Virus genome (UHGV): UHGV-0340572
Source: a virus
Length of the DNA: 16,100 bases
Strand: one strand, 5' to 3'
This document shows positions 1-16,100 of the stretch, one piece after another (positions within the stretch are counted from its first letter, which is position 1; each line of letters begins with the position of its first letter). The notes below the pieces were generated by a model that worked only from the letters and a program-made list of their open reading frames with translations, was not told the DNA's origin and ran no database searches. The position numbers and the translations under genes were made by a program.

Positions 1-2
1 CA

Positions 3-245
3 ATGGCAGAGATTATTCCCATGACTGAAGAACAGAAATTCCAGCTAGAGATTTACAAACTGGTCATGAACCAGAACGCAGCCGCAGAGGAAGCATTTCA
101 GTTCATTGGCACTGACGAACTGAAGCTTGAGCTATTCAAAATTCACTTCCAGTCAGGCGGCGCTAATTCAGATATCACGACCCGCACTATCGAAGCGGTG
201 CGTAAATCGAAGGAAGCGTTAGACCTGTTCACTACCGGAGCATGA
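3..245 (+). CDS. hypothetical small protein, 80 aa as read; may be 5'-truncated by the window edge
   Basis: ATG at 3 with only 2 nt upstream, so the true start cannot be seen. Its TGA stop (243-245) lies 1 nt before the ATG of the next ORF, suggesting co-transcription and translational coupling. Charged, helix-like composition; no family recognised. Confidence 0.45.
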   Translation: MAEIIPMTEEQKFQLEIYKLVMNQNAAAEEAFQFIGTDELKLELFKIHFQSGGANSDITTRTIEAVRKSKEALDLFTTGA

Positions 246-246
246 T

Positions 247-735
247 ATGACCACTATTGCATGGGATGGAAAGACCCTGGCATCTGACACCCAGGCATCA
301 TCTGGTGATGTTGTGTGTTCGTATACAGAACAAAAGATTTACACACCGCCAGAATCTGGGTGGGAGGTTTGCGGCAGTAAAGTGGTTGCATTAGGTTGTT
401 CTGGTGATTGCGGCGCTGAGATGGAATTGCAGGAACTGCTTAAGAATAACCTGACGTATGCATCAGAATTTCTCCCGACATTCTCTTTCACAGCGCTTGC
501 TATCATTGGTGCTGGTCGTGCTTACATCATCTCAAAAGAGAAAGGCGAAACGCGGGCGAGTATTTCGCTACAGGTTGAACCTTACGCCATTGGTAGTGGT
601 GGGCTGATTGCTCGCACTGCCATGCACTGTGGCAAAAATGCGAGAGAAGCGGTACAAGTCGCAATTGATCTTGACTGCTATTCCGGCGGCAGTGTTGATT
701 CGTTCCCCGCTGGGAAGCAAACAGAAGGGAAATAA
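247..735 (+). CDS. proteasome beta / HslV-like N-terminal-nucleophile (Ntn) hydrolase family protein, 162 aa
   Basis: Translation begins [20 protein letters not shown], matching the Thr1...D17 N-terminal motif of proteasome beta/HslV subunits; a Lys in QKIY sits at the equivalent of HslV Lys33; C-terminal AIGSGG matches the conserved GSGG loop (HslV has AIGSGG). RBS GGAG at 237-240, 6 nt before the ATG. Comparison is from memory of E. coli HslV and proteasome beta sequences. Confidence 0.65.
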
Positions 736-740
736 TCAAT

Positions 741-1229
741 ATGGCAGCACCAAAGGGCAACCGATTTTGGGAGGCCCGCAGTAGTCATGGGCGAAATCCT
801 AAATTCGAATCGCCTGAGGCGCTGTGGGCTGCTTGTTGTGAATACTTCGAGTGGGCTGATGATAACCCACTATGGGAGGGTAAGGTATTTTCATATCAGG
901 GAGAAATAATTAAGGCTAATGTCCCTAAGATGCGAGCCATGACTATTTCAGGATTGTGTACCTTCCTTGATATCACCAGGCAAACATGGGGAACCTTCCG
1001 GTCAATGGAAGGTTTTTCTGACGTCACATCACGAGCGGAAGACATCATCTACGACCAGAAATTCTCTGGCGCAGCCGCTGACCTTCTCAACGCTAACATC
1101 ATCGCCCGTGATTTGGGCCTTAAAGAGCAGTCGCAAGTTGAAGACGTGACACCTGATAAGGGAGATCGCGATAAGCGGCGCTCTCGTATCAAGGAGCTAT
1201 TCAACCGTGGAACTGGACGCGATTCTTGA
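741..1229 (+). CDS. 3: terminase small subunit (P22 gp3-like), 162 aa
   Basis: Translation [38 protein letters not shown]... and C-terminus ...[16 protein letters not shown] match my recollection of P22 gp3 (162 aa); sits immediately upstream of and overlapping the large terminase gene. Confidence 0.92.
1008..1029 (+). other. candidate pac (packaging initiation) site inside the terminase small subunit gene
   Basis: GAAGGTTTTTCTGACGTCACAT, encoding EGFSDVT, lies at the same codon position (about 89-96) as the 22-bp P22 pac site, which I recall as GAAGACTTATCTGAGGTCGTTA encoding EDLSEVV; 14 of 22 positions are identical. Contains the perfect 8-bp palindrome TGACGTCA at 1019-1026. Confidence 0.45.
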
Positions 1230-2706
1230 TAACCTGAGCGACGAAGAGCAAATCGAATTGCTCGAGCTACTCGAAGAAGAAGAGAACTACCGGAACACAC
1301 ACCTGCTATATGAATTTACGCCATACAGCAAACAGCGTGAGTTCATCGACGCCGGGCATGACTATCCAGAGCGCTGTTTTATGGCTGGTAACCAGCTTGG
1401 TAAGTCATTTACTGGTGCTGCTGAAGTCGCGTTTCACCTTACCGGGCGTTATCCGGGCACAAAAGGCTATCCTGCTGATGGTAAATATGGCGGTGAGTGG
1501 AAAGGTAAGCGTTTCTATGAGCCTGTTGTCTTCTGGATTGGTGGAGAGACAAACGAGACTGTAACCAAAACGACTCAACGCATCCTGTGCGGTCGTATCG
1601 AAGAGAATGATGAGCCTGGCTACGGTTCCATACCGAAAGAAGACATCATTAGCTGGAAGAAGTCTCCTTTCTTTCCGAACCTTGTTGATCATCTTCTGGT
1701 TAAGCATCACACGGCTGATGGCGTTGAAGATGGCATTTCAATCTGCTACTTCAAACCATACTCGCAAGGCCGTGCTCGCTGGCAGGGTGACACAATCCAC
1801 GGCGTGTGGTTTGACGAAGAACCACCATATAGCATATATGGTGAAGGCCTTACCCGTACCAACAAATACGGGCAATTCTCAATTCTGACGTTTACCCCTC
1901 TGATGGGGATGTCTGACGTTGTTACCAAGTTCCTGAAGAATCCCAGCAAGTCGCAGAAAGTGGTCAACATGACCATCTACGACGCTGAGCACTATACCGA
2001 CGAGCAGAAAGAGCAAATCATCGCATCTTATCCTGAGCATGAGAGAGAGGCGCGTGCTCGCGGTATTCCTACGATGGGTAGTGGTCGAATCTTCCAGATA
2101 CCGGAAGAGACGATTAAGTGTCAGCCGTTCGAGTGCCCTGATCACTTCTACGTAATTGGCGGGATGGATTTCGGATGGGATCACCCACAGGCGCAGGTTC
2201 AGCTTTGGTGGGATAAGGACGCAGACACAATCTACGTTTCACGCGTGTGGAAGGCGAAAGAAAAAACAGCTGTTCAGGCATGGGGAGCTGTTAAATCATG
2301 GGCGCATAAAGTGCCAACCGCATGGCCTCATGACGGAAACCAGCACGAGAAGGGCGGCGGTGAGCAGCTCAAAGGGCAGTATGCAGACGCTGGATTTATG
2401 ATGTTGCAGGATCATGCGACATGGCCTGATGGCGGTAATGCTGTTGAGCCTGGAATCACTGAATTGCGCGACATGATGCTTGATGGTCGCTTCAAAGTAT
2501 TCAACACCTGTGAGCCATTCTTTGAGGAGTTCCGCCTCTATCACCGTGATGAAAACGGGAAAATCGTCAAGCTTAACGACGACGTGCTATCCGCCGTTCG
2601 CTATGCATACATGATGCGCCGCTTCGCAAAAATGATGCGCGACATCAAAAAACCAAAAGAGAAAAAGATACCAGCCCCAATCAGGCCCATCGCACGGAGA
2701 ACTTAA
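1207..2706 (+). CDS. 2: terminase large subunit (P22 gp2-like), 499 aa
   Basis: Long ORF whose length matches P22 gp2 (499 aa). The start as given by the ORF track is a GTG at 1207, overlapping the end of gene 3 by 23 nt; no in-frame ATG occurs for about 58 codons downstream. Confidence 0.93.
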
Positions 2707-4872
2707 ATGGCCGACGAAAACAGACTCAATTCCATTCTGTGTAAGTTTGACGCAGACTGGATGGCGAGCGATGAAGCCAGAACCGAGGCGACAAATGACC
2801 TGTATTTTAGCCGAGTGTCGCAATGGGATGACTGGCTATCAAACTACACCACCCTGCAATATCGCGGACAATTTGATGTTGTTCGCCCGGTGGTCAGGAA
2901 GCTGGTCGCAGAGATGCGCCGGAACCCTATCGACGTTCTATTCAGACCAAAAGACGGAGCTAATCCTGATGCTGCCGATGTGCTGATGGGGATGTATCGT
3001 ACTGATATGCGCCATAACACGGCAAAAATTGCCGTTAACGTTGGCGTTCGTGAGCAGATAGAGTCTGGCGTTGGCGCATGGCGTCTGGTCACGCAGTACG
3101 AAGACAACGACCCAACAAGCAACAATCAGGTAATCCGACGCCTTCCAATCCATGAAGCCTGCTCACACGTCATATGGGACGCCAACAGCAAGCAGATGGA
3201 TAAGAGCGACGCTAAGCACTGCACGGTGATTAACGCCTTGTCACGCAATGGCTGGAAAGAGTTCGCAGAGGATTACGGTATTGATCCGGATACCTTGCCA
3301 TCTTTCCAGAATCCGAACGATACATGGCTGTTTCCGTGGGTATCGAATGATGTCGTCTACGTCGCTGAGTATTACGAGGTAGAAGAGAAGAAGGAGAAAG
3401 TCTTCATCTACCGCGACCCGCTGACAGGTGAGCCGGTCAGCTATTACCAGCAGGATATCAAAGACGTCATCGACGACCTGGCTAATCGTGGATTCATTAA
3501 GGTAGCAGAGCGTAAGGTCAAGCGTCGGCGTGTGTATAAGTCGATCATCACCTGCACGCAGATACTGAAAGACCGCGAGAAGATAGCCGGAGAGCATATC
3601 CCAATCGTTCCTGTGTACGGCGAATGGTCATTCGCTGGTGACAAGGAGTGCTACGAAGGTGTGGTAAGGCTGACGAAAGACGGTCAACGCCTTCGTAACA
3701 TGATCATGTCATTCAACGCCGATATTGTTGCTCGTTCACCGAAGAAGAAACCGACCTTCTTTCCTGAGCAAATCGAAGGCTACGAATACATGTACGGTGG
3801 AAATGATGACTATCCGTACTATTTGCAGAACAAGACCGATGAAAACGGTAATGACCTGCCGATTGGTCCAATCTCCTACATGGAAAACCCTGAAGTGCCG
3901 CAAGCCAACGCTTACATGCTTGAGGCTGCCACCAACGCAGTGAAAGAGGTGGCTAGTCTTGGCGTGGATGCGCAGGCGGCAAATGGTCAGGTCGCTTTCG
4001 ATACCGTCAATCAACTGAACATGCGGGCAGACCTTGAGACATACGTGTTTCAGGATAACCTGGCTACCGCAATGCGACGTGATGGCGAGATTTATGCCTC
4101 AATGGTCAATGATATTTATGACGTTCCTCGTCATGTAACGCTGACACTTGAAGATGGAAGCGAGAAAGACGTTCAACTCTATGCGCAAGTTGTCGATTAC
4201 CAGTCCGGCAATGTGGTCACACTCAACGACATTCGCGGTCGCTATGAGTGCTATACAGACGTTGGACCATCCTTCCAGAGCATGAAGGAACAGAATCGCG
4301 CAGAGATTCAGGAGTTGCTAACAAAGGTTCCGCAAGGTACTCCAGAGTTCCAGATGCTGATGCTGCAATACTTCACGCTGCTTGACGGTAAAGGCGTCGA
4401 GATGATGCGAGAGTACGCGAACAAGCAACTGGTGATGATGGGGCTGAAGAAACCAGAAACACCTGAAGAGATGGAGATGGTACAGCAGGCTCAACAGCAG
4501 CCGCAGCAGCCATCAGCAGAGCAAATTCAGGCTCAGGGTATCCTTCTGCAAGGTCAGGCTGAATTGCTCAAGGCAGAGAACCAACAGGCGCAGATTCAGG
4601 TTGAAGCCGCCAAGGTTGAAGCCCAAAACCAACTCAACGCCGCGAAGATTGCAGAAATCTTCAACAATATGGACCTCGACAAGCAGGCAGAACTGCGTGA
4701 GTACCTCAAGCTCGTAGGTCAATTCCAGCAACAGCGCAGCAAAGACGCTCGCGCTAACGCTGAGCTGCTTCTTAAAGATGCAGACCAGACTCATTCACAA
4801 CGCATGGATTTCGCGAATCTTATGCGTCAAGTTCAAATCCCCTCCGGCGGAGTAGCCGAGACACCTCAATAA
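2707..4872 (+). CDS. 1: portal protein (P22 gp1-like), 721 aa
   Basis: ATG directly follows the TAA stop of gene 2. Size (721 aa vs about 725 in P22), N-terminus [28 protein letters not shown] and a Gln-rich helical C-terminal extension are typical of the P22 portal. Confidence 0.93.
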
Positions 4873-4885
4873 GAGAGAGTTAACC

Positions 4886-5797
4886 ATGGACCAAACCACC
4901 GACATTCAGGCTTCTGAAGAATTAACCCTGCCCGGCAATCATGCAGCGGCATCTGCTGATGGCTTAGTTGTCGATAATGCCAACGACAACGCAGGTCAGG
5001 AAGAAGGCTTCGAGATTGTCCTGAAAGACGATGAGAAACCAAAACAAGACCCGGCAACTAATGCTGAATTTGCCCGTCGCCGCATCGAACGCAAACGCCA
5101 GCGTGAGCTTGAGCAACAGATGGAAGCGGTTAAGCGGGGAGAGTTGCCGGAGCACCTGCGGGTGAACCCTGAGTTACCAAAACAACCAGACCCTAACGAT
5201 TATCTTTCCGAAGACGCACTGGCTAAGTACGACTATGACCAGAGCCGCGCACTGGCTGCCTTCCAGCAGGCAAATAGTGAATGGCAGATCAAGGCTATGG
5301 ACGCACGAAGCCAGGCTGTCGCCGAGCAGGGTCGCAAAACTCAGGAGTTCACCCAGCAATCAGCGCAATATGTCGAGGCAGCCCGTAAGCACTACGACGC
5401 AGCGGAAAAGCTCAATATCCCTGACTATCAGGAGAAAGAGGATGCATTCATGCAACTGGTGCCGCCAGCAGTCGGTGCCGACATCATGCGCCTCTTCCCG
5501 GAGAAATCCGCTGCTCTCATGTATCACCTTGGTGCTAATCCTGAGAAAACACGCCAGTTGCTGGCGATGGACGGGCAATCCGCGCTGATTGAACTCACTC
5601 GACTGTCAGAACGTTTAACTCTCAAGCCTCGAGCCAAGCCTGTTTCAGAAGCCCCGTTACCTGATGAACCCATTCAGGGACACGCTGTTGCTGCAAATAT
5701 CTCTGCGATTGAAAAGCAGATGGAAGCGGCAGCAAACAAAGGGGATGTAGAGACGTACCGCAAGCTCAAGGCGCAACTGAATAAAGGAATTCGATAA
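4886..5797 (+). CDS. 8: scaffolding protein (P22 gp8-like), 303 aa
   Basis: 303 aa, the same length as P22 gp8; highly charged, helical composition; positioned between portal and coat; its stop overlaps the coat start (TAATG). Confidence 0.88.
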
Positions 5798-7092
5798 TGG
5801 CATTAAATGAAGGTCAACTGGTCACGTATGCTCTGGATGAAATCATCGAAACCGTCCAGAACCTGACGCCAATGGCGTCCAAAGTGACAAAATACACCCC
5901 TCCGGCAGAATCCATGCAGCGTTCAAGCAACACCGTGTGGATGCCTGTTGAGCAGGAAGCGCCAACCCAGACTGGCTGGGATTTAACTGGCAAAGCAACC
6001 GGGATTCTGGAGCTCTCCGTGAAATGCAACATGGGCGATCCGGATAACGATTTCTTCGAGCTTCGTGCAGATGACCTGCGTGATGAGCGTTCTTACCGTC
6101 GCCGCATCCAGGCATCCGCCAAAAAACTGGCGAATAACATTGAGTCAGCGATTGCCAAACAGGCAACTGAAATGGGCTCGCTTGTTGTTCACGATACCCG
6201 CGCAATTGGTCCATCTACTGGCCTGTCTGGCTGGGATTTTGTGTCTGATGCAGAGCGCCTGATGTTCTCCCGTGAGCTAAACCGCGACATGGGCATCAGT
6301 TACTTCCTGAACCCTGACGATTACCGCAAAGCAGGCCGCAATCTTGTAGATGGTGACATCTTCGGGCGCGTTCCTGAAGAAGCGTATCGCAACGGTACTA
6401 TTCAGCGTCAGATTGCTGGCTTTGATGAAATTCTTCGCTCACCGAAACTTCCGGCAGTTACCAAGTCAACCGCTACTGGTGTAACTGTTTCTGGTGCGCA
6501 GAAGTTTAAGCCCCAGGCATACACTCTTGATACCGATGGTAACAAAGAGAACGTTGACAACCGTGTTGCAACGGTGACCGTATCCTCCACCACCGGATTT
6601 AAGCGCGGCGACAAAATCAGCTTCACTGGTGTGAAATTCCTGTCTCAGATGGCGAAGAACGTGCTAACTGATGATGCGACTTTCTCAATCACCCGTGTGA
6701 TCGATAGTACTCACATCGAAATCACGCCGAAGCCGATTGCACTTGATGACGCGTCACTGACAAAAGAAGAGAAGGCTTACGCTAACGTAAACACCTCTCT
6801 TGCTGATACCACTCCGGTAAACGTTCTGAACGTGGCAACAACCACCGCTAACGTGTTCTGGGCTGATGACTCAATCCGCCTGCTGTCTCAGCCGATCCCG
6901 GTAACCCATGAACTGTTTGCTGGTATGAAAACGTCTTCCTTCAGCATTCCTGGCATTGGTGTTAACGGCATCTTCGCAACGCAGGGCGATATCAACACTC
7001 TGTCTGGTAAGTGCCGTATTGCTGTGTGGTATTCAGCATGTGCTGTACGACCAGAGGCAATTGGTGTTGGTCTGCCTAACCAGACTGCGTGA
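5797..7092 (+). CDS. 5: major coat protein (P22 gp5-like), 431 aa
   Basis: N-terminus [25 protein letters not shown] and size match P22 coat protein (about 430 aa); RBS AAAGGA upstream; followed by a strong terminator. Confidence 0.93.
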
Positions 7093-7097
7093 TAACC

Positions 7098-7122
7098 AGA
7101 GGGAGCTTCGGCTCCCTTTTTT
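7098..7122 (+). terminator. rho-independent terminator downstream of the coat gene
   Basis: GGGAGC (7101-7106), loop TTCG, GCTCCC (7111-7116), then TTTTTT (7117-7122); the stem can extend by flanking A/T pairs. GC-rich stem with a UUCG tetraloop and a U-tract, 6 nt after the coat stop codon. Confidence 0.75.
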
Positions 7123-7136
7123 ATCTGGAGACAAGC

Positions 7137-7373
7137 ATGACACACATGATATTTCGTCATGGCGACATGAAGAAATGGAAAGGCGTTGGATACGACTTTG
7201 AAATCGTGAAAGCCGAAGAGCTTCAGGAATATCTGGATGCTGGCTGGTTTGCACATCCTGATGATCTTCTGAAGGATGTTGCAGAGCCAGAGCCAGAGCC
7301 AGAAGAAAAACAGCGTAAAAAGCCTGGTCGAAAACCTAAGGCGGCAGCAGATGAACCTGACAACGAAGGGTGA
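7137..7373 (+). CDS. small hypothetical protein (78 aa) between coat and gp4, with an acidic EPEPEPE repeat and a basic KKPGRKPK tail
   Basis: ATG at 7137 preceded by GGAG (7127-7130) with a 6-nt spacer, placed just after the terminator. The track ORF 7089-7373 extends upstream across the terminator and is unlikely to be the true start. The 3' end overlaps the gp4 start by 23 nt. A small ORF at this position is, as far as I recall, present in P22 too, but I cannot confirm identity. Confidence 0.5.
7282..7305 (+). repeat. hexanucleotide tandem repeat, (CAGAGC)x3 plus a degenerate fourth unit
   Basis: CAGAGCCAGAGCCAGAGCCAGAAG read directly; encodes the EPEPEPE stretch of the small ORF. Confidence 0.8.
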
Positions 7374-7851
7374 TTTAGTTCTTGCGGCATTACGTAAGCT
7401 CGGTGTGGCATCAAATGCCACGTTAACCGATGTCGAACCTCAGTCCATGGAAGACGGCGTCAACGACCTTGAAATGATGATGGCTGAATGGCTTGGCGGT
7501 GATGCGTCACCTGGTATCAACGTTGGCTACATTTTTGCTGATGCAGATGTCGCTCCGGATCCGGGCGATGAGCACGGTTTATCAAATAACGCTATCAATG
7601 CCGTCATTTTCAACCTTGCCTGCCGAATTGCTCCAGATTATGCGCTGGAAGCGTCTGCAAAACTTATAACCACTGCCAGATACGGGAAAGAGCGACTCGT
7701 CAAACTGTCTGCAATGGACAGAGCAAAAGCCGCAAAATGTAAGTCCGGTTATCCAAATCGTATGCCTGTTGGCAGTGGAAACCAGTTGGCGAAGTGGAAC
7801 GGTTGGAATTACTTCCACCGAAAGGAACCTTGCGATAACGGGAGCGAATAA
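7351..7851 (+). CDS. 4: portal-closure / head-completion protein (P22 gp4-like), 166 aa
   Basis: The track ORF starts at 7276, but the ATG at 7351 ([36 protein letters not shown]...) gives 166 aa, matching P22 gp4 length and the N-terminal region I recall. The 7276 ATG has GAAGG directly abutting it with no spacer. Confidence 0.85.
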
Positions 7852-9269
7852 TGCCGATTCAGCAACTTCCGCTTATGAAAGGTGTCGGCAAAGACTTTCG
7901 AAACGCCGACTATATCGACTATCTGCCAGTGAATATGTTGGCTACACCAAAAGAAATCCTGAACAGCAGCGGATATCTTCGCTCATTCCCGGGCATTGCC
8001 AAACGTTCTGATGTAAACGGCGTATCGCGCGGAGTCGAGTACAACATGGCGCAGAATGCTGTTTATCGCGTGTGTGGTGGCAAGTTGTATAAGGGCGAAA
8101 GTGAAGTCGGCGATGTTGCCGGAAGTGGTCGTGTATCATTGGCTCATGGTCGGACATCACAGGCTGTAGGCGTTAATGGTCAACTGGTCGAGTATCGCTA
8201 TGATGGCACGGTTAAAACCGTCTCAAACTGGCCTACAGACAGCGGATTCACACAGTACGAGTTAGGCTCAGTCCGCGACATTACGCGCTTACGTGGCCGT
8301 TATGCGTGGTCAAAAGACGGCACTGATTCATGGTTTATCACTGACCTTGAAGACGAATCACATCCTGACCGATACAGCGCACAATATCGCGCAGAATCGC
8401 AGCCTGACGGCATCATCGGCATCGGAACATGGCGAGACTTCATCGTCTGTTTTGGTTCATCTACGATTGAGTATTTTTCCCTGACTGGTGCAACCACCGT
8501 TGGTGCCGCTTTGTATGTCGCCCAGCCATCGTTGATGGTGCAAAAAGGAATCGCCGGAACCTACTGCAAAACGCAGTTTTCTGATTCCTATGCGTTCATC
8601 AGCAATCCGGCAACAGGTGCTCCGTCTGTATACATCATCGGCTCCGGTCAGGTATCACCAATCGCCAGCGCGAGCATTGAGAAAATACTACGCTCCTACA
8701 CTGCTGATGAACTGGCTGATGGCGTGATGGAATCGTTGCGGTTTGATGCTCATGAGTTGCTGATTATTCACCTGCCGCGCCATGTTCTTGTTTACGACGC
8801 ATCTTCAAGCGCCAATGGTCCGCAATGGTGTGTGTTGAAAACAGGCCTGTATGACGATGTGTACCGCGCTATCGACTTCATTTACGAAGGCAATCAGATA
8901 ACGTGCGGCGATAAGCTGGAGTCCGTGACCGGGAAATTGCAATTCGACATCAGCAGCCAGTACGACAAGCAACAGGAACACCTGCTGTTTACTCCACTGT
9001 TCAAAGCGGATAACGCCAGAGTTTTCGACCTTGAGGTTGAATCGTCAACTGGCGTTGCGCAGTATGCTGACCGCCTTTTTCTCTCTGCAACCACTGACGG
9101 CATCAATTACGGGCGTGAGCAGATGATTGAGCAGAATGAACCGTTCGTTTACGACAAACGCGTTTTGTGGAAGCGAGTAGGGCGCATCAGGAAAAATGTC
9201 GGCTTCAAATTGCGCGTTATCACGAAGTCACCTGTCACTCTGTCTGGCTGCCAGATAAGGATTGAGTAA
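7851..9269 (+). CDS. 10: tail hub protein (P22 gp10-like), 472 aa
   Basis: 472 aa, the same as P22 gp10; start overlaps the gp4 stop (TAATG); conserved gene order 4-10-26. Confidence 0.9.
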
Positions 9270-10117
9270 TGGCGGATTCGAATCTCAATGTGCCGGTAAT
9301 CATCCAGGCTACGCGGCTCGACACATCAGTCCTTCCACGCAATATCTTCTCGCAGTCATATCTGCTGTACGTTATCGCACAGGGTACTGATGTTGGTAAC
9401 GTGGCGAACAAGGCCAACGAGGCCGGACAGGGCGCTTATGATGCACAGGTCAGAAACGATGAGCAGGATGTGATTCTCGCTGACCATGAGCAGCGAATTT
9501 CTGCTGCGGAAGCAACGCTTGTTAATCATGAGGAGCGAATCAGCCAGGCAGAATCAACTCTTCAGGAACATGAAACACGAATAGCTCAGAATGAAAGCGA
9601 TATTGCGTCGCTTGATACCAGAGTTCAGTCGCTGGAATCGCAGGTTTCAGACCATGAAACGCGCATCGATGCTCTGAAGTATGCCACTACTCGCAAGAAG
9701 TCAGAGGTTGTTTACTCTGGCGTATCTGTAACCATCCCGACAGCGCCGACCAACCTTGTTAGCCTACTGAAAACGCTCACGCCGTCATCCGGCACGTTGG
9801 CACCATTCTTCGACACCGTTAACAACAAGATGGTTGTGTTCAACGAGAACAAAACCTTGTTCTTCAAGCTGTCGATCGTCGGGACGTGGCCCAGCGGAAC
9901 CGCAAACAGGTCAATGCAGCTAACATTTTCCGGTTCTGTTCCTGACACACTGGTAAGCAGTCGCAACTCGGCGACAACAACCGACAACATCCTGTTAGCT
10001 ACGTTCTTCAGCGTGGATAAAGACGGCTTTCTTGCCACAAATGGCAGTACGTTAACCATTCAGTCAAATGGGGCGGCGTTTACTGCCACAACCATCAAAA
10101 TCATTGCGGAGCAGTGA
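9269..10117 (+). CDS. 26: tail needle protein (gp26-like) with C-terminal knob extension, 282 aa
   Basis: N-terminus [43 protein letters not shown] closely resembles the P22 gp26 N-terminus as I recall it, followed by a coiled-coil segment with repeated HExRI motifs. At 282 aa it is about 50 residues longer than P22 gp26 (233 aa), with a beta-rich C-terminal domain, as in Sf6-type needles. Confidence 0.85.
9482..9691 (+). repeat. 42-nt (14-codon) periodic repeat in the needle coiled-coil region
   Basis: Units beginning at 9482 (DHEQRIS), 9524 (NHEERIS), 9566 (EHETRIA) and 9650 (DHETRID) are spaced 42, 42 and 84 nt apart; imperfect at the nucleotide level. Confidence 0.55.
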
Positions 10118-10572
10118 TGATTCAGTTCAAACCAACGCGAAACATCGACCTGATCGAAGCGGTAGGAAATCACCCTGACATTATCGCCGGGAGCAACAAC
10201 GGTGATGGATACGACTACAAACCTGATTGCCGTTACTTTGAGGTGAACGTGCACGGGCAGTTCGGCGGCATTGTTTACTATCAGGAGATTCAGCCGCTGA
10301 CATTCGATTGCCACGCCATGTACCTGCCAGAGATTCGCGGCTTCAGCAAGGAAATCGGGCTGGCGTTCTGGCGATACATTCTGACTAACACCACCGTTCA
10401 GTGCGTCACATCGTTCGCCGCACGCAAATTCCGCCACGGGCAGATTTACTGCGCAATGATTGGCCTTAAGCGTGTAGGAACCATCAAGAAATACTTTAAA
10501 GGCGTGGATGACGTGACTTTTTACAGCGCCACACGCGAAGAACTAATCGACTTCCTGAATCACGGGAGATAG
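10117..10572 (+). CDS. 14: P22 gp14-like virion assembly/ejection-associated protein, 151 aa
   Basis: Occupies the position of gene 14 between the needle gene and gene 7. ATG at 10117 overlaps the needle stop (TGATG); the track's start at 10114 is a GTG one codon upstream. Assignment is by synteny and size; I cannot recall the gp14 sequence confidently. Confidence 0.65.
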   Translation: MIQFKPTRNIDLIEAVGNHPDIIAGSNNGDGYDYKPDCRYFEVNVHGQFGGIVYYQEIQPLTFDCHAMYLPEIRGFSKEIGLAFWRYILTNTTVQCVTSFAARKFRHGQIYCAMIGLKRVGTIKKYFKGVDDVTFYSATREELIDFLNHGR

Positions 10573-10574
10573 CC

Positions 10575-11267
10575 ATGTTATATGCATTTAAGCTGGGCAG
10601 AAAACTGCGCGGCGAGGAACCTTATTGCCCTGAAAAGGGTGGAAAAGGTGGCAGTTCTGATAAAAGCGCAAAGTATGCCGCAGAAGCTCAGAAGTATGCA
10701 GCAGACCTGCAAAATCAGCAGTGGCAGACGATCATGAAAAACCTTGCTCCGTTCACGCCTCTTGCGGAGCAGTATGTTAACCAGTTGCAGAATCTTTCCA
10801 GTTTAGAAGGTCAGGGGCAGGCACTTAATCAGTATTACAACTCTCAGCAGTATAAAGACCTTGCAGGTCAGGCGCGTTACCAGAGTCTTGCTGCTGCGGA
10901 GGCGACGGGTGGACTTGGTTCGACAGCCACAAGCAATCAACTGGCTACGATCGCGCCGACACTCGGTCAGTCTTGGTTATCAAACCAGATGAGCAATTAC
11001 AACAATCTGGCAAACGTTGGGCTTGGTGCGCTGCAAGGTCAGGCAAACGCCGGGCAGACGTACGCCAACAACATGAGCAGCATTGCACAGCAAAGCGCAG
11101 CACTTGCCGCTGCTAATGCCAATAAACCATCAAGTCTTCAGACTGCAATTAGCGGTGGCACGTCTGGTGCGATTGCCGGTGCAGGTCTTGCCAGCCTTTT
11201 GGGAACATCAACGCCTTGGGGCGCTGGCATTGGTGCTGGTATCGGATTGCTTGGCTCGTTGTTTTAA
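10575..11267 (+). CDS. 7: ejection (E) protein gp7-like, 230 aa
   Basis: 230 aa vs 229 in P22 gp7; RBS GGGAG 6 nt upstream; Gln/Ala-rich with a Gly-rich hydrophobic C-terminus (AGAGLASLLG...GAGIGAGIGLLGSLF); conserved position. Confidence 0.85.
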   Translation: MLYAFKLGRKLRGEEPYCPEKGGKGGSSDKSAKYAAEAQKYAADLQNQQWQTIMKNLAPFTPLAEQYVNQLQNLSSLEGQGQALNQYYNSQQYKDLAGQARYQSLAAAEATGGLGSTATSNQLATIAPTLGQSWLSNQMSNYNNLANVGLGALQGQANAGQTYANNMSSIAQQSAALAAANANKPSSLQTAISGGTSGAIAGAGLASLLGTSTPWGAGIGAGIGLLGSLF

Positions 11268-11276
11268 GGGGTAATC

Positions 11277-12665
11277 ATGGCTACTTGGCAAGGAACAAAC
11301 GGCGGATTGTTGGCTGGTATCGGCGGCGTCAACTCAAACGCTCCGAGCGTAAATGACATCGGCAATACGCTTCAGCTTATCAGGCAGAACAATGATATTG
11401 AGCGTTCAGGCGCTAACAATGTTGGGCTGACTGCTTTGCAAGGCCTTTCAGGTATTGCGGGGGTGTTTCAGCAGGAAAAGCAGGCTCAGCGGCAGAAAGA
11501 ATTTCAGCAGGCATACGCTAATGCTTATGCGTCTGGTGATCGCGGTGCTTTGCGTCAGTTGGCTACTCAATATCCAGAACAGATTGAATCCGTTCGTAAA
11601 GGCATGGGATTCATTGATGAAGACCAGCGTAATTCTATCGGCACCTTAGCGGCTGGCGCACGCCTTGCGTCATCGTCTCCAGAAGCAATGCAATCATGGC
11701 TGCAAAACAACGCCAAGGAACTGACTCGCGTCGGTGTTGACCCTAACAGCGTTGCTCAGATGTATCAGCAGAACCCTTCAGGATTTGGTGAGTTTGTTGA
11801 TCACCTTGGAATGGCTGCTCTTGGTCCAATTGATTACTTCAATGTTCAGGACAAGATGGCTGGTCGTGAGATTGATCGCGGGAAACTTGCAGAGACAATC
11901 CGCAGCAATCAGGCTGGCGAGGCGCTAACAGCACGAGGCCAGAACATCACGATGCGCGGTCAGGACTTATCTGCTTCTACTGCGCGACGAGGTCAGGATT
12001 TGGCAATGCAGCGAGCGTCAACAAGAGGAATCGCTGGGAATGATGAGCGTACAGTTCAGTTATCAGATGGCAGAACTGTAACGGTAGGCGGGAAGCTTCA
12101 TGGCGCTGGGGCTAATGCGTTCTACGAAGGCATCGACAACGATGGGAATATGGTTCGCGTCCCTGCCAGTTCAATCGCTGCGCCTGCAACATCGTCTGCA
12201 TCAGCACAAAACTATGCCATGAAGAAGGATATCGACGCGATCGCAAATGCAGACGCTTCTGCTCTCGATTTCATGACAGGAATGACAGGTGGTGCAGGTA
12301 ATCCAGCAATTGGTGCTGATGTTCGCAGCCGATTAACGGGAAAAGAGCAGCGCCAGTTATATAACTCAGCACAACGTATTCAGGGCAGAATGCAGAATCA
12401 GGGTGTGGCGGCAGCAAGGGACATGGGTGCCAGTGGTATTAACACCGTTGCAGAAGCGAAGATGTATTTTCAGGGGATGCCGCAGGTTGACTATTCAAGC
12501 CCGGAGGCTATGCAGCAGTCGATTCGTGAGATTCAGGAATACACCAACAATTACAACCAACAATATAACGTTAATGTTGGTAAATCTCAGCGGCAGCAAT
12601 CTCAACCTGCACAGGTATCACAGCCAGCAGCCAGCAGTAACTTTTCTTCACTATGGGGTGATTAA
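11277..12665 (+). CDS. 20: ejection protein gp20-like, 462 aa
   Basis: Position after gene 7 and size near P22 gp20 (471 aa); RBS AAGGGG 5 nt upstream; stop overlaps the next start (TAATG). Confidence 0.82.
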
Positions 12666-14662
12666 TGGCTAAAGCATGGAAAGATGTTATCGCCTCTCCA
12701 CAGTATCAGGCGTTAGCACCAGAACAAAAAGCGCAGGCTCAGGAGCAATACTTCAATGAAGTCGTTGCCCCGCAAGCCGGAGAAAATGCAGAGCGGGCTA
12801 AGCAAGCTTTCTATGCTGCCTATCCATTGCCATCTGTGCAGCCAGTGGGGACACAGCAACCAGTAGCACAGCAACAACCACAGCAAAGTGGATTCATGTC
12901 TGATCTTGGCGAAGCAGTAAAAGAGACTGGTCGCGGAATGGTGCAGGCTGGCGTGAACGTGGCAAACATACCTGCATCAGTTGCCGATGCTGTAACAAGC
13001 GCGGCGGCTTGGGCTGGCGGTAAACTCGGCATTGGCGATGGTACATATCAACCAGCACCACGAGTAACAACGCAGGGATTAGAGCAGGACTTTGGCCTTC
13101 AGCAAGGTGCGCTGACTCCACAAACGACAGAGGGAAAGGTATTTGCTGAAGCATTGCCTTACCTCACTCCTGCTGGCGTTGAGAGAGCGGCGGTACAGGC
13201 ACCAACACTTGCTGGTCGAATTGCTCAGGGGGCAACTCGCCTTCTAGCAGAAAACGCAGTTGGATCACTTGCTGCAAACAGTGCGAAAGATGATGCGGAA
13301 GCACTCGCCACCGATTTAGGCGTTGGTGTGCTGGCTGGCGGTGCTATTAACGCTGCCGGACGTGGATTAGGTGCTGCTTATCGTGGTGTTCGTGGTTCGA
13401 TAGCACCAGAAGCTCAACAGGCTATCAGGTTTGCAGAGCGTGAAGGAGTTCCTCTGCACACCACAGACCTGTTACAGCCTACTTCCCGCGTCGGGAAAAT
13501 GGCGCAGACTACAGCAGAAAATATCCCCCTGGCTGGCACAAGCGGAATGAGAGCAACGCAACAGGAAGCGAGAAGCCAGTTGGTGCAGAGATTTGCCGAT
13601 AAATTCGGTGAGTATGATCCAGCGGTTGTTATTGACAGCCTTAAAGCGAAAACATCAGGAATTCGTCGTGCCGCCGGTAATCGACTGGAGCAGGTTCAGA
13701 ATGCTATGGCTGGAGTAAACATTCAGCCTGCGCGAGCAATTCAGCAGATTGATACAGAAATATCTAATCTGCAGAAGCTTGGTAAGGTTGCTGATAACGA
13801 GACTATTTCAAAACTTCAGTCATATCGTGATGAGCTTGTTCGCAATGCTGGTCCTGATGGTCCGGTAAATCTGGATTTGAAGCAATTAAGCGATCTGCGC
13901 AGCCAGTTCAGAATGGACGTGAAGGGTGAACGACCAGTGTTACCAAACCGTTCCGATGCTGCCATTCAGCGCGTTTACAAGGCGATGACAGACGATATCA
14001 ATGGTGCCATTGGTCAGAATCTTGGCAACGATACTCTCCGTAAATATCAGCAGGCCAATGCCGTATACGCTGACGAAGCGGCGAAACTAAAGAATACCAG
14101 GCTGAAGAATGTTCTCATGAAAGGCGACCTGACGCCGGAAGTTGTCAACAACATGCTATTCAGCAAGAACAAATCGGAAATTAAGACGCTGTATAACTCA
14201 GTTGGTCGCGTTGGAAGAGCGCAAATGCGCAATGGCATCATTGGAAAGGCGATAGAGAAATCAGGTGGTTCACCTGACCAGTTCCTTCGACAGCTTAACA
14301 TCCTGCAAAACCAGACTGGCATCACATTTAAAGGTCAGGAAGCCGCTTATCTGAAAGGATTGAAAAACTACCTTCAGTCCACTCAGCAGGCAGCAAAAGC
14401 GGCAGTAACAACACCAACAGGGCAGCAAACCATCCCGTTCATTATCGGATATGGGACGGCAATGAACCCGGCGACAACTGGCGCAGCAGTAAGCTACGGA
14501 CTTCTTACTCGCGCCTATGAGAGCGAGCCATTCAGAAATGCAATGCTCCGAATGGCAAACACACCACGCGGATCAACAGCGTTTGAGAAAGTCATGCAGC
14601 AGGCGCAAAAGGCCATTAACGCCCTGACTCAGGGTGCCAAGTCTGATGCGTTGTCAGAATAG
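12665..14662 (+). CDS. 16: ejection protein gp16-like, 665 aa
   Basis: Last gene of the ejection-protein trio by synteny; Ala/Gly/Gln-rich; longer than the 609 aa I recall for P22 gp16. Confidence 0.82.
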   Translation: MAKAWKDVIASPQYQALAPEQKAQAQEQYFNEVVAPQAGENAERAKQAFYAAYPLPSVQPVGTQQPVAQQQPQQSGFMSDLGEAVKETGRGMVQAGVNVANIPASVADAVTSAAAWAGGKLGIGDGTYQPAPRVTTQGLEQDFGLQQGALTPQTTEGKVFAEALPYLTPAGVERAAVQAPTLAGRIAQGATRLLAENAVGSLAANSAKDDAEALATDLGVGVLAGGAINAAGRGLGAAYRGVRGSIAPEAQQAIRFAEREGVPLHTTDLLQPTSRVGKMAQTTAENIPLAGTSGMRATQQEARSQLVQRFADKFGEYDPAVVIDSLKAKTSGIRRAAGNRLEQVQNAMAGVNIQPARAIQQIDTEISNLQKLGKVADNETISKLQSYRDELVRNAGPDGPVNLDLKQLSDLRSQFRMDVKGERPVLPNRSDAAIQRVYKAMTDDINGAIGQNLGNDTLRKYQQANAVYADEAAKLKNTRLKNVLMKGDLTPEVVNNMLFSKNKSEIKTLYNSVGRVGRAQMRNGIIGKAIEKSGGSPDQFLRQLNILQNQTGITFKGQEAAYLKGLKNYLQSTQQAAKAAVTTPTGQQTIPFIIGYGTAMNPATTGAAVSYGLLTRAYESEPFRNAMLRMANTPRGSTAFEKVMQQAQKAINALTQGAKSDALSE

Positions 14663-14731
14663 CTTCGCAAACACCAGAAACGTGCAAAAACCAAATATGT
14701 AGAACGCAATATTCATCATATCTCTTTGCAT
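14654..14731 (-). CDS. candidate small hydrophobic peptide, 25 aa (MQRDMMNIAFYIFGFCTFLVFAKLF)
   Basis: On the - strand, 20 nt after the mnt stop: GGAGG, 4-nt spacer, ATG, then 25 codons forming one hydrophobic, transmembrane-like segment; the TGA stop overlaps the last codons of gene 16 antisense. Too short to be in the ORF track. Could equally be a deletion remnant. Confidence 0.3.
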   Translation of the reverse strand: MQRDMMNIAFYIFGFCTFLVFAKLF

Positions 14732-14751
14732 AAATCCTCCGTAATGGATGG

Positions 14752-15012
14752 TTAGTTGCTGTCTTTTTTATATAGCTCCTTGAGCGTATCAAAGACAATT
14801 TTCTTAACCATATCAGATTGTTGTTCTGCCATACGCTCTGCATCGTCAATGTAAACTGATGCAGAGCTTTGTTTATCCAATGATTCCTCAATCGCTGCAA
14901 TTATCTCTGAGTTCAGCGACCTGTTATTCATCTTCGCACGCTGCTTAATTTTCGCGTGAAGTTCATGCGGAAGTCTCAAGTGAAACTGCGCCTCGTCGTA
15001 TTTGCTGTACAT
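14752..15012 (-). CDS. mnt: Mnt-like ribbon-helix-helix repressor, 86 aa
   Basis: The track ORF (14752-15510, -) is over-extended across the tailspike start. From the internal ATG at 15012 the protein MYSKYDEAQFHLRLPHELHAKIKQRAKMNNRSLNSEIIAAIEESL...DDAERMAEQQSDMVKKIVFDTLKELYKK matches P22 Mnt as I recall it (HFNFRMPMEVREKLKFRAEANGRSMNSELLQIVQDAL...NDAERLADEQSELVKKMVFDTLKDLYKK). GAGG lies 8 nt upstream on the - strand. Confidence 0.8.
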   Translation of the reverse strand: MYSKYDEAQFHLRLPHELHAKIKQRAKMNNRSLNSEIIAAIEESLDKQSSASVYIDDAERMAEQQSDMVKKIVFDTLKELYKKDSN

Positions 15013-15147
15013 CCTTGATGCCTCACCAGTTGGGTGGAATGGCATCGTAAAACCTACTGTACAAATCAACAATCGTACCGTTTCGGTATGCAACAAACAC
15101 CAACCGTAGCCACGCTGCGGCGATTCCTTGTATCTGGAGCAAATTAA
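15013..15147. promoter_or_regulatory. divergent intergenic region between mnt and tailspike; probable promoter/operator region
   Basis: 135-bp non-coding gap between divergently oriented genes. Contains the inverted repeat TACCG-TTT-CGGTA (15076-15088), the palindromic hexamer TGTACA (15058-15063) and the imperfect 17-bp palindrome CCGTAGCCACGCTGCGG (15103-15119). I could not pick out convincing -35/-10 hexamers by eye. Confidence 0.4.
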
Positions 15148-16100
15148 ATGACAGACATTACAGCCAATGTGATTGTATCGATGCCTTCGCAACTCTTCAC
15201 TATGGCGCGTTCTTTTAAAGCTGTAGCCAATGGCAAAATTTATATCGGTAAAATTGACACTGACCCTGTAAATCCAGAAAACCAGATTCAGGTTTATGTG
15301 GAGAACGAAGACGGCTCTCACGTTCCTGTTTCGCAACCAATCATCATTAATGCTGCTGGATATCCGGTATATAACGGACAGATTGCCAAATTCGTAACTG
15401 AGCAAGGCCATTCTATGGCTGTATATGATGCGTATGGCACGCAGCAGTTCTATTTCCCTAATGTGCTGAAGTACGACCCTGATCAATTTGAGATTAGGCT
15501 TTCTAATCAAGACGGCGCTGGTCTTGTTGGGATTATGCCATATGGCACGGTACAGGATGCCATCAAATGGGTTGTCCCCGAGGTATTCCCCGGAAGTAAT
15601 GCGTCAGAAAAATTACAGGCAGCTGTAAATTATGCGGTTGCAAACAAAACGAGAGTTGTAGCATCAGGTGTGTACGATGTAACGGCCCCCGTCACCATCC
15701 CAGGAGACATCATTATCGATGCTTCTACTGGAGAATTTACCTTCAATGGCATTGATTATATTTTCCATCCGCTTGGCGCAAAATCAGTAGAGATTATCGG
15801 TGGTAAGTTCACCGCAAATGCATACCACACCCAGCGTCCTCAGGTAATTTTCAATGATTACCCTGATGGGCTGGCGAATTTGCCAACGCGAGTGGTGATA
15901 AAAGATATGCAATGCTTTAACTGCGGTGTTGGCTACATCATGGTTAACTGTCAGGACCCAACCAGCGTACATGTCTCAGTTGATAATAACTACTGCAAGA
16001 CTGATGACAACACAGATCAGTATATCTCTGATGCAGGAATGTCAGGTGAACAGGGTGAGGTATATCCATATCTGATGATTCTTGGCAACACGACTGCATC
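15148..16100 (+). CDS. 9: tailspike protein, 5' portion (truncated at window end); P22-type N-terminal head-binding domain with a different receptor-binding domain
   Basis: ATG at 15148 with GGAG 9 nt upstream. Translation MTDITANVIVSMPSQLFTMARSFKAVANGKIYIGKIDTDPVNPENQIQVY...NVLKYDPDQF matches the conserved P22-family tailspike head-binding domain. After about residue 113 the sequence (IRLSNQDGAGLVGIMPYGTVQDAIKWV...) no longer resembles P22 gp9 as I recall it. Open to the window end, so absent from the ORF track. Confidence 0.85.
   Translation, partial: MTDITANVIVSMPSQLFTMARSFKAVANGKIYIGKIDTDPVNPENQIQVYVENEDGSHVPVSQPIIINAAGYPVYNGQIAKFVTEQGHSMAVYDAYGTQQFYFPNVLKYDPDQFEIRLSNQDGAGLVGIMPYGTVQDAIKWVVPEVFPGSNASEKLQAAVNYAVANKTRVVASGVYDVTAPVTIPGDIIIDASTGEFTFNGIDYIFHPLGAKSVEIIGGKFTANAYHTQRPQVIFNDYPDGLANLPTRVVIKDMQCFNCGVGYIMVNCQDPTSVHVSVDNNYCKTDDNTDQYISDAGMSGEQGEVYPYLMILGNTTA

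Follow-up and report, generated by a model that had tools for sequence, protein, structure and literature searches.

A predicted HslV-like peptidase gene as the probable cargo of an exchangeable slot behind orf80 in a P22-like late operon

The window analysed here, a stretch of 16,100 nucleotides from the virus genome UHGV-0340572, opens with two genes separated by a single nucleotide: a homologue of orf80 and a gene for a short HslV-like protein. The best explanation for this arrangement, to which we assign a probability of roughly 80%, is that it belongs to a P22-like late operon in which orf80 is a resident gene and the HslV-like gene is an exchangeable slot cargo, independent of ORF80. An earlier note on the same DNA had read the two genes as a translationally coupled cassette whose products may work together. 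A dedicated two-gene cassette is not supported, as mutual co-occurrence and a pair-specific order or junction are both absent. The features on which the argument turns are the following.

Positions 3 to 245, plus strand: upstream ORF, the orf80 homologue (80 codons, 80 aa, TGA stop at 243-245; Pfam DUF2560, PHROG 571).
Positions 237 to 240, plus strand: GGAG Shine-Dalgarno motif for the HslV-like gene, within the Thr-Gly-Ala tail codons of ORF80.
Positions 243 to 249, plus strand: stop/1 nt/start junction (TGA T ATG), the left mosaic breakpoint of the slot.
Positions 247 to 735, plus strand: downstream ORF, the HslV/proteasome-beta-like Ntn hydrolase gene (162 codons, ATG 247-249, TAA 733-735).
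Positions 715 to 740, plus strand: right mosaic junction, comprising the last ~7 codons of the HslV-like gene (KQTEGK and stop) and a 5-nt spacer.
Positions 741 to 1229, plus strand: small terminase subunit gene of the P22 gp3 type, the right boundary of the slot.

In the model we propose, the region would represent the end of the lysis-to-packaging gap in the late operon of a P22-like (Lederbergvirus-type) phage or prophage. Here, P22-like phages would carry orf80 (DUF2560) as a conserved and apparently dispensable resident, a gene whose last codons (Thr-Gly-Ala-stop) would provide the GGAG as a ribosome-binding site for whichever gene comes next and whose stop codon would form a main boundary for recombination. 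Between orf80 and the small-terminase gene there would then be a variable slot for accessory late genes, filled in this case by a rare cargo, the gene for a short N-terminal-threonine hydrolase of the proteasome-beta/HslV kind. This gene would be co-transcribed late with the terminase and head genes, and its product is likely to be translated independently from the ATG at 247, since a free threonine is needed after removal of the methionine.

The geometry described in the earlier note proved accurate: the orf80 stop is followed by one nucleotide and then by the ATG at 247, and the GGAG does lie inside the end of the upstream ORF. The motif is separated from the ATG by a 6-nt spacer and, because a GGAG ending 5-11 nt upstream is found at only 2.3% of window positions, represents a credible ribosome-binding site, which we infer is used by the HslV-like gene. 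Tight spacing of this kind is generic for this late operon: 11 of 13 gene junctions in it fall between -23 and +13 nt, and the portal, gp10-like and gp7-like genes likewise have a GGAG 6-7 nt upstream, embedded in the preceding gene. The small-terminase product that follows matches Pfam GP3_package (8.3e-31) and PHROG 606 (3.5e-71), and no plus-strand sigma-70-like promoter or convincing terminator was found between the orf80, HslV-like and small-terminase genes. The proposal that the two products are made together therefore stands, in that both genes lie in a late operon of the P22 type, no signals were found between them, and the predicted ribosome-binding site of the second is inside the first; homology to P22 and the absence of consensus signals support their probable late co-transcription. 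An RNA hairpin that masks the start codon and so makes translational coupling obligatory was also considered and is unsupported: the junction RNA shows no more structure than shuffled sequence does (z = +1.2 to +1.5).

The upstream ORF is complete and is a standard gene of P22-like phages. It scores 147.7 bits against PF10834 (DUF2560; cut-off 25), covering profile positions 1-72 of 72, matches PHROG 571 at 2.3e-41, and is the same 243-nt gene as ORF80 of phage P22 (AAF75061), with 98.8-100% amino-acid identity to the homologues in P22, HK620, Sf6 and epsilon34. The window begins 2 nt 5' of its true ATG. E. coli ET729 carries a near-identical prophage, whose small-terminase gene is annotated as incomplete; there, an in-frame stop lies four codons upstream of orf80, orf80 is preceded by its own GGAG at a distance of 6 nt, and the preceding gene ends 103 nt away. 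The full DUF2560 coverage, the equal length of the P22 gene and the upstream in-frame stop in relatives refute the suggestion that the ORF is 5'-truncated by the window and, with it, the suggestion that the cassette may be larger. In P22, E212, UPF_BP1 and the ET729 prophage, orf80 has the same position, with the lysis genes on one side and the small-terminase gene on the other. Database versions of ORF80 of 102-129 aa also exist, and these are probably upstream start calls; among the loci examined, the frame is open far upstream with alternative starts only in L008, most having a stop four codons upstream.

ORF80 is highly conserved as a protein. Its close relatives are 97.1-98.8% identical at the nucleotide level and 100% at the amino-acid level, all differences being synonymous, and across the family there are 19-21 invariant residues, a mean column identity of 75-80% and a nearly invariant Gly79. 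The AF2 model (pLDDT 78) contains four helices and predicts a small four-helix protein; a fold search gave no match (best E = 2.8) and so no function to propose from structure, and a sequence search of the PDB returned nothing significant. PADLOC defence-system models matched neither ORF80, nor the HslV-like protein, nor four other proteins of the lysis-to-terminase gap. In the searchable literature, the function of DUF2560/orf80 is touched on only by annotations, by work on the neighbouring pid locus, a moron directly upstream of orf80 in P22 (PMC3573128), and by an orf25-orf80 deletion: a P22 prophage carrying it, which may or may not lose the whole of orf80, yields viable phage (PMC11016777).

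Calling the downstream product peptidase-like was well founded. It matches PHROG 1040 ("peptidase HslV family") with E = 3.2e-37 over residues 1-159, its profile finds HslV (4hnz, 1.5e-9) and proteasome beta (3h4p, 4.3e-9) in the PDB, and hhalign aligns that profile to E. coli HslV with 94.5% probability. The AF2 model (pLDDT 95) adopts an alpha-beta-beta-alpha Ntn sandwich, and its best 50 Foldseek matches in the PDB are all proteasome beta, HslV or BPH (E about 1e-6, TMq 0.53-0.69). Profile and fold searches were needed for this assignment, because no PDB chain was matched significantly by the single sequence. Furthermore, no Pfam family was found at E <= 1, Proteasome (PF00227) included, no NCBIfam HslV or proteasome-beta equivalog was matched, the score against TIGR03634 being 14.8 bits (cut-off 224), and a precomputed PF00227 match is present in only 1 of 99 homologues. 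The predicted active-site elements are placed as follows.

Positions 250 to 252, plus strand: codon for Thr2, which aligns with Thr1 of E. coli HslV and would become the catalytic N-terminal threonine once Met is removed.
Positions 286 to 288, plus strand: codon for Asp14, the predicted equivalent of HslV/proteasome Asp17; invariant, and aligned with the Asp of the HslV GDGQ motif.
Positions 334 to 336, plus strand: codon for Lys30, the predicted Lys33 equivalent; invariant, and aligned with HslV Lys33.
Positions 592 to 600, plus strand: codons for Gly116-Ser117-Gly118, the predicted equivalent of the HslV AIGSGG active-site loop in the Ser129 region; G116 and G118 are invariant.

All 37 homologues compared, which reach down to 30% identity, keep the pair M1-T2, nearly all of the best 150 matches from a representative search align from residue 1, and the 16-residue spacing from Asp to Lys is common to this protein and HslV. 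Met removal would expose Thr2. Judged by sequence and model, the protein is a short member of the proteasome-beta/HslV superfamily of MEROPS T1-like Ntn hydrolases with a complete predicted active site, and would probably be an active threonine peptidase whose targets late in infection are proteins of the host or the phage. In the model, the central strands have a single helix (57-66) between them and one face is without one of the two helices. Residues 159-162 have a pLDDT below 50, and the KQTEGK tail is missing from most family members.

It is conceivable that such a protein is not autonomous, and that it either forms a hybrid protease with host HslU or titrates HslU/HslV and thereby protects a phage protein. 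The homology to HslV with active-site residues kept would suit either role, as would the finding that no hslU-like gene adjoins the HslV-like gene in any context examined; jumbo-phage HslV-like genes, for which no HslU was detected (PMC7823757), provide a parallel. Nevertheless, the ~17 residues that form the second helix of HslV have no counterpart here, other indels are present and TM-scores to HslV are modest at about 0.55-0.69, which makes it doubtful that the HslU docking surface would be retained. In addition, the very large size of the family, with 8,849 clusters at 50% identity (E <= 1e-10) in phages of many hosts, favours a self-contained activity, and the strictly invariant catalytic residues argue against a pure decoy. 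Dependence on the host system is consequently an unlikely explanation.

No functional study of the phage HslV-like family was found in the searchable literature, where it is represented by annotations only. As a tentative suggestion, these miniature, propeptide-less, H2-less proteasome-like threonine peptidases may serve many phages by degrading specific host proteins late in infection, either self-assembled or assisted by a host ATPase. Their targets could include factors of defence or of the stress response that are set off by the phage's terminase, portal or capsid proteins.

Evidence for an exchangeable cargo comes from what follows orf80 elsewhere. Among named phages, P22 (204 nt) and E212 (79 nt) have an empty slot and UPF_BP1 has dec there; its slot gene starts with MANPNF, which matches the sequenced Dec N-terminus of epsilon34 gene 71 (PMC2629481). 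The latter is the rightmost gene and adjoins the small-terminase gene (PMC2629481). We then took a census of 80 viral contigs whose ORF80 is 99-100% identical at the protein level. At +1 to +3 nt, orf80 is followed by a phrog_309 small terminase in 22, a 63-aa phrog_3546 ORF in 17, a 129-aa phrog_1365 ORF in three, Dec in two and the HslV-like gene in two; the other 34 of the 80 have a short gap and then the terminase gene. The GGAG-bearing tail of ORF80 is kept in relatives regardless of the following gene, and in one locus (L005) an unrelated 129-aa gene stands behind the same TGA-t-ATG junction at +1 spacing. Both edges of the slot can be recognised, as most E. coli matches to the region stop at query position 240-243 and, at the right junction, the 3' end of the HslV-like gene and the 5-nt spacer are common to the 3' end of a 23-codon mini-ORF in the "empty" slot of E212.

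This location also bears on a possible role for the HslV-like protein in packaging or head assembly, as a processing or quality-control protease acting on terminase, portal, scaffold or capsid proteins or as a virion-associated protein, its partner then lying downstream and not upstream. In enterobacterial lambdoid contexts the HslV-like gene is usually the last, or nearly the last, before the small-terminase gene, be this of the gp3, Sf6 or Terminase_2 type. In Erwinia phage Gungnir39 it lies between the head-tail adaptor and head-closure genes, in locus L018 it abuts the major capsid gene, and two other cargos found in the lysis-to-terminase gap serve to decorate the capsid (Dec and a Hoc-like Ig protein). 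The same position is, however, a general cargo slot. To our knowledge, P22-like phages assemble their heads without any protease, and the vast majority of them carry no HslV-like gene. Distant family members are also found in unrelated contexts, namely a jedunavirus tail-gene island, upstream of the holins of phage Ivi, and as gene 1 of SPN3US. A packaging function thus seems improbable, and exchangeable cargo remains the preferred reading of the gene's position.

Were ORF80 and the HslV-like protein a true functional pair, with ORF80 as a regulator, inhibitor, gate or assembly factor and coupling setting their stoichiometry, each gene would be expected to track the other. Within P22-like phages there is some sign of this. 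Most P22-like loci with the HslV-like gene show +1 or +2 nt adjacency, and a diverged lineage of the pair (DUF2560 40-48%, HslV-like 69-80% identity) keeps the TGA-n-ATG junction. Across the 30 viral loci with both genes, the identity of one gene to its window copy rises and falls with that of the other (Spearman rho 0.87), which together with the diverged lineage indicates that the adjacency is old within P22-like phages. The two genes remain neighbours even where their order is reversed (L051 and L059).

Counts across genomes point the other way. Among 5,426 complete E. coli genomes, the HslV-like gene is present in only 10, whereas 1,184 match the region, mostly through ORF80; ORF80 is about 50-100 times commoner without the HslV-like gene than with it, and lacks this partner in about 98-99% of cases. 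Viewed from the other gene, DUF2560 is present in 30 of 80 HslV-like viral loci and absent from 50. (A smaller neighbourhood sample had suggested that the HslV-like gene occurs mostly without DUF2560; the larger viral-contig set gives these 30 of 80 with it.) Of 71 loci scored for backbone, DUF2560 is found in 22 P22-like and six non-P22-like loci, and the 43 without it comprise three P22-like and 40 non-P22-like loci. The association is therefore a lineage effect of P22-like phages: given the HslV-like gene and a P22-like backbone, DUF2560 is present in about 88-90%, which does not exceed the rough base rate, as 13 of 15 gp3-terminase rows among the E. coli matches also match ORF80. The check on co-occurrence that the earlier note had called for accordingly gives a one-sided result with no mutual pairing.

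Individual loci tell the same story. Sibling alleles L058 and L059 differ in the presence of DUF2560, and the DUF2560 gene of E. coli X14-3 has an annotated frameshift beside an intact HslV-like gene. The order is inverted in L051 and L059, and another gene separates the two in Dewey-type loci and in L056; in Dewey, the only phage record with an HslV-like homologue above 60% identity, this is a 95-aa gene. Nucleotide identities to the window copies can also part company, at 80.7% for ORF80 and 99.4% for the HslV-like gene in L020, and at 97.1% and 86.1%, respectively, in Dewey. Near-identical ORF80 precedes at least four other gene families or the terminase at the same 1-3 nt, identical ORF80 being coupled in like manner to unrelated genes such as dec, and the idea that the two products work together is left unsupported; we regard a functional pair as quite unlikely. 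As a counter-case, the earlier note had considered that the upstream ORF might be the end of a lysis-region gene with no co-occurrence with its neighbour: the ORF is no lysis-gene fragment, but co-occurrence did prove one-sided and explained by lineage.

That orf80 is mainly a translational leader, delivering ribosomes to a variable downstream gene while its own protein matters little, is very improbable: the GGAG-bearing tail and 1-3 nt junction kept whatever gene follows, and the viable orf25-orf80 deletion, would suit such a role, but the strong protein conservation and purely synonymous differences described above contradict it, and a downstream site in unstructured junction RNA should be accessible without upstream translation.

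These results carry a cautionary message, as a 1-nt gap and an embedded Shine-Dalgarno motif in a packed phage late operon are no sign of functional partnership. If our model is correct, orf80 offers at its 3' end a general docking site at which accessory late genes (dec, small ORFs, the peptidase-like gene) are exchanged and expressed, and the slot would offer a concrete, well-delimited case of boundary mosaic exchange that preserves translation signals. The wider interest lies in the HslV-like cargo itself, a member of a very large phage family that keeps a complete predicted threonine-protease active site. The prophage of E. coli MS 115-1 has the same ORF80, HslV-like and terminase arrangement and may provide an accessible strain for asking what phages gain from a miniature proteasome-like enzyme.

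Comparison with known systems places both genes. In protein terms there is no substantive difference between the ORF80 of the window and P22 ORF80, HK620 hkbM or the Sf6 and epsilon34 homologues; in P22 itself, orf80 is followed by a 204-nt gap with an unannotated 63-aa ORF and no peptidase-like gene. A close analogue of the HslV-like gene in genomic terms is dec (phages L, epsilon34 and ST64T), which fills the same slot from 2 nt beyond the ORF80 stop almost to the small-terminase gene. Each is an accessory late gene, present in some P22-like phages and missing from others. The proteins themselves are unrelated: Dec, an OB-fold capsid binder (PMC6449081), has a known virion role, whereas the HslV-like protein is enzyme-like in its fold and has no role assigned to it.

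The HslV-like gene also resembles a lambdoid moron, such as pid of P22, in sitting where close relatives have nothing or something else. Morons have their own promoter and terminator and are often transcribed independently of the late operon; unlike them, the HslV-like gene has flanking gaps of 1 nt and 5 nt, which leave no room for either signal. A classical moron or compositional outlier is accordingly unsupported, with no promoter or terminator found and a GC content that does not deviate.

Bacterial HslV (ClpQ; E. coli 1e94/1g4a, T. brucei 4hnz) has the same Ntn alpha-beta-beta-alpha fold as the HslV-like protein. Both are propeptide-less with an MTT... N-terminus, and equivalents of Thr1, Asp17, Lys33 and Gly-Ser-Gly are common to both. 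Identity to HslV chains is only about 17-21% in Foldseek structural alignments, and HslV has ~175 aa with H1 and H2, compared with 162 aa and no second helix in the window protein. The family as a whole is about 15-40 residues shorter than HslV, most of the best matches having 136-170 aa, and unlike bacterial HslV the gene is phage-encoded with no hslU partner gene. BPH (5ovs/5ovt) and Anbu are, like the HslV-like protein, proteasome-beta-like subunits with no ATPase of their own. The structural matches include BPH, whose sequence match is weak (E about 3e-5, partial region); BPH has about 200 aa and is chromosomal, where the HslV-like protein is shorter and phage-borne. The nearest known relatives are the PHROG 1040 proteins of other phages (SPN3US gp1, phage EL, Klebsiella jedunaviruses, Erwinia Gungnir39 and Escherichia phage Dewey; 33-91% identity), whose genes are short and propeptide-less like the window copy and lie in widely varying genomic contexts.

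The window is the late region of a P22-like phage or prophage, and it opens with two small genes ahead of the terminase genes:

3-245, plus strand, 80-aa ORF (orf80)
247-735, plus strand, 162-aa ORF (the HslV-like gene)
741-1229, plus strand, small terminase (Pfam GP3_package, PHROG 606)
1207-2706, plus strand, large terminase
2707-4872, plus strand, portal
after the portal, plus strand, scaffold, coat, head-completion and ejection proteins

The earlier note had observed that the first two genes abut, and this is confirmed: the coordinates are exact (TGA 243-245, ATG 247-249), with GGAG at 237-240 inside the last codons of ORF80 and the ATG 6 nt further on. Over its first 1,300 nt the window shares 99.3% identity with an Escherichia coli ET729 prophage; for prophages of E. 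coli MS 115-1 and of the '0H' isolates the figure is 97.8-98.2%. The arrangement of ORF80, HslV-like gene and terminase is already in public, annotated genomes, and the finding is therefore of low to moderate interest. The order is the same in the MS 115-1 prophage (match H92, NZ_CP146665.1 3234302-3235601; 98.2% identity); this strain, a model in CBASS defence studies, could be a practical system for tests of the HslV-like gene. The small-terminase gene is annotated as incomplete in ET729 (L004:4741-5079), the closest relative of the window, and is intact in the window.

Further downstream, the tail-needle gene (9269-10117) encodes 282 aa with a full-length match to the 'tail needle knob' family phrog_1030 (2.5e-135), and the 'tail needle protein' profile phrog_1219 (233 positions) matches residues 1-145 only; the needle is knobbed and longer than that profile. 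Beyond the ejection-protein genes lies a minus-strand ORF of 252 codons (14752-15510), whose C-terminal ~100 residues match PHROGs labeled Arc-like DNA-binding and 'partition protein ATPase' (phrog_795, 4.8e-39). Its N-terminal ~150 residues are without any match, so the TTG that opens the longest ORF may lie too far upstream.

The suspicion that the upstream ORF is 5'-truncated proved wrong. ORF80 scores 147.7 bits with Pfam DUF2560 (cut-off 25) in an end-to-end match, from profile position 1 to 72 of 72, and is the same 243-nt gene as P22 ORF80, HK620 hkbM and the Sf6 and epsilon34 homologues, with 98.8-100% amino acid identity. The gene before orf80 in ET729 ends 103 nt away from it; an in-frame stop lies four codons 5' of the orf80 ATG there and in five of the seven other loci examined, and GGAG stands 6 nt upstream of the ATG in all eight. 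The window therefore starts 2 nt before the true orf80 ATG. Relatives at 97.1-98.8% nucleotide identity encode a 100% identical protein and the DUF2560 family has 19-21 invariant residues; by these patterns the protein is under purifying selection. The predicted structure of ORF80 is small, with four helices (pLDDT 78); Foldseek found no structural relative for it (best E = 2.8), and the literature found gives no function. In P22 the pid moron lies directly upstream of orf80 (PMC3573128), and viable phage was still made from a P22 prophage deleted for orf25-orf80, a deletion that may not take all of orf80 (PMC11016777).

The stretch between the orf80 stop and the small-terminase gene, here called the slot, is where P22-like phages diverge. 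In a base-level comparison, homology between the window and other P22-like phages ends exactly after the ORF80 stop and resumes ~25 nt 5' of the small-terminase ATG, so that the last seven codons of the HslV-like gene (KQTEGK*) are common with a 23-codon mini-ORF of phage E212. When the 1,192 E. coli records with a match were sampled at even spacing, most matches stopped at query 240-243, the ORF80 stop, and the slot spans came in at least six sizes.

Slot contents in individual loci
P22: 204 nt
E212: 79 nt ('empty')
UPF_BP1: 134-aa gene starting 2 nt past the ORF80 stop, product beginning MANPNF
E. coli GPEC349-628: unrelated 129-aa gene with the same TGA-t-ATG junction
Phage Dewey: HslV-like gene (91% identical), separated from ORF80 by a 95-aa gene

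Followers of orf80 in 80 viral contigs with 99-100% identical ORF80 protein (gene start 1-3 nt past the stop)
Small terminase, phrog_309: 22/80
63-aa ORF, phrog_3546: 17/80
129-aa ORF, phrog_1365: 3/80
Dec, phrog_3018: 2/80
HslV-like gene: 2/80
Short gaps, then gp3-type or Sf6-type terminase genes: 34/80

The 3' end of orf80 thus serves as a common docking point at which late genes are exchanged, the HslV-like gene being a rare occupant. The start of the UPF_BP1 gene matches the N-terminus ANPNF reported for the capsid decoration protein Dec, gene 71 of epsilon34, whose homologues come out rightmost when the genome map is cut at the small-terminase gene (PMC2629481). Capsid decoration genes of two kinds occupy the lysis-to-terminase gap, Dec and a Hoc-like Ig protein; the latter (154 aa) lies between the HslV-like and small-terminase genes of a Citrobacter prophage (L008:4475-4939). 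The slot is best described as a site for accessory late genes rather than lysogenic-conversion morons, since there is no room for separate signals and the GC content is ordinary (48.9% vs 49.9%).

Several smaller features were seen in and around the slot. The E212 mini-ORF (L002:2748-2819; MATQGFDNPSKFRDEWDKQAEGK*) starts 2 nt past the ORF80 stop, and 5 nt separate its end from the small-terminase ATG. The HslV-like ORF borrows the final codons of the mini-ORF for its C-terminal tail (window 715-735), and most of the mini-ORF persists 3' of the 129-aa gene of GPEC349-628. The 204-nt gap of P22 (AF217253) holds a candidate unannotated 63-codon ORF (L001:2747-2938, the end computed from the ORF length and not from the P22 sequence) with a GTG 1 nt past the ORF80 stop, a homologue of the phrog_3546 follower in 17 of the 80 contigs. 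The 129-aa phrog_1365 protein (L005:1747-2136 in GPEC349-628; locus L144 and relatives) carries an HExxH-like motif, HECAH, and has no Pfam or PADLOC match; it may be a second, unrelated peptidase-like occupant. Fragments of orf80 itself form scars in other lambdoid phages (e.g., HK97 NC_002167 38957-39040): in the HK97, HK544, HK75, HK446, HK106 and mEp records its first 27-28 codons persist at 92-96% identity, mostly without annotation, and its last 31 codons lie in phage CurroJimenez_Bas106 (38441-38533) under a gene annotated 'Rha-like transcriptional regulator'. Such scars are consistent with a recombination hot spot at orf80. In E. coli X14-3 (L021:2258-2499) the DUF2560 gene is annotated as frameshifted and the neighboring HslV-like gene is intact.

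That the two products are made together is well supported by the anatomy, which points to a common transcript and to a ribosome-binding site within orf80 from which the second gene would be translated. No plus-strand promoter or convincing terminator was found between the three genes. The junction is nevertheless generic: 11 of 13 junctions in this operon fall between -23 and +13 nt, several have GGAG embedded in the preceding gene, and RNA structure at the junction is not above expectation (z = +1.2 to +1.5).

The further proposal, that the products work together as a dedicated functional cassette, is not supported, as the followers vary and co-occurrence is one-sided and follows phage lineage. 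ORF80 is usually without the HslV-like gene: among 5,426 complete E. coli genomes, 10 have the HslV-like gene, six being serial isolates of one strain, and 1,184 match the region, mostly via ORF80; in the phage collection DUF2560 is matched in 178 records and a close HslV-like homologue is found in one (Dewey). From the other side, DUF2560 is present in 30 of 80 viral loci with HslV-like relatives (27-99% identity), all within the 44 at ≥41% HslV-like identity. As this exceeded a first small sample, we tested for a lineage effect in loci with at least 3.5 kb downstream, scoring by whether the portal or large terminase is P22-like. DUF2560 accompanied the HslV-like gene in 22 P22-like loci and was absent from 3, and was present in 6 and absent from 40 of those not so scored. 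Most of these six have PBSX-type large terminases, and siblings of several score as P22-like. On P22-like backbones, ~88-90% of loci with the HslV-like gene also have DUF2560, which does not exceed a rough base rate: in the E. coli sample, 13 of 15 gp3-terminase rows match ORF80 as well.

Individual loci add exceptions. Two (L051, L059) have the order HslV-like gene, DUF2560, small terminase, and a sibling allele of the second (L058) is without DUF2560, as is a locus with 90% HslV-like identity (L038); in L056 and in loci of the Dewey type another gene separates the two. Nucleotide identities to ORF80 and the HslV-like gene are 80.7% and 99.4% in locus L020 and 97.1% and 86.1% in Dewey, and by this comparison divergence is decoupled in these cases. 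On the other side, the two genes' identities correlate over 30 paired loci (Spearman rho 0.87), and a diverged lineage (DUF2560 40-48%, HslV-like 69-80%) keeps the same TGA-n-ATG junction, so adjacency is old inside P22-like phages. This is as predicted from linkage on a common backbone; a lineage-specific functional link between ORF80 and the HslV-like gene, though unlikely, is also compatible with the genomic evidence.

An unrelated match lies inside the small-terminase gene. A 107-nt patch (window 1008-1114), with GGAAGACATCATCT inside it and within the portion of the gene that carries the pac site in P22, matches at 86-92% identity a stretch annotated in 'ash family protein' genes of many E. 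coli chromosomes (e.g., L185:5001-5107); such rows make up 13 of the 60 drawn at even spacing from the 1,192 records. Strain 18SZHZ655Rt has the patch in antisense orientation inside ash, on an island of ~9 kb adjoining yicC that also encodes an integrase, an HTH regulator, AntA/B and a DUF5906 primase-like protein. The island resembles a phage satellite that bears a segment of a P22-like terminase gene, perhaps as a packaging-site mimic.

The HslV-like gene is found in varied settings. In enterobacterial lambdoid prophages it occupies the gap between lysis and small-terminase genes, and often the small-terminase gene, of gp3, Sf6 or Terminase_2 type, is the next one along. Elsewhere it lies among head-tail connector genes (Gungnir39), beside the major capsid gene (locus L018), in a small island among tail genes (jedunavirus), upstream of holins (phage Ivi) or as gene 1 (SPN3US). 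No hslU-like gene adjoins it in any context examined, and a jumbo-phage paper likewise remarks on HslV-like genes without hslU (PMC7823757).

The 162-aa product is a short hydrolase of proteasome/HslV-like type. It goes unrecognized by Pfam and NCBIfam, and a single-sequence search of the PDB gave no match; its PHROG is 1040, 'peptidase HslV family' (E = 3.2e-37), and a 37-sequence profile reaches HslV (4hnz, 1.5e-9) and proteasome beta (3h4p, 4.3e-9). The AlphaFold model is confident (pLDDT 95), and all of its top 50 Foldseek PDB matches are proteasome beta, HslV or BPH chains (TMq 0.53-0.69); the fold is common to dozens of viral proteins, mostly 'uncharacterized'. A propeptide-less N-terminal-nucleophile enzyme requires its own initiation codon and Met removal, so we infer that initiation at ATG 247 is independent and that an ORF80 fusion would not be the active form. 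An exhaustive profile search returned 8,849 clusters (50% identity) at E ≤ 1e-10; among the best 150 matches nearly all are 136-170 aa and align from the first residue, and canonical HslV is estimated from scaled profile bit scores to fall well below this threshold. The literature found holds annotations and no functional study of these phage proteins, and the residual interest lies in this large, functionally uncharacterized family. The cargo is most likely a threonine peptidase acting late in infection. M1-T2, D14, K30, G53 and G116/G118 are invariant in the family down to 30% identity, and in a profile alignment the conserved residues coincide with Thr1, Asp17, Lys33 and the AIGSGG loop of what we take to be the E. 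coli HslV sequence, which differs from the phage protein in carrying ~17 extra residues at the second helix.

Follow-up and report, generated by a model that had tools for sequence, protein, structure and literature searches.

A conserved hairpin and an orf69-family gene with a repeat-encoded Glu-Pro linker between the coat gene and gene 4 of a P22-like phage

Gene content of the coat–gene 4 junction

The window (the whole 16,100-nt stretch of virus genome UHGV-0340572 that was analyzed) reads as a late operon for virion assembly, from a P22-like phage or prophage (Lederbergvirus). Pfam matches in it comprise the scaffold, the coat, gp4, gp3 and the tail-needle knob, while a 901-nt query across the locus under study found the Lederbergvirus phages APC_JM3.2, IME10, Louie, Bas106, Dewey and HZ41 at 95–99% DNA identity. 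The following features were located at the junction:

5797–7092, + strand: coat (major capsid) gene, homologue of P22 gp5, 431 aa (ORF list; Pfam P22_CoatProtein, E-value = 9.8e-166)
7098–7124, + strand: intrinsic-terminator-type hairpin (top terminator-like site, fold energy, covariation)
7127–7130, + strand: Shine-Dalgarno GGAG of the small ORF, with a 6-nt spacer to the ATG at 7137 (read from the sequence)
7137–7373, + strand: small gene, 78 aa, homologue of P22 orf69 (PHROG_1175; phrog_1175 profile, homologues, codon pattern)
7137–7280, + strand: predicted N-terminal folded domain of the small protein, residues 1–48, with invariant G36-W37...P41 (AlphaFold2, family alignments)
7282–7303, + strand: hexanucleotide microsatellite, 3.7 copies of CAGAGC, encoding in frame (Glu-Pro)3 of a predicted disordered acidic linker (TRF, 100% matches)
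7308–7346, + strand: basic proline-rich tail, residues 58–70 (family consensus KKxGRKPKA)
7337–7344, + strand: gene 4 Shine-Dalgarno TAAGGCGG, with a 6-nt spacer, lying within small-ORF codons for Pro-Lys-Ala-Ala (octamer shared by relatives)
7351–7851, + strand: gene 4 (head-completion/head-tail adaptor), 166 aa (Pfam P22_Tail-4, E-value = 1.1e-58)

The coat gene ends with TGA at 7090–7092, which is followed by TAA, and the 44 nt between it and the small ORF, occupied by the hairpin, exceed every other intergenic gap in the operon. Together, the hairpin and the small gene between coat and gene 4 are a known module, not recognized as such in the first-pass annotation, which GenBank records name "stem_loop" and orf69 in P22, "t coat" and gene 6 in Sf6, and "tGP5" and hkbT in HK620. 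Synteny is wide, as the order of coat, small ORF and gene 4, in which the small ORF runs into gene 4 at its 3' end, is also found in P22, L, Proteus phage V3, Sf6, HK620, APSE-2 and a Vibrio phage.

Hairpin downstream of the coat gene

The extended stem spans 7098–7119 and has nine pairs in the terminator scan, five of them G-C. Its GC core is formed by GGGAGC (7101–7106) and GCTCCC (7111–7116), the loop is TTCG (7107–7110) and a run of six T (7117–7122) precedes AT. By sequence criteria this is the anatomy of an intrinsic terminator, namely a G+C-rich stem, a short loop and an adjoining uridine tract. The first-pass annotation had placed such a hairpin 6 nt after the coat stop; the hairpin is present, while the offset has to be corrected, the extended stem beginning 5 nt and the GC core 8 nt after the stop. 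It folds at -21.1 kcal/mol against -12.0 ± 2.6 for shuffled sequences (z = -3.55), and one of 200 shuffles was equally stable. The window as a whole has no excess of terminator-like sites (17 against an expected 15.5), but this one is the best match in it and the sole strong one on the + strand of the operon. The case for the hairpin is therefore made by its rank, by its filling the largest gap and by its conservation with covariation, and not by site enrichment. An Rfam search returned only a chance snoRNA match (E-value = 0.76).

Comparison with other phages points to a hairpin that is evidently maintained by selection. Its sequence is invariant in the six close phages, apart from one T>C within the T-run, and the structure is kept in nine P22-like phages despite different stem sequences, with compensatory changes at four pairs. 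In the alignment of these nine, 90.5% of the cells are paired, compared with 35–68% when the partner is slid, and none of 500 shuffles reached the covariation score. Seven of the nine have a T-rich tract behind the stem, the two phages without a good U-tract being phiSG1 and Aeromonas 4_4512. A stem-loop or terminator is annotated at the same position in P22, Sf6, HK620 and L.

As to its function, the most likely job of the hairpin would be a step-down in mRNA abundance after two proteins that are needed in hundreds of copies. This could be achieved by partial termination of the transcript, by keeping exonucleases away from the upstream mRNA's 3' end, or by both, and read-through past the hairpin would suffice for genes 4, 10, 26 and others. 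It is plausible that the hairpin sets the ratio of coat and scaffold to the downstream genes. The same role in this ratio was proposed by authors of P22-like genomes, who call the role of intra-operon terminators not known (PMC8022706).

How far transcripts would actually end at the hairpin is a separate matter. Lambdoid late transcription starts at the one late promoter and is modified by a Q-type antiterminator (gp23 in P22), which makes it resist intrinsic terminators. Since late transcription is antiterminated, the effect of the hairpin may be partial or that of a stabilizer of the mRNA 3' end, and actual termination at it may be weak. At the extreme there would be no termination, the antiterminated polymerase reading through and the hairpin serving as a barrier to 3' exonucleases that stabilizes the processed scaffold/coat mRNA. 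Antitermination by Q/gp23 is established in lambdoid late operons, the UUCG tetraloop is an extra-stable one and the label in the P22 GenBank record is that of a stem-loop. Furthermore, phiSG1 and Aeromonas 4_4512 are distant relatives that retain the stem without a good U-tract, and therefore fit a stabilizing hairpin better than a terminator. However, the T-rich tract that most of the nine phages keep would be needless for a pure stability element, and the records of Sf6, HK620 and L speak of a terminator, so that we consider a hairpin without any terminating activity somewhat unlikely, though worth keeping in view. Termination and stabilization are not mutually exclusive as mechanisms. In the papers searched on epsilon34, phage L, BTP1, Sf6 and P22 sRNAs, neither transcript 3'-end nor proteomic data for the locus were found.

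The canonical terminator anatomy could also be taken to mean that the hairpin efficiently ends a separate head-gene transcript and that gene 4 and the following genes are expressed from a promoter of their own. Nevertheless, only 12 nt lie between the end of the T-rich tail (7124) and the ATG of the small ORF, no sigma-70-like site was found on the + strand from 5911 to 8177, and the genome paper on phage L gives P22 just one late promoter (PMC8022706). We therefore regard a separate transcript as highly improbable.

The small gene and its product

A well-placed ribosome-binding site and an ORF of 78 codons had been called at first pass, and both hold; the GGAG and the ATG lie at the positions listed above and the translation is identical. 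A GGAG, GAGG or AAGG also precedes the homologous ORF in P22, L, Proteus phage V3, Sf6, APSE-2 and a Vibrio phage. Residues 1–76 of the product match the phrog_1175 profile (E-value = 1.9e-37), with 39% identity to P22 orf69 and 43% to the homologue of Proteus phage V3. A word-indexed search of 90%-identity clusters yielded 369 homologues at E ≤ 0.001, while an exhaustive HMMER search yielded 30 clusters at 50% identity, and homologues with 33–50% identity retain G36, W37 and P41. The first-pass annotation had staked the gene on codon-level conservation, and this is what the alleles display: among nine close ones, ten variable codons carry synonymous changes only and two carry replacements, nine of the 12 variable sites fall at the third codon position, and homologues occupy the same position in P22-like phages. 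By homology and codon pattern, the small ORF is evidently a genuine translated gene of the P22 orf69/PHROG_1175 family. A 177-aa ORF on the minus strand (6888–7421) was ruled out, as the codon-position pattern follows the + frame.

The small protein is predicted to be tripartite, consisting of a folded N-terminal domain of about 45 residues, a disordered acidic Glu-Pro linker and a basic, proline-rich tail. AlphaFold2 models a beta-hairpin (strands 2–14 and 17–25) and helices at 26–34 and 41–49, with a pLDDT of 85–92 over residues 1–40, and predicts disorder after about residue 50, the linker having a pLDDT of about 48–57.

Copy number of the hexamer repeat

The proposed CAGAGC repeat encoding an acidic Glu-Pro tail is confirmed, its 3.7 copies being perfect, and the suggestion that it could vary in number while staying in frame is borne out by relatives. 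The window and the six close phages, which are 95.6–98.5% identical to it over the 901-nt query, have 2, 3, 5, 5, 6, 8 and 8 copies (a range of 2–8 in the close phages), and the locus is present in 217 of 5426 complete E. coli genomes, where the match spans imply about 1–33 copies. Even E. coli matches whose flanks are at least 99% identical to the window have from 9 to 20 copies. The array in locus L016 was checked directly and consists of 33.7 perfect copies (100% matches) encoding (EP)33. Homologues are 76–98 aa long, in nearly all cases in steps of 2 aa. At the position of the linker, orf186 of phage L and E. coli prophages carry a WDGH domain instead (PF25311, E-value = 2.2e-40).

Such a microsatellite would expand and contract through replication slippage. 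As the repeat unit is 6 nt, all length changes are in frame, and as the linker is a predicted disordered spacer, anything from one to 33 Glu-Pro units, and even a whole WDGH domain in alleles of the ST64T/L type, is tolerated. We read this variation as a largely neutral polymorphism of linker length and not as an on/off switch. A more ambitious reading would make the array an adaptive tuning knob, whose length alters how active the protein is or how far it reaches, or else gene 4 translation, under host-specific selection. The very wide range and the differing copy numbers among prophages with nearly identical flanks are in its favor, as is the recurrence of Glu-Pro-rich linkers at that place in many family members of 50% identity or less, which suggests that an EP-type spacer is itself favored. 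On the other hand, changes that are all in frame leave no room for on/off switching, the segment is predicted to be disordered and can be replaced by the unrelated WDGH domain, P22 orf69 does without any repeat, and long arrays of 100% purity are a product of neutral microsatellite dynamics. Adaptive tuning therefore seems unlikely to us, and largely neutral variation is the reading retained below.

Start of gene 4 and its overlap with the small ORF

The product of gene 4 is 58.8% identical to P22 gp4 over residues 1–165. Its start at 7351 lies behind TAAGGCGG with a 6-nt spacer and corresponds to residue 1 of P22 gp4 in the alignment. The same octamer, with a spacer of 5–6 nt, is found before gene 4 in P22, L, Sf6 and HK620, while Proteus phage V3 has AAAGGCGG. 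A gene 4 of 191 aa beginning at ATG 7276, as given in some records, was rejected for want of a usable Shine-Dalgarno spacing. The end of the small ORF overlaps the start of gene 4, as had been noted before, by 23 nt in the window, and eight phages conserve an overlap of 17–26 nt. A ribosome that completes the small ORF would cross the gene 4 start and may thereby help its translation; as gene 4 has a strong Shine-Dalgarno of its own, translational coupling is possible but not required.

The conservation of this overlap in the eight phages, together with the embedded Shine-Dalgarno, raises the question of whether the small ORF might be a translated leader only, which unfolds the mRNA and brings ribosomes to gene 4 past the hairpin while its peptide has no function. 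The middle of the protein tolerates anything from a single repeat to 33 or a whole inserted domain, and no function has been assigned to the family, P22 orf69 being recorded as "unknown" and L orf186 as "detailed function unknown". The N-terminal domain, however, is under purifying selection according to the synonymous and replacement codons counted above, its invariant G-W...P and its hydrophobic pattern persist down to about 33% identity, its predicted fold is confident, and gene 4 has a strong Shine-Dalgarno of its own. A functionless leader peptide is consequently improbable, and we retain a small gene with a selected product.

Possible function of the small protein

Searches for a function were largely unproductive. 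The only Pfam lead was DUF7302 (PF23976), which the small protein reached with 14.6 bits (E-value = 0.045), Proteus phage V3 with 17.6 bits and another relative (P0142) with 15.7 bits, all below the gathering cutoff of 24.9. NCBIfam and PADLOC gave no match, a profile search with the N-terminal domain for informative domain fusions gave only relatives named "hypothetical protein", and a literature search for "orf69 P22" gave only unrelated ORF69s. The name "dihydrolipoamide acetyltransferase" borne by one UniRef entry (P0162) was set aside as a probable artefact of Glu-Pro composition.

A DNA-binding role is weakly hinted at by two parts of the sequence. The tail of the window's protein, KKPGRKPK, is AT-hook-like, but it has no RGRP core, is not canonical and gives no match to Pfam AT_hook (PF02178). 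RGRP is present in two relatives (P0133 and P0147), whose AT_hook scores of 14.0 and 11.6 bits (E-values = 0.047 and 0.29) stay below the 17.4 cutoff, and many relatives have tails with PGPKP without arginine. The conservation of the tail is in part explained by the gene 4 Shine-Dalgarno embedded there. The second hint comes from the N-terminal domain, which in a phmmer search of 1.84 billion proteins matched four stretches of a protein, P0140 (E-value = 2e-5), and whose profile aligned to the repeats of that protein with an hhalign probability of 96.3% over 28 columns. P0140 is homing-endonuclease-like, with GIY-YIG (E-value = 1.3e-5) and NUMOD3 (E-value = 3.6e-6) domains and five repeats of the pattern vY..g....V...EL..YL..GW, whose binding to DNA is assumed; neither a Pfam model nor a solved structure was found for the repeat. 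No nuclease catalytic domain was found by Pfam in the 78-aa protein itself.

Our best guess, made with little confidence, is that it serves late as a non-essential accessory protein and would contact nucleic acid through its tail and N-terminal domain. A bolder version would see in the orf69 family an unrecognized late DNA-binding protein that acts in packaging or head completion, combining a module of homing-endonuclease type, an AT-hook-like tail and a Glu-Pro rod with a length dictated by the fast-mutating microsatellite. If this were true, the repeat would supply populations with a standing range of reach; we think it rather doubtful.

Interpretation and use of the locus

The locus is probably best understood as the junction between the procapsid and head-completion genes of the P22 group, holding a selected hairpin, a translated gene of the orf69 family and a largely neutral, slippage-prone Glu-Pro linker. 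It is an ordinary junction, already catalogued in P22-like late operons, and yet it is mis-called in several close genomes. Of the five close phage genomes with annotation, three (four records out of six) omit the small gene and extend gene 4 upstream over the repeat. The less ordinary detail is the six-base repeat of the Glu-Pro linker, whose copy number in E. coli prophages goes from 1 to 33; it is a handy natural typing marker for P22-like prophages. The repeat-length alleles also offer a natural series of linker lengths for testing the small protein once an assay exists.

Comparison with known systems

The closest counterpart is P22 itself (BK000583), where the stem_loop at 6102–6119 and orf69 occupy the same place between coat gene 5 and gene 4. 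There, as in the window, a GC hairpin directly follows the coat stop and precedes a T-rich tract, although the stem sequence differs through compensatory changes. P22 orf69 (69 aa) shares the N-terminal domain, a basic KGRKPKA tail, the embedded TAAGGCGG and the overlap with gene 4, but its linker is PVEADDV, without the hexamer repeat, and its overlap is 17 nt compared with 23 in the window. Sf6 gene 6 and HK620 hkbT likewise follow an annotated terminator after the coat gene, as ORFs of 61 aa with a 26-nt overlap and the shared gene 4 Shine-Dalgarno. Their products are only about 27% identical to the small protein in a MAFFT alignment, have GF for the GW motif and lack both the WG hairpin segment and the Glu-Pro linker; their homology to it is plausible. 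In ST64T and phage L, orf186 shares the N-terminal domain, a KKPGPKPKA tail, the locus and the hairpin with the window, but a 98-residue WDGH domain (PF25311) stands where the window has its Glu-Pro linker. The phrog_3769 profile also matches residues 1–49 of the window's small protein.

Stem-loops after the major capsid genes of lambda and HK97 are named in the P22 GenBank note. In T7, the strong hairpin T-phi lies after gene 10, behind the gene of the most abundant virion protein and in the middle of a late transcription unit. T7 relies on an RNA polymerase of its own, and experiments have measured partial termination at T-phi, whereas the window would be transcribed by the host polymerase, presumably antiterminated. 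As for the linker, the (EP)n/(KP)n rod of TonB is an extended, non-globular spacer of alternating Glu-Pro dipeptides, and the EP repeats of trypanosome procyclin come to mind through one relative with a sub-threshold match to Pfam procyclin PARP (E-value = 0.017). With TonB and procyclin the likeness is one of composition and not of homology, and here the Glu-Pro segment lies between a 45-residue domain and a basic tail, in a phage protein that is cytoplasmic.

Gene order and close relatives

The window is the late operon of a P22-like phage. Its gene order was read from the ORF list together with Pfam matches, and the large terminase and portal positions were named by synteny with an annotated E. 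coli prophage:

3-245, DUF2560 protein
247-735, + strand, ORF of 162 aa without a Pfam match, between the DUF2560 and small-terminase genes
741-1229, small terminase gp3
1207-2706, large terminase position
2707-4872, portal position
4886-5797, scaffold (Pfam E = 1.7e-179)
5797-7092, coat (Pfam E = 9.8e-166)
7137-7373, + strand, small ORF
7351-7851, gene 4 (P22_Tail-4, E = 1.1e-58)
7851-9269, gene-10 position
9269-10117, Sf6-type tail-needle-knob protein
downstream of the tail-needle-knob gene, ejection-protein positions
14752-15510, - strand, ORF with Arc (E = 6e-14) and Mnt (E = 1.5e-13) domains towards its C-terminus

The Arc and Mnt domains mark the region after the ejection genes as immI-like; the TTG start listed for this 252-aa ORF is probably too far upstream. 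In the otherwise syntenic prophage of E. coli 90-9281, just a 59-aa hypothetical gene (L017:1489-1668) is found in place of the 162-aa ORF. The ejection-protein genes hold two more short imperfect tandem repeats on the + strand, at 10664-10705 (21 nt x2.0) and 11918-11958 (16 nt x2.6). Over 901 nt around the small-ORF locus, six Escherichia phages (APC_JM3.2, IME10, Louie, Bas106, Dewey and HZ41) are 95.6-98.5% identical to the window, and the records that give a taxonomy place their phages in Lederbergvirus.

A conserved hairpin after the coat gene

A conserved RNA hairpin with the anatomy of a terminator lies immediately 3' of the coat gene, and a conserved, translated-looking gene follows it. 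All elements of the first-pass annotation were found. The coat stop TGA (7090-7092) is succeeded by TAA, and the hairpin core consists of GGGAGC (7101-7106), a UUCG loop and GCUCCC (7111-7116), followed by T6 (7117-7122); A-U and G-U pairs can extend the stem to 7098-7119. A consensus terminator scan of the window ranked this site top (9 pairs, 5 of them G-C), and its fold reached -21.1 kcal/mol versus -12.0 +/- 2.6 for dinucleotide shuffles (z = -3.55). Terminator-like sites were not enriched across the window (17 versus 15.5 in shuffled sequence), so that the case for the coat hairpin rests on its quality, position and conservation. The 44-nt gap that it occupies together with the ribosome-binding site of the small ORF is the largest among the tightly packed late genes.

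We compared the sequence just 3' of the coat stop in nine P22-like phages (the window phage, Proteus V3, P22, L, Sf6, Sodalis phiSG1, APSE-2, Vibrio 1.003.O and Aeromonas 4_4512), all nine of which carry a GC hairpin with a tetraloop. In their alignment a 7-pair helix was paired in 90.5% of cells, versus 35-68% when the 3' partner was slid by 1-3 columns, both sides had changed in four helix pairs (e.g., A-U, G-C and C-G at one position), and none of 500 column shuffles reached the observed covariation score. These results show that the RNA structure is both real and conserved, and the substitution pattern indicates that it is under selection. Seven phages have a T-rich tract 3' of the stem, which points to a terminator-type element in most members, not all; phiSG1 and the Aeromonas phage lack the tract.

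The small ORF as a gene

Downstream of the hairpin, GGAG (7127-7130) stands 6 nt upstream of the ATG at 7137, and translation gives exactly the 78 residues quoted previously; each phage examined has a Shine-Dalgarno sequence ahead of its homologous ORF. The product matches PHROG_1175 (E = 1.9e-37), and its residues 1-49 match the 186-position profile phrog_3769. A MAFFT alignment puts its identity at 39% with P22 orf69, 43% with the Proteus phage homologue and about 27% with Sf6 gp6 and HK620 HkbT. RefSeq already has an identical protein (WP_042837736.1). With a word-indexed search, 369 proteins (90%-identity clusters) reached E <= 0.001; every one is named hypothetical, and most come from E. 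coli, Salmonella and other Enterobacterales. The family is narrow: when 1.84 billion cluster representatives were searched exhaustively with HMMER, no more than 30 clusters at 50% identity came up. In representatives 33-50% identical to the window protein, others being closer, G36, W37 and P41 are invariant, with the hydrophobic pattern retained. Codon-level conservation also holds: when nine close alleles were compared over codons 1-49, 12 codons varied, 10 with synonymous changes only and two with a changed residue, and nine of 12 variable sites fall at the third position. Judged from these sequence comparisons, the small ORF is a real gene.

The family alignment has three parts, namely a folded N-terminal domain, a variable acidic Pro-rich linker and a basic tail (consensus KK-x-G-R-K-P-K-A) with a short acidic end. 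The AlphaFold2 model, built on a 28-sequence alignment, has a long beta-hairpin (2-14, 17-25) and helices at 26-34 and 41-49, with pLDDT of 85-92 for residues 1-40 and about 48-57 from about residue 50 on. One homologue (P0001) carries a 13-residue internal duplication at the end of the N-terminal domain.

Libraries searched with the product returned no function. The exhaustive search matched four separate stretches of a homing-endonuclease-like protein of 428 aa that has GIY-YIG and NUMOD3 domains (P0140; E = 2e-5), which contains five repeats of about 30 residues, of the form vY..g....V...EL..YL..GW, covered by no Pfam model; their alignment matched the N-terminal domain profile with an hhalign probability of 96.3% over 28 columns. 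In several relatives the tail contains a true Arg-Gly-Arg-Pro, and matches to Pfam AT_hook stay below threshold (E = 0.047 and 0.29). Both leads are weak and point towards nucleic-acid binding. That the product might bind DNA is a tentative suggestion, held at low confidence because the window tail (PGRKP) is no canonical AT-hook, many relatives have PGPKP, and neither a described function nor a solved structure was found for the endonuclease repeat.

A hypervariable repeat in the linker

The disordered linker is encoded by a hypervariable in-frame microsatellite, CAGAGC x3.7 at 7282-7303 (100% matches, Tandem Repeats Finder). The copy-number variation predicted earlier was borne out: when the window and the six close phages were aligned, whole hexamers were the only length differences, with two copies in Bas106, three in the window, five in Louie and HZ41, six in Dewey and eight in APC_JM3.2 and IME10. 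The APC_JM3.2 record marks a "repeat_region" here. The locus is present in 217 of 5426 complete E. coli genomes, where full-length match spans imply about 1-33 copies, and matches with flanks 99.0-99.2% identical to the window have 9-20. The strain 98195 prophage, checked directly, has 33.7 perfect copies, giving (Glu-Pro)33 in a 138-aa protein. Homologous protein clusters span 76-98 aa, nearly all in two-residue steps, with mostly 2 or 4 Glu-Pro units and some with 10-12; some arrays are broken by ES, DP, EQ or ET. A 6-nt unit always preserves the frame, and repeat change is length variation, not an on/off switch.

Many members no more than 50% identical to the window protein have Glu-Pro runs at the same place, and ST64T/L-type alleles (phage L orf186, L011:157-717; E. 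coli matches H150-H160), also common in E. coli prophages, carry a 98-residue WDGH domain (PF25311, E = 2.2e-40) at the linker site, between the same N-terminal domain and tail. The linker is thus a permissive site. The simplest reading of the differences in repeat number is neutral slippage within a spacer. A mosaic protein (P0135) joins the L-type N-terminal domain and WDGH domain to the window-type tail. None of the literature searched mentions the WDGH domain, nor did we find there the extent of Glu-Pro polymorphism or the use of the same linker for domain insertion.

Three further records deserve mention. A 153-aa homologue (P0121) leaves the frame after the repeat and continues through gene 4 in the wrong frame, being a frameshift allele or an assembly error. 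An 84-aa orf69-family homologue (P0162) bears the UniRef name "Dihydrolipoamide acetyltransferase", probably because its Glu-Pro linker is similar in composition to the linkers of E2 lipoyl domains. A 4.83-Mb record labelled E. coli "DH5alpha" (NZ_CP026085.1, match H139) holds the P22-like prophage locus with about 6 copies; such a prophage would not be expected in a K-12 laboratory strain, which points to mislabelling or lysogenisation.

Overlap with gene 4 and possible roles

The translation signals of gene 4 lie within the 3' end of the small gene, and the overlap noted in the first-pass annotation measures 23 nt (17-26 nt across eight phages). The tail codons for Pro-Lys-Ala-Ala (CCT AAG GCG GCA) carry the gene-4 Shine-Dalgarno octamer TAAGGCGG (7337-7344), 6 nt upstream of the ATG at 7351 and common to P22, L, Sf6 and HK620; part of the tail is therefore constrained by something other than the protein. 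Four phages (that of the window, Proteus V3, Sf6 and HK620) have the small-ORF stop codon inside the conserved Lys-Gly-Asp/Glu codons of gene 4.

P22 virions need coat and scaffold in hundreds of copies, and gp4, gp10 and gp26 in a dozen or fewer. The hairpin may make mRNA for the genes beyond coat and scaffold scarcer or shorter-lived, which it would do by terminating some transcripts, by protecting the 3' end of the upstream mRNA, or in both ways; termination is probably incomplete, because lambdoid late transcription is antiterminated. Ribosomes on the small ORF would cross the gene-4 start and may aid initiation there, although gene 4 is itself equipped with a good Shine-Dalgarno sequence. 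Of the interpretation first offered for this locus, repeat variation and coding conservation were tested and stand, while the regulatory roles of hairpin and overlap are only plausible.

Annotation of the module in related and reference phages

The small gene is missing from four of six annotated close-phage records (both IME10 records, Louie and Dewey), HZ41 being without annotation; only APC_JM3.2 and Bas106 call it as in P22. In those four, gene 4 begins at an upstream ATG (window 7276) and crosses the hexamer repeat in another frame, the equivalent of window 7276-7851 being:

L004:1977-2582, IME10
L002:1977-2564, Louie
L005:1977-2570, Dewey

The Louie and Dewey records contain in addition a 45-aa ORF (locus 1765-1902) spanning the coat stop and hairpin. 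In APSE-2 (NC_011551), an unannotated 63-aa ORF (L013:714-905) lies behind a hairpin, between coat and P27, which it overlaps by 20 nt, and its product resembles Sf6 gp6 (MERKSVFAWSDNAAGYVQAVIVTRDFPEFEKRGFVSS...). The matching 294-nt gap of Sodalis phiSG1 has the hairpin and no obvious ORF.

For intra-operon terminators of this kind, the phage L genome paper (PMC8022706) suggests that they either terminate partially or stop transcription that is not antiterminated, and it labels orf186 "detailed function unknown". The module of coat hairpin and small gene is already annotated in reference phages, and that of the window is the same: P22 (BK000583) has a "stem_loop" 5 nt past the coat stop and then "orf69, unknown, putative", overlapping gene 4; phage L has predicted terminators and then orf186; Sf6 has the terminator "t coat" and then "gene 6 protein"; and HK620 has "tGP5" followed by hkbT.

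Follow-up and report, generated by a model that had tools for sequence, protein, structure and literature searches.

A tail needle gene of the Sf6 knobbed type in a P22-like phage and natural length variants of its coiled-coil shaft

We analyzed a 16,100-nt stretch of viral DNA (UHGV-0340572, hereafter the window) and found that the product of the gene at 9269..10117 is almost certainly a tail needle of the standard knobbed (Sf6) type, from a temperate P22-like phage (Lederbergvirus) or a prophage of E. coli. None of the observations speaks against this assignment. The protein is identical to gp9 of Shigella phage Sf6 in 277 of 282 residues and to the needle of phage Louie in 280 of 282, and at the DNA level the gene is 98.2% identical to that of Louie and 95.8% to Sf6 gene 9. 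It matches phrog_1030 ('tail needle knob') over residues 1-282 (E = 2.5e-135), phrog_1219 ('tail needle protein') matches residues 1-145 only, and the gene was assigned to the family Pfam PF16532 Phage_tail_NK / PHROG 1030. This needle class is already known: it has been described and crystallized (PMC3741392; PDB 3RWN, 4K6B), and structures and swap experiments have been published for near-identical proteins. The gene was also considered as a unique new mosaic, which was rejected, since it is an Sf6 gp9 allele along its entire length. The gene, its domains and its immediate neighbors are as follows.

7851..9269, + strand: tail hub / head-closure protein, homolog of P22 gp10 and Sf6 gp8 (phrog_578 'head closure Hc3', E = 1.4e-228; annotations of relatives)
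9269..10117, + strand: tail needle gene (282 aa and a stop codon), orthologous to Sf6 gene 9 and P22 gene 26
9269..9477, + strand: N-terminal virion-binding (plug) domain, residues 1 to ~70, conserved in both needle types
9482..9691, + strand: coiled-coil shaft of five 42-nt (14-residue) units, or ten heptads (from autocorrelation, heptad columns and the helix model)
9692..10114, + strand: C-terminal knob domain, residues ~142-282 (TNF-like fold in solved homologs)
10117..10572, + strand: P22 gp14 homolog (DUF2824; phrog_651)

The gene order of the window (gp4, gp10, needle, gp14, gp7, gp20, gp16) is that of P22, and the position of the needle gene between the hub (phrog_578) and the gp14 homolog (phrog_651), followed by the gp7, gp20 and gp16 homologs, is as in Sf6. 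The needle ATG overlaps the gp10 stop (TAATG) and its TGA overlaps the start of the gp14 homolog (TGATG). The latter start was taken as ATG 10117 according to the annotation of relatives, with an in-frame GTG at 10114 further upstream; in E. coli genomes the PGAP name of this product is 'DUF2824 family protein'. Throughout the virion module, from terminase to gp16, all ORFs are uninterrupted. Two antisense ORFs inside the needle gene (9712..10059 and 9235..9417, - strand) were rejected as spurious because the coding frame on the other strand is strongly supported; a search for Pfam matches to them found none.

The plug domain is shared by the needles compared: residues 1-70 are identical at 70/70 positions to Sf6, 66/70 to HK620 and 57/70 to P22, and residues 61-75 still agree with P22 gp26 at 12 of 15 positions. 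Alignments with two structures of P22 gp26, 2POH and 3C9I, span residues 1-137 (E about 1e-43 to 1e-44), and residues 3-64 match 8EAP_B, a 62-residue chain named 'Tail needle protein gp26' (E = 1.7e-27). It is the helical hairpin at the N-terminus that serves as the plug of the hexameric hub (PMC9728967).

The C-terminal knob matches PF16532 at 388 bits (cut-off 27), as well as the Sf6 chain 3RWN (E = 4.9e-90) and the HS1 chain 4K6B (E = 1.5e-89). In positions 141-282 it is identical to Sf6 at 141 of 142 residues, and residues 130-282 show two differences from 3RWN within native sequence, E137K and S270A. The residues that contact L-glutamate (Glu146, Lys200, Ser248 and Asp250; the list and the TNF-like fold are from PMC3741392) are all present at the same positions. 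K137 of the window allele, which sits at the shaft-knob junction, is E in all 116 homolog cluster representatives that carry the anchor motif. Alignments to P22 gp26 chains end at needle residue 137-144; in positions 141-282 a comparison with P22 gp26 gave 18 identical residues of 87 aligned, with 55 gapped, thus no real similarity, and a P22-type (knobless) tip homologous to P22 gp26 141-233 is absent. A single-sequence AlphaFold2 monomer model (mean pLDDT 59) consists of one long helix (42-141) followed by strands from residue 146; it is confident for the helix only, with pLDDT 80-94 at residues 60-130 and 40-65 in the knob. Because the model is poor there, the fold of the knob is assigned by near-identity to solved structures.

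A previous sequence-only reading of this DNA had described a P22-type N-terminus and coiled coil joined to an Sf6-type knob, and the structure-chain, Pfam and pairwise matches bear out this architecture. The first ~60 residues, said to match P22 gp26, are identical to it at 49 of 60 positions; the estimated excess of ~50 residues is in fact 49 (282 vs 233 aa); and the Sf6 type of the knob agrees with the PF16532 score, the 3RWN match and the modeled strands. An alignment to P22 gp26 over the full length, named there as contrary evidence, was looked for, and the similarity to P22 is absent beyond ~residue 140. The description of the gene as a module swap relative to P22 holds for the swap itself but not for a knob added onto a P22 needle, since the knob replaces P22 141-233 and the shaft is also not P22-like (20/62 identical).

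Among known systems the closest is Sf6 gp9 (knob PDB 3RWN; in-situ model PMC9728967), which shares the length (282 aa), the three-domain layout, the glutamate contacts and the neighbors, a gp8/gp10 hub upstream and a gp14 homolog downstream. It differs by five substitutions (window residue, position, Sf6 residue: S92R, E100D, A113S, K137E, A270S) and by its head genes: those of the window follow the IME10/Dewey/Louie lineage instead, and homology to Sf6 begins at 7846. The needle of E. coli prophage HS1 (4K6B) has an essentially identical knob (query 131-282) and a nearly identical N-terminal domain, but its shaft has 16 heptads against 11 in the window, being 35 residues longer (PMC3741392), and is identical at 48 of 70 residues in the shared part. 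The 317-aa form of HS1 is also found in phages Gally and JEP4, whose knobs are identical to that of the window at 140-141 of 142 residues. Salmonella phage P22 gp26 (2POH, 3C9I) has a homologous plug domain and a trimeric heptad shaft with nominally the same length; its gene lies at the same position and its role as a channel plug and expelled needle would be shared, whereas its C-terminal tip (141-233) is unrelated to the knob. Beyond P22-like phages, C-terminal domains homologous to residues ~140-268 (37-56% identity) occur, for example, in Cba120-like Salmonella/E. coli phages, the T4-like Aeromonas phage 44RR2.8t and Klebsiella, Vibrio and Dickeya phages; these matches, listed by Leavitt et al. 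(PMC3741392), lack the gp26-type N-terminal plug domain and lie in a genomic context different from that of the window.

The closest overall relatives of the window, IME10 and Dewey, carry knobless needles, and comparison with them delimits an exchanged block that consists of the shaft and knob (~9478-10114) and begins at ~codon 69-70. Its two junctions are located as follows.

~9431-9477, + strand: left junction of the needle cassette, at the 3' end of the plug domain (conserved ...NDEQDV... codons)
10114..10121, + strand: right cassette junction, where the needle stop and the gp14 start overlap (GTGATGAT)

On the left, needle-gene homology to IME10, Dewey and HK620 stops at 9471-9489. On the right, the sequence tracks needle type on one side and gp14 type on the other: IME10, Dewey and HK620 return to 93-100% identity from 10115, and Louie and Kapi1, which have their needle in common with the window, diverge from 10119. 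The natural left junction coincides with codon 69, at which the functional P22::Sf6 hybrid of Leavitt et al. was fused (PMC3741392), which fits a needle built of three modules that can be exchanged without breaking assembly. The shaft-plus-knob block would have been replaced relative to the IME10/Dewey backbone; we infer the direction and number of recombination events in this cassette swap from the sequences of a few relatives.

Within the shaft, heptads of two types, HE×RI and AE×TL, take turns, and the heptad columns of residues 72-141 are characterized by I/L/V in column 6, H/A/N/L in column 2 and E in column 3. The entire shaft comprises ~11 heptads and is equal in length to that of Sf6. 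The 42-nt periodicity reported earlier for the coiled coil was confirmed in 9482-9691, with a lag-42 nucleotide match of 48% against 28% in codon-shuffled controls (z = 5.9) and a lag-14 amino-acid identity of 41% against 8% (z = 9.3). At the DNA level the 42-nt units are weakly alike (15-26 of 42 identical; longest in-register exact run 8 nt), no in-frame exact repeats of at least 9 nt were found among them, and Tandem Repeats Finder found no array in 9200-10200. The periodicity is visible only through autocorrelation and in the protein.

Sixty E. coli genome records, taken as a spread sample, contained full-length needles of two sizes only, 849 and 954 nt. The absence of fine-scale length variation that this sample alone would suggest was overturned by a large protein search, in which the shaft differs from that of the window by multiples of 7 residues in 114 of 116 clusters, and a wider census revealed shafts that differ in length from that of the window by -14, +14, +21, +28, +35, +49, +56 and +63 residues. 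In the Sf6/window allele, blocks of 14, 28 or 56 residues were gained or lost with crossovers in 6-11-nt microhomologies at the HE×RI codons of two pairs of units.

9485..9498, + strand: unit-1 HE×RI codons (CATGAGCAGCGAAT), repeat family D1, paired with the unit-2 copy at 9527-9540
9566..9582, + strand: unit-3 HE×RI codons (GAACATGAAACACGAAT), repeat family D5, paired with the unit-5 copy at 9650-9666, 84 nt apart

The unit-1/unit-2 copies contain the microhomologies where the natural -14-aa and +14-aa variants crossed over, within AGCGAAT in cluster P0047 (268 aa; 11 member sequences) and within CATGAG in P0005 and P0006 (296 aa). The unit-3/unit-5 pair is the site of natural +28-aa and +56-aa tandem expansions, with two exact copies of units 3+4 in P0002 (310 aa) and three in P0001 (338 aa); the junctions fall within GACCATGAAAC and CATGAAACGCG, and the two clusters, with their similar expansions, differ in allele background. 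In HS1-type shafts, similar changes of -14 and +28 residues were found (P0032, P0036, P0027, P0035). Several variants recur in independent assemblies: P0002 is present in 3 contigs (two assemblies shown), P0005 was found in 3 contigs, with P0006 nearly identical to it, and P0047 has its 11 member sequences. GCA_025636725.1, GCA_013855085.1 and GCA_044416865.1 are examples of source strains of the 268-, 296-, 310- and 338-aa variants. Singletons occur among the rarer length variants, and for these assembly errors are possible. Shafts shorter or longer by 14, 28 or 56 residues would differ by roughly 20-80 Å.

By analogy with the literature on near-identical proteins (98% identity to Sf6 gp9; PMC9728967, PMC3741392), three needle chains would form one fiber, as in the homologous P22 gp26 and Sf6 gp9. 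The ~70 N-terminal residues would fold into a helical hairpin that retains the packaged DNA by plugging the channel of its docking partner, the hexameric hub (gp10 homolog, 7851..9269); the ~11 heptads would form a trimeric coiled-coil shaft reaching past the tailspikes; and the C-terminal 140 residues would make a TNF-like trimeric knob. At infection the needle would be expelled before the ejection proteins (homologs of gp7, gp20 and gp16, 10575..14662).

That the gene has survived only as a relic of a decayed prophage, unable to make a working needle, is highly improbable. Remnants of this kind do exist: many E. coli genomes, notably O157:H7, have a 5'-truncated copy (query 321-849), and more than 100 such prophage remnants have been described (PMC3741392). 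The window gene, however, is a full-length ORF with intact start/stop overlaps to gp10 and gp14 in a terminase-to-gp16 module without interrupted ORFs, and it is 98% identical to the needle gene of Louie, recorded as isolated from sewage plant inflow; a decayed remnant was therefore rejected. Two complete E. coli chromosomes (BUCT2930 and X14-3) carry the gene at 100% DNA identity, and homologs that span at least 80% of its length and bear the annotation "tail needle knob protein" are present in 463 of 5,426 complete E. coli genomes. As a whole, the window aligns with prophages in E. coli chromosomes at 96-98% identity (93-97% of its length) and with phage IME10 at 95.8% identity (82% of its length); none of the complete E. 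coli genomes searched matches the whole window at 100%, the best reaching 97-98%. On another reading, the knob would be a receptor-binding domain that sets host range. The TNF-like fold does resemble receptor-binding knobs (adenovirus fiber knob, PRD1 P5), Sf6-type knobs in P22-like phages were confined to Escherichia/Shigella hosts in a 2013 survey, and a specific role of the knob for Sf6 on Shigella was left open by its authors (PMC3741392). We nevertheless regard this as quite improbable, and for P22 on Salmonella it has already been largely refuted: P22 remains efficient in infecting Salmonella when its needle has the shaft and knob of Sf6 or the knob of HS1, mutations in the glutamate contacts have no visible effect, and a foldon-tipped needle is viable (PMC3741392). 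Furthermore, the tailspike annotations of knobbed Louie and knobless Dewey name products of the same kind, suggesting that needle type is not tied to the tailspike, and a 96.6% identical gene occurs in a record labeled Klebsiella phage phiKp_30. The sequence-only reading implicated the needle tip in host range, and on this point the published chimeras argue against it: K+ efflux and DNA delivery change their kinetics with the tip (PMC3741392), and tip shape would affect the speed of DNA delivery rather than the host recognized.

As for the shaft, the 42-nt periodicity might be a by-product of coiled-coil constraint with no part in length change. The low DNA identity between units, the lack of longer exact repeats, the null result of Tandem Repeats Finder and the two sizes in the 60 genome records agree with this; it is nonetheless improbable given the many shaft lengths of the wider census (-14 to +63 residues), the indels of the Sf6/window allele, which are exact tandem units with junctions in the recurring HE×RI codons, the similar expansions of units 3+4 in P0001 and P0002 and the comparable events in HS1-type shafts. 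The natural variants instead support the earlier proposal that the periodicity is a substrate for length variation, acting through 6-11-nt microhomologies rather than long homology. The 42-nt super-period would let in-register 14-residue units come and go, with the HE×RI codons supplying the microhomology.

Annotation of the gene as an Sf6-type "tail needle knob protein" is secure. The structure and biology of this protein are already documented, and the discovery value of the gene itself is small. A shaft length range of 11 to 16 heptads in the family has been published; for the recent tandem unit events we found no description in the searchable literature. The length variants and their junctions exist, and it can tentatively be speculated, as a possibility we rate below even, that shaft length is a fast-evolving, heptad-quantized trait, with the HE×RI codons, recurring every 42 nt, as a built-in hotspot of slippage or unequal crossover by which P22-like prophage populations would repeatedly produce shorter or longer needles, and that selection could tune the reach of the needle to the thickness of the host envelope or polysaccharide; any adaptive or functional value may be put forward as a proposal only. 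The in-register variants provide ready-made material on how needle length relates to virion stability and DNA-delivery kinetics.

The needle gene is an uninterrupted 282-codon ORF. At its 5' end, the ATG shares bases with the stop codon that ends the preceding 472-aa gene (TAATG), and at its 3' end, the TGA runs into the start codon of the next gene (TGATG). Late phage genes with coupled translation typically overlap in this way. The genes flanking the needle gene constitute a complete P22-type virion module:

7276..7851, adaptor (gp4 homologue)
7851..9269, hub or head closure protein (gp10 homologue), directly 5' of the needle gene
9269..10117, plus strand, tail needle
about 10117..10572, gp14 homologue (DUF2824), directly 3' of the needle gene
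10575..14662, ejection proteins (gp7, gp20 and gp16 homologues)

The start of the gp14 homologue is a GTG at 10114 in the ORF listing, and the equivalent of an ATG at 10117 in the annotations of Sf6, Louie and other relatives. Further upstream lie the terminase, portal, scaffold and coat genes, assigned in part from the annotations of relatives. The whole window is 95.8% identical to coliphage IME10 over 82% of its length and 96-98% identical to prophages in E. coli chromosomes over 93-97%. The window therefore derives from a temperate phage or prophage of E. coli belonging to the P22-like group (Lederbergvirus).

Several further features of the neighborhood were observed. A 162-aa ORF just 5' of the small terminase gene (247..735, plus strand) matches phrog_1040, 'peptidase HslV family' (E = 3e-37). 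Past the gp16 homologue, a 252-aa ORF (14752..15510, minus strand) probably belongs to an immI-like region; its last 100 residues hit PHROGs labelled Arc-like repressor and 'partition protein ATPase', and its N-terminal 150 residues have no match among PHROGs. The scaffold and coat genes abut directly at 5797, and the alignment breaks at about 5784-5798 because a minus-strand HNH endonuclease gene between these genes in Louie (L007 5058-5585) and Dewey (L008 5058-5579) has no counterpart in the window. In some related prophages, a 181-aa NUMOD4/HNH_3 homing-endonuclease-like ORF lies between the hub and needle genes (L012 963-1508, a contig of Logan ERR11477502, and E. coli matches H109, H111, H168 and H170). 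The window has no such insertion there. A homing endonuclease at this site could promote gene conversion at the 5' junction of the needle gene.

Along its full length the needle gene is an allele of Sf6 gene 9, and a novel-mosaic reading was accordingly rejected. Its DNA is 95.8%, 96.6% and 98.2% identical to the Sf6, Kapi1 and Louie genes, respectively, and its product shares 277 of 282 residues with Sf6 gp9 and 280 of 282 with the Louie protein. Two complete E. coli chromosomes carry a 100% identical gene, and homologues covering at least 80% of it, named "tail needle knob protein" by the NCBI pipeline, occur in 463 of 5,426 complete E. coli genomes. The window needle is a known, structurally characterized gene type that is very common. 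Among P22-like phages, needles come in two types whose C-terminal tips are completely different; the Sf6-type knob was found in 69 of 164 genomes surveyed, with a divergence of at most 4.9%, and its recent entry into the group was proposed (Leavitt et al. 2013, PMC3741392). The same study noted matching knob domains in unrelated phages, and our tblastn search also recovers more distant knob homologues of this kind.

Two database matches bear on distribution. The needle gene of Klebsiella phage phiKp_30 (LC768498.2 13781-14627, a 33.7-kb record with Klebsiella pneumoniae as stated host) is 96.6% identical to that of the window; Sf6-type knobs in P22-like phages had been described from Escherichia and Shigella hosts only (PMC3741392). 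Either such knobs occur in a broader set of hosts, or the stated host is open to doubt. In addition, many E. coli O157:H7 genomes possess a 5'-truncated needle gene adjoining a DUF2824 gene (query 321-849, 96.6% identity; O157:H7 and O55:H7 chromosomes, H143-H162), in agreement with a small remnant of a P22-like prophage reported by Leavitt et al. (PMC3741392).

The domain architecture proposed by the sequence-only reading, a P22-like N-terminus, a coiled coil and a distinct terminal knob, was confirmed. Residues 1-60 are identical to P22 gp26 at 49 of 60 positions and residues 61-75 at 12 of 15, and residues 1-137 align with crystal structures of P22 gp26 at E values of about 1e-43 to 1e-44. 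Meaningful resemblance to P22 ends at about residue 140 (18 of 87 identical beyond it, 55 gaps). The C-terminus instead matches Pfam PF16532, "Sf6-type phage tail needle knob" (388 bits, cut-off 27), and the crystallized knobs of Sf6 (3RWN, E = 4.9e-90) and HS1 (4K6B, E = 1.5e-89). Neither outcome that would have overturned the earlier reading, a C-terminus alignable to P22 or the lack of a separate terminal domain, was observed. The protein exceeds the 233-aa P22 gp26 by 49 residues, close to the 50 estimated earlier. A single-sequence AlphaFold2 model, poor overall (pLDDT 59), has a confident helix at residues 60-130 and is strand-rich from 146. In crystals of the Sf6 and HS1 knobs, four residues are reported to touch L-glutamate (E146, K200, S248, D250; PMC3741392), and all of them are retained here.

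In the shaft heptads, column 6 is I, L or V, column 2 is H, A, N or L, and column 3 is almost invariantly E. The alternation of H-E-x-R-I and A-E-x-T-L heptads over residues 72-113 (the first three units) produces a 14-residue super-period, and H-E-x-R-I reappears at residue 128. The 42-nt periodicity noted earlier is borne out: within 9482-9691, nucleotide match at lag 42 is 48% versus 28% in codon-shuffled controls (z = 5.9), and amino-acid identity at lag 14 is 41% versus 8% (z = 9.3). In the last heptad ahead of the knob, codon 137 (9677-9679, AAG) encodes Lys (DALKYATT); this position is Glu in 116 of 116 motif-bearing homologue cluster representatives and in Sf6, Louie, Kapi1, Gally and JEP4. 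Lys137 is not a sequencing error, since E. coli BUCT2930 and X14-3 carry the same DNA.

We mapped the module boundaries by pairwise BLAST and a 100-nt sliding identity scan, followed by nucleotide alignments. IME10 and Dewey, the closest overall relatives of the window, have 233-aa knobless needles. Across gp10, IME10 is 86-99% identical to the window, falling to about 70% from about 9250 onward. Dewey stays at 88-98% through gp10 and into the start of the needle gene, and the match to both Dewey and HK620 is lost abruptly at about 9471-9489. From 10115 onward, IME10, Dewey and HK620 are again 93-100% identical. In the alignments, the conserved ...GAYDAQV(R/K)NDEQDV... codons run up to the left junction, and the right junction is exactly the TGATG overlap. 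The block exchanged relative to the IME10/Dewey backbone therefore comprises, as judged from these alignments, the shaft and knob (about 9478-10114) and not the knob alone. The module swap relative to P22 suggested earlier is supported, with the knob replacing rather than extending the P22-type tip and the shaft lying inside the swapped block. Louie and Kapi1 display the converse pattern, sharing the needle with the window and carrying another gp14/gp7 type from 10119, which makes the needle/gp14 boundary a genuine mosaic joint. The natural left junction lies at about codon 69-70, just where Leavitt et al. (PMC3741392) joined the two genes in a viable P22::Sf6 hybrid, with Sf6 codons 69-282 replacing P22 codons 69-233. 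The shaft alone is also exchangeable: HS1-type needles (317 aa; Gally, JEP4) have the N-terminus and knob of the window, whereas their shaft is identical at only 48 of 70 positions, and a third shaft allele, likewise of 70 residues, occurs commonly in E. coli (cluster P0090, for example).

In Sf6, the N-terminal helical hairpin of the needle closes the channel of the hexameric hub as a quasi-sixfold plug (PMC9728967), and the P22 needle holds packaged DNA in and is expelled at infection before the ejection proteins (PMC3741392). By homology, the window needle would plug the hub, retain the DNA and be expelled. The sequence-only reading also linked the tip to host range, an effect that is unlikely given published experiments (PMC3741392): P22 with the Sf6 shaft and knob, or with the HS1 knob, infects Salmonella efficiently, mutation of the glutamate-contacting residues has no visible effect, and phage with a foldon-tipped needle remain viable. 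The tip alters the kinetics of K+ efflux and hence of DNA delivery (PMC3741392). The same kind of tailspike product is annotated in knobbed Louie and knobless Dewey, in keeping with an action of the tip on kinetics and not on host range.

The shaft units of the window are only 15-26/42 identical to each other and have no in-frame exact repeat of at least 9 nt between them (longest in-register exact run, 8 nt), making them a poor substrate for ordinary homologous recombination. Length variation was surveyed by searching a large protein collection, in which 116 knobbed-needle clusters possess both anchor motifs.

Shaft length difference from the window shaft, by number of clusters
-14 aa: 2
0 aa: 71
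+14 aa: 2
+21 aa: 30
+28 aa: 1
+35 aa: 5
+49 aa: 1
+56 aa: 1
+63 aa: 1

Only two singletons (+27 and +34) are out of register. Within the window/Sf6-type allele, length variants are exact tandem unit events.

Tandem unit events in window/Sf6-type shafts: cluster, needle length, event, crossover microhomology
P0047: 268 aa; units 1 and 2 fused; AGCGAAT
P0005, P0006 (S. flexneri): 296 aa; unit 1 duplicated; CATGAG
P0002: 310 aa; 84-nt block of units 3+4 duplicated; GACCATGAAAC
P0001: 338 aa; 84-nt block of units 3+4 triplicated; CATGAAACGCG

The P0001 and P0002 expansions lie on different allele backgrounds and are thus independent events. HS1-type shafts include two distinct -14 deletions (303 aa; P0032, P0036) and +28 duplications in P0027 (345 aa) and P0035 (331 aa). 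Several length variants recur in independent assemblies. In P0032 the first shaft unit is Sf6/window-type and the remainder HS1-type, which makes it an intragenic recombinant between shaft alleles. Three singleton clusters, P0004 (298 aa), P0008 (288 aa) and P0009 (285 aa), have small tandem duplications within the N-terminal domain (among them a doubled 16-residue segment and extra KAN repeats) and may be errors.

The earlier suggestion that the 42-nt period permits length variation was essentially right, with one refinement: the first change occurs at 6-11-nt microhomology in the recurring HE×RI codons, by slippage or relaxed-fidelity recombination. Once a duplication has arisen, we infer that identical 84-nt repeats could grow by ordinary unequal exchange. 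Overall, the earlier observation is confirmed and its interpretation supported, with corrections on knob, shaft and host range. A range of 11 to 16 heptads for the needle shaft is already published (PMC3741392), and no description of the recent tandem unit events seen here was found in the searchable literature; these natural events are a minor addition, and are unsurprising for a coiled-coil fibre.

Follow-up and report, generated by a model that had tools for sequence, protein, structure and literature searches.

Does the short interval that separates gene 16 from mnt in a P22-like phage genome hold a gene of its own, or only the remains of one? We addressed this question in the virus genome UHGV-0340572, of which a stretch of 16,100 nucleotides (henceforth the window) was analysed. 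An earlier note on this DNA had pointed out a minus-strand ORF of 25 codons (the mini-ORF) preceded by GGAGG, beginning 20 nt after the mnt stop and extending over the 3′ end of gene 16. It had offered two explanations, a deletion scar such as the truncated N-terminus of a lost membrane-protein gene, or a genuine small membrane peptide co-expressed with the repressor. The features concerned are:

12665–14662, plus strand: homologue of gene 16 (Sf6/L type; 665 aa), whose product is a DNA ejection protein
14654–14662: the mini-ORF and gene 16 overlap here tail-to-tail by 9 nt, gene 16 stop included
14654–14731, minus strand: the mini-ORF, with ATG, 25 codons and TGA; product MQRDMMNIAFYIFGFCTFLVFAKLF
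14736–14740, minus strand: Shine-Dalgarno sequence GGAGG, four bases 5′ of the mini-ORF ATG
14752–15012, minus strand: mnt-like ribbon-helix-helix repressor gene (86 aa), directly upstream of the mini-ORF
15148–16100, plus strand: 5′ part of the tailspike gene, with conserved head-binding domain, cut at the end of the window

The sequence bears out this description, including the 20 nt from the mnt stop to the ATG, and the interval, previously put at about 90 bp, measures 89 bp from the gene 16 stop to the mnt stop. P22 does carry sieA and another ORF (orf59a) in its own interval, as the earlier note had stated; there sieA, orf59a and mnt share one strand and lie between gene 16 and the arc/ant genes. 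Neither arc nor ant is present between mnt and the tailspike gene in the window. The product of 14752–15012 is indeed homologous to Mnt (Pfam: Arc PF03869, 8.3e-15; Repressor_Mnt PF11423, 3.3e-14), with both an Arc-like N-terminal domain and the Mnt C-terminal tetramerisation domain. No inverted repeats were detected at seed 6 in the spacer between mnt and the tailspike gene; a palindrome with 5-bp arms was spotted there by eye.

The predicted product MQRDMMNIAFYIFGFCTFLVFAKLF begins with a short polar head (MQRD), continues with some 18 hydrophobic residues and ends in a KLF tail. By itself, an ORF of 25 codons is within chance, because the ORF listing for the surrounding 4 kb has 61 that reach 20 aa or more, and its significance comes from comparative data. 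Conservation in relatives, proposed earlier as a check, was indeed found, at the codon level and in several genera. The family occurs in two forms, one of 25 aa in E. coli and Shigella and one of 23 aa in Salmonella, Erwinia, Klebsiella and others, and their sole length difference is one in-frame indel of 6 nt (two codons). Taking both forms together, about 186 of 187 copies from independent contigs retain frame, ATG and Shine-Dalgarno sequence. All 116 copies of the 25-aa form (52 DNA variants, 36 peptide variants) retain the ATG and the frame and are free of indels, the stop being lost in one; 70 of the 71 copies of the 23-aa form (27 variants) are intact. The 9-nt overlap with gene 16 was found in all homologues. 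Almost every copy of the 23-aa form has GGAGG(A/G)TTT-ATG, and the other 25-aa contexts also have purine-rich motifs. Intact copies come from E. coli, Shigella phage Sf6, Salmonella phages L, ST64T and BTP1, Erwinia and Klebsiella. Phages with a copy include L, ST64T, ST104, g341c, MG40, BTP1, HF4s and Klebsiella phiKp_30, and more distant copies were seen in Escherichia sp., Ca. Erwinia dacicola and Pseudescherichia. Among complete E. coli genomes, 258 of 5426 (about 5%) carry the gene in P22-like prophages.

Substitutions were counted along a minimum spanning tree over the region outside the gene 16 overlap. The 23-aa form accumulated 155 synonymous and 54 non-synonymous changes (codon positions 41/12/160), and its synonymous count was not matched in any of 2000 shuffles of positions. 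For the 25-aa form there were 33 synonymous and 52 non-synonymous changes and no stops (codon positions 28/19/38); the synonymous excess has P = 0.0055, and P = 0.0015 when the lack of stops is taken into account as well. In the five remaining frames synonymous changes are fewer and 2–9 stops appear. A rough dN/dS is ~0.57 for the 25-aa form versus ~0.18 for the 23-aa form, so that the 25-aa form is under no more than moderate constraint. The kept frame, start and ribosome-binding site, the synonymous bias and the in-frame indel are what is expected of a protein-coding gene, and show the peptide family to be under protein-level purifying selection. Judged from its sequence record, the mini-ORF is a genuine gene, conserved in P22-like prophages and not annotated until now, whose product is predicted to be a tiny membrane peptide, and the second of the two earlier explanations thus gains support from the conserved frame and the substitution pattern.

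The first explanation, a remnant left behind when sieA or another membrane-protein gene was lost, and the related one of a functionless chance ORF could appeal to the frequency of ORFs of this length, to the presence of sieA at the corresponding place in P22 and to the best ungapped match of the peptide, a weak one (6/19 identical) to the last transmembrane helix of SieA. The alignments to sieA and to the P22 interval that had been suggested were run and gave no detectable homology. Comparisons of the mini-ORF and its peptide with the P22 16-mnt interval, SieA, orf59a and HkcB by blastn-short, tblastn and blastp returned only chance-level matches, nucleotide similarity to the P22 interval did not extend beyond 11-mers, and hhalign of the peptide family against SieA gave a probability of 3.6%. 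Tested against the SieA family (PF26849), the product showed neither sequence similarity nor the size, helices or motif of that family, and it did share the location between gene 16 and gene 9 on the strand opposite the late operon. A descent from SieA was rejected on these alignments. The ORF is intact as a unit behind at least five different upstream contexts, in several genera and with a coding pattern, and the comparative data already contradict the reading as a chance ORF or scar, which we regard as highly improbable.

No protein resource we consulted recognises the peptide, and neither sequence records nor annotation pipelines list the gene. Neither form matched Pfam (at E<=1), PHROGs, NCBIfam or PADLOC, and six peptide variants had no exact match in a collection of 15 billion proteins. 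The locus was also considered as an RNA element or terminator, and this was rejected: there was no Rfam match, scans found no terminator-like site, RNAalifold predicted 0 pairs in a consensus structure at the mini-ORF, and the folding energy of the region is unremarkable (z-score -0.28).

The neighbourhood of the gene is informative. Its companion is the 3′ end of gene 16 of the Sf6/L type, against which it always lies tail-to-tail, and homology among mosaic relatives ends at the mini-ORF start codon; each of the upstream sequences beyond that point brings its own purine-rich ribosome-binding motif. Sf6 and BTP1 have the family without any mnt, and other settings include a lipoprotein gene upstream or, in phage L, a terminator between mnt and the ORF. 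The association with mnt is incidental, and the linkage is to gene 16. Co-transcription with mnt in the window, as one explanation in the earlier note would have it, is plausible from the position of the mini-ORF behind that gene.

The link to gene 16 connects the mini-ORF to a published locus. In the Salmonella prophage BTP1, STnc6030 is a lysogen-expressed transcript antisense to gene 16, and a cloned fragment of it confers phage-specific superinfection exclusion (Owen et al. 2020, PMC7067206). The transcript was called non-coding, only ORFs longer than 60 aa having been considered (PMC7067206), and a 2025 review still lists it as an asRNA. By primer mapping, the 786-nt clone corresponds to NC_042346 13703–14488. 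A tblastn search with the 23-aa form hit BTP1 at 14014–14082, and the orthologous ORF, MERDLLNFVFLIFGLVVGKLLFA, occupies nt 407–475 of the transcript behind the Shine-Dalgarno sequence GGAGGG, being the sole ATG ORF with a strong Shine-Dalgarno sequence in the clone. In both the window and BTP1 the ORF lies at the same place, beside the tailspike gene, and in the same orientation, since it is antisense to the 3′ end of a gene 16 of the Sf6/L type; it overlaps the stop of that gene, and its Shine-Dalgarno sequence is equally spaced. The two differ in that BTP1 lacks mnt and its transcript starts inside the tailspike gene, and the 25-aa peptide of the window is about 39% identical to the 23-aa peptide of BTP1. 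A literature search for the peptide strings, or for a small-protein reinterpretation of STnc6030, found nothing. Through the BTP1 work, the earlier suggestion that the mini-ORF bears on superinfection immunity receives indirect support.

How the gene would be expressed in the window is a separate matter. The -10 of the STnc6030 promoter reads TTCAAT in BTP1 and P22 and TTCAGC in the window and Sf6; a start of the BTP1 type, from an antisense promoter inside the tailspike gene, was not found in the window, where mnt moreover separates the ORF from the tailspike gene. No promoter was identified when the window was scanned, and the same scans of Sf6 and BTP1 miss even the experimentally defined BTP1 start site; none was found on the strand opposite the mini-ORF either. 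We infer lysogenic expression in the window only from the position behind mnt, because the BTP1 -10 is not conserved there.

The published experiments can be read in terms of RNA or of peptide. In the former, the lysogen transcript would pair with incoming gene 16 or late mRNA and destabilise it, and the ORF would be incidental or the second function of a dual-function RNA. Besides the exclusion given by the cloned antisense fragment, this agrees with the position of the escape SNPs, which fall in the region complementary to the annotated 3′ end of STnc6030, and with the escape of P22, which has no nucleotide similarity there and is not excluded (PMC7067206). Against it, immunity to BTP1 is total and spontaneous induction unchanged, and over-expression of STnc6030 does not reduce the titre from prophage induction, which the authors left unexplained (PMC7067206). 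The Northern bands measure about 480–500 nt (PMC7067206), which fits a transcript ending just past the ORF stop at nt 475 and too short for the proposed "seed" at nt 649–686, so that the major species may stop short of it; this species could also be 5′-processed rather than 3′-truncated.

The escape phages were sequenced across a 787-bp amplicon only, and all four SNPs are missense and lie in codons 583–595 of BTP1 gp16 (escape data from PMC7067206). This segment aligns with R540–L552 of P22 gp16, which includes the SieA-escape change P546S, and G532W of P22 gp16 lies 8 residues upstream of it. SieA blocks DNA injection, and escape from it occurs via the C-terminal part of gp16 or via gp20 (PMC10883804). 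The homologous segment in the window is:

14441–14479, plus strand: gp16 codons 593–605, IIGYGTAMNPATT, homologous to the BTP1 gp16 segment with all STnc6030-escape SNPs

In an alignment of gp16 C-termini this segment is one of two variable patches and not the most variable; it is our candidate for the target of the peptide. P22 and BTP1 gp16 are 38% identical in a four-way alignment. One mismatch in 786 nt of perfect complementarity is normally insufficient to abolish pairing, which counts against antisense RNA, although kissing-loop antisense systems can be sensitive to a single base. The substitution pattern of a protein, with no consensus RNA structure in the window, and the lack of conservation of the BTP1 promoter there also speak against it, and we consider the antisense RNA unlikely to be the agent of exclusion. 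Since induction is unchanged, P22 is spared and the escapes are missense in gp16, the STnc6030 phenotypes fit an entry block better than antisense action. Tentatively, and with somewhat less than even confidence, we propose that the peptide of 23–25 residues encoded inside STnc6030, and not the RNA, performs the exclusion: an inner-membrane peptide of one helix would recognise the variable gp16 segment, make exclusion specific to gp16 type, and be the smallest exclusion protein known.

Two other roles for a translated peptide were weighed. It might be a small membrane protein with a different task, either a lysogenic-conversion "moron" acting on envelope physiology or an accessory factor of gp16 in the phage's own cycle. 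Neither the coding signature nor the hydrophobic composition bears on function, and the strict linkage to gene 16 would also suit a partner in that cycle. The mini-ORF is convergent to the late operon, however, and is therefore not expressed with gene 16, and its BTP1 orthologue lies within a lysogen-expressed transcript whose sole known phenotype is exclusion; we hold such a role to be rather unlikely. It might instead be a type I toxin-like peptide, kept in check by overlapping antisense transcription and serving prophage maintenance or abortive infection. The product is indeed a small hydrophobic single-helix peptide by sequence and family alignment, its size and composition resemble those of Ibs, ShoB, TisB and similar toxins, and a convergent transcript overlaps the 3′ end of the mini-ORF. 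Yet the searches described above (Rfam, promoter scan, folding z-score) revealed neither a dedicated small antisense RNA as antitoxin nor a structured, translationally inert mRNA; the Shine-Dalgarno sequence is strong and unoccluded, the only antisense partner is the late mRNA, silent in the lysogen, and PADLOC, Pfam and NCBIfam gave no match. The BTP1 fragment was constitutively expressed with normal lawns (PMC7067206). A toxin appears very unlikely.

The best reading, to which we give an even chance, is that the mini-ORF is genuinely a gene and is translated into a single-helix membrane peptide, most likely a miniature prophage superinfection-exclusion protein acting on gp16-mediated DNA delivery. 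The peptide would be produced in the lysogen, in the window possibly by read-through from Pmnt, and would insert in the inner membrane. From there it would disturb the gp16 ejection protein of an incoming phage in its C-terminal part, DNA delivery would be blocked for phages with the same gp16 type, and induction of the resident prophage would be unaffected.

A conserved gene is added here to well-studied temperate phages (Sf6, L, ST64T, BTP1) and to E. coli P22-like prophages, and a published case of superinfection exclusion by RNA, cited to this day, gains a testable reinterpretation, which, if true, resolves the authors' own paradox of unaffected prophage induction. Two independent sets of escape mutants (BTP1 against STnc6030, P22 against SieA) meet on one short segment of gp16 and indicate which part of the ejection protein is open to attack at the inner membrane. 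Should a helix of 25 residues block DNA delivery, it would be a minimal tool for learning how podovirus ejection proteins cross the cytoplasmic membrane. We know of no exclusion protein as small as 23–25 residues. Very small ORFs should be looked for in long "ncRNAs" of prophages.

Other P22-like phages have inner-membrane or membrane-anchored proteins at the same position, SieA in P22 and HkcB in HK620, epsilon34 and CUS-3. The sieA gene likewise lies between genes 16 and 9 and is convergent to the former; its product has about 160–200 aa, several transmembrane helices and a conserved cytoplasmic FxRYPxEAxxFNK motif (Leavitt et al. 2024, PMC10883804), whereas the window peptide has 25 aa, one hydrophobic stretch and no such motif. 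SieA also excludes phages of several gp16 types, whereas the STnc6030 clone failed to exclude P22. HkcB (phrog_5962) is the product of a convergent gene abutting the stop of another gene 16 type and begins with an N-terminal hydrophobic helix, but it has 109 aa, a long coiled-coil-like tail and no sequence similarity to the peptide. With the type I toxins (Ibs, ShoB, TisB, Ldr) the peptide shares its nature as a hydrophobic single helix (18–35 aa in those toxins) that annotation pipelines miss, but it lacks a dedicated antisense sRNA or translational occlusion, and the BTP1 experiments gave no sign of toxicity. HK97 gp15 and T4 Imm, also small membrane proteins, keep the DNA of related phages from entering, and escape from HK97 gp15 maps in an injected or channel-forming phage protein; both are several-fold larger than the peptide, unrelated to it in sequence and found in different phage groups.

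The window covers the end of the late operon of a P22-like E. coli prophage (Lederbergvirus), with E. coli prophages (94–98% identity), phage IME10 (92%) and Sf6 as its nearest relatives. Its local features are:

11277-12665, + strand: homologue of gene 20
12665-14662, + strand: homologue of gene 16, 665 aa (DNA ejection protein gp16)
14654-14731, - strand: mini-ORF, product MQRDMMNIAFYIFGFCTFLVFAKLF
14752-15012, - strand: mnt homologue (Arc and Repressor_Mnt domains)
135-bp spacer from the mnt homologue to the tailspike gene
from 15148, + strand: tailspike gene, cut by the window end

The earlier note had described the mini-ORF exactly: GGAGG lies 4 bases ahead of an ATG that falls 20 nt past the mnt stop, and 9 nt are shared between the ORF and gene 16. 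Its size by itself means nothing, because in the surrounding 4 kb 61 ORFs reach 20 aa or more. Absent from this layout are arc, ant, sieA and orf59a; the mnt homologue, with arc and ant absent, is an orphan separated from the tailspike gene only by the spacer (14752-15147). A perfect palindrome in this spacer (TACCG-TTT-CGGTA, 15076-15088) could serve this Mnt variant as its operator, one possible target being a promoter that reads rightward into the tailspike gene. Many E. coli genomes in RefSeq call the gp16 homologue (12665-14662) a 'lytic transglycosylase domain-containing protein'; it showed no Pfam domain at E ≤ 0.01, and the name may be an over-annotation.

The mini-ORF carries no annotation in the phage and RefSeq records inspected, and in the 258 of 5426 complete E. 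coli genomes that have the region gene 16 alone is annotated over it. The exact peptides are absent from a collection of 15 billion proteins, and no matches were found in Pfam, PHROGs, NCBIfam or PADLOC. One reading offered earlier was a deletion scar left by a gene such as sieA, which in P22 lies between gene 16 and mnt and encodes a superinfection-exclusion protein. In the P22 16-sieA-orf59a-mnt interval nothing longer than 11-mers matched at the nucleotide level, the peptide aligned best there to the last transmembrane helix of SieA (6/19 identities), and a profile-profile comparison of the peptide family with a SieA alignment gave a probability of 3.6%. Since the mini-ORF aligns to no part of sieA, we discarded this reading.

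Scanning IMG/VR with a pattern that fixed just the last eight codons of gene 16 yielded 116 usable copies of this 25-aa form (52 DNA variants, 36 peptide variants) without a single indel. The stop is lost in one of them (TCA to TCT on the plus strand), extending the ORF. At least five unrelated sequences lie directly 5' of the ATG, each with a purine-rich motif at Shine-Dalgarno distance:

mnt (GGAGG): 62 copies
gene for a lipoprotein of ~160 aa, same strand: 30 copies
Sf6-type spacer running straight to the tailspike gene: 21 copies
two other spacers: 3 copies

Sf6 lacks any mnt, yet in an alignment of the window, Sf6, IME10 and an E. coli prophage it matches the window from gene 16 through the mini-ORF start codon, where homology stops. 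In phage L, orf62 (late strand) and a bidirectional terminator separate the mini-ORF from mnt. Hence the position downstream of mnt, true in the window, is merely one of several arrangements, and the 3' end of gene 16, not mnt, is the constant partner. In 30 relatives the lipoprotein gene (MKKSLLIIPLLLAGC...) directly precedes the mini-ORF, and some of them have in addition another lipoprotein gene, which is divergent and shows a weak PEGA-like match. This locus lies ~115-1154 nt past the gene 16 stop in contig L008 (IMG/VR 651053021), with further examples in L006, L011 and L048. No Pfam or PADLOC family covers either gene, and both are candidate further exclusion or conversion genes.

A search for relatives of the gp16 C-terminus, restricted to one genome per species, found a 23-aa form at the corresponding place: MQRDMMNIAFYIFGFYAFLAIVNLF in Escherichia sp., MERDWLNFAFLIFGICVGVALFT in Ca. 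Erwinia dacicola, and MDRDLLNFAFLIFGICVGVALFA in Escherichia sp. ESNIH1 and Pseudescherichia. By tblastn it occupies the same spot in L, ST64T, ST104, SPN9CC, g341c, MG40, BTP1, HF4s and Klebsiella phiKp_30. A second IMG/VR scan recovered 71 copies (27 variants), among which GGAGG(A/G)TTT-ATG is near-universal. A truncated product (MERDLLNFAFLIFGLVMG, then a stop) is encoded by contig L203 (IMG/VR 3300036772_000035), the only damaged copy seen besides the stop-changed 25-aa contig. The sole length difference between the two forms is one in-frame 6-nt indel, and the family follows the pattern M-[QEDN]-R-[DN]-x-L-N-[IFL]-A-F-[YL]-I-F-G-[FLI]-[CV], then a hydrophobic tail with one Lys/Arg near the end. 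Conservation in relatives, left open by the earlier note, is thus borne out: the ATG (at an identical position) and open frame are kept in 116/116 copies of the 25-aa form, and 70/71 of the 23-aa form are intact.

Substitutions were counted on a minimum spanning tree of unique sequences, using only codons outside the gene 16 overlap, and compared with position shuffles that preserved the type of base change:

23-aa form: 155 synonymous, 54 non-synonymous, 4 stops; codon positions 1/2/3, 41/12/160
25-aa form: 33 synonymous, 52 non-synonymous, 0 stops; codon positions 1/2/3, 28/19/38

For the 23-aa form none of 2000 shuffles reached 155 synonymous changes (expected 69); for the 25-aa form the expectation was 22 synonymous changes and 2.4 stops (P = 0.0055; taking in the lack of stops as well, 0.0015). 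Constraint is weaker on the 25-aa than on the 23-aa form (rough dN/dS from tree counts ~0.57 and ~0.18), residues 5, 6, 8 and 22 varying most. The other five frames gave fewer synonymous changes and 2-9 stops. At the RNA level, RNAalifold returned zero consensus pairs for the family, the single-sequence fold is ordinary (z = -0.28), and neither an Rfam match nor a terminator was found at the mini-ORF. Given the substitution pattern, the in-frame indel and this absence of RNA features, the mini-ORF is very likely translated and in all likelihood a real small protein gene; a chance ORF or scar, contradicted by the comparative data, is scarcely credible. What is conserved is a gene for a hydrophobic peptide of 23-25 residues, tail-to-tail with gene 16 of the Sf6/L type.

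All functional evidence comes from the BTP1 orthologue, ~39% identical to the window peptide. Owen et al. (2020, PMC7067206) reported STnc6030 as a transcript expressed in the BTP1 lysogen (mean TPM ~90), annotated as 786 nt with a Northern species of ~480-500 nt, antisense to the tailspike 5' end and to the gp16 homologue's 3' end, and classed as non-coding because it has no ORF >60 aa. Plasmid-expressed STnc6030 gave total immunity to BTP1 and none to P22; the spontaneous-induction titre was unchanged, which the authors flag as unexplained; and sequences from five escape phages showed four SNPs, located in a 36-bp stretch of the gp16 gene and 4/4 missense (PMC7067206). Mapping the published cloning primers reproduced the 786-nt insert exactly (NC_042346 13703-14488). 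The 23-aa orthologue MERDLLNFVFLIFGLVVGKLLFA is transcript nt 407-475, with GGAGGG ahead of its ATG, and is the only ATG ORF with a strong Shine-Dalgarno in the insert, while the escape region is nt 649-686, BTP1 gp16 codons 583-595 (ILGIGTVTNPALV). Should the mapped 5' end also be that of the 480-500 nt species, these would end just past the ORF and short of the proposed 'seed', which is suggestive only; they could alternatively be 5'-processed. Every locus examined also has a long ORF on the strand opposite the conserved tailspike head-binding domain (e.g. MALLSYEFGNLSVIYRISSS...; window 15148-15510, - strand), most likely as a by-product of sense-strand codon usage; in BTP1 transcription of this antisense region yields the 5' part of STnc6030.

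Our literature search found no paper proposing a peptide for STnc6030, and a 2025 review still presents it as an antisense RNA. We propose that the peptide would insert in the inner membrane as a single helix, made in the lysogen from the STnc6030 promoter in BTP1 and, in the window, probably by read-through from mnt, 20 nt upstream across a terminator-free gap. There it would interfere with the C-terminal region of incoming gp16, and phages whose gp16 is of the matching type would fail to deliver their DNA. The full chain, from membrane peptide through lysogen expression to a gp16-type-specific entry block, has in our judgement an even chance of being correct. Such a peptide would account for the unaffected induction, for escape changes that are all missense and in gp16, and for the lack of exclusion of P22, whose gp16 is different. 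An antisense RNA, perhaps as part of a dual-function RNA, we consider unlikely, and a membrane peptide with a role other than exclusion is improbable as well. A type I toxin is more doubtful still, as the mini-ORF Shine-Dalgarno is exposed, an antitoxin RNA is absent and constitutive expression is tolerated in BTP1. No promoter for the mini-ORF is assigned within the window, which does not conserve the -10 of the STnc6030 promoter. In this region a single match resembles a sigma-70 promoter (14900-14927, - strand, ATAACA-16-GATAAT, 9/12); it lies ~170 nt upstream, within the mnt coding sequence, and could either act as an internal promoter or simply reflect the conserved NNRSLNSEII codons.

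P22 SieA, a protein of the inner membrane whose gene occupies this very position, blocks DNA injection, and P22 escapes it through gp16 G532W and P546S together with gp20 changes (Leavitt et al. 2024, PMC10883804); BTP1 goes unmentioned there. When gp16 of P22, BTP1, the window and Sf6 are aligned, BTP1 583-595 corresponds to P22 R540-L552, so P546 falls inside the BTP1 escape segment, with G532 8 residues ahead of it. The window counterpart is gp16 593-605 (IIGYGTAMNPATT, nt 14441-14479). Among 102 unique sequences, the C-terminal 150 residues of gp16 display two variable patches on a conserved background, one the counterpart of the BTP1 escape region (GYGTAMNPATTGAAVS) and the other, more variable, near the C-terminus (KAMQQAQKAINSLAQ).

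Phages with an HK620-type gene 16 carry hkcB, which is convergent and whose first base immediately follows the gene 16 stop:

HK620 (locus L206): 1382-1711
epsilon34 gene 14 (locus L208): 1093-1416
CUS-3 (locus L209): 1604-1927

HkcB (109 aa; phrog_5962, function not annotated) has a hydrophobic helix at the N-terminus and a tail resembling a coiled coil. Taken with sieA and the mini-ORF, hkcB suggests that every type of gene 16 brings along a convergent membrane-protein gene of its own. Read by eye, an ORF of ~41 aa that starts with GTG (VLEIASFVALAAIVYLIRQVG...) runs convergently towards gene 16 in a Yersinia aleksiciae locus (L130), ~80-210 nt past the gp16 homologue; in a Vibrio furnissii locus (L133) a co-directional ORF lies ~60 nt past it, and its N-terminal helix (..NGIVAFLIFYLIL..) precedes a coiled coil.

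Exclusion of related phages by an inner-membrane protein of the prophage is a kind of system already known. The novelty here would be a version of only 23-25 residues, unrelated to SieA and hidden inside a published 'ncRNA', a claim that would surprise a specialist and is testable with a handful of plasmid mutants.

What the first reader, a model, noticed from the sequence alone, without database searches (positions are those of the whole stretch)
14752..15012. Orphan Mnt-like repressor with an altered DNA-reading beta-strand and no arc/ant partner
The protein has the Mnt-type C-terminal tetramerisation helix (DDAERMAEQQSDMVKKIVFDTLKELYKK), but the N-terminal ribbon that reads the operator is QFHLRL, where I recall HFNFRM in P22 Mnt and QFNLRW in Arc. 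The His-for-Asn change at a base-contacting position predicts a different operator specificity. In P22, mnt is followed by arc and ant before gene 9; here mnt abuts the tailspike gene directly, so the normal target of Mnt (the ant promoter) is absent. The repressor may have been retargeted, possibly to a promoter in front of the tailspike gene, or serve as immunity against a related ant-carrying phage.
Basis: partly seen in the sequence, partly recalled or inferred. Interest (0 to 1): 0.65.

Follow-up and report, generated by a model that had tools for sequence, protein, structure and literature searches.

The report
Orphan Mnt repressor beside tailspike gene
This is a real, intact Mnt-type phage repressor that has lost its usual antirepressor partner genes but keeps its own matching DNA site and promoter. 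The layout is common in E. coli prophages and already described in related phages, so it is a modest variant and not a surprise.

Summary
Window 14752-15012 (-) encodes an 86-aa Mnt homologue: Pfam Arc plus Repressor_Mnt domains, 49% identical to P22 Mnt. Its DNA-reading strand is QFHLRL, against HFNFRM in P22 Mnt and QFNLRW in Arc. It lies 135 bp from the tailspike start, with no arc or ant.

The layout is not rare. It occurs in 133 of 5426 complete E. coli genomes, in phages Sf101 and IME10, and with other Mnt types in phages L, ST64T, ST160, Gally and Brookers. "mnt-only ant morons" were described in 2008 and 2020.

The predicted change of specificity is supported. A single 17-bp dyad (CGTACCGTTTCGGTATG, 15074-15090) sits where P22 Omnt sits. 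Across 93 distinct upstream sequences the dyad type tracks the beta-strand type without exception.

Retargeting to a tailspike promoter is not supported. All orphan lineages keep the leftward mnt promoter in P22 register, with the operator at about -45. None has a rightward promoter above noise, whereas every arc/ant-carrying module has a strong one.

The gene is under purifying selection (omega about 0.14-0.21). Most likely it is an autoregulated, prophage-expressed repressor whose further role is unknown. I rate it a new variant of a known kind, of modest interest.

The parts
14752..15012 (-). mnt-like gene, 86 aa. It has an N-terminal ribbon-helix-helix domain with Gln9, His11 and Arg13 on the DNA-reading strand, and a C-terminal Mnt-type tetramerisation helix.
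   Evidence: Purifying selection.
15074..15090 (.). Candidate operator, the 17-bp dyad CGTACCGTTTCGGTATG (core TACC-N5-GGTA). Its centre, 15082, lies 70 bp from the mnt ATG. The P22 Omnt centre lies 66 bp from its mnt ATG.
   Evidence: There is one copy per locus, none in other Mnt classes, and it is unique in the whole Sf101 genome.
15044..15072 (-). Predicted leftward mnt promoter. The -35 is TTGTTG (reverse complement of 15067-15072), the spacer is 17 nt, and the -10 is TACGAT (reverse complement of 15044-15049). The predicted start is about 15037, which puts the operator centre at about -45.
   Evidence: The register matches the annotated P22 Pmnt and is conserved in all 12 orphan lineages.
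15017..15046 (.). Conserved dyad or stem-loop, GATGCC-T-CACC-AGTTG-GGTG-GAAT-GGCATC. It spans from the mnt Shine-Dalgarno (GAGG, reverse complement of 15021-15024) to the -10 of the mnt promoter. It is present in orphan modules and absent from P22.
   Evidence: Role unknown.
15103..15147 (+). Tailspike leader, or 'boundary sequence' (ACCGTAGCCACGCTGCGGCGATTCCTTGTATCTGGAGCAAATTAA). It is homologous to the P22 gene 9 leader and contains the tailspike ribosome-binding site.
   Evidence: CUS-3 annotates the equivalent stretch as bsq1.
15148..16100 (+). 5' part of the tailspike gene (head-binding domain, MTDITANV...). It runs off the end of the window.
12665..14662 (+). Homologue of P22 gene 16 (DNA ejection protein), the last gene of the late operon before the mnt module.
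14654..14731 (-). Possible 25-codon hydrophobic ORF (MQRDMMNIAFYIFGFCTFLVFAKLF). GGAGG lies 4 nt before its ATG, which is 20 nt downstream of the mnt stop on the same strand.
   Evidence: Tentative.

Best explanation
This is the minimal form of the variable 'ant moron' that P22-like phages carry between gene 16 and the tailspike gene. It consists of a Mnt-family repressor, its own leftward promoter and one cognate operator. There is no arc, ant or sar, and no Pant.

Inferred from homology: the protein forms a Mnt-type tetramer and is expressed from the prophage.

Inferred from position and from co-variation with the beta-strand: it binds the 17-bp dyad at 15074-15090 through Gln9, His11 and Arg13.

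The dyad is centred about 45 bp upstream of the predicted mnt transcription start, exactly as Omnt is in P22. With no opposing promoter present, the only in-cis target is its own leftward transcript. That transcript carries mnt and possibly the 25-codon ORF downstream. The direct effect is therefore autoregulation, of unknown sign.

The tailspike gene is served by late-operon read-through, antisense to mnt, and not by a Mnt-controlled promoter.

The gene is maintained by selection, so it has a function beyond being a relic. What that function is remains open.
For: - Family membership: both Pfam domains score well above their cut-offs, and 1mnt and 1qey match.
- Anatomy: gene 16, then mnt (-), then a 135-bp gap, then tailspike. 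The same layout occurs in 133 of 5426 complete E. coli genomes and in Sf101 and IME10. In IMG/VR it occurs in all of the best 80 loci that have enough flank.
- Operator by homology: Sf101, P22 and Gally share the CTCAATA box immediately before the dyad. The distance from the mnt ATG to the dyad centre is 66-70 bp in all.
- Strand and dyad classes: QFHLRL goes with GTACCRT-T-YGGTAC in 33/33 distinct upstream sequences. QFNLR[LIM] and QFNFRM go with AGACCAC in 53/53. HFNFRM goes with GGTCCAC in 3/3. QFKLRM goes with GAACCAC in 2/2.
- Breadth: the QFHLRL class spans Escherichia, Shigella and Salmonella phages and Buttiauxella, Serratia and Citrobacter genomes.
- Mosaic proteins: JEP4 and VSe13 have a different C-terminal half but keep the same N-terminal domain and the same dyad.
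- Copy number: one operator copy per locus, always at the same place, and none elsewhere in the 38.7-kb Sf101 genome.
- Promoters: the scan reproduces the annotated P22 Pant and Pmnt. All 12 orphan lineages keep Pmnt (scores 8-11) with the operator at -43 to -45. The best rightward score at the Pant position is 6.2 or less, against 11-16 in the four arc-carrying modules.
- Selection: 43 synonymous and 38 non-synonymous variants in 57 distinct coding sequences give omega of about 0.21. The window against Escherichia sp. gives dN/dS 0.14. Only 2 of about 90 copies are disrupted.
Against: - No binding or transcript data exist. The operator and promoter are inferred from homology and co-variation among related sequences, which are not phylogenetically independent.
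- A repressor whose only visible target is its own promoter has no obvious selective value, so something is missing from the picture.
- In the commonest (Sf101-type) intergenic form, the spacer of the mnt promoter is 15 bp, which is poor.
- In the Proteus, Providencia and Symbiopectobacterium lineages of the QFNLRL class, the right half of the dyad is degenerate.
- A weak or non-sigma-70 rightward promoter cannot be excluded by a consensus scan.
Confidence: 0.55

Rival explanations
1. Trans-acting immunity. The prophage-made Mnt exists to shut off the antirepressor promoter of incoming related phages that carry the same operator, which protects the resident prophage from induction.
For: In P22, Mnt made by the prophage controls ant (established knowledge; PMC2629481). 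In the sister QFNLRL class, orphan modules share the AAGACCAC half-site with arc-carrying modules that have a strong Pant (L272 and L273). A trans target therefore plausibly exists for that class. Purifying selection without an in-cis target also fits.
Against: For the QFHLRL class, all 88 loci sampled are orphans. A scan of IMG/VR for TTGACA-N26-36-GTACCNTTTNGGTA gave 30 hits, which is roughly what I estimate by hand for chance. None was next to a Mnt, Arc or Ant homologue. The scan was narrow, because it required an exact -35 and an exact operator core.
Confidence: 0.2
2. Retargeting to the tailspike gene. Mnt represses a promoter in the 135-bp gap that drives the tailspike gene.
For: The operator lies 58-74 bp upstream of the tailspike ATG. 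The skeleton of Pant is still recognisable in register (ATGGCA at 15040-15045 against TTGACA). In P22, Pant transcripts and the ant moron are thought to affect tailspike level (PMC2629481).
Against: No rightward promoter scores above noise in any of the 12 orphan lineages. The window's best is 4.4, against 16.0 for P22 Pant. The consensus scan also found none in the gap. The tailspike leader is the same late-operon leader as in P22.
Confidence: 0.1
3. Decaying relic. After arc and ant were lost, mnt is a functionless remnant on its way to deletion, as in Sf6, which has none.
For: It has no evident target. The phage L authors raised this for L's mnt (PMC8022706). Sf6 lacks the whole module at the same joint. 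Two disrupted copies were seen.
Against: Omega is about 0.14-0.21. The beta-strand is invariant in 30 protein variants. Gene, promoter and operator are conserved between genera where synonymous sites are saturated. The operator has co-evolved with the protein in several classes.
Confidence: 0.1

Closest known systems
P22 Mnt repressor (immI region: mnt-arc-sar-ant)
   Same: Same two-domain architecture: ribbon-helix-helix plus C-terminal tetramerisation helix. Identity is 49%. Same genomic slot between gene 16 and the tailspike gene, and same leftward orientation. A 17-bp dyad lies at the same distance from the gene and in the same register (about -45) to the mnt promoter.
   Different: The base-reading residues are Gln/His/Arg instead of His/Asn/Arg, and the N-terminal arm differs. 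The operator half-site is GTACCRT instead of GGTCCAC. There is no Pant, Arc operator, arc, sar or ant. A conserved 30-bp dyad occupies the place of the Arc operator.
mnt-only 'ant morons' of phages L, ST64T, ST104, ST160/SE1, Gally and Brookers
   Same: Orphan mnt abutting the tailspike gene across 110-146 bp. They share the same promoter skeleton, the same GATGCC...GGCATC dyad (not in the Proteus group), no rightward promoter, and unknown function (PMC2629481, PMC8022706).
   Different: Those proteins read QFNLRL and their dyad is AAGACCAC-N-GTGGTCTT. Identity to the window protein is 47-59%. Some have a terminator or a lipoprotein gene after mnt.
Sf101 gp14, the unannotated IME10 ORF, and E. 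coli prophage 'Arc family DNA-binding protein' WP_047651882
   Same: Essentially the same protein (96.5-100% identical), the same operator and the same layout.
   Different: None of substance. Sf101 gp14 is mislabelled 'partition protein ATPase' and is started 33 nt too early. The Sf101 paper does not mention Mnt, antirepressor or immunity.
P22 Arc repressor
   Same: Same fold of the DNA-binding domain. The residue numbering of the reading strand is identical (Gln9, X11, Arg13).
   Different: Arc has no tetramerisation helix, has Asn at position 11, and uses a 21-bp operator. The match is weak (E about 1e-3).

Membership tests
Mnt repressor family | N-terminal ribbon-helix-helix (Arc-like) DNA-binding domain | tested here: met
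   Pfam PF03869, 54.8 bits against a cut-off of 20.4. 1mnt matches with E 5e-19 over aa 6-79.
Mnt repressor family | C-terminal Mnt tetramerisation helix | tested here: met
   Pfam PF11423, 52.7 bits against a cut-off of 20.9. 1qey matches with E 1.7e-8. This is sequence evidence only; the oligomeric state was not modelled.
Mnt repressor family | Encoded leftward between gene 16 and the tailspike gene of a P22-like phage | tested here: met
Mnt repressor family | Symmetric 17-bp operator upstream of its own promoter | tested here: met
   A dyad lies at 15074-15090, at the Omnt-homologous position, and co-varies with the beta-strand. Binding itself was not tested.
Mnt repressor family | Sequence-specific tetramer binding to that operator | not testable with these tools
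   Needs EMSA or footprinting.
P22 immI (immunity I) region | Antirepressor gene ant controlled by Mnt through Pant | tested here: not met
   No Ant homologue was found in the window, the Sf101 genome or an E. coli prophage. No rightward promoter was found.
P22 immI (immunity I) region | Arc repressor, Arc operator and sar antisense RNA | tested here: not met
   No Arc homologue. No Rfam match in 14500-15400. The Arc-operator position is occupied by an unrelated dyad.
'ant moron' of P22-like phages (Villafane et al. 2008), mnt-only type | Variable, independently expressed insert between gene 16 and the tailspike gene that contains mnt but neither arc nor ant | tested here: met
   Definition from PMC2629481. 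Here mnt is the only sizeable gene of the insert.

The most novel reading that the evidence does not exclude
Orphan Mnt modules (repressor, one operator, own promoter and a conserved stem-loop, always abutting the tailspike gene) are a selected, self-contained prophage function unrelated to antirepressor control. One possibility is a protein-DNA or antisense checkpoint at the junction between the late operon and the tailspike gene. Another is the regulated expression of a small membrane peptide from the prophage. On this reading the several natural strand/operator classes form a ready-made recognition code for ribbon-helix-helix proteins.
Probability: 0.25. Interest if true: 0.55.

Novelty: new variant of a known kind. 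Interest (0 to 1): 0.3.

Why it matters
Mnt and Arc are textbook models of DNA recognition by a beta-ribbon. The natural series found here pairs changes at two reading positions with specific changes in the half-site:
- His/Asn with GGTCCAC
- Gln/Asn with AGACCAC
- Gln/Lys with GAACCAC
- Gln/His with GTACCRT

These pairings can be tested directly with residue and operator swaps.

Biologically, the result shows that 'mnt-only' modules are conserved and selected in many enterobacterial prophages, although they lack the only known reason for having Mnt. That turns a remark in the phage L and epsilon34 papers into a defined question. Practically, it corrects mis-annotations ('partition protein ATPase', a wrong start codon, an unannotated gene in IME10).

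Tried and rejected
1. Second Mnt site. The inner arms of the 15017-15046 dyad (CACC-N5-GGTG) share ACC-N5-GGT with the operator, and the joint pattern is unique to these two sites in the window. That pattern was derived post hoc from the two sites. The inner arms also differ within the QFHLRL class (Buttiauxella GTCC/GGAC, Serratia none). I rejected it as a Mnt site.

2. Strand of the stem-loop. I first read G-U wobbles in the Gally type as evidence for a plus-strand RNA. When counted as events, wobble-compatible changes are about equal on the two strands. No strand can be assigned. Compensatory support is thin: 2 pairs, with 27 of 500 shuffles as good.

3. A second leftward promoter with the operator between its -35 and -10 scores well in Buttiauxella and Serratia (12.0 and 10.7) but poorly in the window (4.8). 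It is not general.

4. A per-position conservation profile of the intergenic region and a first variant count for the small ORF were spoiled by sequences carrying indels. I discarded both; redid the ORF count cleanly.

5. The IMG/VR scan for a strong -35 plus this operator gave only chance-level hits. One hit, L298, has two GTACCAnnnTGGTAC palindromes in a strong promoter. It is a CI/Cro-type helix-turn-helix immunity region of an unrelated AT-rich phage, so the resemblance is a coincidence.

6. The inverted-repeat finder and the consensus promoter/terminator scan found nothing in the gap at default stringency. The dyads were found by eye and by comparison.

7. Rfam gave no match.

8. The primary papers on Mnt contact residues (Knight & Sauer 1989; Man & Stormo 2001) are not held in the library. 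The contact roles of Mnt His6, Asn8 and Arg10 and of Arc Gln9, Asn11 and Arg13 rest on my own knowledge and on secondary citations (PMC3413123, PMC3325190).

Full report
**1. What is there**

The window is the late region of a P22-like (Lederbergvirus) prophage. It runs from terminase through portal, scaffold and coat to the ejection proteins. The gene 16 homologue lies at 12665-14662 (+), and the tailspike gene starts at 15148 (+).

Between them, on the minus strand, 14752-15012 encodes an 86-aa protein. It matches Pfam Arc (aa 7-49, 54.8 bits) and Repressor_Mnt (aa 57-82, 52.7 bits), both far above their cut-offs. It also matches the solved Mnt N-terminal dimer (1mnt, E 5e-19) and the Mnt tetramerisation domain (1qey, E 1.7e-8). 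Identity to P22 Mnt is 48.8%.

The reading strand is QFHLRL. P22 Mnt has HFNFRM and P22 Arc has QFNLRW, both verified from the P22 record.

An in-frame ATG 33 nt upstream (15045) is the start used in the Sf101 record. It overlaps the predicted -10 of the promoter and is out of frame in the other Mnt classes. NCBI's annotation of an E. coli prophage uses the 86-aa start.

**2. How common it is**

The 701-bp stretch covering the end of gene 16, mnt and the tailspike start is present at 80% coverage or more in 133 of 5426 complete E. coli genomes.

Near-identical proteins (96.5-98%) occur in phages IME10 (not annotated), Sf101 (gp14, labelled 'partition protein ATPase') and ECO26.1. IMG/VR holds 228 relatives. 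In the best 80 (95-100% identical), every locus with enough flank has the gene 110-135 bp from a tailspike start, and QFHLRL is invariant in all 30 protein variants.

The same orphan layout, with more distant Mnt proteins, occurs in phages Gally, ST160/SE1, L/ST64T/ST104 and Proteus phage Brookers.

The literature already describes this. Villafane et al. [quoted passage not shown] **3. Are arc and ant elsewhere?**

tblastn with P22 Arc and Ant finds nothing significant in three places:
- the window;
- the complete Sf101 genome;
- 40 kb of the E. coli CFSAN061763 prophage, whose Mnt is 100% identical.

That prophage has a KilAC-domain antirepressor gene in its nin region, but no operator copy lies near it.

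**4. The operator**

I read the intergenic sequence away from the mnt ATG. Sf101, P22 and Gally share a CTCAATA box followed by a 17-bp odd-length dyad whose centre is 66-70 bp from the ATG:

| Phage | Dyad |
|---|---|
| P22 (the proven Omnt) | AGGTCCAC-G-GTGGACCT |
| Gally, ST160, L | AAGACCAC-N-GTGGTCTY |
| Sf101 | AGTACCAT-T-TCGGTATG |
| Window (15074-15090) | CGTACCGT-T-TCGGTATG |

Buttiauxella has the perfect palindrome GTACCAtttTGGTAC.

I compiled 202 Mnt-like loci, which gave 93 distinct upstream sequences:

| Beta-strand class | Dyad type | Agreement |
|---|---|---|
| QFHLRL | GTACCRT | 33/33 |
| QFNLR[LIM] and QFNFRM | AGACCAC | 53/53 |
| HFNFRM | GGTCCAC | 3/3 |
| QFKLRM | GAACCAC | 2/2 |

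The CC at half-site positions 5-6 and the strand Arg are invariant. JEP4 and VSe13 carry a different C-terminal half but the same N-terminal domain and the same dyad.

The dyad core occurs once per QFHLRL locus, always at the same place. It never occurs in loci of the other classes and occurs nowhere else in the Sf101 genome.

These sequences are related, so the counts are not independent events. However, each class spans several genera.

**5. What the operator controls**

I used a simple position-weight scan whose frequencies are my own approximation of published E. coli promoter compilations. It recovers the annotated P22 Pant (TTGACA-17-TATATT, score 16.0) and Pmnt (TTGAGA-17-TATCAT, score 13.6) at exactly their annotated coordinates.

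- All four arc-carrying modules (P22, Pluralibacter, L270, L272) have a strong rightward promoter (11.4-16.0). The operator lies at about +7 in L270 and L272 and at about +8 in P22 by hand calculation from the annotated coordinates. It was not located for Pluralibacter.
- All 12 orphan lineages keep the leftward promoter in the same register. In the window it is TTGTTG-17-TACGAT with a start near 15037 and the operator centre at -45. Scores are 8-11.
- None of the orphan lineages has a rightward promoter above background (6.2 or less; 4.4 in the window).

The 45 bp before the tailspike ATG are the same 'boundary' leader as in P22. One IMG/VR locus (L035) still has the P22-like spacer between two boundary copies. 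Relative to Sf6, the whole mnt module is a clean insertion or deletion between the end of gene 16 and that leader.

I therefore do not support retargeting to a tailspike promoter. The only in-cis target is the mnt promoter itself.

**6. Is it alive?**

Among 57 distinct coding sequences of the E. coli population there are 43 synonymous and 38 non-synonymous variants, giving omega of about 0.21 (0.16 in the DNA-binding half). The window against an Escherichia sp. copy (88% aa identity) gives dN/dS 0.14. Against Buttiauxella, Serratia and the other classes, synonymous sites are saturated while dN is 0.27-0.51. Two copies are disrupted. This argues against a decaying relic.

**7. Function**

Shown by computation and comparison only:
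- family membership;
- the layout;
- absence of arc, ant and Pant;
- a co-varying single operator at -45 of a conserved leftward promoter;
- purifying selection.

Inferred:
- tetramer formation;
- binding to that dyad;
- expression from the prophage;
- autoregulation.

Unknown: why this is selected.

The trans-immunity idea is reasonable for the QFNLRL class, whose half-site also occurs in arc-carrying modules with strong Pant (L272, L273). For the QFHLRL class I found no such partner, either among the 88 loci or by a pattern scan of IMG/VR.

**8. Verdict**

This is a new specificity variant of an already described arrangement. It is of modest interest (0.3), mainly as a natural recognition-code series and as a sharper statement of the open question about mnt-only modules.

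Noticed in passing
window 14654-14731 (-): A 25-codon hydrophobic ORF (MQRDMMNIAFYIFGFCTFLVFAKLF) with GGAGG 4 nt before its ATG. It starts 20 nt after the mnt stop and overlaps the last 9 nt of gene 16. It is intact in 76 copies (32 distinct sequences). There are 11 synonymous and 13 non-synonymous variants, an omega-like ratio of 0.30 that is weaker once transition bias is allowed for. It has no Pfam, NCBIfam or PHROG match and is unannotated. It is also present in Sf6 and Gally at the end of gene 16, so it is tied to that gene end and not to mnt. In Sf6 its ribosome-binding site is weak.
   Followed up: partly
window 15017-15046: A conserved 30-bp dyad or stem-loop (GATGCC..CACC-loop-GGTG..GGCATC) between the mnt Shine-Dalgarno and the -10 of the mnt promoter. 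It is found in orphan modules but not in P22. Only the loop varies within E. coli. The inner stem differs between lineages: CACTT/AAGTG in L, GTCC/GGAC in Buttiauxella, and outer TTGTC/GACAA in Brookers. Folding energy is -14.9 kcal/mol on the plus strand and -12.7 on the minus strand. Neither the strand nor the function could be determined.
   Followed up: partly
L002/L009 (Sf101 gp14), L005 (P22 mnt in NC_002371), PHROG 795: Mnt homologues are labelled 'partition protein ATPase' in several RefSeq phage records and in PHROG 795. The gene is unannotated in IME10. Sf101 gp14 is started 33 nt too far upstream.
   Followed up: yes
L004 (JEP4) 2841-3098; L003 (VSe13) 2877-3131; L097, L098: Mosaic Mnt proteins. 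They have the same N-terminal DNA-binding domain (QFHLRL) and the same operator as the window, but an unrelated C-terminal half (...GYRDEEERLASLISEQVKEVAADILRKEKTRS). JEP4 also carries a separate C2-like repressor/Rha/KilA cassette on the 3' side of mnt.
   Followed up: partly
L270, L271 (IMG/VR): A further specificity class. Mnt reads QFKLRM and pairs with the perfect dyad TGAACCAC-G-GTGGTTCA. There is a strong rightward promoter and an arc-like gene.
   Followed up: partly
L035 (IMG/VR) upstream of mnt; L005 4543-4563 and 4656-4680: The 'boundary sequence' ACCGTAGCCAYGCT occurs twice in P22, once after the ant terminator and once before gene 9. L035 joins the QFHLRL operator to the first copy and keeps the P22-like 110-bp spacer. 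This marks the sequence as the recombination joint of the ant moron.
   Followed up: partly
L306 1337-2059 (E. coli CFSAN061763 prophage): The prophage whose Mnt is identical to the window's carries a KilAC-domain antirepressor gene in the nin region. There is no copy of the Mnt-type operator near it.
   Followed up: partly
L093 2761-3237 (Brookers); L096 downstream of mnt (Buttiauxella): In these orphan lineages mnt is followed, co-directionally and within about 20-45 nt, by a lipoprotein gene (MKKLIIFSFFLLTGC..., MKKILVIAFAAMALAGC...). This suggests that in some phages the mnt promoter drives an envelope moron.
   Followed up: no

Follow-up and report, generated by a model that had tools for sequence, protein, structure and literature searches.

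Mnt and Arc are the textbook models of DNA reading by ribbon-helix-helix proteins. Vershon and colleagues are said to have found in 1987 that P22 Mnt does not repress Pmnt and that it reportedly helps this promoter indirectly, by silencing Pant. The interval between gene 16 and the tailspike gene has been termed the 'ant moron', and mnt is all that ST64T, ST104 and a related prophage have of it (Villafane et al., PMC2629481). P22-like phages show late-operon read-through into the tailspike gene (PMC2629481), and it was speculated that Mnt and Arc may influence this late transcription (Villafane et al., PMC2629481). The phage L genome paper asks whether an mnt gene without ant is a remnant or is functional (PMC8022706), and no description of operators for Mnt classes other than that of P22 was found in the open-access literature.

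The window analysed here, a stretch of 16,100 nucleotides from the virus genome UHGV-0340572, corresponds to the late region of a P22-like phage or prophage (Lederbergvirus), and the record nearest to it is an E. coli prophage with 99.7% identity. Towards its right end it carries a gene for a gene 16-like ejection protein (3' end at 14662), a gene for an 86-aa Mnt-family repressor on the minus strand (14752-15012, recognised from its ORF and translation and from Pfam and PDB matches) and, on the plus strand, the 5' part of a tailspike gene (15148-16100), which codes for the head-binding domain (Pfam Head_binding PF09008, E=6e-66) and runs off the window end. As the preliminary description had it, the two divergent genes are separated by 135 bp (15013-15147), the mnt coding sequence reaching up to 15012 and the tailspike start codon ATG occupying 15148-15150. 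The ribosome-binding site of the tailspike gene is GGAG at 15136-15139, and the string CTGGAGCAAATTAAATG at this site and the start codon recurs in the tailspike leaders of P22, CUS-3 and other phages. The ORF list has neither arc nor ant in the gap.

The gap is a mosaic of a left module, from 15013 to about 15093, and a right module, from about 15103 to 15147, the two meeting at 15093-15103, where mnt control gives way to tailspike leader, as given by the boundaries of BLAST matches. When the gap was searched against phages and 5,426 complete E. coli genomes, its two pieces proved to be distributed independently: in many E. coli prophages the match to mnt and the gap stops at window position 15093 (query 1-342), in other E. 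coli prophages it starts only at 15092 or 15103 (query 341/352-396), and for many other phages, among them CUS-3, HK620, epsilon34, Sf6 and P22, the match is limited to the piece between about 15103 and the start of the tailspike gene.

The repressor encoded on the left has an Arc-like ribbon-helix-helix N-terminal domain (Arc domain PF03869, E=8e-15, residues 7-49) and an Mnt tetramerisation domain at its C-terminus (Repressor_Mnt PF11423, E=3e-14, residues 57-82), and it matches the PDB entries 1mnt (E=5e-19, residues 6-79) and 1qey (E=2e-8). Its beta-strand reads AQFHLRLP. The N-terminal 45 residues, QFHLRL included, are almost unchanged in relatives, overall identity goes down to about 60%, and that of the C-terminal domain falls to about 60% in relatives from other genera. 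A longer Mnt starting at an in-frame ATG at 15045, as annotated in Sf101, was discarded, as stop codons close that frame in relatives. The RefSeq records of P22 and Sf101 name the mnt product 'partition protein ATPase', and CUS-3 (locus L226, 1606-2001) has two tandem genes annotated as mnt, one of the SEN22 class (strand PQVNLRLP) and one of the P22 class (PHFNFRMP).

Three palindromes in the gap had been put forward as operators: TACCGTTTCGGTA (TACCG-TTT-CGGTA) at 15076-15088 and TGTACA at 15058-15063, both of which lie where they had been placed, and an imperfect 17-bp palindrome, CCGTAGCCACGCTGCGG, which is indeed present, at 15104-15120, one base to the right of the 15103-15119 given before. 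None of them stands out within the gap itself. Over 5000 shuffles of the 135 bp, the single perfect inverted repeat with arms of 5 bp and a spacer of at most 6 compares with a mean of 0.85 (P=0.50), the single perfect 6-bp palindrome with 2.0 (P=0.86), and the two 17-mers with at least 6 of 8 complementary arm positions with 0.51 (P=0.10). Any claim about these sequences must therefore rest on comparison with relatives, and this comparative evidence appears to raise only one of them above chance, as the candidate site TACC-N5-GGTA. TGTACA, which lies inside the spacer of the putative mnt promoter, reads TGGATA in the commonest relatives (type B), in Citrobacter and in Klebsiella, and ATTACG in Buttiauxella; being unconserved, it is best read as chance and was dropped as an operator candidate.

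The candidate operator, (G)TACC-N5-GGTA(T), occupies 15075-15089, with its arms within 15076-15088 and its centre at 15082, about -45 from the inferred mnt start. It was followed through 130 loci with the same Mnt N-terminal domain, which reduce to 58 different upstream haplotypes. None of the eight arm positions is changed in more than one haplotype, and positions 1 and 5 of the spacer are free to vary (G/A and C/A/T); these are the fifth arm pair of the palindrome as first proposed, G:C in the window and A:C in most relatives, so that its 4-bp arms stood and its fifth pair did not. Beyond E. coli, the arms are found again in Buttiauxella, Serratia, Citrobacter, Klebsiella aerogenes, K. pneumoniae and Rahnella, the last with the spacer TTAAC between intact arms. 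Polymorphism affects 19 of 47 aligned positions and none of the eight in the arms (hypergeometric P=0.01), an excess that is only moderately significant given the good conservation of the left module as a whole. Sf101 and JEP4 each have a single exact copy of the motif in their whole genome, at the place upstream of mnt, and TACC-N5-GGTA is the sole copy per 6-kb locus (95 loci, ≤3 kb) save for single chance matches in four. The window has a second exact TACC-N5-GGTA, TACCACTCCGGTA, at 6807-6819, inside a 431-aa ORF (5797-7092); the count expected for the whole window is 0.06, and this copy is probably due to chance, since it is absent from the Sf101 and JEP4 genomes.

The strongest argument for an operator is its positional homology with P22, which became apparent when the mnt-sense strands of three Mnt classes were aligned on the palindrome centre. 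The P22 class reads palindrome GGTCCACCGTGGACC, linker TA, -35 TTGAGA, 17 nt and -10 TATCAT, the hexamers being those of the annotated Pmnt and the palindrome the annotated Mnt operator; the phage L class reads AGACCACGGTGGTCT, TA, TTGTGG, 17 nt and TATGAT; and the window class reads ATACCGAAACGGTAC, GA, TTGTTG, 17 nt and TACGAT. From the palindrome centre to the 'TTG' of the -35 there are 10 nt in all three, and the three palindromes have the core CC-N5-GG in common. With the alignment so anchored, the window site takes the place of Omnt with a new sequence, and TACC-N5-GGTA is probably the operator of the window's Mnt-family repressor. The change of operator sequence credibly matches the altered DNA-reading strand, in which Q-H-R stands for the H-N-R of P22: the Omnt sequence given in the preliminary description, AGGTCCACGGTGGACCT, is correct, and its remark that the local palindromes differ from Omnt in step with a changed strand holds for TACC..GGTA and AQFHLRLP versus PHFNFRMP.

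The putative mnt promoter of the window thus aligned lies on the minus strand, with its -35 TTGTTG at 15072-15067 and, 17 nt away, its -10 TACGAT at 15049-15044, and its start site is predicted near 15037. These hexamers appear to be the homologue of P22 Pmnt and would act as a promoter. The match to consensus is weak (7/12), and the -35 varies around its 'TTG' (TTGTGG or TTGAGG in the phage L class, TTGTTG or TTGAGT in the window class). The commonest relatives, type B, have an mnt promoter spacer of only 15 nt.

The gap had also been described as a divergent control region from which the tailspike gene might be expressed under repressor control, independently of late-operon read-through. That the repressor's own control region lies there agrees with the alignment; the rightward half of the proposal does not. 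With P22 Pant scoring 11/12 and Pmnt 10/12 as controls, no promoter of at least 8/12 was found in the gap on either strand or on the plus strand of 14900-15160, and a scan at a threshold of 9/12 detected nothing promoter-like in the gap. Rightward candidates reach 7/12 at best and lie away from the Pant position, where the window reads CAAATC for the Pant -10 (2/6) and ATGGCA for its -35 (4/6), so that the equivalent of Pant appears to be decayed. Given neither Pant, arc and ant nor a promoter of at least 8/12, a repressor-controlled tailspike gene is unsupported for the window.

We consider it unlikely, for these reasons and because two of the three proposed operators (TGTACA and the 17-mer) are excluded, that a promoter in the gap fires toward the tailspike gene under repression by the Mnt-like protein. 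Such a promoter would fit some of the observations: the candidate operator sits where P22 Omnt sits, and P22 Omnt covers the start of the rightward promoter; the window class of Mnt is always the divergent neighbour of the tailspike gene; and in Serratia an intrinsic terminator stands between operator and tail gene, as expected if rightward transcription that is not antiterminated exists. This terminator (locus L094, about 610-650, minus strand) reads AGCCAGC-CTAACC-GCTGGCT followed by seven T, and the tail gene there is of a different type. In type B relatives, for example Sf101 (locus L096, 14571-14599), a 2-nt deletion with respect to the window shortens the mnt promoter spacer, and the same deletion creates a marginal rightward ATGGCA-17-AATACT (8/12) that ends 6 nt before the operator. 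These commonest relatives might thereby retain a weak rightward promoter controlled by Mnt, a hint that does not extend to the window, but matches of 8/12 are common by chance, the stricter threshold of 9/12 already giving 1.9 expected sites per 900 nt.

To the right of the junction, comparison leads away from any immunity function. The 17-mer is found upstream of the tailspike gene in P22 as well, after ant and t_ant and directly before gene 9, and the leader to which it belongs was annotated in CUS-3 by its depositors as 'bsq1; boundary sequence'. A scan of viral contigs for the tailspike start found this leader at more than 130 loci, its commonest upstream neighbour being the ant terminator and not mnt, and it is near-identical directly before the tailspike start whatever lies upstream, be it t_ant, either of two Mnt classes or other sequences. 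As part of a leader found with any Mnt type, P22 and CUS-3 included, the 17-mer is not the operator of the window's Mnt, for which it had been considered.

A plus-strand RNA hairpin is a better fit to the 17-mer than a protein site. The predicted stem-loop, hairpin 2, is CCGUAGC-CAC-GCUGCGG (15104-15120) in the tailspike 5' leader. Across 48 distinct leader variants, 95.8% of the 336 stem cells form standard pairs, and sliding the partner by 1-3 columns lowers the pairing to 20-68%. In four pairs only one partner varies, and pairing persists as G.U or U.G; in one pair C-G gives way to U-A in 2 sequences, and the covariation score was reached by 2 of 500 shuffles. The commonest mid-stem pair is U.G, which on the opposite strand is a C.A mismatch. 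Relatives in Rahnella and Klebsiella pneumoniae have G-C to A-U replacements, and the hairpin is predicted in the folds of all relatives carrying this type of leader. Type B loci (Sf101, IME10 and most E. coli prophages) have at the same place a non-homologous leader with a different hairpin of 9 bp, which shows one compensatory change from G-C to U-A with weak statistics.

A reasonable guess is that hairpin 2 is a processing or stabilising element of the tailspike message. As a terminator it was rejected, since no U-run follows it on the plus strand and its T-rich minus-strand tail is not kept in phage L; the terminator scan found no intrinsic terminator in 14500-15400, where hairpin 2 is followed by CGAUUCCUUGUAUC, which has no U-run. 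Rfam 15 gave no match in the gap and two matches at chance level (E=2-4) inside the mnt coding sequence. A long-range pairing that would hide the tailspike ribosome-binding site (15080-15093 with 15128-15140) was also set aside, as it appears in the minimum free energy fold of the window only, and neither in the centroid nor in relatives.

In P22 (locus L003, 4041-4065 and 4153-4178) the start of the tailspike leader is duplicated, with about 110 bp inserted between the copies that form a hairpin of their own; variants of the insert in loci L036, L112 and L133 have stems that differ by compensatory changes, and it resembles a small element that was inserted after t_ant and before the leader. 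Phage JEP4 (loci L006/L097, about 17195-17389 in record coordinates) has the leader and the start codon followed by a stop after seven codons, and its annotated tailspike begins about 180 bp further on; the short frame has the look of a vestige that remained when the tailspike module was replaced. A Rahnella locus (L222, 2341-2850) has an HNH endonuclease gene inserted between the leader region and the tailspike gene.

Another hairpin, which had escaped the preliminary description, was found in the left module. Hairpin 1 (15017-15046) is favoured on the plus strand and consists of an outer stem GATGCC/GGCATC, an inner stem (T)CACC/GGTG(G) and a 5-nt loop, and it overlaps the complement of the mnt Shine-Dalgarno sequence (CCTC, 15021-15024) and the putative mnt -10. 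The plus strand folds at -14.9 kcal/mol (z=-2.1) and the minus strand at -12.7 (z=-1.5). RNAalifold on 16 variants from two Mnt classes gave 11 pairs, 2 of them with compensatory changes; all 16 have one and the same U.G pair, which on the minus strand would read A.C. The loop is hypervariable (five variants) between constant arms, compensatory substitutions alter the inner stem in Buttiauxella and in the phage L class, and two common changes of the L class pair only as G.U on the plus strand. This pattern suggests an RNA structure that forms on the plus strand, antisense to the mnt leader, and that could serve the late transcript as an antisense or processing element. The inner stem, CACC-N5-GGTG (15024-15036), was also considered as a second operator and rejected: its spacer is 1 nt shorter in Citrobacter and Klebsiella, its arms change compensatorily in Buttiauxella and the L class while the DNA-binding domain of the protein is constant, and the repeat is part of the larger hairpin.

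Taken together, we regard it as probable that the gap joins the control region of an orphan Mnt, with an operator of new specificity, to a tailspike leader that is served by late read-through. The left module would be the control region of an orphan Mnt-family repressor and would hold the homologue of the P22 mnt promoter, with a palindromic operator abutting the -35 that replaces P22 Omnt and would match the altered DNA-reading strand; the repressor, presumably as a tetramer, would bind this single site. The partner elements of P22, Pant, arc and ant, appear to have been lost, and the site can consequently no longer control an antirepressor in the window; most likely it tunes the synthesis of the repressor itself. 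The right module would be the tailspike mRNA leader common to P22-like phages, with its conserved hairpin and ribosome-binding site. Expression of the tailspike gene is most likely by read-through from the late operon, which would run across the antisense mnt as in P22. The sequences themselves show the anatomy, the pattern of conservation, the homology of position and the borders of the modules, from which binding by the protein, activity of the promoter and the sign of any autoregulation are inferred.

Several points weigh against this mosaic reading, among them the weak promoter match, the short promoter spacer of type B and the moderate significance of the arm conservation. With Pant gone there is no obvious selective reason to keep the site, and the stable pairing of this Mnt class with the tailspike gene in every genus examined could mean that the reading leaves out a functional link. 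That an orphan repressor and its site are both kept across genera nevertheless argues that a function persists, autoregulation being its simplest reading.

Other targets might account for the retained operator: immunity in trans, in which the orphan Mnt would silence the antirepressor promoter of incoming or co-resident phages with the same operator, or a roadblock, in which the bound tetramer would set the amount of transcription that passes into the tailspike gene. That the DNA-binding domain and the site are under strong purifying selection although ant has been lost would agree with either, and an influence of Mnt and Arc on late transcription into the tailspike gene has been suggested by Villafane et al. 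(PMC2629481). We nonetheless hold this explanation to be improbable, because neither the window class of Mnt nor its operator was found beside arc or ant among about 230 loci and two whole genomes, and those phages with ant that were examined have Mnt of other classes (P22 and epsilon34; SEN22 and CUS-3).

A bolder proposal, and to our minds a doubtful one, takes the Mnt-like gene, its operator and the two plus-strand hairpins as a dedicated tailspike unit maintained as a whole across the Enterobacteriaceae for control of dosage. If it were true, bound Mnt and the hairpins would set how far a late or a stray prophage transcript is converted into tailspike, and the repressor would have been re-purposed from the control of an antirepressor to the dosage control of a virion protein.

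That nothing here is functional, mnt and the palindrome being a decaying immI remnant and the palindromes chance or historical, is an option raised by the phage L paper (PMC8022706) that would suit the absence of any palindrome above chance within the gap and the weak promoter match (7/12), but it is very unlikely in view of a gene that has stayed intact at almost every one of about 130 loci and whose N-terminal domain is almost invariant across genera, of operator arms that are conserved while the spacer drifts, and of hairpins with compensatory changes.

Under the mosaic reading, the locus is an operator-specificity variant of a known system, and it is this variant that is new, an orphan mnt beside the tailspike gene having been described already in phages L and ST64T. 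The conservation seen argues for a function of an mnt without ant, the question raised by the phage L paper (PMC8022706). For annotation, the stretch before the tailspike gene should be treated as a common mRNA leader that contains a conserved hairpin, outside any immunity operator.

The immI region of P22 resembles the locus in its protein, of the same family in both domains, and in its site between the gene 16 homologue and the tailspike gene. P22 has Pant, Oarc, arc, sar, ant and t_ant, all of which the window lacks, and the window has a hairpin-forming repeat over the 5' region of mnt that P22 lacks. The operator sequence of P22 specificity, AGGTCCACGGTGGACCT, does not occur in the gap of the window, which has GTACCGTTTCGGTAT and shares with it CC-N5-GG; the recognition strand is PHFNFRMP in P22 Mnt and AQFHLRLP in the window, and the N-terminal arm of the window protein is two residues longer than that of P22 Mnt, which gives it an Arc-like length. 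P22 Arc indeed has the same N-terminal length and register (Q9, x11, R13), with Asn at residue 11 where the window protein has His, and the Arc operator, TAGA-N5-TCTA, has 4-bp boxes and a 5-bp gap, the geometry of TACC-N5-GGTA with different box sequences. Arc is, however, a 53-residue dimer without the Mnt tetramerisation domain, which the window protein has. In CUS-3, bsq1 and the tailspike start are 97% identical to window positions 15103-15147, and the stretch before gene 9 of P22 is near-identical, but the leader follows ant and a terminator in CUS-3 and P22, whereas in the window it is fused to an mnt control region.

Closer still are the orphan mnt genes of phage L, ST64T and ST104, which, as in the window, adjoin the tailspike gene across a 135-bp gap without arc or ant. 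The layout of the L type is that of the window as well, with hairpin 1, the promoter homologue, a palindrome and the shared leader with hairpin 2. What differs is the specificity: the L class combines the strand PQFNLRLP with AGACCAC-N-GTGGTCT, whose centre base may be A, C, G or T, the window combines AQFHLRLP with TACC-N5-GGTA, and the two N-terminal domains are only about 57% identical. P22 with H-N-R, phage L with Q-N-R and the window with Q-H-R would thus make up a natural specificity series, in which three natural classes of Mnt, with different strands and different palindromes, use the same position at the promoter.

What the first reader, a model, noticed from the sequence alone, without database searches (positions are those of the whole stretch)
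15148..16100. Tailspike recombination junction: conserved head-binding domain fused to a non-P22 receptor-binding domain
Residues 1 to about 113 (through NVLKYDPDQF) match the P22-family tailspike head-binding domain. From about nt 15487 onward (EIRLSNQDGAGLVGIMPYGTVQDAIKWV...) the sequence diverges from P22 gp9 as I recall it. This is the classic host-range module exchange, and the junction sits in the linker after the head-binding domain. The receptor specificity (O-antigen type) of this element is therefore likely different from P22.
Basis: partly seen in the sequence, partly recalled or inferred. Interest (0 to 1): 0.5.

Follow-up and report, generated by a model that had tools for sequence, protein, structure and literature searches.

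The report
Mosaic P22-like prophage tailspike gene
This is the start of a prophage tailspike gene in which the standard P22-family tail-attachment domain is joined to a rare, uncharacterised sugar-recognising body that relatives suggest targets the E. coli O153/O178 surface antigen; it is a clean example of a well-known host-range swap, not a new kind of system.

Summary
The ORF from 15148 runs off the window end (317 codons). Residues 1-113 are a complete Pfam Head_binding domain. DNA identity to P22-family tailspike genes (about 90% to CUS-3, Sf6, HK620; unbroken in phage IME10 and many E. coli prophages) stops at nt 15485-15492. From about nt 15505-15514 the gene is about 95% identical to the tailspike body of an unrelated siphovirus, vB_EcoS_swi2, which has a different N-terminal adaptor.

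The same body is fused to at least five adaptor types. In P22-like and epsilon15-like prophages it travels with a convergent O-antigen acyltransferase as one 3.8-kb block. All six carrier genomes are among the 16 with O153/O178-family wzx/wzy (P about 1e-13), so that O-antigen is the predicted receptor.

The window ends 40-80 nt before the body's variable region, so its exact variant is unknown. Verdict: a new member of a known kind, of modest interest.

The parts
15136..15139 (+). Shine-Dalgarno-like GGAG, 8 nt upstream of the tailspike ATG
   Evidence: Read directly from the sequence.
15148..16100 (+). Tailspike gene, 5' part only (317 codons; the 3' end lies beyond the window). The closest full-length homologues are 718, 713 or 946 aa.
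   Evidence: Open frame to the window end. 99% aa identity over all 317 residues to P0021 (718 aa) and P0033 (946 aa), and 98% to P0030 (713 aa).
15148..15486 (+). Head-binding (tail-hub adaptor) domain, residues 1-113, P22/Sf6 family
   Evidence: Pfam PF09008 1-113/113, E 5.7e-66. Sf6 gp14 N-terminus in PDB 7sg7, E 1.7e-67. About 90% nt identity to CUS-3, Sf6 and HK620.
15487..15510 (+). Junction linker, residues 114-121 (EIRLSNQD). P22-family homology ends at its 5' edge and cross-family body homology begins at its 3' edge. It resembles the LRxxLxxxxGA linker of other tailspikes only loosely.
   Evidence: Base-level alignment. Matches of IME10 and E. coli prophages end at 15488-15492. The swi2 block starts at L002 6906, which is window 15505, and the epsilon15-like prophage block starts at L002 6915, which is window 15514.
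15511..16100 (+). Conserved N-terminal part of the receptor-binding body (residues 122-317): GAGLVG motif, capping helix and first rungs of a right-handed beta-helix. Family phrog_29018.
   Evidence: 95% nt identity to swi2 gp01. phrog_29018 E 2.6e-126. 96-100% nt identity among all E. coli variants up to gene nt about 990. AlphaFold2 model of the 99%-identical P0021 has pLDDT mostly above 85 from residue 150. Beta-helix fold matches.
14752..15012 (-). Mnt/Arc-family repressor gene (86 aa) of the immI region, divergent from the tailspike gene. Context that marks the P22-like gene order; not part of the junction.
   Evidence: Pfam Arc E 8e-15 and Repressor_Mnt E 3e-14. The same gene is annotated in E. 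coli M9, E62 and BKQWHE.

Best explanation
The gene encodes the tailspike of a P22-like (Lederbergvirus-type) prophage, built from two modules with separate histories.

Module 1, residues 1-113, is the standard head-binding domain that docks the trimeric spike onto the tail hub. It is co-linear with, and as conserved as, the rest of the P22-like late operon in the window.

Module 2, from about residue 122, is a receptor-binding body brought in by recombination at the short linker after the head-binding domain. Its partners are phages of other types that carry the same body on other adaptors.

The body most likely folds as a trimeric right-handed beta-helix that binds, and probably cleaves, the O-antigen of E. 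coli with the O153/O178-family gene cluster, setting host range. In related prophages the body travels together with a convergent O-antigen acyltransferase. After lysogeny that enzyme probably modifies the same receptor, giving serotype conversion and superinfection exclusion.

Shown: the domain identity, the breakpoint, the sharing of the body across adaptors, the fold class (on a 99%-identical homologue), and the host-serogroup association of relatives.

Inferred: trimer formation, enzymatic cleavage, the O153/O178 receptor for this particular copy, and the role of the acyltransferase. The acyltransferase gene lies outside the window.
For: Domain and breakpoint.

Body shared at 95% nt identity with siphovirus swi2, whose N-terminus is Pfam Tail_spike_N and not Head_binding.

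Same body on Head_binding, on Tail_spike_N, on an SPN1S/TL-2011b-like (epsilon15-type) adaptor, and on two further adaptor types matching PHROG tail-fibre families.

Conserved acidic residues in the family alignment, in P0021 numbering: D253, D347, E375 and D377 invariant; D286, D287, D290, D337 and E384 nearly invariant.

Receptor: the body occurs in 6 of 5426 complete E. coli genomes, and all 6 are among the 16 genomes with O153/O178-family wzx/wzy. Hypergeometric P = 2e-16, or 1e-13 if the clonal pair M6/M9 is counted once.

The link between a prophage tailspike and the host's serogroup is an established principle for Lederberg- and Uetakeviruses (PMC10408124).

Cassette: one unbroken 3797-bp block at 93% identity, running from tailspike codon about 123 through the whole acyltransferase gene, is shared between a P22-like and an epsilon15-like prophage.
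Against: The window holds only 317 codons. The variable part of the body, all but one of the invariant acidic residues (only D253 lies inside), and the acyltransferase are all outside it.

The window's own host and serogroup are unknown. No fetched locus is identical to it; the best is 98.4%.

The host association rests on five independent genomes. It shows which hosts carry the prophage, not what the spike binds.

Relatives occur in Citrobacter and Hafnia, whose O-antigens were not examined.
Confidence: 0.8

Rival explanations
1. The body binds a surface polysaccharide other than the O-antigen, such as colanic acid or a capsule. The O153/O178 association would then be a by-product of prophage spread within a few related lineages.
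For: There is a weak PHROG match of the first 81 body residues to phrog_6117, 'colanic acid degradation' (E 1.2e-5), and weak matches of the same stretch to Klebsiella phage tail fibres. Only five independent carrier genomes support the O-antigen link.
Against: The weak matches cover only the generic N-terminal cap of beta-helix depolymerases. The carriers come from mouse, rat and three human sources in different countries, with prophages at different integration sites (torT region; argW/yfdC), so they are not one clone. The body is tightly linked to an Acyl_transf_3+SGNH acyltransferase of the type that P22-like and epsilon15-like prophages use for O-antigen modification.
Confidence: 0.1
2. 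The body is a non-catalytic adhesin, or it is a lyase or deacetylase and not an endoglycosidase. It would still set host range, but by binding only or by a different chemistry.
Against: Invariant carboxylates are clustered within about 30 residues on successive beta-helix rungs (D347, E375, D377). This resembles the pattern in hydrolytic tailspikes; the comparison with P22, Sf6 and HK620 is from memory and was not tested here. According to the review PMC7685785, the O153 and O178 O-units are notable for D-ribofuranose. No uronic acid, which a lyase would need, appeared in the passages read, but the full structures were not read.
Confidence: 0.2
3. There was no recombination. The region after residue 113 is simply a fast-diverging part of an orthologous P22 gp9-type gene.
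For: The body has the same fold class as the P22, Sf6 and HK620 bodies.
Against: Identity falls from about 90% to background within less than 30 nt. The downstream DNA is 93-95% identical to genes of phages whose upstream parts and genomes are unrelated. Hundreds of prophages share the upstream 15.5 kb and stop matching at the same base.
Confidence: 0.01

Closest known systems
Tailspikes of P22-like phages with swapped bodies (P22 gp9, Sf6 gp14, HK620 gp9, CUS-3 endosialidase tailspike, epsilon34 gp19)
   Same: The N-terminal head-binding domain is the same (Pfam PF09008; 89% aa identity to Sf6 and 70% to P22 over the domain). The gene sits in the same position, after gp16 and the immI/mnt region. 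The exchange point, just after ...YDPDQ(F/Y/L), is the same. The body has the same beta-helix fold class.
   Different: The body has no detectable sequence similarity to any of those bodies; identity in structural alignments is about 10-12%. The predicted receptor is the E. coli O153/O178 O-antigen, not Salmonella O:4/O:9, Shigella flexneri Y, E. coli O18A1 or K1 polysialic acid (those specificities are quoted from memory and from record annotations).
Escherichia phage vB_EcoS_swi2 gp01 (YP_010054109.1; Swiduovirus, a siphovirus)
   Same: The receptor-binding body is the same: 95% nt identity over window 15511-16100 and about 90% aa identity over the whole body of the 718-aa homologue.
   Different: Its N-terminal adaptor is Pfam Tail_spike_N (PF18668), not Head_binding. 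It comes from a virulent-type siphovirus genome and has no acyltransferase next to it. Its RefSeq name, 'head-binding domain-containing protein', does not fit its N-terminus.
The P22 / 9NA / Det7 case: one tailspike body shared by a podovirus, a siphovirus and a myovirus
   Different: The body family and the host are different. Here the sharing also extends to a linked acyltransferase gene between two temperate phage types. That P22, 9NA and Det7 share a body is recalled from the literature and was not tested here.
Serogroup-specific RBP subtypes of Lederberg- and Uetakevirus prophages (Pas et al. 2023, PMC10408124)
   Same: The framework is the same: an anchor of about 124 aa (Lederbergvirus) or about 205 aa (Uetakevirus) followed by a horizontally transferred receptor-binding domain whose subtype tracks the host O-serogroup. 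An O-antigen modification gene often sits behind the RBP gene.
   Different: No subtype was assigned to O153 or O178 in that study, and swi2 is not mentioned. No paper in the held library combines 'tailspike' and 'O178' apart from a general O-antigen review.

Membership tests
P22-family tailspike (defined by the N-terminal head-binding adaptor) | Complete Pfam Head_binding (PF09008) domain at the N-terminus | tested here: met
   Residues 1-113 match profile positions 1-113 of 113, E 5.7e-66, 220 bits against a cut-off of 24.
P22-family tailspike (defined by the N-terminal head-binding adaptor) | Position at the end of a P22-like late operon, after the ejection proteins and the immI (mnt/arc) region | tested here: met
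   The window is co-linear with IME10 and with E. coli P22-like prophages from nt 1 to 15488-15492. An Mnt/Arc gene lies at 14752-15012 on the minus strand. An Sf6-type needle knob gene lies at 9269-10117.
P22-family tailspike (defined by the N-terminal head-binding adaptor) | Homotrimer that docks on the gp4/gp10 tail hub | not testable with these tools
   Inferred only from 89% identity to the Sf6 gp14 N-terminal domain, which was solved in situ (7sg7).
P22 gp9 endorhamnosidase body (orthologue of the P22 receptor-binding domain) | Sequence similarity to P22 gp9 beyond the head-binding domain | tested here: not met
   phmmer against full-length P22 tailspike chains (2xc1, 8tvr, 5gai) aligns residues 1-142 only; a second stretch scores -0.2 bits. 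Profile searches with the body find no PDB sequence at all.
swi2-type tailspike body (phrog_29018) | Full-length match of the region after the linker to the family profile or its members | tested here: met
   The window fragment matches phrog_29018 at E 2.6e-126 (profile positions 100-296 of 694). The 718-aa homologue's body matches at E 2e-289 (positions 100-691). 95% nt identity to swi2.
Right-handed parallel beta-helix polysaccharide-active proteins (pectin-lyase-like fold) | Beta-helix fold of the body | tested here: met
Enzymatic (depolymerising) tailspikes | Catalytic carboxylates in the groove, and cleavage of the receptor polysaccharide | tested here: inconclusive
   D253, D347, E375 and D377 are invariant across 35 family members. 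Their position in the groove was not examined, and activity cannot be tested here. Only D253 lies inside the window.
O153/O178-specific receptor-binding proteins (predicted class) | Carriage restricted to hosts with the O153/O178 O-antigen gene cluster | tested here: met
   6 of 6 carrier genomes are among the 16 of 5426 with O153/O178-family wzx/wzy, P = 2e-16. This was tested on relatives; the window's own host is unknown.
O153/O178-specific receptor-binding proteins (predicted class) | Direct binding or cleavage of the O153/O178 polysaccharide | not testable with these tools
   This needs purified protein and LPS.
TSP1/Gp66-type tailspikes (Pfam Tail_spike_N adaptor) | PF18668 N-terminal domain | tested here: not met
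   There is no PF18668 hit in the window protein. The domain is present in swi2 gp01, P0005 and P0007, which share the body.

The most novel reading that the evidence does not exclude
The body's variable C-terminal two-thirds and the adjacent acyltransferase form a co-inherited pair that exists in at least three alternative versions, all on one O153/O178 backbone:
- 718/817-aa body with a 651-aa Acyl_transf_3+SGNH enzyme;
- 712/713-aa body with an unrelated 335-aa acyltransferase;
- 946-aa body with an added SGNH esterase and a 650-aa acyltransferase that is 65% identical to the first.

This would be a phage arms-race cassette in which each tailspike version is matched to a different O-acetylation state of the same O-antigen. 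It might also underlie the disputed serological split between O153 and O178, two serogroups reported by one group to have 99.9% identical gene clusters, a grouping another group disputes (PMC4732683).
Probability: 0.2. Interest if true: 0.55.

Novelty: new member of a known kind. Interest (0 to 1): 0.33.

Why it matters
Exchange of tailspike bodies behind a conserved adaptor is the textbook route by which P22-like phages change host range, so the mechanism is not new.

What this case adds is a specific, previously uncharacterised body family with a testable receptor prediction: the O153/O178 O-antigen. O178 strains include Shiga-toxin-producing E. coli; one carrier here is an O178:H19 clinical isolate. 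If the prediction is confirmed, the body could serve as a serogroup-specific detection or decolonisation reagent and as a ready-made module for retargeting phages, because nature has already placed it on at least five adaptor types.

The linked acyltransferase and the three co-varying versions also give a compact natural system for studying how receptor modification and receptor recognition co-evolve.

Tried and rejected
- A word-indexed protein search with the 200-aa body fragment alone returned only two partial Citrobacter fragments. The exhaustive HMMER search and a profile query were needed to find the family.
- Pfam, NCBIfam and PDB sequence or profile searches of the body found nothing meaningful. 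The PDB 'hits' (dehydrogenase, factor IX, E 0.14-2.2) are chance.
- I tried to find the window's own source so as to read the rest of the gene. None of the fetched loci is identical: 98.4% to the 946-aa type, 98.1% to the 718-aa type and 96.4% to the 713-aa type over the 953 nt. The continuation stays open.
- The N-terminal 150 residues of the AlphaFold2 model have low confidence, probably because the alignment mixes unrelated adaptors there. I did not use that part; the head-binding assignment rests on sequence.
- The promoter and terminator scan of 14600-15250 gave nothing above shuffled expectation.
- I considered whether the experimentally characterised O153-specific TSP3 of Agtrevirus AV101 (PMC10791037) is the same body. 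It was not among the tblastn hits in the phage collection, but I could not confirm that AV101 is in that collection, so the relation is unresolved.
- Gradual divergence without recombination was rejected on the sharpness of the breakpoint.

Full report
**1. What is in the window**

The window is the late (virion) operon of a P22-like prophage. It is co-linear at 96-98% identity with E. coli prophages and with phage IME10 from nt 1 to nt 15488-15492. The operon includes the terminase, portal, scaffold and coat genes, a tail needle with an Sf6-type knob (9269-10117), the ejection proteins, and an Mnt/Arc repressor gene on the minus strand (14752-15012).

The finding concerns the last gene. An ATG at 15148, preceded by GGAG at 15136-15139, opens a frame that is still open at the window end, giving 317 codons.

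**2.

- Pfam Head_binding (PF09008) covers residues 1-113 and the whole 113-position profile (E 5.7e-66).
- A search against solved structures aligns only this N-terminus. Sf6 gp14 matches residues 1-119 (E 1.7e-67), and full-length P22 tailspike chains match residues 1-142, with no significant second stretch.
- At the DNA level, identity to CUS-3, Sf6 and HK620 is about 90% up to the 30-nt bin that starts at 15448. It drops to 40-47%, which is background, from the bin that starts at 15478.
- The base-level alignment places the end of P22-family homology at ...CCTGATCA(A/G)TT. This is nt 15487-15488, the boundary of codons 113 and 114 (DQF|E).
- About 1170 of 5426 complete E. coli genomes match the 5' part, and their matches end at window 15485-15493. 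Only four genomes match across the junction.

The pattern cannot be chance or gradual divergence.

**3. What lies after the junction**

From about nt 15505-15514 the gene is 95% identical to gp01 of Escherichia phage vB_EcoS_swi2, a 47.6-kb siphovirus of the genus Swiduovirus. The swi2 N-terminus is Pfam Tail_spike_N (PF18668), not Head_binding.

Between the two homology blocks lie eight codons, EIRLSNQD (15487-15510). They resemble the swi2 linker (LRTQLANTT) only loosely. They lead into the shared motif GAGLVGIMPYGTVQDAIKWVVPE.

**4. The body family is rare**

- An exhaustive HMMER scan of 1.84 billion cluster representatives found 14 matches.
- A profile search of 5.8 billion proteins found 35.
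- Only 6 of 5426 complete E. coli genomes carry the body.
- It has no Pfam, NCBIfam or PDB sequence relative. It belongs to phrog_29018, 'unknown function'.

**5. A mobile module on many adaptors**

The same body, at 40-99% identity, is found behind at least five adaptor types:

- P22 Head_binding, in E. coli, Citrobacter freundii and Hafnia paralvei;
- Tail_spike_N, in swi2 and several metagenomic phages;
- an adaptor 82% identical to the N-terminus of the tailspikes of Salmonella phage SPN1S and Escherichia phage TL-2011b, which are epsilon15-like (P0004);
- two further adaptors that match other PHROG tail-fibre families (P0006/P0031 and P0008).

Two members, P0033 and P0029, add a C-terminal GDSL/SGNH esterase domain.

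**6. Fold**

The window holds only part of the gene, so I modelled P0021. It is 718 aa long and 99% identical to the window over all 317 residues. I used the 35-sequence family alignment for the prediction.

The body, residues about 150-718, is predicted with pLDDT mostly above 85 as a long stack of short beta-strands. The N-terminal 150 residues are poorly modelled, and I did not use them.

The fold class is settled, but the chemistry is not. D253, D347, E375 and D377 are invariant across the family and are candidate catalytic residues. Only D253 lies inside the window.

**7. Predicted receptor**

RefSeq annotates wzy and wzx of strain E62, one of the carriers, as 'O153/O178 family'. A search with those two genes finds them in only 16 of 5426 complete genomes.

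All six carriers of the tailspike body are among those 16: M9, M6, E62, BKQWHE, O178:H19 strain 2012C-4431 and CM185151. The hypergeometric probability is 2e-16, or 1e-13 if the clonal pair M6/M9 is counted once.

The carriers come from mouse, rat and human sources, and their prophages sit at different chromosomal sites. That a Lederbergvirus or Uetakevirus prophage tailspike tracks its host's O-serogroup is an established principle (PMC10408124). I therefore predict the O153/O178 O-antigen as the receptor. This is an inference from relatives, because the window's own host is unknown.

**8. The body travels with an acyltransferase**

In every P22-like relative, the tailspike gene is followed by a convergent acyltransferase gene and then the integrase. 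The epsilon15-like prophage also has the acyltransferase directly after the tailspike gene.

Between the P22-like prophage of strain M9 and the epsilon15-like prophage there is a single unbroken 3797-bp alignment at 93% identity. It runs from tailspike codon about 123 to the start codon of the 651-aa Acyl_transf_3+SGNH acyltransferase. The receptor-binding body and the probable receptor-modifying enzyme therefore move as one cassette between two temperate phage types. The virulent-type swi2 shares only the body.

**9. A second layer of mosaicism, and what the window cannot show**

All E. coli versions are 96-100% identical in DNA from gene nt about 361 to about 990. BKQWHE is the exception and diverges from about nt 856. 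After that point they split into three versions whose C-terminal two-thirds are only about 60-76% identical.

The version of the body co-varies with the acyltransferase in all seven loci examined:

- 718/817-aa bodies go with the 651-aa enzyme;
- 712/713-aa bodies go with an unrelated 335-aa acyltransferase;
- the 946-aa body, which has the esterase domain, goes with a 650-aa enzyme 65% identical to the first.

The window ends at gene nt 953, which is 40-80 nt before this internal boundary. It is 99-100% identical in the body part to members of all three versions. Which version the window's gene belongs to cannot be decided from the window or from any fetched locus.

**10. Comparison with what is known**

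Exchange of the receptor-binding body behind the conserved head-binding domain is the classic feature of P22-like tailspikes (P22, Sf6, HK620, CUS-3, epsilon34). The sharing of one body among podo-, sipho- and myoviruses is also known from P22/9NA/Det7; I recall this from the literature and did not test it here. Pas et al. 2023 describe the same architecture and the same logic for E. coli serogroups, but they list no O153 or O178 subtype and do not mention swi2. No paper in the held library links a tailspike to O178.

An O153-specific TSP3 of Agtrevirus AV101 has been characterised (PMC10791037). It was not among the tblastn hits for this body, but I could not confirm that it is in the collection searched.

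The finding is therefore a new member of a well-known kind. The mechanism is ordinary, the particular body is undescribed, and its receptor is now a testable prediction.

**11. Verdict**

Interest is modest (0.33). A specialist would not be surprised by the junction itself. The rarity of the body, its spread over at least five adaptors, its linkage to an acyltransferase, and the clean serogroup association make it a useful lead, not a discovery.

The most novel reading not excluded is that the three body/acyltransferase versions are matched recognition and modification pairs acting on one O-antigen backbone, possibly related to the disputed O153/O178 serological split. I give this a probability of about 0.2.

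Noticed in passing
L002 6915-10710 and L012 8664-12459 (related loci; the left edge corresponds to window about 15514): One unbroken 3797-bp block at 93% identity is shared by a P22-like prophage (E. coli M9) and an epsilon15/SPN1S-like prophage. It covers the tailspike body from codon about 123 and the whole convergent 651-aa Acyl_transf_3+SGNH acyltransferase. Receptor recognition and probable receptor modification are therefore transferred together.
   Followed up: partly
L002, L003, L004, L008, L010, L011, L012 (tailspike 3' parts and the downstream genes): The C-terminal two-thirds of the body come in three versions that co-vary with three different acyltransferases in 7 of 7 loci. The internal boundary lies at gene nt about 990-1036, just beyond the window end. 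Within the 718-aa type there is a further variable patch at gene nt about 1036-1350.
   Followed up: partly
P0033 (946 aa; L008 2625-5465) and P0029 (959 aa): Two family members, one with a Head_binding adaptor and one with a Tail_spike_N adaptor, carry an additional C-terminal GDSL/SGNH esterase domain after the beta-helix body. This suggests a combined depolymerase and deacetylase spike.
   Followed up: no
L001 4603-6795 (swi2 gp01, YP_010054109.1); also P0004 and P0007: RefSeq/NCBI name these proteins 'phage head-binding domain-containing protein', although they have no Head_binding domain. swi2 gp01 and P0007 have Tail_spike_N, and P0004 has an epsilon15-like adaptor. The name seems to have spread through similarity of the body.
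   Followed up: yes
window 14752-15510, minus strand: The mechanical ORF list shows a 252-aa TTG-started ORF that overlaps the start of the tailspike gene. Only its 3' 86 codons (14752-15012) are a real gene, the Mnt/Arc repressor. No ant (antirepressor) gene lies between mnt and the tailspike gene here, unlike in CUS-3 and in the L010 locus.
   Followed up: partly
window 9269-10117, plus strand: The tail needle gene carries the Sf6-type C-terminal knob (Pfam Phage_tail_NK, E 6e-117). In this respect the virion is Sf6-like and not P22-like.
   Followed up: no
L002, L003/L004/L008, L011 (prophage right ends): Near-identical tailspike and acyltransferase modules sit in prophages at different chromosomal sites: next to torT in M9 (with a truncated gene remnant where other loci have the integrase), at tRNA-Arg/yfdC with intS in E62, BKQWHE and L008, and near the bio/uvrB region in L011. 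In BKQWHE most of the prophage is deleted, leaving only a gp16 fragment, mnt, the tailspike gene, the acyltransferase and int.
   Followed up: no
window 12665-14662, plus strand: The gp16-type ejection protein (665 aa) gave no hit in the Pfam copy used for scanning, although its homologues carry a precomputed PF26808 (Phage_P22_gp16) label. This looks like a library-version difference and not a biological one.
   Followed up: no
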